In this document: positions 1 through 31,361 of the stretch, in pieces
How the letters are laid out: each line of letters opens with the position of its first letter
How positions within the stretch are numbered: the stretch's first letter is position 1
IMG/VR virus record: IMGVR_UViG_3300037309_000002
Span: 1-31,361 of that record
Length of the DNA stretch: 31,361 nucleotides
Direction: 5' to 3' (one strand)
Origin: a virus
Taxonomy: Duplodnaviria > Caudoviricetes
Made by a program: the position numbers and the translations under genes
The notes under the pieces: generated by a model
Seen by the model: only the letters and a program-made list of their open reading frames with translations
Databases searched by the model: none
What the model was told of the DNA's origin: nothing

Positions 1-151
1 TTAAGAGATGCTTTGTTCCCTGGCTCTTGTTTGCTTCCAGAGCCCAAACCGTAGACTGCCGCACACCTACCGCGTTTGCCAGCCAATCTTGACCGTATCC
101 CGGACCAAGGGCCTCCCGCGCCGCCTTCACTCTGTCGCCAATCGTTTCCAT
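1..151 (-). CDS. cI: CI-like phage repressor, N-terminal HTH (runs off the left edge)
   Basis: Not in the ORF track. Manual translation from ATG at 151: METIGDRVKAAREALGPGYGQDWLANAVGVRQSTVWALEANKSQGTKHLL..., an XRE/Cro-C1 HTH, divergent from cro. Confidence 0.9.
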   Translation of the reverse strand, partial: METIGDRVKAAREALGPGYGQDWLANAVGVRQSTVWALEANKSQGTKHLL

Positions 152-161
152 CCATAAACGT

Positions 162-226
162 TACCGCTGCGTCGGTAGTGCAGTCTTTACCGAATTACCG
201 GTTGACGTAAGACCGATAAAACGGTA
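162..226. promoter_or_regulatory. Lysis/lysogeny switch with three 16-bp palindromic operators (ACCG-N6-CGGT) overlapping divergent promoters
   Basis: TACCGctgcgtCGGTA (162-177), TACCGaattacCGGTT (188-203), GACCGataaaaCGGTA (211-226). Rightward promoter candidate TTGACG (202-207), 17 bp, TAATTC (225-230). Leftward -10 candidate TAACGT (163-158). Confidence 0.85.
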
Positions 227-236
227 ATTCCCGGTC

Positions 237-488
237 ATGACCACCGTTTCTCCTCAAGACGCGCTTCGGCGTGCAATAGAAATCCTAGGGGGCCAGTCGG
301 ACACGGCTACGGCCCTTGGTCTGCGTCAGTCCACGATCTGGACTTGGTTGAACAAGCAGCGCCGGGCCCCCGCCGAATGGGTCCTGCCGATCGAGCGCGC
401 GACCCGCGAGGCTGGGAACGAAGTCTCCCGCCACGAGCTGCGCCCCGACATCTACCCGGTCGAGCCCAAAATCCAAGCAGCGGAGTGA
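237..488 (+). CDS. cro: Cro-like (YdaS-type) repressor
   Basis: GGQSDTATALGLRQSTIWTW HTH and the C-terminal SRHELRPDIY motif; divergent from cI. Confidence 0.92.
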   Translation: MTTVSPQDALRRAIEILGGQSDTATALGLRQSTIWTWLNKQRRAPAEWVLPIERATREAGNEVSRHELRPDIYPVEPKIQAAE

Positions 489-491
489 GCC

Positions 492-635
492 ATGCGCGAA
501 GACTGGGACAAGATTTGGGATGAGCCGCCGTACACGGACGAACCGCTGACGCTGGTCGAATGGGCCGTCGCTGCCGGGTTCTTGGCCGTCATCGTCGCGT
601 GCATCCTCGCAACCATCATCGCAATCGCGGGGTAG
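492..635 (+). CDS. Small single-pass membrane protein (47 aa)
   Basis: Manual translation MREDWDKIWDEPPYTDEPLTLVEWAVAAGFLAVIVACILATIIAIAG; GGAG upstream; acidic N-terminus followed by a hydrophobic helix. Confidence 0.65.
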   Translation: MREDWDKIWDEPPYTDEPLTLVEWAVAAGFLAVIVACILATIIAIAG

Positions 636-639
636 GGCC

Positions 640-777
640 ATGCCAAACCGCTGGGACGCATGGCTTGCTTTCGCCGCCGCATTTCTGGCGGTGTCGCTGA
701 TTTCTTGGTCAATGCAGCGACCCAAGCCGCCAGCGCCTGCGCCCGAAAAAATCTGCGAACTGAGGGGCACCATATGA
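640..777 (+). CDS. Small membrane protein (45 aa)
   Basis: Manual translation MPNRWDAWLAFAAAFLAVSLISWSMQRPKPPAPAPEKICELRGTI; starts 4 nt after the previous stop and ends in an ATGA overlap. Confidence 0.6.
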   Translation: MPNRWDAWLAFAAAFLAVSLISWSMQRPKPPAPAPEKICELRGTI

Positions 778-1052
778 CAGCCCTTCCAAGATTGGCCGAA
801 CCATCGGCCTACGAAACGCGAGGCGGCCCTACCCGTAAGGATGGGCGCGCCGGTACGGCTAGCATCCCGGAAACGGCTGTAGGGTCTGCACTCTCACCCT
901 TGAGGCCTAACCCGGCGTTGCCACCGCCTCGCGCACCCGCCCTTGATGGGCAATCCCCCCACCACCTTGGCCAGGACAGGACTCGACATCCCGTCCTGGC
1001 TCTTTCTTCCGCAAACACGACGACGACACATCGTCAGGATGCGGAGGAAGGC

Positions 1053-1355
1053 ATGGGAAAATCTACCCGCGCGAACACGGTTAACTCGCGCAATAACACG
1101 GTGAATATGCGGTTTCGGCCATTTGTCGTCGCAGCGACAGAAGGCGTGACCAAGGAAGTCGCGCGCGAAACCGACATCGCGCCACGCACGATCGAGGACA
1201 TTCGTTGCCGCGAAAAACTCGGAAGCGTGCCGACGTTTCTGTTGCTGGCGCAGCGCGATCCGCGTTTGGCCGCAGAAATCCGGCGCTTCCTGGACGAGGG
1301 CAACACCGCGCGCGGCATGAACGACCTGATGCGCCTGATGGGAGGTCAGCAATGA
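1053..1355 (+). CDS. CII-like regulatory protein (possible longer start at 774)
   Basis: GGAGG at 1043-1047 before ATG 1053; HTH-like TKEVARETDIAPRTIEDIR; located downstream of cro. Confidence 0.6.
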   Translation: MGKSTRANTVNSRNNTVNMRFRPFVVAATEGVTKEVARETDIAPRTIEDIRCREKLGSVPTFLLLAQRDPRLAAEIRRFLDEGNTARGMNDLMRLMGGQQ

Positions 1356-1768
1356 GCCGCCCTCGCCACATCACGGACCAAATCAAAGCGCGCCGCGCGC
1401 GCGTGATGACGATGTATCTCGAAGGCCAGCGTGCCCCGGCGATCGCGCGCACCTTGGGCGTTTCGATATCGACGGTCGAAGCCGATGTGCAGCGCCTGCG
1501 CCGCGATGGCGATCTATCCGACAAACGAGCCGACGGCAGCCGCTACGACATCGGCGTTACGAGGCCCGAGGATCTGACCCTGGCCAAGCGCGTCGTCACG
1601 ATCTCGCGGCCCTCGGGCTCTGTCCTCATCCACCGCTTTTACGCAGACGAGAAGGCCGCTCGCGCGGAACCCCTCCAAGCGTTGGCCGGTCCCTATGGCG
1701 GGCACATCGACAGCGACGTCGTCTTTGTTCGCGACCGGATGAAAAGCGCATGGGCGGTGGCCCCCTAA
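1352..1768 (+). CDS. HTH DNA-binding protein
   Basis: ATGA overlap and GGAGG RBS; VMTMYLEGQRAPAIARTLGVSISTVEADVQRLR resembles a sigma-region-4/LuxR-like HTH. Confidence 0.75.
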   Translation: MSRPRHITDQIKARRARVMTMYLEGQRAPAIARTLGVSISTVEADVQRLRRDGDLSDKRADGSRYDIGVTRPEDLTLAKRVVTISRPSGSVLIHRFYADEKAARAEPLQALAGPYGGHIDSDVVFVRDRMKSAWAVAP

Positions 1769-1811
1769 CTTCACTTTGCGTGCCTTCAACCCCCAACCGA
1801 GGATCTACACT

Positions 1812-2534
1812 TTGGCCCGAAAACTCACTGCCGATACCGATGTCTCCGGAACTATGAAGCGGCAGGGCCGCGCGAAGGCCGAGCGCGCCTTCAACAAGGC
1901 GACGGCTGGCGAACCCCAAGCCAAACCGGCCGGCCCGCGCATCGTCACGGAACTGAAATCCAATGGCCCGCGTCCTGTCGATCTGCGCCACCATTATGAG
2001 CAGATCGAGGCGGCGAAGGCCGCGGCGCAATCGAAGGCCGCGGAACACCAAGCCAAGCGCAAGATGGCGAAGGAATGCGGCATCAACCTGAATGCGATCA
2101 GCCTGATCCAGAAGTTCCAGAAGATGGACGAGGACGATCGCGCGTCGACGTTCAAGCAGATGGCCGCGCTGAACGAGGTCATGAACAAAGGCATTCAATT
2201 CGACCTGTTCGGTGCGACCGGCCAACTATCGCGCAAGGCCGAGATTTTCGACGAGGGCTACAAAGCCGGGCTGGCCGCGAAGAGCCAATCGGATTCGGCG
2301 TATGACGCGAACACCACGCACGGGCAAATCTGGCTTCAGGGCTGGCACATCGGGCAGGCCGAGAACATCGAGGCGCTGACCAAGGGTGCGGCGCCGGCCG
2401 CCGCTGAAAGCTCTGGCAGCGATGCAGGCGATGAGCATCCGGACCCGGACGCCCAGAACGTGTGGCCCGACGACGAACAGATCGCCGCGCAAAAGACCAA
2501 TGGCCACGACGCCCAGGCGGAAGCGGCCGCATGA
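1812..2534 (+). CDS. Multidomain protein with GapR-like domain, QFDLF motif and RMF-like domain
   Basis: TTG start at 1812 after GAGGA (alternative ATG at 1854). LRHHYEQIE...AKECGIN...KMDEDDR is GapR/DUF2312-like; EGYKAGLAAKS...AY...WLQGW is RMF-like. Confidence 0.7.
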   Translation: MARKLTADTDVSGTMKRQGRAKAERAFNKATAGEPQAKPAGPRIVTELKSNGPRPVDLRHHYEQIEAAKAAAQSKAAEHQAKRKMAKECGINLNAISLIQKFQKMDEDDRASTFKQMAALNEVMNKGIQFDLFGATGQLSRKAEIFDEGYKAGLAAKSQSDSAYDANTTHGQIWLQGWHIGQAENIEALTKGAAPAAAESSGSDAGDEHPDPDAQNVWPDDEQIAAQKTNGHDAQAEAAA

Positions 2535-3052
2535 AAGTCCTAGCGCTCGACATCGCAACCGTTTCGGGCTGGGCCATCGGCGACGGCATCGCAATGCCGC
2601 GCTCTGGCGTCTTTGGCCTGCCTGGAACCGGCGACAATATCGGGCGCTACCTTCTCCACTGGGCCGAGTGGTTCGAGGCTAAGCTTGAGGCAGAGAAGCC
2701 GACAGAGGTGGTCTTCGAAGCGCCGATCCTGCCGAAGATGACGAACCTCGCGACGACGCGAAAGCTTCAGGGCCTTGCGGGCGTCACCGAAATGATCTGC
2801 GAGGCGCGCGAAATTCCAGTGTTCGAGGCGATGGCGTCCAACGTGCGGCGGCTGTTTCTGGGCCGCTCGTGGCCGAAGAAGGGCGGGCGCGATGGGCTCA
2901 AGATCGCCGTCATGGCCGGGTGCCGCCAACGCGGCTGGAACCCCCTCGACGACAACGAAGCCGACGCGCTCGCCATCCTCGACGTCACCCTGAGCCTGCG
3001 CCGCCAGTCCTACAGCGCCCACAGCTTCATCGAAACCATGAGGGCCGCGTGA
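2531..3052 (+). CDS. RuvC-like Holliday junction resolvase
   Basis: RNase H-fold motifs MKVLALDIATVSGWA, VVFEAP and DDNEADALAI; ATGA coupling. Confidence 0.85.
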   Translation: MKVLALDIATVSGWAIGDGIAMPRSGVFGLPGTGDNIGRYLLHWAEWFEAKLEAEKPTEVVFEAPILPKMTNLATTRKLQGLAGVTEMICEAREIPVFEAMASNVRRLFLGRSWPKKGGRDGLKIAVMAGCRQRGWNPLDDNEADALAILDVTLSLRRQSYSAHSFIETMRAA

Positions 3053-3672
3053 CCGATCTTTTCGCCCTGCGCCCCGCCAATGGATTCGCGGCGATCGTCG
3101 CGGACCCGCCGTGGCATTTCAGGGCACGGACGGCTTTGCAGACGCGCAACTTTCAATGCGCGCGCGATGCCGAGAAGCACTATGCGGTGATGGGGCTGGA
3201 CGAAATCAAGGCGATGCCGGTTAAGGCTGTTGCGGCGAAGGACGCGCACCTTTTCCTTTGGGTGACCGGGCCAGTTCTGCCGCAGGCGTTTGATGTCATG
3301 AAGGCGTGGGGGTTCAAGTATTCCGCCGTCGCCTTTACTTGGATCAAGCTGCGCCGCTCTTTCGATGCGCTGCAATTGCGGGTACTGCCGACGCTCGAGT
3401 CTGACCTTCATGTCGGCTTAGGTCTGACGACACGGAAGAATGCTGAGTTCTGCCTTCTTGGCCGTCGCGGGAACGCCCGGCGCAATGCAAAGAACGTCCG
3501 CGAAATCATTATGTCCCCGGTCCGCGAGCATTCGCGGAAACCTGACGAGGCCTGCGCGCGCGTCGAGCGCTATTGCGACGGCCCCTACCTGGAACTGTTC
3601 GCACGCCAATCGCGCCCCGGCTGGACCGCGTGGGGCAATGAAACCAACAAATTCGACATGGAGGCCGCATAG
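3049..3672 (+). CDS. MT-A70-family N6-adenine methyltransferase (orphan)
   Basis: Motifs IVADPPW, HLFLWV, AWGFKY, HSRKP, YLELFAR and GWTAWGNE; GTGA overlap with the upstream stop. Confidence 0.93.
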   Translation: MTDLFALRPANGFAAIVADPPWHFRARTALQTRNFQCARDAEKHYAVMGLDEIKAMPVKAVAAKDAHLFLWVTGPVLPQAFDVMKAWGFKYSAVAFTWIKLRRSFDALQLRVLPTLESDLHVGLGLTTRKNAEFCLLGRRGNARRNAKNVREIIMSPVREHSRKPDEACARVERYCDGPYLELFARQSRPGWTAWGNETNKFDMEAA

Positions 3673-4103
3673 TGCCCGCCGTTCCTTCCAACCCGCCTTT
3701 GCATTCGAAGCGCCAGCAATCGGTTCTCGATCAGAGCCAAATGATCGACGACGCGCGGCGGATCGCTGCGAAGCCCATGGCGGTCATGCCGGTCGATGTG
3801 GCCAATCGCGACGTCGTGCGCAAGGCGCATGGCCTGCCGAGCGCCGCAAGTGTCGCTGCGGCCGTCACCTCTGGCGCGCGCGGCATCGTTATCGAGAAGA
3901 ACGTGCCGATCCCGACGAAAGCGCGTGGCGGCTCGCTGCCGTTCGATCAAATGGAAGTGGGCGACAGCTTCTTTGTGGTTCGCTCTGCGACCGGCGCGAA
4001 TGCCGCGATTAAAAAAGCGCAAGAGGCGACGAAGTTCAAATTCACCTACCGGACCGTGACCGAAGGCGGCGTCAAGGGCGTGCGAATCTGGAGGTCCGCA
4101 TGA
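3672..4103 (+). CDS. Conserved phage hypothetical protein, probably DNA-binding
   Basis: IEKNVPIP...PFDQMEVGDSFFV...GVRIWR pattern, familiar from small phage proteins; coupled to both neighbours. Confidence 0.7.
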   Translation: MPAVPSNPPLHSKRQQSVLDQSQMIDDARRIAAKPMAVMPVDVANRDVVRKAHGLPSAASVAAAVTSGARGIVIEKNVPIPTKARGGSLPFDQMEVGDSFFVVRSATGANAAIKKAQEATKFKFTYRTVTEGGVKGVRIWRSA

Positions 4104-4465
4104 CGCAAGGCGCGACCTCTAAAGAGCCGACCGCGAGCGATCTGGCGATCGTCGACGCCCTGATTGCCTTGCATGAGGCGGGGAAGCCGACCGGCGCGTC
4201 GTCTTTGCGCGGTTCCATGAACAAGGTTGCGTTTTTGTGGGCAATTCGGCGGCTCGAAGCGGCCAGGTACATCGGCACGAGCCAGTCAGATACCGGCGTA
4301 TCGTATTACGTTCCGCTTCGGGATTCGACGGGCGCGCCATATGACAAAAACGCGGCGCTCTATCAGATCGAGCAGCGGGGCCGGTGGACGATCAAGGTCT
4401 GCCCGCCGCGCTATGCCGCCGGGTCGATCACCTTTCCCCAAAGGCCCATGAGGAGGCGCTCATGA
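4100..4465 (+). CDS. Hypothetical protein, possible winged-helix
   Basis: ATGA overlaps on both sides, GGAGG RBS; AIRRLEAARYI resembles a wHTH segment. Confidence 0.65.
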   Translation: MTQGATSKEPTASDLAIVDALIALHEAGKPTGASSLRGSMNKVAFLWAIRRLEAARYIGTSQSDTGVSYYVPLRDSTGAPYDKNAALYQIEQRGRWTIKVCPPRYAAGSITFPQRPMRRRS

Positions 4466-4710
4466 AGCGCGTCATCGCCCCAGCGCAAGAGCGCAGCCTT
4501 GCGGCTCTCGTCGAGTCCGGCCGGATGAAACGCATCGGCACGCGATTTTTCCCGGACGAACGCGCCCCGCGATCCTTCGGATTCACCGCCGTCATGCAAT
4601 TGGTCGAGCGCCGCCTTGCGCGGATTTCCGATCTTGAGGTGACGTCGATCGAGCCGACGACGGCCGGCCGCCGGATTTATGCAGAAGTTTGTGCGAGGCC
4701 GCAGGCATGA
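4462..4710 (+). CDS. Hypothetical protein, possible winged-helix
   Basis: Start MKRVIAP at 4462 with GGAGG RBS and ATGA overlap. Confidence 0.65.
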   Translation: MKRVIAPAQERSLAALVESGRMKRIGTRFFPDERAPRSFGFTAVMQLVERRLARISDLEVTSIEPTTAGRRIYAEVCARPQA

Positions 4711-4940
4711 CCTCCCGCCGCGATCTGATCCTGTCCGCGCCAATGCCGGGCGAGCGTCCGCTGAAGGGCCTGTCCGAGCTTTCGCTGCGCCTCGCGCGCG
4801 ATATGGCAATGGATCAGATCCACGAGGCCCGGCGCACCGGCGATGACATCCGGCGCGTCGATGGCCTTTTGATCCTCATGCGCGTGCGCGGCGAGTACGC
4901 AACCCGCGTCCACGAGGCCAACCGGGCGAGGGCGGTATGA
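4707..4940 (+). CDS. Hypothetical protein
   Basis: Start MTSRRDL at 4707; ATGA overlaps with both neighbours. Confidence 0.6.
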   Translation: MTSRRDLILSAPMPGERPLKGLSELSLRLARDMAMDQIHEARRTGDDIRRVDGLLILMRVRGEYATRVHEANRARAV

Positions 4941-6364
4941 CTCTGCACCTGGTATCAGACGCGACATCCGCGGAACTGCCGCACGATCTGGAAACAGAGC
5001 AAGCGCTGATCGGCGCGATCTTGGTGCGCGAGACGGTCGAATTCGTCGCCAGCATGGTTAGACCTGAGCATTTTTTCGAGCCGCTCCACGCGCGAATCTA
5101 CGAGGCGCTTTTGGCCTGCAACAAGGCAGGACGCAGGCCCGGCTTAAACTCCATCCGCGCGGAATTCGTCCTCGACCGAACAATGCAGGAGGTCGGCGGT
5201 CTTCGCTATCTCACCAACTGCATGGCGCTGGCGCCGGGTGTTTCAGACCAGACCCTCGAAGCAATGGCCGGCGCGGTCGTGAAGATGGCGGCTCAACGGG
5301 CAATCGTGCGAATGGCGCGGGACATCGAGGCCGTCGCGGCCGATGCGCCCAGCGAATGGGACGTTCAAGACCTCGTCCAGATGGCCGAAGGAAAGTTGCT
5401 GCAAACCAGCGCCGCCTATGCCTCGACACGCAAGCAGCGGTTTGAACCCGCCAGCGTCATTTCGGCCAAAGTGGTCGACGCGCTCTATCAGCCCGAATTG
5501 AACGACAGCGTCTCGTTCGGCTTGACCGAGCTGGATGCCATTACCGCCGGGATGCGGCCGAAGGAAATGATCGTCGTCGGCGCGAGGCCAGGCATGGGCA
5601 AGACCGCCTTCGCAACCGCGATCTCGCTTCGTGTCGCGCGCCAAAAGCGGGCCGTGGCCTTCTTCTCGATGGAAATGGACGCGGCATCGATCATCCGCCG
5701 CGCCCTGACATCGCTGGCCTATCAGCACGGCCACAACATCGCATACGAGGCCCTGCGCAAGGGCGGTCTGACGATCGCGCAGAAGGATGCGCTGGCGTCG
5801 GCAAGCACAGATTTCAATTCGCTGCCGTTCTGGATCCACGAAGGCCGAGACCATAAGCCGAGCGCGCTTGTGGCCGAGGCCCGGCGGATGCAGACGATCG
5901 CGGAGAAGATGGGGACGCCCCTTGGACTGATCGTCGTCGATCACATCCAAAAGGTCGTGCCCGAACGAGACGCACGCGGAAACAAGGTCGCGGAAGTGAC
6001 CGAAGTGTCCGATGCGCTGCAGAAGATGGCGGGCGCGTTGAACTGTCCCGTGATGGCGCTAAGCCAACTCAATCGCGGCGTCGAAGGCCGGGAAGATAAG
6101 CGTCCCGAACTTCGCGACCTGAGAGAGTCCGGCGCCATCGAGCAAGACGCCGACCTCGTCATGCTTCTGCACCGGGAAGCCTACTACCTCTCGAAGAAAG
6201 AGCCCAACAAATGGAAGGAGCAAGAAAAGCATAACGATTGGTATCGGGACTTCGTCCGCGTTCGCTACCAGCTTGACGTGATGATCGCCAAGCAGCGCAA
6301 CGGGGCCGAGGGAACCGTCATGGTCCATTTCGACGCGCCAACCGGCGCGATGAAGGATTGGTGA
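4937..6364 (+). CDS. dnaB: Replicative DNA helicase, DnaB family
   Basis: N-terminal PHDLETEQALIGAIL, Walker A GARPGMGKT, FFSMEM, IVVDHIQ, LSQLNR, DLRESGAIEQDAD and AKQRNG. Confidence 0.97.
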   Translation: MTLHLVSDATSAELPHDLETEQALIGAILVRETVEFVASMVRPEHFFEPLHARIYEALLACNKAGRRPGLNSIRAEFVLDRTMQEVGGLRYLTNCMALAPGVSDQTLEAMAGAVVKMAAQRAIVRMARDIEAVAADAPSEWDVQDLVQMAEGKLLQTSAAYASTRKQRFEPASVISAKVVDALYQPELNDSVSFGLTELDAITAGMRPKEMIVVGARPGMGKTAFATAISLRVARQKRAVAFFSMEMDAASIIRRALTSLAYQHGHNIAYEALRKGGLTIAQKDALASASTDFNSLPFWIHEGRDHKPSALVAEARRMQTIAEKMGTPLGLIVVDHIQKVVPERDARGNKVAEVTEVSDALQKMAGALNCPVMALSQLNRGVEGREDKRPELRDLRESGAIEQDADLVMLLHREAYYLSKKEPNKWKEQEKHNDWYRDFVRVRYQLDVMIAKQRNGAEGTVMVHFDAPTGAMKDW

Positions 6365-7281
6365 TGGCTGGAACCATTTGGGCGAAGTTTTACTGGTCTG
6401 ACTGGCAGAGCGATCCCGCTCTGAAACTCTGCTCACTTGCCGCTCAAGGTTTGTGGATGCGCATGTTGTGCATTGCCGCAGAATCCGACCCGACAGGCTA
6501 CGTTGCTGTCAATGGACGACCACTCGGAGTAACGGACATCGCCCGCTTGGCCGGTGTGACCGAAACTGAGTGCGAACCCTTGCTGCAAGAGCTAGCTCTG
6601 AACGGTGTTTTCTCCCGCACTGCCCGTGGCTGCATCTATTCGCGCCGCTTAGTCCGCGACGCGAAAACCTCCGCGCGCAACCAAAAAAACGGCAAAAGCG
6701 GAGGTAACCCAACCCTTTCAAAACAAAGGGGAATTTCTGAGTGGGTTAACCCCCCGGATAAGCCACCGGATAACCCCCCGGATAAGCCCCATATGCCAGA
6801 AGCCAGAAACCAGAAAGAAAATAAACCACCACCACCTAGCTCTCTGCCGGGCGAGGGCGGAGGCGATGCGGAGTTGACCCGGCGATGCGTGGCCGCGATT
6901 GGTTTCGATTGGTCGAGGCCGCCATCGCAAGCCTGGCTGACTTTGCCGGTCAAAATCGGCCAATGGCTGCGAAACGGTTGCACCGCCGACGACGTGATCG
7001 ACGGCGTTCGGACCGTCATGGCGAAGCGAAAATCGGGCGATTTCCCAAGCTCGCCGGCGTACTTCGACAAGGCGGTTCTCCGGCAGCGCGACGAACGATT
7101 GGCGCTCAACGGCGCAAAGCCGACCGCAGCCGATTGGGGACCGGACGATCCGGCCTGGCGATCGCTCGTCAAGGCCCATCAGGACGGCGTTTGGTTCGAG
7201 GACCAGTGGGGTCCACGGATCGGGCAACCCGGCTGCCGCGTGCCCGGCAAATTCCTCGAAAAACCCCAGGAGGCCGCATGA
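6364..7281 (+). CDS. Phage replication initiator (lambda O-like)
   Basis: N-terminal WAKFYWSDWQSDPALKLCSLAAQGLWMRMLC typical of phage initiators; low-complexity linker containing iterons; adjacent to dnaB with TGATG overlap. Confidence 0.85.
   Translation: MAGTIWAKFYWSDWQSDPALKLCSLAAQGLWMRMLCIAAESDPTGYVAVNGRPLGVTDIARLAGVTETECEPLLQELALNGVFSRTARGCIYSRRLVRDAKTSARNQKNGKSGGNPTLSKQRGISEWVNPPDKPPDNPPDKPHMPEARNQKENKPPPPSSLPGEGGGDAELTRRCVAAIGFDWSRPPSQAWLTLPVKIGQWLRNGCTADDVIDGVRTVMAKRKSGDFPSSPAYFDKAVLRQRDERLALNGAKPTAADWGPDDPAWRSLVKAHQDGVWFEDQWGPRIGQPGCRVPGKFLEKPQEAA
6747..6790 (+). repeat. Putative replication origin: 12-bp tandem iterons followed by an A-rich tract
   Basis: TAACCCCCCGGA / TAAGCCACCGGA / TAACCCCCCGGA / TAAGCCCC, followed by CCAGAAGCCAGAAACCAGAAAGAAAATAAA, inside the initiator linker as in lambdoid ori. 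Confidence 0.75.
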
Positions 7282-7922
7282 GCCAGCCCTTCGACGTGCT
7301 GTGGTGCCGCGCGCCATCGAATTTCGTGGTGCGTGTTGGCCAATCGGGGTCAATCAACGGGGGTCGATACGGGTTCGCGCTGAACGGCCAAATCGGAATC
7401 GCCGCGTACCTGGCAGCCCTTGGCCACGACGTGGTCTGCCCCGAGCATCGGTTCTGGTCGAGGGGCGGTTCGCGCCAAACCACGGGCGGCCCTGTTAGGC
7501 TTGTACGCAGGCCGCTGTGGCCGGGGTATCTCCCAGTGCGGTGGAACGCTCAGACCAGCCTGGGCGGTCACAAAAAAAACGGCCTTCCCGTCGATGCTAA
7601 GGCCGCCCGCTGGTTTGAGCAGGACGCGCCCATCCTTGGCTGGGGCAGAAACCCGGACGGATCGCCATGGCTGATGCCCGACATCGAGGCCGACTTTTGG
7701 CGCAACTGGCGGCACCGCGATCAAGACGAAACTGGAGCCCGATTCCGCTCTGGCGATCTTGTCCGCGCAACCGACGCCAGGTTCGAAGGCCACCGGCTCA
7801 AAATCCGGTTTTCGCGCCCCTCAAAGCGCGGCGGCTGGGAATACGTGGCCGACACCCCGCCGATGCTCGGCATCCTGGCCGAAATGGTCATTCACGAAAA
7901 TGATCTTGCGCTTCCCGCATGA
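7278..7922 (+). CDS. NusG/RfaH-family transcription antiterminator (late regulator)
   Basis: ATG 7278 after GGAGG; NGN motif RRPLWPGYLPV; KOW-like RFRSGDLVRATDARFEG; last gene before the packaging genes. Confidence 0.75.
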   Translation: MSQPFDVLWCRAPSNFVVRVGQSGSINGGRYGFALNGQIGIAAYLAALGHDVVCPEHRFWSRGGSRQTTGGPVRLVRRPLWPGYLPVRWNAQTSLGGHKKNGLPVDAKAARWFEQDAPILGWGRNPDGSPWLMPDIEADFWRNWRHRDQDETGARFRSGDLVRATDARFEGHRLKIRFSRPSKRGGWEYVADTPPMLGILAEMVIHENDLALPA

Positions 7923-7934
7923 ACGTGCCACAAG

Positions 7935-8143
7935 CCCTGGTAGGTGCTTCGCGGCGTCTGACGGGTTCGCCCTCGGCCCGCACCTCATCCCGGTCAATCC
8001 AGGGTGAATGGCCGCGCCTTGGAAATCCCGCTCTGCCCCGCTTCAAACGCCCGACCCGGCTGGCGTATCGCCTGGCAATGGCCGAAAGGCTCAATTCCTG
8101 TGGGGCTCCGCATGGTTCATGGCAGGGAATTGCCGGACCGGGT
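7935..8143 (+). promoter_or_regulatory. Structured late-operon leader (putative)
   Basis: Non-coding gap with several complementary segments: CCCTGG/CCAGGG, AGGTG/CACCT, ACCCGG/CCGGGT, GCC-GAAA-GGC, CAATTCCTG/CAGGGAATTG. Confidence 0.45.
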
Positions 8144-8166
8144 TCAACAAAAGCAGGAAATGAAAC

Positions 8167-8658
8167 ATGAGCGCCAAGCAAGGCGCGGATCGCCCAAAAC
8201 CAGGGCGAGGGCGCCCAACAGCATTTAAGCCTGAGTTTGCCAAACAGGCGCAGAAACTAGCCGAACTGGGCGCGACTGACACCGATCTGGCAGAGTTTTT
8301 CGGCGTCACAACGGTCACGATTTGGCGCTGGTCGGCCAAGTTCCCTGAATTTTGTAAGGCCCTAAAGATCGGCAAGGGAATTGGGGACGACCGCGTCGAG
8401 CGCAGCCTGTACCATAAGGCCGTCGGCTACACATTCGACTCCGAAAAGGTCTTCCAATACGAAGGCCAGATCGTTCGAGCAAAGACCGTCGAGCATGTCC
8501 CGCCATCCGACACGGCGGCTATCTTCTGGCTCAAAAACCGCAGACCCGAACAGTGGCGCGACAAGCAAGAGGTTGCGCATTCCGGCTCTGTTGAGCACGT
8601 GCACAAAATTTCGTGGGAAGTGAGTGACCCAATCAACGGGCCGGACGCTTCGGCCTAA
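8167..8658 (+). CDS. terS: Terminase small subunit
   Basis: GRGRPTAFKPEF, HTH LAEFFGVTTVTIWRW, SLYHKAVGY and AAIFWLKNRRPEQWRDKQEV. Confidence 0.92.
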   Translation: MSAKQGADRPKPGRGRPTAFKPEFAKQAQKLAELGATDTDLAEFFGVTTVTIWRWSAKFPEFCKALKIGKGIGDDRVERSLYHKAVGYTFDSEKVFQYEGQIVRAKTVEHVPPSDTAAIFWLKNRRPEQWRDKQEVAHSGSVEHVHKISWEVSDPINGPDASA

Positions 8659-9838
8659 GGTTGCTCGCGTATTTCTGCCGCTTCTGGCCCCGCGCCGCTA
8701 CAAGGGCGCGAAGGGCGGGCGCGGATCGGGCAAGTCGCACTTCTTCGCCGAGCTGGCGGTGATGACCGCGATCAGTTCGCACAACCGCATCCTCTGCGCT
8801 CGCGAAATCCAGAACTCGATCGACGACAGCGTCAAGCAGCTCATCGAAGACAAGATCGACGCCCACGGCCTGCGGGATCAGTTCAAAATCACCGACACCG
8901 AGATTGTCTATCCGGCCAAGGATTCGCTGTTCATCTTTCGCGGGCTTCAATCGCACACGGCGAGCCGGGTCAAATCGATCGAGGGCTTTTCGCGATGTTG
9001 GGTCGAAGAGGCTCAGACGATCTCGCAGAAGTCCATCAACGCGCTGACGCCGACGCTTCGCAAAGACGGCTCGGAACTGTGGTTCGGCTGGAATCCGATC
9101 AAGCCGACCGACCCGGTCGAAAGGCTGTTCAGCGAGAACGCGAACGATCCAGACTTCGCGCTTGTCGAGGCAAACTACTGGGACAATCCATGGTTTCCCG
9201 ACGCCTTGCGCAAGGACATGGAGCGCGACCGGGCCAGGGATCCGGACAAGTACGCGAACATCTGGTGCGGCGCATACGAATCCCAATCCGAGGCGCGCGT
9301 CTTCCGCAACTGGCGCATCGCTGAATTCGAGACCCCGGCCAACGCTCGCTTCTACTTCGGCGCGGACTGGGGTTTCAGCATAGACCCGACCGTTTTGGTC
9401 AGGTGCTTCATCGAAGGGCGCACGCTCTTCGTCGACTATGAGGCGTTTGCAGTCGGTTGTGAAATCGACCGGACGCCCGCTCTCTTCAGGACCGTTCCGG
9501 CATCAAGCCAATGGCAAATCACAGCCGACAGCGCGCGTCCTGAAACCATCAGCTACATGCAGCGGAACGGATTCCCGCGCATGACCTACGCGCTCAAGGG
9601 CGCGGACAGCGTCAAGGACGGCATCGAGTTCTTGAAGTCCTACGACATCGTCGTTCACCCGCGATGCAAGAACACGATCCGCGAGCTGCAATCGTATTCG
9701 TTCAAGGTTGACCGCAAGACCGATGAGGTGTTGCCGGTTCTCGAAGATAAGGAAAACCACGTGATCGACGCACTGCGCTACGCGGTCGAGGGACTACGGC
9801 GCGCTTCTGGCGTGGTCCACGAGGAACTGCGGCTCTAA
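8624..9838 (+). CDS. terL: Terminase large subunit (PBSX/SPP1-like)
   Basis: Walker A GGRGSGKS, Walker B CWVEEA, nuclease motifs GADWGF, ADSARPE and NHVIDALRYA. Confidence 0.97.
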   Translation: MTQSTGRTLRPKVARVFLPLLAPRRYKGAKGGRGSGKSHFFAELAVMTAISSHNRILCAREIQNSIDDSVKQLIEDKIDAHGLRDQFKITDTEIVYPAKDSLFIFRGLQSHTASRVKSIEGFSRCWVEEAQTISQKSINALTPTLRKDGSELWFGWNPIKPTDPVERLFSENANDPDFALVEANYWDNPWFPDALRKDMERDRARDPDKYANIWCGAYESQSEARVFRNWRIAEFETPANARFYFGADWGFSIDPTVLVRCFIEGRTLFVDYEAFAVGCEIDRTPALFRTVPASSQWQITADSARPETISYMQRNGFPRMTYALKGADSVKDGIEFLKSYDIVVHPRCKNTIRELQSYSFKVDRKTDEVLPVLEDKENHVIDALRYAVEGLRRASGVVHEELRL

Positions 9839-11232
9839 TGGCCGAAGTCGCGAAGAAACATCCCGACCTCGAAGCGGTCGAGGGCTTCTGGGCTCTACCG
9901 CGAACGCTCATGGGCGGTACTGCGGCTATGCGCGCCGCGGGGAAGACCTACTTGCCGCGAGAGGCGGGCGAGAGCGAAGAGGCCTATGCGGCGCGGGTCA
10001 ATCGGACGGTGCTGTTCAACGCGTTTGGCAAGACCGTCGGCGACATGTCGGGCCGGGTGTTCGCGAAGGAAATCGCCTTCGGCACCGATGTGCCGGCCAA
10101 TATCAAGACGTGGTGCGAGAACGTCGACCTAACCGGGCGGCATCTTAACGTCTTCGCGGGCGCCGTCTTCGCCGATGCAATGGTGACCGGCGCGTCACAC
10201 ATCCTCGTCGACACGCCTTCGGATCCAGGCTCGAACCGCGCCACGCAGGCACGGCCCTATCTTGTGAGCATTCCGCAAGAGAATGTGATCGGATGGACCT
10301 ACGCGCAGACGGCAGACGGGCTCAAGCTCACGTCGTTTCGGTTCCTCGAAATCCACGAGGAGCAAACGACCTTCGAGGTGAAGCGAACCGAGCAAATCAA
10401 GGTTCTTCTGCCAAGCGCGTATCAAATCTGGCGGAAGGACACCGCAAAGCCTGGCGAATGGTTTATGTTTGAGAAGGGGGCGCGCGGGATTGCTGACATT
10501 CCTGTCGCGACCGTCTACCTCAAGCGCCATGCTTTCATGGTTGGTGCGCCGCCGCTGCAAGACCTTGCCGATCTCAACGTCGCGCACTGGCAGTCGTCTT
10601 CGGATCAGCGAAACATCCTGCACGTCGCGCGCGTGCCCATCTTGTTCGGCTCCGGTTTCCCGGAAGATGGCAAGCTCGTCATCGGCTCTGCATCTCTGAC
10701 CCGCGCGACCGACCCGAACGCGAAACTGTCCTATGTCGAGCACTCGGGCAACGCGATCGGCTCGGGGCGCGAAGACCTGAAGGACCTCGAATTCCAGATG
10801 CAGGCGATGGGCCTGCAGTTGCTCGTTTCACAACCGGGCAAGACCGCGACCGGCGAAGTCCGCGACGACGTCAAAGAAAACTCCCGCCTTGCCCAATGGG
10901 CGAACGCGCTGAAAGACGGCCTCGAAAACGCGCTCGGCTTCATGGCGCAATTGGGCGGCATCGGCACCGATGGCGGGTCGCTCGTCGTCAACACAGACTT
11001 CGGCATCACGTCGCGGGGCGCGGCCGACATTCAAGGCATCATCGCCGCCCATGCTGGCGGATTGATCAGCCGGGAAACGGCCCTGCGCGAGTTCATCCGG
11101 CGCGGGTTCATCTCCGACGACATGGATGTCGAGCAAGAATTGGAGCGTGTCGCCGGTGAGGCGATGAGCGCTCTCGAAGATACGGCCACGCCGGGTGCGG
11201 GCCGCTCACAGGGCGGGACGCCCACAATTTAG
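9838..11232 (+). CDS. Portal protein (DUF4055-like)
   Basis: 464 aa directly after terL; MRAAGKTYLPR...Y..R and PPLQDLADLNVAHWQSSSDQ motifs. Confidence 0.9.
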   Translation: MAEVAKKHPDLEAVEGFWALPRTLMGGTAAMRAAGKTYLPREAGESEEAYAARVNRTVLFNAFGKTVGDMSGRVFAKEIAFGTDVPANIKTWCENVDLTGRHLNVFAGAVFADAMVTGASHILVDTPSDPGSNRATQARPYLVSIPQENVIGWTYAQTADGLKLTSFRFLEIHEEQTTFEVKRTEQIKVLLPSAYQIWRKDTAKPGEWFMFEKGARGIADIPVATVYLKRHAFMVGAPPLQDLADLNVAHWQSSSDQRNILHVARVPILFGSGFPEDGKLVIGSASLTRATDPNAKLSYVEHSGNAIGSGREDLKDLEFQMQAMGLQLLVSQPGKTATGEVRDDVKENSRLAQWANALKDGLENALGFMAQLGGIGTDGGSLVVNTDFGITSRGAADIQGIIAAHAGGLISRETALREFIRRGFISDDMDVEQELERVAGEAMSALEDTATPGAGRSQGGTPTI

Positions 11233-11243
11233 CGAGACGCTGA

Positions 11244-11984
11244 ATGACTTTGAAGCTGATTGTTGACGCCCTCGACGGCGTCGACGCGAAATTCCACGAC
11301 CTTTACGCCAAAGCGGACGACGGAAAGTTCCGCCTGAAGGTGGACGGCATCGAGGATACCTCGGGGCTGAAATCAGCGCTCGAGAAAGAGCGCGCCGCGG
11401 CGAAGGAAGCGAAGGCGTTCAAAGCCCTCGGCCTGACCCCTGAAGAGATCGCGGAACTCAAGGCCGCGCGCGATAAGGGCGAAGAGGAAGCCGCGAAAAA
11501 GGCGGGCGACTTCGAGAGCCTACGCAAGAAAATGACCGAGCAGTTCGAGGCGAAGGAGAGGGGATACCTATCCCAAATCGCCACGCTCTCGCAGTCTGAG
11601 CATTCTGCCGTTGTTTCGGCAGGCTTAACCTCCGCGCTCGTTGCAAGCGGGGCCACAAAAGAAGGCGTCGAGCTTCTGTCGACGCTGCTGAAAGATCGCG
11701 CCAAGATCGAGACGGTCGATGGCAAACGCGTCGTGAAGATTTTCGATGCGGACGGAACCCCGATGCTCGTTAACGGCAAGGACGCGACCTTCGCGGATTT
11801 GGCCACGGCGTCGGCTGGCAAGTACCCGCAGCTTTTTGCTGCGACGACGAAAGCGGGCAGCGGGACGCAGCCCAACGGTGCGGGACGCGCTGCGACCAAG
11901 ACCATCAAGCGATCTGAACTGATCGCACTCGCACCTGCAGAGGCGTCGAAACTCGCCCTGTCAGGAGTCCAAGTCATCGATTGA
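11244..11984 (+). CDS. Capsid scaffolding protein
   Basis: Coiled-coil-rich (GLKSALEKER), C-terminal PQLF...GSG; located between portal and capsid. Confidence 0.8.
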   Translation: MTLKLIVDALDGVDAKFHDLYAKADDGKFRLKVDGIEDTSGLKSALEKERAAAKEAKAFKALGLTPEEIAELKAARDKGEEEAAKKAGDFESLRKKMTEQFEAKERGYLSQIATLSQSEHSAVVSAGLTSALVASGATKEGVELLSTLLKDRAKIETVDGKRVVKIFDADGTPMLVNGKDATFADLATASAGKYPQLFAATTKAGSGTQPNGAGRAATKTIKRSELIALAPAEASKLALSGVQVID

Positions 11985-12013
11985 TCCGCGCTGCGGACTG
12001 AAAGGAAAATCCA

Positions 12014-13171
12014 ATGGGCGTTCTGACCCTCACCAGCTTAATCCCCACCATTTACGAGGCCATGGACGTGGTCTCGCGCGAACAGACGGGCTTCATCCGC
12101 TCCGTCACCGTTGACAGCCAAGCGACCCGCGCGGCCGTCAATCAGTCTGTGTTGTCGCCTGTCGTTGCGCCGATGGCCGCCGAAGACCTGACGGTCGGAA
12201 ACGTGCCCGCCGACACGCCCAACCAGACGATCAACAACGTGTCGATCACGATCACGAAATCGCGTTCGGTTCCGTTCGGCATTACCGGCGAAGAAAATCG
12301 CGGGCTGAACAACGCGGGCACGACCAATCAAATCAATCGCGACCGGATCGCGCAAGCCATCCGCACGCTGGCGAACGAGGTCGAAGCGGATCTGGGCGCT
12401 CTGCACACTCGCGCTTCTCGCGCGAACGGCACGGCGGCTGGCACCCCATTCGGAACGGCTGGCAACCTTGCCGACTTCGCCGCCGCTCGCCGCATGATGG
12501 AAGAGAACGGCGCGCCGCTCTCCGATCTCCGCATGGTGCTCGGCTCCACCTCGCTTGAGCGTCTGCGCGGCGTGCAAAATACCCTGTTCCGCGTCAACGA
12601 ATCCGGCTCGGACGAGTTGCTGCGGACGGGAACTGTGGGCACCGTGCAGGGCTTCGGCGTTGCTTGGTCGCCGCAAGTCCGCGCCGCTGTCGCGGTCGGC
12701 ACCGGCACGTCCTACACCTCGTCCAACGCCGCGTTGACCGTGGGGCAGACATCGATCCCGGTCATCACCGGCTCCGGCACGATCCTGGCGGGCGACATCA
12801 TCACGCTCGCGAACGATCCGAACCAGTACGTGGTCGCGACCGGCGTTTCCGCGCCTGGCACCATCGTCATCCAAGAGCCGGGCTTGCGCGTTGCGCAGGC
12901 AGCGGCGACCCGTGCGTTGACCATCGTGGCGGCCACCACGCGCAACATGTTCTTCCACCGTGGCGCGATCACCTTGGCGGCGCGTGCGCCGGCCATGCCG
13001 GACGGCGGCGATATGGCCGACGACGTGATGATCATCACCGATCCCGTGTCTGGCATCGGATACGAGTTCTGCGTCTATCGCCAGAAGCGCCAAATCCGCT
13101 GGGAGGTTAACCTGTCCTGGGGCGTGGCGGCCGTCCAGCCGCGGCACATTGGCCTTCTGATCGGCGCTTAA
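12014..13171 (+). CDS. Major capsid protein, P22 coat-protein family
   Basis: 385 aa, AAGGA RBS, QAIRTLANEVEADL motif, beta-rich insertion (TILAGDIITLAND...YVV), followed by a hairpin. Confidence 0.9.
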   Translation: MGVLTLTSLIPTIYEAMDVVSREQTGFIRSVTVDSQATRAAVNQSVLSPVVAPMAAEDLTVGNVPADTPNQTINNVSITITKSRSVPFGITGEENRGLNNAGTTNQINRDRIAQAIRTLANEVEADLGALHTRASRANGTAAGTPFGTAGNLADFAAARRMMEENGAPLSDLRMVLGSTSLERLRGVQNTLFRVNESGSDELLRTGTVGTVQGFGVAWSPQVRAAVAVGTGTSYTSSNAALTVGQTSIPVITGSGTILAGDIITLANDPNQYVVATGVSAPGTIVIQEPGLRVAQAAATRALTIVAATTRNMFFHRGAITLAARAPAMPDGGDMADDVMIITDPVSGIGYEFCVYRQKRQIRWEVNLSWGVAAVQPRHIGLLIGA

Positions 13172-13184
13172 TCTGAGTTCTAAG

Positions 13185-13210
13185 TTGGGCGGGGCGACAA
13201 TCCCGCCCAA
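13185..13210 (+). terminator. Stem-loop after the capsid gene (terminator or mRNA stabiliser)
   Basis: TTGGGCGGGG-cgacaa-TCCCGCCCAA; no clear U-tract follows. Confidence 0.6.
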
Positions 13211-13232
13211 TCTGTGAACGCAGGGAGCAACC

Positions 13233-13745
13233 ATGGCGCTTGACGCAACTGTCGGCGGAACGGCTGCCGACACCTACGGGACGATTGCCGAGGCGAACGC
13301 CTATTTCGCAGGCCGTCAGAGCGCGGCCTGGGCGGCGGACGACACGGCCAAGGAACTGGCGCTGCGTGCGGCTGCGACCTACCTGGACAACGCCTATCGC
13401 GGGCGCTGGAAGGGGCAGCGGGCGAAGGAGCTTCAGGCCAGGGCGTGGCCGCGCTACGATGCGGTCGACGCCGATGGCTATGTCATTTCTTGGACGGCGA
13501 TCCCGGCCAATCTGAAGTACGCCCAATTCGAGGCGGCGAAGTTGATTGCGGCGGGCACCGTTCTCGAAGCGACCTTGCCACGCGCCGTGAAATCTGAACG
13601 CATCGGATCCATCGCCGTCGAATACGCGGACGGCGCGGCGCAGACGGCCCAGTATCCGCAGATCACAAACTACCTGTCAGACCTGATCATCGGCGGGGCC
13701 TCCTTGGGAGGATCGATCGGCAGCGTGGCGTTGGTGCGGGCGTGA
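13233..13745 (+). CDS. Head-tail adaptor (DnaT-like family)
   Basis: ADTYGTIAEANAYF, AATYLD...WKG, QARAWPR, IPANLKYAQFEAA and VKSERIGSIAVEY. Confidence 0.85.
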   Translation: MALDATVGGTAADTYGTIAEANAYFAGRQSAAWAADDTAKELALRAAATYLDNAYRGRWKGQRAKELQARAWPRYDAVDADGYVISWTAIPANLKYAQFEAAKLIAAGTVLEATLPRAVKSERIGSIAVEYADGAAQTAQYPQITNYLSDLIIGGASLGGSIGSVALVRA

Positions 13746-13990
13746 GTGAAAATGTTCTAAAACTCCCAAACGCCATCGTCGCGGGCGACCCAAATCCTGC
13801 CGTGGTAGAGCGAATTCGCGAACTGTTGGACCAGGCGGAACGAGGCGACATAATCGCATTTGGATTTGCCGCCGTTATGTCCAACGGGTGCTTTCAAACC
13901 GGATGGGATTGGCGCGGTGAAGAAGAGGGCAGGCTCTGCATGGCCATCGCGCGGCTACAATATCGTTTCGTGACTTCGCGAGACAATTGA
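13742..13990 (+). CDS. Small hypothetical protein inserted in the neck module
   Basis: GTGA and TGATG overlaps with its neighbours; visibly more AT-rich codons; VVERIRELLDQAERGDI. Confidence 0.75.
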   Translation: MSENVLKLPNAIVAGDPNPAVVERIRELLDQAERGDIIAFGFAAVMSNGCFQTGWDWRGEEEGRLCMAIARLQYRFVTSRDN

Positions 13991-14334
13991 TGGCCACCTT
14001 CGACTATTCCGGCCTTGTCGCGACGGCGCGGCGGCTCATCGAGAAGTTCGGCCGCACGGCGACTCTCCGGCGCAAGGCGAAGAGCGGGACGGCTTGGGAT
14101 CCGACCATTTCGACGACGGACTACACCATCAAGATCGTGGTCATCGACGACAAGATGGCCGAGGCGCGCGGAACGCTCGTCACCATTCCCGGAAAGACGG
14201 TCTACGTTTCCACCGAAGGCCTGAGCGTGGTTCCGGCTGTCGCGGACCAGCTCGTCATCGACGGGACCACATACGCAATCCAGCGCGTTCTGGCGCTCAA
14301 TCCAGGCGGGACGACGCTCCTATACGAGATTTAA
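13990..14334 (+). CDS. Head closure/joining protein
   Basis: ARRLIEKFGR, VPAVADQLVIDGTTYAI and LNPGGTTLLYE; position in the neck module. Confidence 0.8.
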   Translation: MATFDYSGLVATARRLIEKFGRTATLRRKAKSGTAWDPTISTTDYTIKIVVIDDKMAEARGTLVTIPGKTVYVSTEGLSVVPAVADQLVIDGTTYAIQRVLALNPGGTTLLYEI

Positions 14335-14337
14335 GCC

Positions 14338-15339
14338 ATGACCATCGACGAAGCGCTGAAGCGGTACGAACCGCGCCTTCGCGATGCTTTCCTGGCGGGC
14401 GTCAACGAGATCACCTCGCGCGCTCAAATCGGCGTCATCGAGCGGGCGCTTGAACGGGGCGACATTCCGGCGGCCATCGAGGCCCTATACCTTGACCGTG
14501 GCGCGTTCCTCGCTTTCGAGCAGACCTTGGTTGAGGGGTACGGCACGGCTGGCGCCGCATCCATCGAGGACCTGGGCACGCTAAAGGACCAGGATGGCGC
14601 GAAGTTCCATTTCTTCTTCAACCTTCGCAATGCGCGCGCCGAGCAATGGCTCCGCGACAATGCGGCGGGCCTGGTCACCCGGGTTGTGGACGAACAGCGC
14701 CAGATGATCCGGCAGCGCCTTGAGGCGGGGATGCAGGCGGGAGACAACCCGCGCGCCGTCGCTCTGGAAGTGGCCGGCCGCATCAACCGCGAGACCGGCA
14801 AGCGCGAAGGCGGAATCGTTGGTCTGTCGAGGCCCTTCGAGGAAGCTGTCGCGAACGCCAAGGACGAACTGCGGAGCGGCGATTATTCGGCCTACCGGCA
14901 ACGGGTGGCGCGAGACAAGCGCTTCGACACGGTCATCGCCAAGGCAGAGCGGGAAGGGCGCACGCTCACCGCTGACGAAATCGCGAAGATCACCAATCGG
15001 TATTCCGACCGGCTCTTGCTCTTGCGCGCGACAACGCTGGCGCGAACCGAGGCCCTGACGTCGACGAGCGCGGCCCAATACGAGGCGCTGCGCCAATTGG
15101 TCGAGACGAACAAGGTCCGGGCCTCTCAGATCAAGAGGGTCTGGGATGCGACGTTCGACAAGCGAACGCGCTTCGACCATGCGGTCGCGGAGGGCCAGAC
15201 CGTAGGGCTTGAGCAAGATTTCCTGATCGGCGGCAAGCTGATGCGCCATCCGCACGACCCACGCGGCGGGCCTGGCAACGTCATCAACTGCCGCTGCCGT
15301 GCGGTCACAAAGATCGATTTCCTGGCGGCTGTCGAATGA
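14338..15339 (+). CDS. Minor head/morphogenesis protein (Mu gpF / SPP1 gp7 family)
   Basis: RATTLARTE, KRVWDATFDKRTRFDH and HPHDP...NVINCRC. Confidence 0.9.
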   Translation: MTIDEALKRYEPRLRDAFLAGVNEITSRAQIGVIERALERGDIPAAIEALYLDRGAFLAFEQTLVEGYGTAGAASIEDLGTLKDQDGAKFHFFFNLRNARAEQWLRDNAAGLVTRVVDEQRQMIRQRLEAGMQAGDNPRAVALEVAGRINRETGKREGGIVGLSRPFEEAVANAKDELRSGDYSAYRQRVARDKRFDTVIAKAEREGRTLTADEIAKITNRYSDRLLLLRATTLARTEALTSTSAAQYEALRQLVETNKVRASQIKRVWDATFDKRTRFDHAVAEGQTVGLEQDFLIGGKLMRHPHDPRGGPGNVINCRCRAVTKIDFLAAVE

Positions 15340-15776
15340 GTTTCACGGCGGACGTCAGAGGATGGGTAGAGCGAAACAAGATCGCCATGCGCGCGGTCGC
15401 GCAAGAGGCCTGCCAGCGCATCGTTGCGATTGCGCAGACCCCGGCCACGAAGGGCGGGAATATGCCGATCGACACCGGGTTCCTTCGGGCCTCCGTGGTC
15501 GGCGCGCTGAACTCGCCGGTCTTGACCGCGACGGCCAAGCCAGACGGACCAACCGCGTTTCAGTATGACGGCGGCGTCCAGGTCGAAACGGCTCTGGCAT
15601 CGCTTGAATTGGGCGATGTGTTCCACGTGGCCTGGACGGCGAACTACGCGATCTATGTCGAGTACGGATCGCGCGGCAGGCCGGGCAGGGCGTTCGCCCG
15701 ATCGGCAATCTCCCGCTGGCAAACCATCGTCGCGCAAGTCGCGGCAGAGGCACGGGCACGAGGTGGAGCGATATGA
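15336..15776 (+). CDS. HK97 gp10-like neck/tail-completion protein
   Basis: PIDTGFLRAS and ANYAIYVEYG motifs. Confidence 0.88.
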   Translation: MSFTADVRGWVERNKIAMRAVAQEACQRIVAIAQTPATKGGNMPIDTGFLRASVVGALNSPVLTATAKPDGPTAFQYDGGVQVETALASLELGDVFHVAWTANYAIYVEYGSRGRPGRAFARSAISRWQTIVAQVAAEARARGGAI

Positions 15777-16195
15777 GCCAGGCTGACGTATTCGCGGCCC
15801 TTGCGACCCGCACAGAGGCGACGGCGGGCACGACGACAGCCCAGTTCGCTTGGCCAAACGTCGACTTCGTGCCGCCGGCGTCGGGTCCATACTTCCGAAT
15901 TCAGTCTTTCCCAACCGAGGCCGTGCAGGCATCGCTCGGCGACGGCGGGCAGAACAGGTTCCGCGGACTTTGGCAGATCGATGTTTTCGCGCCAGAGGGC
16001 GAGGGCCTGACCGATGGTCTCGTCCTTGCGCAAGCCTTCGCCACACAGTTCAAGCGCGGCCTGGCGCTCACAACCACGGGCGGCCTGACCGTTCGCGTCG
16101 TGAAGCCGCCGGTCATCGGTCCAGCCATCATCGATCCGCCATTCGTTCAAATCCCGGTCACGGTCGAATACCAATTCGACGCGGCCAACCCTTAA
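15773..16195 (+). CDS. Tail terminator protein
   Basis: AWPNVDFVPP, GLWQIDVFAP and QIPVTVEY; directly before the tail tube gene. Confidence 0.82.
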   Translation: MSQADVFAALATRTEATAGTTTAQFAWPNVDFVPPASGPYFRIQSFPTEAVQASLGDGGQNRFRGLWQIDVFAPEGEGLTDGLVLAQAFATQFKRGLALTTTGGLTVRVVKPPVIGPAIIDPPFVQIPVTVEYQFDAANP

Positions 16196-16207
16196 GAGGT
16201 TAATCCT

Positions 16208-17119
16208 ATGGCCCAAGCCCAAGGCTCTCGTCACTCGGTGTCGTATATGGCGGAATCGTCCTTCGGCGTGACGCCGGGGTCGCCGGATTTCAAGGAGTTC
16301 CGCCACACGTCCTGCACGCTCGCGGTCCAGAAGGACACGTTCGTTTCGAACGAAATCCGCAATGATCGGCAGATCGTCGACATGCGCCACGGCGCGAAAC
16401 GGGCGGGCGGCGATCTCGGCTTCGAACTGTGCTACGGCGCATATGACGATTGGCTGGAAGCCGCGCTGTTCGGCACCTGGACCACGAACGTCCTGAAAGC
16501 TGGCGTCACGGCGCGATCCTTCGTCGTCGAGCGCGCCTTCGCGGACGTGTCCGAGTTCCAGCCGTTCAACGGCGTCATGGTCAACACCATGTCGCTGAAC
16601 ATCCAACCGAACGCGATGGTGACCGGCACCTTCGGGCTGATCGGCACGGGCACCATGGCCCCGGCCTCGTCGTCGGTTGACGCGACAGTCACGGCGGCTG
16701 CGGCGAACGCGCCTTTCGATGGGTTCTCCGGCGCGCTCACCGAGGGCGGCTCGTCTGTCCAGGTCTCGGCCCTGACGCTCGAACTCAACAACAATCTGGC
16801 CCCGGCCTACGCCATCGGCTCGGCAGTCTCACCGCAGATGTTGGCCGGCCGCTCCATCCTGACCGGCTCGGTCTCGGCGTGGTTCGAAACCGAAACGCTT
16901 CTCAACAAATTCCTGAACGAAACCGAAAGCGCGCTGTCTTTGACGCTGAACACGCCGGGCACGGGTAAGGACATCGTCATCGCCATCCCGCGTCTCAAAT
17001 ACACTGGCGCCGGTCTCGACACGACCAACGCGGACGACGGCATTCTGTGCGTGATGCCGTTCCAGGCGCTGCGGGATTCCAGCGCGGCGACGAACATCCA
17101 AATCACAAGGACACCTTAA
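16208..17119 (+). CDS. Major tail (tube) protein
   Basis: YMAESSFGVTP, SNEIRNDRQ and GGDLGFEL; GAGGT RBS; no sheath gene, implying a non-contractile tail. Confidence 0.9.
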   Translation: MAQAQGSRHSVSYMAESSFGVTPGSPDFKEFRHTSCTLAVQKDTFVSNEIRNDRQIVDMRHGAKRAGGDLGFELCYGAYDDWLEAALFGTWTTNVLKAGVTARSFVVERAFADVSEFQPFNGVMVNTMSLNIQPNAMVTGTFGLIGTGTMAPASSSVDATVTAAAANAPFDGFSGALTEGGSSVQVSALTLELNNNLAPAYAIGSAVSPQMLAGRSILTGSVSAWFETETLLNKFLNETESALSLTLNTPGTGKDIVIAIPRLKYTGAGLDTTNADDGILCVMPFQALRDSSAATNIQITRTP

Positions 17120-17520
17120 TGAGCTTTGATCTCGCGACCCTCGACAGCGGCGTGAAGGCCCAAGAAGAGGGCCTGCCCATGCCGCTCCTGCACCCGAAGA
17201 CGGGCGAGCCGACCGGAGTGATCTTGCGCGTGGCGTCCTACGAATCCGAGCGAGTCATGGCGCGGGCGCGGGCGATCGGCAACCGGGTTCGGGCAGAGCG
17301 GGCAAAGCAACCGTTGAAGGCGACCCGCGTCGAACAGGACGAAGACACGATGCGCGCCTTGGCCGTCGCGGCTCTGGTCGGCTGGGAAAATCTCGAACAC
17401 GACAAGAAGCCTTTGCCCTATAGCGAGGCGAACGCCGAGATGATCCTGTCGAAGTACAAATTCATTCAGGATCAGGTCGAAAAGTTCGGGGGCGATCGCT
17501 CCAATTTTTTTACGACCTGA
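17119..17520 (+). CDS. Tail assembly chaperone (gpG-like)
   Basis: ATG overlaps the tube-gene stop; HPKTGEPTG motif; ends DRSNFFTT at a slippery T7 run. Confidence 0.85.
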   Translation: MSFDLATLDSGVKAQEEGLPMPLLHPKTGEPTGVILRVASYESERVMARARAIGNRVRAERAKQPLKATRVEQDEDTMRALAVAALVGWENLEHDKKPLPYSEANAEMILSKYKFIQDQVEKFGGDRSNFFTT

Positions 17521-17846
17521 TCCCGGCCTTGGCGGCGGCCGTGGCCGTCGTCGTGGAGTGGGACACGCCGGATAAGACCGGCGCATCGAAACGCGATCAC
17601 CTGACGCAGGTCAAACGCAGCGCGCCCGAAGTCGACATTCCCCAGCGCGGCTCGCATGTCTGGGCATGGTTCTGGGACCTATCGGCGGCGCGAGGCTCTG
17701 GCGGGTTCGCGCCGAATCCCCTGTCCGCCATGGAAGTCGCGACGTGGGCGGGCCTGATGAAAATCGAACTGCAGGAGTGGGAGTTTAAGGCCTTGCGCGC
17801 CATGGATGCCGCCTTCCTCGCGGCAGTAGCGAAACTCAAGCCGTGA
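17511..17846 (+). CDS. Tail chaperone extension (gpT-like), made by -1 frameshift
   Basis: The -1 frame is open from T TTT TTT (17505-17511) as YDLIPALAAAV...; contains HVWAWFWDLSAARGSG...NPLS and ALRAMDAAFL. Confidence 0.8.
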   Translation, partial: YDLIPALAAAVAVVVEWDTPDKTGASKRDHLTQVKRSAPEVDIPQRGSHVWAWFWDLSAARGSGGFAPNPLSAMEVATWAGLMKIELQEWEFKALRAMDAAFLAAVAKLKP

Positions 17847-19825
17847 CCGATATCGCAACGCTCGGCTTCGCCGTCGACACCGGCGGCCTGGTCAAGGGCG
17901 AAACGCGCCTCAACGAACTGACCGGCGCGGCCAAGCGGGCGGAGGCGGCTGCGCAGGGCGTGGCGGCAAGCGTTAACAATGCTGGGGCGGCAAGCGCACG
18001 CGCCGCGGCTGGCGTTCAGGCGCAAGCGACGGCGATGAACACGCTGGCCACATCGGCCAAGATGGCGGCGTTCCAACAGCGCAACCTCGTATTCCAATTG
18101 AACGACGTGGCCGTTTCTTTGGCGAGCGGCATGAATCCGCTCATGGTCGCGGCTCAACAGGGCTCGCAGATCGCCACAATCTACAGCGCACAGGAAGGCG
18201 GCGTAGCGCGGGCGTTCCAAGAGACCGGCAAGATGGCCCTTGCGGCGGCGTCTGGGCTGGGCCGCTTCATCCTGGCGCATCCTATCGCCACGGCGGGCGT
18301 GCTGGCCTTGGGCGGCGCTCTGCAAGGCATCGTGGGCGATCTTCGAGACGCAGGCCACGAGAGCATCGGCTATGGCGATGTGTTCGTCGCGGCAATGCAG
18401 GTGGCGGCCTCGGGGATCTACAACGTCTTCAAGCCTGCCATCGACTTCCTCGGCCCCTATGTCGGCGCGGCCTGGGACTGGATCGCGGCTAAAACCAAAT
18501 GGCTGGCGAACGGCATCGTCAACACGTTCAGCGCAGGCATCAAGATCGTCGGCACCGTGTTCGGAAATCTGCCAACGATTGCGGGCGCGGCGGCGATCGG
18601 TGCGGCCAATGCCGTCATCGCGGCTATCGAGGCGATGATCAACGGCGCATCGTCGCTGCTGAATTCGTTCTCGAACGAAGTCAATTTGATGCTGCTGACG
18701 GTGCAGTCCGCCACCGGCGTCAACCTCGGCACCATGCCGACAATCGGCAAGGTGGCGTTTGGCAGGCTTGAGAACCCCTATGCGGGGCAGGCGGCCAAGG
18801 TCGCGTCTGACCTCGCGAACAGCCTGGGCGACACGTTCAACCAAGACCCGGTTGGCGAATTCGCCGCCGCCGTTAAAGCCCAGTCGATTGCAAACGACGA
18901 GGCCGAAAGGAAGGCCAAGGGGAAGAAAGGTGGCAAAGGACGCGGCGGACGGGCAGAGCGCACTGCGAGGGATGAGGAAGCCGAAGCCCTAAAGCGCCAA
19001 GCGAAGGCTTACGATGATCTGGTGAAAAGCCAGCAGCGTGCGATCGATATGACGAAGTTGGAGACCGATAGCCTTCACTTGTCGGAAGAGGCCCGGCGTG
19101 CGGTCATGCTCGCGCAAGACTTGCTTAATCGCGCTCAGGACGCGGGGGTGAAACTCACCCAAGATCAGACGAAAGAGTTGCAGAACCTCGCGAAGGAGAC
19201 GGCAGCGGCCGAAGCCGCTCTCGATCAGCGCCGGAAGAAAATCCAGGACGAAAAGGACGCAATGGAATTCCTTCGCGACGTTTCGAAAGGGTTCCTCACC
19301 GACTTGCGCGCTGGCCTGGTGGCCGGTGGAAACGCTTGGGATGCGTTCGCGAATGCAGCTGTCAAGGCGCTAAATCGCATCTTGGACCGCATGGCTGACG
19401 AGATGTTCGAGAAGCTCCTCGATGGAATCTTCGGGCCTGGTCCTGGCGGTCCTGCACGTTCGCCAGTCTCCGACTTGGTTAGCAGCATATTCCAATCGTT
19501 CGACTCGGGCGGCTACACCGGCAACGCACCGCGCACGGCTGTCGCTGGCGTCGTCCACGGCGGCGAATACGTGGTGAACGCACAGAATACCGCGCGCTTC
19601 CGGCCCCAACTCGAACAGATGAACCGGGGGCAGAACCCGTGGGCCGATCAAGGCCGCGCGCCTATGGGCGGTAACATCATGGTCAGCGGCGAGTTCAAGG
19701 TGGTGAACGGAAACATCGTGCCGACGATTGCGGCCGTGTCCGGCCAGATCGCGGGCCAACAAGTGCGCCAAGCCAACCGCGGGTTCCAAGGCCGGGCCAA
19801 TGAGATCAACGCGAGGGGCGTATGA
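17843..19825 (+). CDS. Tail tape measure protein
   Basis: 660 aa, Ala-rich; QLNDVAVSLASGMNPLMVAAQQGSQI and C-terminal FDSGGYTG...GVVHGGEYV. Confidence 0.95.
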   Translation: MTDIATLGFAVDTGGLVKGETRLNELTGAAKRAEAAAQGVAASVNNAGAASARAAAGVQAQATAMNTLATSAKMAAFQQRNLVFQLNDVAVSLASGMNPLMVAAQQGSQIATIYSAQEGGVARAFQETGKMALAAASGLGRFILAHPIATAGVLALGGALQGIVGDLRDAGHESIGYGDVFVAAMQVAASGIYNVFKPAIDFLGPYVGAAWDWIAAKTKWLANGIVNTFSAGIKIVGTVFGNLPTIAGAAAIGAANAVIAAIEAMINGASSLLNSFSNEVNLMLLTVQSATGVNLGTMPTIGKVAFGRLENPYAGQAAKVASDLANSLGDTFNQDPVGEFAAAVKAQSIANDEAERKAKGKKGGKGRGGRAERTARDEEAEALKRQAKAYDDLVKSQQRAIDMTKLETDSLHLSEEARRAVMLAQDLLNRAQDAGVKLTQDQTKELQNLAKETAAAEAALDQRRKKIQDEKDAMEFLRDVSKGFLTDLRAGLVAGGNAWDAFANAAVKALNRILDRMADEMFEKLLDGIFGPGPGGPARSPVSDLVSSIFQSFDSGGYTGNAPRTAVAGVVHGGEYVVNAQNTARFRPQLEQMNRGQNPWADQGRAPMGGNIMVSGEFKVVNGNIVPTIAAVSGQIAGQQVRQANRGFQGRANEINARGV

Positions 19826-20496
19826 TCCGCACCGTCGTCGACTTTCCGGCCAATCTCGCGCGCTGGACCGTCTACAACCTCGAACTGAATGTCCGGGGCC
19901 GCAGCGGCGGCGATGCGACGGACGGTTCGGGCCAAGTGGTTCTCGGCGTTCAACCGCGCTGGGAAGCGATGCTGGCGCTCGAATTGCTGGACGCATCCCA
20001 GGTCAAAACCTGGCGCTCCTTCATCTCAAAAATGAAGGGCCGCGTGAATGTCATGCGGCTCGCAATCAACGACCCGCTGCAACTGAGCCTCAGCGATTGG
20101 GGCGTGACCAACCCGGTCTCGCCGTTCTCGGATGGCTCGCTCTTCTCGGACGGGGCCGGATGGGCGACAGAGCCCATGCTGACCGGCGTCACGGCGGCGG
20201 CGGGGTCCAACACCTTCACGGTAAATGCAGGACCTCTCAACGACGCCCTCGGGCCGGGTCAGTATTTCAGCGTCAACGACTGGCTCTATCGCGTGACGGG
20301 CATCTACGGCACGCCCACGGCCCGGCAATACACCTTCGAGCCAGCCTTGCGCCGCGCCATCGTCTCGACCGACGCAATCAAGGCTTGGGCGACCTGCCAA
20401 TTTGCGCTCGCGACGGATATGGACGCGGCCCCGCGGATGGAAAGCATCGTCTATTCGAAGGTCGAGCTTCAGTTGGTTGAGAACATCAATCGATGA
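19822..20496 (+). CDS. Distal tail protein (putative)
   Basis: Follows the tape measure gene; PFSDGSLFSDGAGW and TFEPALR motifs. Confidence 0.7.
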   Translation: MIRTVVDFPANLARWTVYNLELNVRGRSGGDATDGSGQVVLGVQPRWEAMLALELLDASQVKTWRSFISKMKGRVNVMRLAINDPLQLSLSDWGVTNPVSPFSDGSLFSDGAGWATEPMLTGVTAAAGSNTFTVNAGPLNDALGPGQYFSVNDWLYRVTGIYGTPTARQYTFEPALRRAIVSTDAIKAWATCQFALATDMDAAPRMESIVYSKVELQLVENINR

Positions 20497-21077
20497 GCAT
20501 CCCGGATACCTGGGACCTCAGCGCCGAAGTCGTCGGGCTTTTGCTTCTCGCCGAACTCGACTGCGACGGCGTGACCGTCCGGTTCATTCTCAACGACGAG
20601 GGGTTCTTTACCGACACGAACGGCAACCAGTGGATGGGCTCGAAGTTGCTCTCGATGTCCGAACTGGCCTTCCCGGTCAATGGCGAGGCCCCGCTGACGA
20701 CGCTGACGTTCTCCTACACCTTCGATGCCGACGTGACCGACGTGGTCTCCACGGCGCGCTCTGAGGGCGCAGCGGCGATCAAGGGACGGCCCGCGCGGTT
20801 CTATCTCCAATACATCGGCCAGACGGGCGAAATGTTCGCGCCGGTCCATGCGCCGCTCCAAATCTCCAAGCGCACCATGCGCTCTCTGGAATACATGCTG
20901 GACGGGCCGCAAAGCCGCGCGCTCTCGGTCAAGATCGAGTCGCCCTTCGAGGGAAGGTCCAAACCCGTCAACGGCAAATACACCGACGCGGATCAAAGGC
21001 GGCGATTCCCTGGCAATCCCTCGCTGGAATTTATGCCGACCAACAATTCCGATGACCAACAACTGTTCGGCCTCTGA
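20493..21077 (+). CDS. Tail tip/minor tail protein
   Basis: Position in the tail module; C-terminal YTDADQRRRFPGNPSLEF. Confidence 0.7.
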   Translation: MSIPDTWDLSAEVVGLLLLAELDCDGVTVRFILNDEGFFTDTNGNQWMGSKLLSMSELAFPVNGEAPLTTLTFSYTFDADVTDVVSTARSEGAAAIKGRPARFYLQYIGQTGEMFAPVHAPLQISKRTMRSLEYMLDGPQSRALSVKIESPFEGRSKPVNGKYTDADQRRRFPGNPSLEFMPTNNSDDQQLFGL

Positions 21078-21486
21078 CGACTTGGTCAAGCGCACGCTTC
21101 GGCTTTGGGCGCGGACGCGGTTCGAGTGGGGCGTTTCCGACTGCATGTTGGCTGTCGCGGACTACGTGAACGCGATCGTCGGCGGCGACTGCGCGGCGCG
21201 GTATCGCGGCAAATACAAGACGGCCCGGCAGTGCATGAGGGTATCGCGGTTTCACGAAGACGCGGTGAGGCCCATGCGGCTTTGTTTCGGCGGCGCGGGG
21301 TTGAGCGAGACCAATGCGCCGAAGCGCGGCGACGTTGGCGTGATTGAAATCCTTTCAGATCGGGGGGCGGTAATGAACGGCGGCATCTGCCTCGGCGATC
21401 AATGGGCCATCCGCGCCGAAACCGGCGTCATCATCACGAGGCCCTTGCGCGTTGTCGCGGCCTGGAATGTGCCTTGCCCGCAGTAG
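21052..21486 (+). CDS. Tail-tip NlpC/P60-like protein (DUF6950-like); start uncertain
   Basis: FEWGVSDCML and PKRGDVG motifs; lies between tail-tip genes. Confidence 0.75.
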   Translation: MTNNCSASDDLVKRTLRLWARTRFEWGVSDCMLAVADYVNAIVGGDCAARYRGKYKTARQCMRVSRFHEDAVRPMRLCFGGAGLSETNAPKRGDVGVIEILSDRGAVMNGGICLGDQWAIRAETGVIITRPLRVVAAWNVPCPQ

Positions 21487-23594
21487 TCGCGGCCATCTGG
21501 GCTGTCGCTCAAGTTGCTTGGTCCTACGCTGTCGCAGCCGTCACGTGGGCGGGAACCGCGCTTGCGGGTAATGCCTTCGGCGGCGGCATCTGGGGCGCGC
21601 TCACGGCGGCGGTCGCCAACACGGCGCTGTCGATCGGCATCAACGCGCTTCTGTCGTCGTCGCAGAGCCGAAACCCTGGCCCGTCGCCATCGGAGAAGAT
21701 GGTCAACCGGCGCCAGGCCACGCAAAGCCGCACGAAGTCATACGGGCGCGTGCGCGTCGGGCAGACAGTGTTCTTCTGGGCGGCGAAAGCGGGCAAGCGC
21801 TACTACGGCGTGATCCTGAACACGGGCGAAATTCACCAGATCGTCACCCGCTATCTGGACGAGCGCGAGGTGACGCTGAACGGCAGCGGCTTCGTGCAGG
21901 AGTTCGAGTTCTTCGACGACGCGCGGTCGCGGGTTCAGATCCAAGAGTTCCTCGGCGCATCGGGGCAAGCCTCGCCCTCGCTGCTGAATGCGAATTTCAC
22001 GGAATGGACCGACGCGCACGATATGGCCGGGATGGCCGGCGCAGTCATCGTCGCCGAAAATTGCTCGGCCGAGAACTTCGCCACGGTCTATCCCAGCGGG
22101 CGCGAGCCGAACTACACGGCGGTCTTCGACGGCACCAAATGCTACGACCCGCGAACGGCGACGACGGTGTTCACCAAGAACGCCGCGCTGATCCTTGCGG
22201 ACTGGATCACGTCAGAGGATGGGCTGAACCGCGAGGTCGATTGGATCGTCGTTTCGGCGCAGGCCGACATCTGCGACCAGAACGTGACCAACCGCGAAGG
22301 CGCGACTATCAAGCGGTGGGAACTCTGCGGCACCTACTCTTACGACCAAGAGCGCGAATCCGTCCGCGCGGCGATGGGGATCGCGTGCGATGCGTTCTTC
22401 TTCGAGAGCGACGACGGCAAGGTCGGCTTCTATGTCGGCGGATGGCAGACCCCAGATGTCACCATCAAGGCGAGCGATTGCCGGAACATCCGGCTGATCG
22501 AGGGCCAGGAAGGCCCGTCTACGGTCAACGGCTACACCGTCACCTACACCGAGCCTCTGATCGGCTATCGCGAGCAAGAGAGCGCGGCTTATCAAATCGA
22601 CGACGGACAGGCCGAAGAGGTGCTGTCGGCGTCGATCCTGTGGGCACCGAACCATAACCAGGCCGTGCGCCTTGCCAAGCGCATCTTGCTCAATGCCCGT
22701 GCCGAATTCCGCGTCTCTCTAACGCTGAAATTAAGCGGCTGGAAGTTGCGCAAGAAGCGGTTCTTTTTGTTTACGCACGCCGAACTTGGCTTCGACGCCG
22801 TCCCGTTCGAGATTTCCAGCTTCAAGCTTTCCGAAGATGGCCTGTCGATCCAAGTCGAGGCGCGTTCGGTCGCGCAAAGCGACTTCAATTTCGACGCCAG
22901 CACGGAAGAACCGGCCCGCCCACGGAACATCGAGATCGAAGGTTCGAGCGCCGTGGATGCGCCGACCGGCCTCGCCCTGACCAACGTCGTCAACGCGGGA
23001 ACGGTGGCGATCAAGGCCACATGGGACGCGCCGTCGAACGACACGCTGATGCACGATATTCGCTATCGTGTGAGCCCGTCTGGCGATTGGTTTCAGGTCC
23101 CGGTCCCGCAGCGCCAGTATTACCAGTTCACGCCGTCGCTTTCGTCTGGCGTCACCTATGAAGTTCAGGTCCGCGCCAAGCGCCAGACCGGCTACCCATC
23201 GGCCTGGTCAACCGGCGTCACGATCACGACCAGCCTCGGCATCGGCGCACCGTCTGCCCCGTCTGCGTTCACGGCTGTCGATTCCAGCGGCACCGTCACG
23301 CTTCAGGCGACGGCGCCGAACCATCCAAACCACCGCGCCCTGCGGTTCTGGCGGAACTCGTCGGCGTCCTTCGCTGGCGCGACTGACCTCGGCGCGATCT
23401 ACGGCGCCGCCAATTCCGTTGGGACAACGACGAACAGCCCAGGTGGCGGCACTTGGTACTACTACGTGACCTCTGAATTCGACGCATCGGCGCGTTCCTC
23501 AGCCGTAGGACCGCAGTCCGTCACCGTCGCTGGCGGAAGCGATCAACTCGACTTCTCGCAGCCGAACAATTCGCAATACCTGCCCCTGATCTAG
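21474..23594 (+). CDS. Central tail/hub protein (gpJ-like) with C-terminal FN3-like domains
   Basis: Probable TTG start (MPAVVAAIW); YGRVRVG, KCYDPR and NAALILADW; FN3-like APTGL...ATWDAP...LSSGVTYEVQVRA. Confidence 0.85.
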   Translation: MPAVVAAIWAVAQVAWSYAVAAVTWAGTALAGNAFGGGIWGALTAAVANTALSIGINALLSSSQSRNPGPSPSEKMVNRRQATQSRTKSYGRVRVGQTVFFWAAKAGKRYYGVILNTGEIHQIVTRYLDEREVTLNGSGFVQEFEFFDDARSRVQIQEFLGASGQASPSLLNANFTEWTDAHDMAGMAGAVIVAENCSAENFATVYPSGREPNYTAVFDGTKCYDPRTATTVFTKNAALILADWITSEDGLNREVDWIVVSAQADICDQNVTNREGATIKRWELCGTYSYDQERESVRAAMGIACDAFFFESDDGKVGFYVGGWQTPDVTIKASDCRNIRLIEGQEGPSTVNGYTVTYTEPLIGYREQESAAYQIDDGQAEEVLSASILWAPNHNQAVRLAKRILLNARAEFRVSLTLKLSGWKLRKKRFFLFTHAELGFDAVPFEISSFKLSEDGLSIQVEARSVAQSDFNFDASTEEPARPRNIEIEGSSAVDAPTGLALTNVVNAGTVAIKATWDAPSNDTLMHDIRYRVSPSGDWFQVPVPQRQYYQFTPSLSSGVTYEVQVRAKRQTGYPSAWSTGVTITTSLGIGAPSAPSAFTAVDSSGTVTLQATAPNHPNHRALRFWRNSSASFAGATDLGAIYGAANSVGTTTNSPGGGTWYYYVTSEFDASARSSAVGPQSVTVAGGSDQLDFSQPNNSQYLPLI

Positions 23595-23606
23595 GAACAT
23601 CACCCC

Positions 23607-26315
23607 ATGACGACCGATCCGAACGTCGCCTTGCGCGACTACGCGACCGATGGCGTGCCGTCGAGCGGCGTGCATCAACCGCTCAAGTCGGATTTGCGCG
23701 AAATTCTCATCTATCACAAATCGCTGATCGACTCCGGTGCCGTTGGTGGGAAAATCTACGCCAGCAAGGCGGCGATGGACGCGGATTTGACGCCCGCCGC
23801 AAATACATCCGCGATCATCATCGAGGACGCGACGCCTGCGAACGATGGCTTTTATCGCAAAGTGGGCGGCACGGGCACTGGGTCTTGGACTAAGGTTTCA
23901 AGCGCGGTGCCCGGTTTTCAATACATCCGCGCGGTCAACGCAGGCGCAGGCACGGCCAACGCCATCGTCGCGACGTCGGCACTGCCGATTCCAACCGACG
24001 CCCATGCGGCGCTGATTTTGCTTAACATCACCGTCGCCAACACGAGCACGGTCACGCTGGCGATCAACGGCGAGACGGCGAAGGGCCTGAAATCGTCCAG
24101 CGGCGGCGATCTCGACGGCGGCGCGCTGATCGCGGGCCAAGTCCTGCTTGTCAGCTATGACGGCACGAACTATCGCATCACGGACAATTTCTCGCCGGAA
24201 CTGTCAGCTCAAATTGCGCAGGCAGTGGCCGCGGCCGAGCGCGCCGAACTGGCCGAGTTGAACGCCGAAACCGCCCAATCTGCGACGGCGGCGGATCGCG
24301 CCATCGTCGTCACGGCCACGCAGGAAGTGACCGGCAACCCGCTGCCAATGTTCACCGGCACCGCCGGGTTCTTGGTCGACCTCACGGATGGTACGACGGC
24401 GTTCTCGAACACGGCGCGCTCGGCGGCGGCGACCGTCGGCGGCGTGGTCAAGGGCGTCACCGACCTTGGCCCGAACGGGCGGCACTTCACGCAGTCGGTC
24501 GACGCTAACGCGCCACTTCTGAAACGAGACGCGCAGGGCCTTTACTGCCTGGACTTCGCGCAGGTGGCCGGCGTGAACAAATGGCTGTCGAACGCCGCAG
24601 GCGGGCAGTCCGACGCGTTTTTCTATTTGGTCGCGGTTCGCGTCAACCAAGTGGCGACGGTGTTGCCAATCTTGAGCAATCGTTCTGGGACCAATGTCGG
24701 CTCAGAATTGGCTGTCCAATCGAGCGCCCGCGCGCTCGTCTATACCGGCTCGACTTCGACCTTCGACGTTCCGGCGTTCCCAGCCCGCACCATGGCGGCC
24801 AACACGCCCGGGGAATTCGCGATCATCGGCGCGAACTACGACGGCGACACGCTGTTCACGTCCATCGACGACGAAATCTCGACTGGCACCTCGTCGCCGA
24901 CGCACGCGACAAACGCGACGGCCGGCACATTCCTGGGCCGCACGAAATCGACCAATTCCACGACGAGCTTCAACGGCGATCTCTATATGGCGATGGCGAT
25001 CGAGCGCACCGCCACGCATGACGAATGGTTGCGGGCCGTCGCCTATTTCCAGAAGCGCTGCAAGGCACACGGCCTCAGCGTCGGCGCGCTGTCGTTCGCT
25101 CGGCAACAGATCGAGGCGCGCGCGGCAGACGTCGATATTCTGATAATCTCCGACAGCCTCATGGATGCGCGGGACGAAGGCGGGTTCCGCATCGCGCAGG
25201 CGATCCAGCGCCGCTACCCGCTGCACACGGTCACGTATCGCACCTTCGACGAGGCGGGCAACGCCTGGCAGACTGCCGCCACGCTGCAGACCGGCACATC
25301 TGGCCGCACGATCCGCATTCACAATTCAGCGCGCTCTTTGTCGATGCCGCAGCGCATGATGGCGGACCGATATGCAAACGTCGTGACCGGCCTGCCGGGT
25401 TGCACGCTTGTCCTGTGGAATCACGGAAAAAACATCTCGACGCCCAATCGGTTCGACTGCGAAATCCGTGGCGAATTTATGGGGCCGATGGAGCAGGTAA
25501 GGTTGACCTGGCCGAACGCGCGCCACGCGGTTTTCTATCAGCCCCCAAACCGCGACGACGACAACATGAACCCAATCTACACGGCGATCCGCAACATCGC
25601 CACGCAGCGCGGATCGACGCGGATCATCGACGTTCGGAAGGAGTTCGAGGCGGCGAACCTGTCGCCCGCGCTCTACACCGACAATCTTCATCCAAACAAA
25701 GCCGGATCGCGGCTTTACGCGCGCGCGTTCGAGAAAGAATGGGACCTGGCAAGCGTCGTCGCCGATGCAGCCGTGACATCGACGCTCTCGGTCACGGCGA
25801 CGAACAGGCTGCTGAACGGCGACTTTCAGACATGGTCCGGCGCGGTTCCTGACAACTGGACCGCGGTTGGATCGCCAACCATTCTGAAAGACACCGGCAA
25901 CATCGACAGCGCCTTTGGCGGCGCGCATTCGCTCAAAATCACCAACGCTGGCGGCGCGATTGGATACGTGACGCAAACCGTCAGCGCGGGCAATTTGACA
26001 TCGCTCAAGACTGCGGGGTTCGCATCTCTGCACAGCCGCGTTTATGAGACTTTGGGCGACGCTAACACGGGCCGAGTAGACGTGATCGTGACGGCAGCTA
26101 GTCTGTCCGGCGGCTCGGCGACCTATCGCACTTACAACAGCGGCGACCAAGGCGGCGCCTGGCGATCGCAAGTCATCGCGGGCATCCCGATCCCCAGCGA
26201 TGCCACGGCCGTCGAGGTCCGCGCCTATGCGACTGGAACGACTGTCACCGGCGACATCGCCAGCTTTAGCGAAATGGTTCTTTGCGACGGCCATTTGCCG
26301 CGCACGATGGCGTAG
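23607..26315 (+). CDS. Tailspike/receptor-binding protein with LamG-like, SGNH esterase and CBM-like domains
   Basis: N-terminal anchor RDYATDGVPSSGVHQPLKSDLR; LamG-like region about 24340-25060; SGNH blocks ISDS, HGKN and DNLHP; C-terminal NRLLNGDFQTW...PDNW beta-sandwich. Confidence 0.8.
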   Translation: MTTDPNVALRDYATDGVPSSGVHQPLKSDLREILIYHKSLIDSGAVGGKIYASKAAMDADLTPAANTSAIIIEDATPANDGFYRKVGGTGTGSWTKVSSAVPGFQYIRAVNAGAGTANAIVATSALPIPTDAHAALILLNITVANTSTVTLAINGETAKGLKSSSGGDLDGGALIAGQVLLVSYDGTNYRITDNFSPELSAQIAQAVAAAERAELAELNAETAQSATAADRAIVVTATQEVTGNPLPMFTGTAGFLVDLTDGTTAFSNTARSAAATVGGVVKGVTDLGPNGRHFTQSVDANAPLLKRDAQGLYCLDFAQVAGVNKWLSNAAGGQSDAFFYLVAVRVNQVATVLPILSNRSGTNVGSELAVQSSARALVYTGSTSTFDVPAFPARTMAANTPGEFAIIGANYDGDTLFTSIDDEISTGTSSPTHATNATAGTFLGRTKSTNSTTSFNGDLYMAMAIERTATHDEWLRAVAYFQKRCKAHGLSVGALSFARQQIEARAADVDILIISDSLMDARDEGGFRIAQAIQRRYPLHTVTYRTFDEAGNAWQTAATLQTGTSGRTIRIHNSARSLSMPQRMMADRYANVVTGLPGCTLVLWNHGKNISTPNRFDCEIRGEFMGPMEQVRLTWPNARHAVFYQPPNRDDDNMNPIYTAIRNIATQRGSTRIIDVRKEFEAANLSPALYTDNLHPNKAGSRLYARAFEKEWDLASVVADAAVTSTLSVTATNRLLNGDFQTWSGAVPDNWTAVGSPTILKDTGNIDSAFGGAHSLKITNAGGAIGYVTQTVSAGNLTSLKTAGFASLHSRVYETLGDANTGRVDVIVTAASLSGGSATYRTYNSGDQGGAWRSQVIAGIPIPSDATAVEVRAYATGTTVTGDIASFSEMVLCDGHLPRTMA

Positions 26316-26327
26316 GGGTAAGAACAC

Positions 26328-27023
26328 ATGGCAACATTGGACATTAAAGACGCAGCGGGCGACACGAAGGTGCTCGACGTCACGGAAGTGACGACCGGCG
26401 TGTTCGTGCCAAATTACGTCGTCGTCAACACGTCCGGCACAGCGGTCGGCGTGGCGACGGAAGCCAAGCAGGACACCCAGATCGCTGCACTTGGCGCTGC
26501 GGCTGATGCGGAGGCATCCGGCAACGGTTCGGCTATAGCAATTCTGAAACGGCTGCGTACCCTTCTGGGTGGCACACTGACCGTCTCTGGTACGGTCTCC
26601 GTTTCTGACGTGGCCACGTCGGCGAACCAAGACACGACGAACACCCGGCTTGGCAACACGACAGACGCAGAAGCGAGCGGAGATGGTTCTCTGATCGCCA
26701 TCGCGAAGCGCCTCCGCACGCTTTTGGGCGGGTTGCTTGGCGTGACGCCGCAGATGTCGAGCGCGGGGCACATCGACGCCCAAACCAATGCGACCGGCAC
26801 GAACTGGACGGCCTTTGGGTCGCAAGCATGTAAACAAATGCTGATTTCAAACCAGACCGGCGTCAGCCTTGAAGTCCGGCATGGTGGATCCGGCGTCGGC
26901 GTGCGCATCCCGACCGGCGCGATGATGCCGTTCTACGGCCTCACAAACGCAAATCAGTTAGAGGTGCGCCGCGTGGACACGTCGAATACGCAAGTCACTG
27001 TTCAGGCGCGCTGGGAATCCTAA
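26328..27023 (+). CDS. Putative fibre/structural protein with two 41-aa repeats
   Basis: VAT.A.QDT....LG...DAEASG.GS.IAI.KRLRTLLGG occurs at 26451-26573 and 26610-26732. Confidence 0.7.
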   Translation: MATLDIKDAAGDTKVLDVTEVTTGVFVPNYVVVNTSGTAVGVATEAKQDTQIAALGAAADAEASGNGSAIAILKRLRTLLGGTLTVSGTVSVSDVATSANQDTTNTRLGNTTDAEASGDGSLIAIAKRLRTLLGGLLGVTPQMSSAGHIDAQTNATGTNWTAFGSQACKQMLISNQTGVSLEVRHGGSGVGVRIPTGAMMPFYGLTNANQLEVRRVDTSNTQVTVQARWES

Positions 27024-27026
27024 GCC

Positions 27027-27785
27027 ATGATGATGGCCGGCCCTGGCGCGTTCCGGGATTTCACGCCGCTGCGCCTGACGCCGTTCGGGTTTCAATGCGA
27101 CCAAATCATTGATCCAGGCGATCTCGATTCGACATGGCAGGACAGCGCCGGGACAACCACTCGTGCGCAAGCCGACAATGATCCTGTCGGGTTCGTTCGG
27201 GACCGAAGCGGGCGCGGAAGAAACGCCACTCAATCGACAAGCGGAAAGCGGCCGCTGCTCAAGGTCGAATCCGGCATCTGGTTTCTCCGCTATGACGGCA
27301 CCGACGACGATATGTCTGTCTCGGTTCCGAAAGGTACGTCGTGGTTCGCGTCGATGGCCTATCGCAAGGCGGCTTCCAGCGGTCGTGGCGTTTATTTGGC
27401 GTCGTCAAATAATTCAACCCAACCGCCAATTTGCGACCAGACCACATCGCGTCTTCAAACGATGCGCGGGACCGGCACGAGCGCAGGGCAGCAATACCAG
27501 GCAGCGGCAGCGTCTGGCGGAAAAACAACCTGGGCTGTCGCCTCGGCGTGGTGCGACAACGACGGGTCCAACGGAATTCGTTTAAACAAAACAGATCAAG
27601 GCGCGCTGACTTCGACTGGATCGGCGTTTACGCCGCAGGCGACATGGAACTTGTGCGGCGGTCGCGTGTCCGCCTCTAGCTTTTCGGCGATGGACCTGGC
27701 CTTTGCCTGCATTCTGCCGCGCGTTCCGTCCACGGAAGAAATGGACATCATCGACTCGTATTTGATGGCGAGGGTTGGACTATGA
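27027..27785 (+). CDS. LamG/ConA-like lectin-fold protein (putative second receptor-binding protein)
   Basis: DPGDLDSTWQDSAGTT...DPVGFVRDRSGRGRNATQST...RPLL...YDGTDD and C-terminal EEMDIIDSYL. Confidence 0.7.
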   Translation: MMMAGPGAFRDFTPLRLTPFGFQCDQIIDPGDLDSTWQDSAGTTTRAQADNDPVGFVRDRSGRGRNATQSTSGKRPLLKVESGIWFLRYDGTDDDMSVSVPKGTSWFASMAYRKAASSGRGVYLASSNNSTQPPICDQTTSRLQTMRGTGTSAGQQYQAAAASGGKTTWAVASAWCDNDGSNGIRLNKTDQGALTSTGSAFTPQATWNLCGGRVSASSFSAMDLAFACILPRVPSTEEMDIIDSYLMARVGL

Positions 27786-28282
27786 CGAACCAATGGCCGC
27801 TCGAACGCGACATGGCGGCGTTTTATGGCGATCCAGACCCAGACCGCGATGGCAAGGCCAATGCCGCGTGGGAGGCCGCAAACCTGGTCTATGTGCAAGC
27901 GCCGTGGCCCATGGTGGCCGATTGGGCGCGCGACACGGTCATTTCGCGCATCCGGGTGCATCGACTCGTCGCACCGTCGCTCGAACGCGTGTTCGGCGCG
28001 ATCAAGCAAGAATTCCCGTCCTTCGCCCAAATCCAATCGCTCGGCCTGCACCTGTTCGGCGGCGCGTATGTCTTCCGCAATAAGCGCGGGCTGGAAACCC
28101 GCTCGACCCACGCCTATGGCGCGGCGATCGATCTTGCGCCCTCGCGCAATCCGCTCGGCGTCAAATGGCGTCCGGGCATGATGGACCCGCGCATCGTCGC
28201 GGCGTTCAAGCGCGAAGGCTGGACATGGGGCGGCGATTTCAAGTCGCGCGCGGATTGCCAACACTTTCAAGCCGCGAGGTGA
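27782..28282 (+). CDS. Endolysin, M15-family Zn peptidase
   Basis: STHAYGAAID (SxHxxGxAxD), WGGDF and DCQHFQ. Confidence 0.92.
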   Translation: MTNQWPLERDMAAFYGDPDPDRDGKANAAWEAANLVYVQAPWPMVADWARDTVISRIRVHRLVAPSLERVFGAIKQEFPSFAQIQSLGLHLFGGAYVFRNKRGLETRSTHAYGAAIDLAPSRNPLGVKWRPGMMDPRIVAAFKREGWTWGGDFKSRADCQHFQAAR

Positions 28283-28284
28283 CA

Positions 28285-28665
28285 ATGTCGGATTCGTTGG
28301 GCAGCGGGCATTTGAGCCCGTGGACGTGGGCAATTCTGGGATCGGTAGCGGGCACCGTTGCAAGGGCGAACGACTGGCTCGGCGCGGACGGCAAGATCGA
28401 CAAAAAGATGCTGATCGCAGACCTGTCGTCTTCCGGCTTCGTCGTCATCGTCAGCGTTCTTACGGCAGACTGGATGGATTTGCCCGGGCCCTACGCCGCT
28501 GGCTTCGCGTCGATCGCCACGCTGGTGGGGATTCGGGCGCTGCGAGACACGGCGCTCAAGGTCATCGAAATCGGGCTATCGGGGTTCGCCAAGCGCATCG
28601 GCGCCGATCCTCCCGCGCCGCCTGCGCCGGGACAGGATCAGCCGCCGGCCGAGCCGAAGCCCTGA
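28285..28665 (+). CDS. Holin (putative)
   Basis: GAGGT RBS; about three hydrophobic segments; directly after the endolysin. Confidence 0.7.
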   Translation: MSDSLGSGHLSPWTWAILGSVAGTVARANDWLGADGKIDKKMLIADLSSSGFVVIVSVLTADWMDLPGPYAAGFASIATLVGIRALRDTALKVIEIGLSGFAKRIGADPPAPPAPGQDQPPAEPKP

Positions 28666-28777
28666 GCCCTCATCAATCGGCTCGCATCGCTGCGTTCCTG
28701 TCGCTCTGCGCGGCGGGGAGCCTTTGGGCGTTTTTGATTTCATGCGCGGCGATGGGGCCGCAGTAGGAGCAATCCAA

Positions 28778-29140
28778 ATGCGTGACCGAACGTTAGCTGA
28801 CGATGTTGTGCAAGGAGCGGCCGTTCGTGCGCTTCTGGACCTAATACTTCAACCCATGCGTGTCGCGGCAAAGCGCCATGGGTTTGCAATTGCAGTTCAT
28901 GGATCGCTGTCCAGAGACCTTGACCTAGTCGCCGTCCCCTGGGTTGAGCGGGTGGACGACAAGGATCAACTCGCTCGCACGCTTTGCGGCGTCGTTCAGG
29001 GCGTTACAGGATCTTGTCTGCTCCATGGCGAATGGAGCCCGAAGCCGCACGGACGCGCAGCTCGCACCCTGCTGACTTATTGCGGTGAGCAATCCTTCAA
29101 TATTGACCTGTCGGTCGTGCCTGGATCGACCAAACTGTAG
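28778..29140 (+). CDS. Hypothetical protein with a minimal nucleotidyltransferase-like motif
   Basis: AGGAG RBS; IAVHGSLSRDLDLVAVPW and NIDLS. Confidence 0.7.
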   Translation: MRDRTLADDVVQGAAVRALLDLILQPMRVAAKRHGFAIAVHGSLSRDLDLVAVPWVERVDDKDQLARTLCGVVQGVTGSCLLHGEWSPKPHGRAARTLLTYCGEQSFNIDLSVVPGSTKL

Positions 29141-29149
29141 AGGCATAAC

Positions 29150-29590
29150 ATGCTTTGGCATTTGTTGATCGGCGGGATCTCCGCCGGCGCGCTTTGGGCT
29201 GGCTTTACGCTGGCTGGGTTCCGCGGCGCGGTGATCGTCGCCTTTGTTCTGGCGATGCTGTGGGTCTCAGTCCGCGTCGTGCGGTCCTATGACGCCGAGG
29301 CCGAGCTGGCGCGGACCAAGGCGGACCTGGCGCGCGCCGAGTCAACCTTCCGGGATTTCCGGCAAGTTGCCGACCGGGCCGCCGCCGCAGCAGCCGCGAA
29401 GATTGCCGGCATTGAGCAAGCTCGCGCCCAGGCTGAAGCCGCATTGGCCGAGCACCGCCAGCGATCGGCCGTCGAGTTCTCCGCCCTCAAAGACAGGATC
29501 GCCGCCAATGTCCCCTCGCGCCCTCAGTGCGATTACCCTCAGCCTGTCATTGACGGGCTGCACGACGCTCACGCCCGAGCCAGCCGGTAA
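29150..29590 (+). CDS. Inner-membrane spanin (Rz-like)
   Basis: Hydrophobic N-terminus, Ala-rich coiled coil, C-terminal Cys. Confidence 0.75.
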   Translation: MLWHLLIGGISAGALWAGFTLAGFRGAVIVAFVLAMLWVSVRVVRSYDAEAELARTKADLARAESTFRDFRQVADRAAAAAAAKIAGIEQARAQAEAALAEHRQRSAVEFSALKDRIAANVPSRPQCDYPQPVIDGLHDAHARASR

Positions 29591-29813
29591 GGACGCCGAG
29601 CGGGTATTCGCGCCCGTCCAGGCCGCTCTGGCCTGCCCAGCGCCGCCGTTCAGTCTGACGACACCCGCGCCCGTCCCACCGCCGCCCAAGGGCACGGCGG
29701 GCAGCTATCGCGCGCTGCCGGGATACGTCGCCGATCTGCTCGGCTGGATCGCCGACGACCGCGATCGGTCGAAGCGGCGCGAGGCGTGGCATCGGGAAAG
29801 GTGTGGCCGGTAA
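29508..29813 (+). CDS. Outer-membrane spanin lipoprotein (Rz1-like)
   Basis: MSPRALSAITLSLSLTG-C lipobox, Pro-rich; overlaps the 3' end of the Rz-like gene in another frame. Confidence 0.8.
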   Translation: MSPRALSAITLSLSLTGCTTLTPEPAGKDAERVFAPVQAALACPAPPFSLTTPAPVPPPPKGTAGSYRALPGYVADLLGWIADDRDRSKRREAWHRERCGR

Positions 29814-29880
29814 AAGCAAGGCCACGTTTTTATAGCCTATAAATTCACCCAGTCCGCCGCGCCGATGGCTTTGGTTTTCA

Positions 29881-30078
29881 GGCAAAATCTGGGCAACTGC
29901 CCGTAAGTCGTTGACGCTTCACGCCGTCCCCACGCTTTCGGGAGGCAGGGGCCGGAGGTTCAAATCCTCTCTCTCCGACCATTTTGGCTTATTTCTGCGG
30001 TTTCTTCCGTTCACGTTTTGACGCCTTTTGCCCAATTTTGACGTGAACAAACGGAAACCGGCGGGCAAAATCTGGGCA
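29881..30078. repeat. Integrase arm-type repeats flanking the att core
   Basis: Perfect 15-bp direct repeat GGCAAAATCTGGGCA at 29881-29895 and 30064-30078; inverted partial copy TTTTGCCC at 30026-30033. Confidence 0.75.
29937..29981 (+). mobile_element. attP core: 3' half of tRNA-Pro(CGG)
   Basis: TTCGGGA GGCAG GGGCC GGAGG TTCAAAT CCTCT CTCTCCG ACCA gives anticodon loop, T-arm, acceptor 3' strand and CCA; the 5' half is absent; next to the integrase 3' end. Confidence 0.9.
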
Positions 30079-30079
30079 G

Positions 30080-31072
30080 TCATCCCATAGCCCTCAGTTT
30101 TGCGACCTGGCCTTCGTCGGCCTCCAAATATCTCAACAGCGATTCCATGTCCGCCCATCCGCCCCAAGCCATGAGCGTCCGAAGATCGACGCCTTGACGG
30201 ATCATCCACGTCGCCCAATGGTGACGCCAATCGTGCCAGCGGAAGCCGGTTAGCCCGATCTGAGTGCACGCCAGCCCATGCCAATGCCGAAGCGGATTGC
30301 CGCCCTTGTGGCGCGTGTCTGGCCAGGGGTGACCGTCTTGAGTGAGGAATACCGGGTTGCGGTCCTGACGCCGCTGGAGGCCCGCTAGAGCCTCAATGCA
30401 GGCCGGGTGCAAAGGCACGCGCCGGTCTCTGCCGTTCTTGGGGTTCACGATACGCACATGGCCGGACACAAGATCGACTTGGCCCCAGGTCAATTGCAGG
30501 GCCTCTTGAGCCCGCAAGCCCGCGTAACAGGCCAGTGTGGCGATAGGCCGGACGTGTGGCTCATAGGCTTCTAGCAGCCGTCCAGCCGTCGCCCAATCCA
30601 GCGCCGAATTAATCTGCCGCGCCTTCGGGCTTTTGGGCAGCTTTGGCTTGGGCACGCCCGCCGCAGCGAACAGGCCGCGCAAAGTAATGGCGTGGCGCTC
30701 CCATGTCGCCCCGGCTCGACCGGGCAGAACTTGGCGGCAAAAGGCCTGCCAGTCATCTGCGGTTATGTCGTGGAGCATGTAGCCCTGGAAAAATTGCCTG
30801 AGAGTTCCGACGCGGGTTAGGTCTGACAAATGCCCGTGGTTTTGAAGATAGATCGCGGCGGCGTGATCGAACGTCACTTCACGACGGACAGCGGGCTTCC
30901 CGTGGAGGAGTTCGGCTTCGACCTCGCGCCGTAGTTTTGCCCCGAAGGACTCCGCAGCATTGCGTTCAACGCATCCGGTTGTTTGTTCAGGAATCCGCCG
31001 CGACGTTTGGCCGATCCTGATCGTTCCTCGGACGTGCCAGAATTGCCCGCGCCTGCGGTAGTGGAGCGACAT
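30080..31072 (-). CDS. int: Tyrosine integrase
   Basis: Catalytic residues in GLRAQE (R), PKNG (K), WHDWRH (HxxR), GGW (W) and LRYL (Y). Confidence 0.95.
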   Translation of the reverse strand: MSLHYRRRGQFWHVRGTIRIGQTSRRIPEQTTGCVERNAAESFGAKLRREVEAELLHGKPAVRREVTFDHAAAIYLQNHGHLSDLTRVGTLRQFFQGYMLHDITADDWQAFCRQVLPGRAGATWERHAITLRGLFAAAGVPKPKLPKSPKARQINSALDWATAGRLLEAYEPHVRPIATLACYAGLRAQEALQLTWGQVDLVSGHVRIVNPKNGRDRRVPLHPACIEALAGLQRRQDRNPVFLTQDGHPWPDTRHKGGNPLRHWHGLACTQIGLTGFRWHDWRHHWATWMIRQGVDLRTLMAWGGWADMESLLRYLEADEGQVAKLRAMG

Positions 31073-31233
31073 TTCACAGCCTCAAGAAAAAAGCGGTAGT
31101 CGTCTTCGGTCATAAGCCATTCTTTACCGACCTTACGAAACGGCGCTCCAACCTGTCGAATCGTGTCCTTGAGCGTGCGGACTGATACGCCGCCCAGCCT
31201 TTCGGCCACTTGCGCCAAGGTGAGGGCGGTCAT
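30874..31233 (-). CDS. xis: Excisionase-like HTH protein; its C-terminal tail overlaps int
   Basis: MTALTLAQVAERLGGVSVRTLKDTIRQ...FRKVGKEWLMTEDD is a MerR/Xis-type wHTH immediately upstream of int. Confidence 0.8.
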   Translation of the reverse strand: MTALTLAQVAERLGGVSVRTLKDTIRQVGAPFRKVGKEWLMTEDDYRFFLEAVKCRSTTAGAGNSGTSEERSGSAKRRGGFLNKQPDALNAMLRSPSGQNYGARSKPNSSTGSPLSVVK

Positions 31234-31361
31234 CGGCTTTGGTCCATAGAGCGATTGTTCAACCACAATAACCACTGCATGTTTTGCGGGTTCCACTCTA
31301 AACAAACTGCGGCAGTTTCCGCCCACGGAAACTCTGGGTGCGCTTTTAGACGAACATATCC
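31230..31361 (-). CDS. 3' end of an upstream hypothetical gene (partial)
   Basis: Open frame ...GYVRLKAHPEFPWAETAAVCLEWNPQNMQWLLWLNNRSMDQSR* ends in an ATGA overlap with the xis start. Confidence 0.5.
   Translation of the reverse strand, partial: GYVRLKAHPEFPWAETAAVCLEWNPQNMQWLLWLNNRSMDQSR

Follow-up and report, generated by a model that had tools for sequence, protein, structure and literature searches.

The locus and its genes

The window analysed here, by which we mean the whole stretch of 31,361 bases, is an entire virus record with a CheckV completeness of 47%, and its gene order suggests the rightward arm of a phage of the temperate type. The rightward gene run opens with a Cro-like gene and an HTH gene, followed by the fusion ORF that is our subject and then by genes for a RuvC-like nuclease, an MT-A70 methyltransferase, DnaB, a replication-initiator-like protein, an antiterminator-like protein and terminase; the fusion gene sits between the phage repressor switch and DnaB. 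The features referred to below are as follows.

237..488, plus strand: Cro-like HTH gene, first of the rightward gene run
1799..1803, plus strand: GAGGA, ribosome-binding-site-like in sequence, 8 nt 5' of the TTG at 1812
1812..2534, plus strand: GapR-motif-RMF fusion ORF, 240 aa from TTG, member of PHROG 26995
1812..1970, plus strand: N-terminal extension, basic and variable, net charge +6 across P0002 residues 1-43
1971..2192, plus strand: GapR-like domain, residues 40-113, with predicted helices at 41-74, 79-90 and 93-109
2196..2210, plus strand: QFDLF, a motif of the sliding-clamp type (Qx[D/E][L/M]F), within a linker predicted to lack secondary structure
2217..2378, plus strand: RMF-fold helical hairpin, acidic, residues 122-175
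2379..2531, plus strand: C-terminal tail, acidic and low-confidence, variable in length (2-132 residues across homologues)
2531..3052, plus strand: RuvC-like nuclease gene (PHROG 159, E 8e-13)
3049..3672, plus strand: MT-A70 methyltransferase
4937..6364, plus strand: DnaB-like helicase
6358..7281, plus strand: replication-initiator-like protein (weak PHROG matches)
7278..7922, plus strand: antiterminator-like gene preceding the terminase genes (weak match, E 4e-5)

The fusion ORF has a third-position GC of 0.79, and a homologue (P0004) begins at the point equivalent to the TTG at 1812. Read from the ATG at 1854 the ORF encodes 226 aa, which is protein P0002, and residue numbers of the window protein follow this form. 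An ATGA overlap joins its stop to the start of the RuvC-like gene. An earlier note on this DNA had placed the segment LRHHYEQIE from 1983 and QFDLF at 2196-2210, as the sequence bears out; that note also called the protein early, which its gene position suggests. A scan of the window for promoters and terminators gave nothing above chance, and four further rightward ORFs (660-1355, 4100-4465, 4462-4710 and 4707-4940) have no clear match in Pfam or PHROG.

The fusion family is widespread among alphaproteobacterial phages. A phmmer search with the core of the window protein (residues 39-187) returned, at E<=0.001, 128 sequences that each represent a 50%-identity cluster, most of them spanning both domains, and the named relatives come from Mesorhizobium, Microbaculum, Hoeflea, Brucella and Caulobacter. 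The alignment used below (A2) holds 127 sequences, namely 124 of these representatives and three closer relatives, with a median pairwise identity of 25% over the core; it leaves out a fragment (P0012), a protein with another N-terminus (P0115) and a stand-alone RMF fold (P0117), and P0116 was dropped as a PPR false match. When 130 proteins were scanned against Pfam at E<=0.1, RMF was found in 108 and GapR_DNA-bd in 15, one of them above the cut-off by hand count. Three proteins (P0115, P0053 and P0131) carry two copies of the RMF fold each, and because those of P0115 stand behind an unrelated coiled-coil region the fold appears to be a mobile module.

A profile search of one alphaproteobacterial order found fusions in 12 of 401 genomes, two of them already known, with eight candidates scored per genome. 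Across the alphaproteobacterial class, again with eight candidates scored per genome, full-length matches to the fusion profile occur in 3 of 401 genomes, one being the centre genome. GapR-length matches to the family profile are found in 278 of 401 alphaproteobacterial genomes, a tally that takes in two unpublished genomes (G243 and G043) used for no other claim; besides the fusions, the genome matches listed cover almost exclusively profile positions ~18-96. Among cultured phages the fusion is carried by Brucella phage BiPBO1 (gp76) and Caulobacter phage Sansa (gp76, AKU43480.1), and a single-sequence search with the window protein matched no cultured phage. Word-index searches returned 4 and 7 proteins, and none when made with shorter forms. 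An Atlas search (top match 0.90) led to clusters carrying PF10073 and PF04957 on a minority of their members, which are to be taken as leads only, and the RMF part alone gave no match there.

Three parts of one protein

The earlier note had proposed that a GapR-like domain, a clamp motif and an RMF-like domain are joined in one protein, and all three parts are found here and are conserved in a diverse family. The RMF-like part is plain from the window sequence: the ORF matches Pfam PF04957 with E 3.1e-9 and 37.2 bits against a cut-off of 27.9, the family profile matches RMF structures at E 2e-7, and RMF is the top fold match of the window model in both Foldseek and VIA. The NCBIfam rmf cut-off of 40 bits is missed (27.1 for the whole protein, 30.5 for the domain). 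Homology and fold are secure, whilst the ribosome function of RMF is not carried over. Formation of 100S particles needs R3, K5, R11, G16, G23, C29, P30, W40, G43, W44 and R45 of RMF, ribosome binding in E. coli needs four residues including G16, W40 and W44, which are interpreted as structural, and RMF also needs the first five residues of its chain, according to the available part of PMC8126665. The window protein retains 4 of the 11 essential residues (G16, W40, G43 and W44, all in the helix-packing core) and lacks R3, K5, R11, C29 and R45, with a linker standing where RMF has its first five residues. Across the family G16, W40 and W44 are kept in 127, 102 and 94 of 127 homologues, the rRNA-contacting R3, K5 and R45 in 3, 4 and 8, and C29 in 16. 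The 55-residue RMF-like segment has a median charge of -3 and a pI of 5.0, against +7 and 10.9 for E. coli RMF, and in none of the 127 does the net charge reach +3. Being acidic and left with 4 of 11 essential residues, this part is unlikely to act in ribosome hibernation, and the translation control that the earlier note had entertained finds no support here; as three of the four ribosome-binding residues are kept, weak ribosome binding may persist.

The GapR-like domain goes unseen with the window sequence alone, which gives no PF10073 match in Pfam at E<=1 and no GapR chain at E<=10. With the 127-sequence profile, GapR 6cfy is matched at E 4.7e-8 over chain residues 5-76, along with six further GapR chains at E<=5.3e-6. 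In the AlphaFold2 model this part forms a long helix and two shorter ones with pLDDT >90. Out of 48,161 chains compared in VIA, the first four places go to RMF and three GapRs, at Z 5.5-6.3, a range also reached by unrelated helical proteins; 73 of 73 residues of GapR 6cfx align with an rmsd of 3.1 and a modest Z of 5.8. Foldseek, one of the checks that the earlier note had named for both segments, puts RMF first; with the whole model it returned nothing at E<=0.001 and no GapR among its best 50 matches. The family profile also matches RelI (PDB 9sdc), a component of a mycobacterial toxin-antitoxin system (PMC13284704, in part), at E 2e-4 over profile positions 21-72 only, which lie over the GapR helices; this is probably either chance or a remote GapR relative.

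In the available text of PMC7373187 GapR is described as contacting DNA via the backbone, with channel lysines K34, K42, K49, K56, K59 and K66 and an ion pair between E28 and R65, and the channel lysines are given as required for DNA binding (PMC6853979, in part). The window protein retains two of these six lysines (K49 and K66), and keeps the glutamate of the ion pair (E52) with Q89 at the position of R65. Across the family K/R stands at the six lysine positions in 17, 69, 72, 40, 18 and 54% of sequences, and the ion pair positions hold E in 15% and K/R in 24%; at K34, K59 and R65 the 17, 18 and 24% compare with 100% in stand-alone GapR. The family has gained K/R at residues 69, 70 (84%) and 101 relative to 27 stand-alone GapRs, which are presumed to be host copies, and its GapR part is basic throughout (median charge +3). 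It is likely from these residues that the GapR-like part of the window protein still binds DNA; since K34, K59 and R65 are lost family-wide, it may no longer sense overtwist or stimulate topoisomerases. The case for the supercoil sensing proposed earlier is thus weakened, and the window protein, which would work like GapR at most, is not filed here as a GapR. In helix 1, R26, E28, L30 and E31 do not vary among stand-alone GapRs, yet the family has diverged at these positions. A tree built on ~70 columns sets the 27 stand-alone GapRs apart from the fusions as a clade of their own (support 0.998).

Between the two domains the motif is conserved as well. Qxx[LM]F stands directly after GapR helix 3 in 94 of the 127 homologues, against a mean of 2.7 and a maximum of 8 in shuffles, and is absent from 33; by column, Q is found in 119, L/M in 111 and F in 104, and Q115 is as conserved (94%) as the GapR glycine G76 (94%). 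Controls for search bias agree with this, the motif being present in 47 of the 68 homologues still above threshold when it was masked from the search and in 18 of 20 locus proteins less than 60% identical to the alignment. As a further control, none of the 27 stand-alone GapRs has Qxx[LM]F; these proteins stop at about residue 86-89 and the motif corresponds to 91-95. The earlier note had compared QFDLF with a strict clamp consensus, and here the comparison holds in part, as QL[SD]LF occurs in only 5 of 127 homologues, whereas 61 fit Qx[D/E][L/M]F exactly, as does the window motif. The latter is the consensus given for Mor/MuC, where QHDLF and QPDLF of MuC were shown to mediate clamp binding (PMC12867686, in part). 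We infer from the sequence that the fusion protein would bind the clamp. A complex prediction with a stand-in alphaproteobacterial DnaN (38-row alignment) and residues 104-180 scored 0.09 and 0.16, where 0.32 was the threshold, with controls that were unfolded, and carries no weight either way.

Two sets of relatives depart from this layout. A divergent prophage fusion without the clamp motif lies in one genome (G107:C58, region L136:3851-4860), followed by what by eye are acyl-carrier-like, RuvC-like and MT-A70-like genes. Two viral GapR-like relatives without the RMF fold (L013:3875-4321 and L014:3950-4318) close with QAELQF or AELNF, which may be a six-residue clamp motif of the shorter form.

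Gene neighbourhood

The company kept by the fusion gene was tallied over 27 loci, leaving out L006 (a near-duplicate of L005), L010 (a short match) and the GapR-only genes of L013 and L014. A RuvC-like gene lies downstream in 25 of the 27, at a distance of at most 100 bp in 16 and at most 1 kb in 23, and 20 loci have DnaB and 20 a cI-type repressor gene. Sansa has, in this order, SSB, gp76, gp77, methyltransferases and helicase, gp77 (L138:2557-3108) being annotated as a nucleic acid-binding protein and looking by eye like a RuvC-like nuclease. The gp77 of BiPBO1 (L004:6136-6825) likewise looks like a RuvC-like nuclease and is annotated as 'DnaA'; an unannotated 250-aa ORF of that phage (L004:5285-6037) presumably resembles the DnaA C-terminal domain.

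The reverse search covered 18 RuvC-like loci outside the fusion regions, of which five have a GapR-like neighbour, none of these with the motif. An obligate partnership of the RMF fold with RuvC is rejected, none of the 18 having an RMF fold within 1.5 kb. The link of the fusion to RuvC may thus be one of shared ancestry, and it looks as if GapR beside RuvC were the older arrangement, to which motif and RMF fold would have been added together. Among the neighbouring RuvC-like proteins (A10), 7 of 21 have [DESG][LM]F within their last 45 residues (in shuffles 0.9 on average and 5 at most), possibly as degenerate clamp motifs; the last 45 residues of the window RuvC-like protein (2531-3052) hold none.

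Function and comparison with known systems

Our best reading is that the fusion product is a clamp-tethered accessory of DNA architecture in phage replication. The GapR-type oligomer would grip phage DNA without sequence specificity, with each subunit presenting its motif just past helix 3, and with a motif on every subunit the oligomer would therefore bind clamp-loaded, newly replicated DNA avidly. The motifs would hold it on host clamps, placing it next to the phage helicase and resolvase at replication forks and on DNA just synthesised, and the RMF fold would be reused as a protein-contact or stabilising module rather than as a ribosome hibernation factor. That the product forms oligomers on DNA, with QFDLF tethering it to the host beta clamp, and serves phage DNA replication and resolution has in our judgement about an even chance of being right. 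A more elaborate form, in which alphaproteobacterial phages have rebuilt host GapR as a second DNA-encircling ring, linked to the sliding clamp through up to four motifs, and an RMF fold stripped of rRNA contacts provides the hand-off to the co-translated RuvC-like resolvase or a topoisomerase, is rather doubtful.

Other readings have to be weighed against this. The protein could be a clamp-coupled transcription activator in the manner of MuC, activating middle or late promoters of replicated phage DNA and making contact with RNA polymerase by its acidic RMF fold. The motif consensus is shared with Mor/MuC, whose transcription needs the clamp (PMC12867686, in part), T4 DsbA, which has been called a GapR homologue, possibly brings RNA polymerase to late promoters (PMC7824862, in part), and the fusion gene lies downstream of a cro-like switch. 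However, the window has a separate antiterminator-like gene by its terminase genes, albeit a weak match, GapR makes its DNA contacts by the backbone (PMC7373187, in part), and the tightest neighbours are nuclease and replication genes, so that we consider this unlikely.

It is just as unlikely that the protein sabotages the host, its multivalent motifs sequestering DnaN from host Pol III or Hda, or mixed oligomers poisoning host GapR, such that host replication slows in lytic growth. Overexpression of MuC is lethal through tie-up of the clamp (PMC12867686, in part), and the hosts of prophage copies have a second, GapR-length match in 3 of 3 genomes. Mixed oligomers with host GapR are nevertheless made less likely by the divergence of helix 1 and the separate clade of stand-alone GapRs, and a phage that encodes its own DnaB would presumably depend on the host clamp itself.

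There is a smaller chance still that QxDLF is a structural element packing on the GapR oligomer or the RMF fold, and the protein a plain phage nucleoid-associated protein. The spacing of the motif from G76 is near-fixed (39-42 residues in 105 of 112 homologues) and motif and RMF fold almost always accompany each other, but the residues (Q, free, D/E, L/M, F) are conserved in the manner of clamp motifs, anywhere between 15 and 33 residues separate the motif from the RMF fold, and the monomer model leaves the motif block unstructured (mean pLDDT 64) between two domains above 90. That the RMF-like domain binds the 30S subunit and couples DNA replication to translational shutdown is very improbable, for beside the Pfam match, the shared fold and the retained core stand the lost rRNA contacts and N-terminus, the acidic charge and the shortfall against NCBIfam, and in the available part of PMC6746590 RMF is said to occur solely together with short HPF, in gammaproteobacteria.

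The fusion differs from each of the systems it resembles. With GapR (UPF0335, DUF2312; PF10073; 6CFY, 6CFX, 6OZX, 6JYK) it shares full-length profile homology, the three-helix layout, the AKxxG turn and the basic helix 1-2 surface, but the window protein has no Pfam match, has lost K34, K42, K56, K59 and R65 together with the acidic helix-1 surface, and runs on past the end point of stand-alone GapR into a clamp-type motif and an RMF fold. With RMF (PF04957, NF011162; 4V8G, 6H4N, 2JRM) it shares the two-helix fold and the core of G16, G20, W40, G43 and W44, whereas its copy is an acidic, internal domain from alphaproteobacterial phages without the basic N-terminus, C29 or R45. The Mor/MuC family of phage Mu likewise consists of phage proteins that bind DNA and carry a Qx[D/E][L/M]F clamp motif; MuC is, however, a promoter-specific activator with two motifs, the fusion having one after a GapR-type domain (PMC12867686, in part). 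T4 DsbA is a phage-borne GapR homologue according to PMC7824862, whose available text mentions neither clamp motif nor RMF fold, and is likened here by description only.

Singly, the parts are already in print, as phage GapR (PMC12185513 and PMC7824862, both in part), phage RMF folds and phage clamp motifs. Stand-alone phage GapR is represented by ORF28 of Erythrobacter phage R34L1 (PMC12185513, in part), and stand-alone RMF-fold proteins, which are common in phages, by gp60 and gp76 of phage Milano (PMC6588377, in part). Milano has a canonical GapR, gp37, annotated as hypothetical, and two RMF-fold proteins in separate genes (L001:8145-8456, 23451-23591 and 29407-29643). A 2016 paper on GapR reportedly mentions phage homologues. 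The fusion architecture itself is catalogued without function as PHROG 26995, and one metagenomic relative bears the automatic JGI name 'UPF0335 family/ribosome modulation factor'. A literature search, with most subscription papers outside it, found nothing on a GapR-RMF fusion or its clamp motif, and the Sansa genome announcement (PMC4599082) does not mention the fusion.

Counterparts in cultured phages are BiPBO1 gp76 (QIDLF; PHROG 26995, 336 bits) and Sansa gp76 (QFDLF), which have the same architecture and a downstream RuvC-like gene and are annotated as hypothetical or of unknown function. GapR normally locates overtwisted DNA unaided, and if the fusion is wired to the clamp it would represent a different route for targeting a nucleoid protein to replicating DNA, and a second large family beside the recent finding, in MuC, of temperate phages exploiting the host clamp. 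It would also offer a handle on the numerous acidic RMF-fold domains of phages, and should the ring and hand-off reading be true, the product would be a nucleoid protein tethered to the clamp, and the RMF fold, common in phages, would have its first role outside the ribosome. As Sansa grows on C. crescentus, the host in which GapR was characterised, and has the same architecture and motif, this is directly testable.
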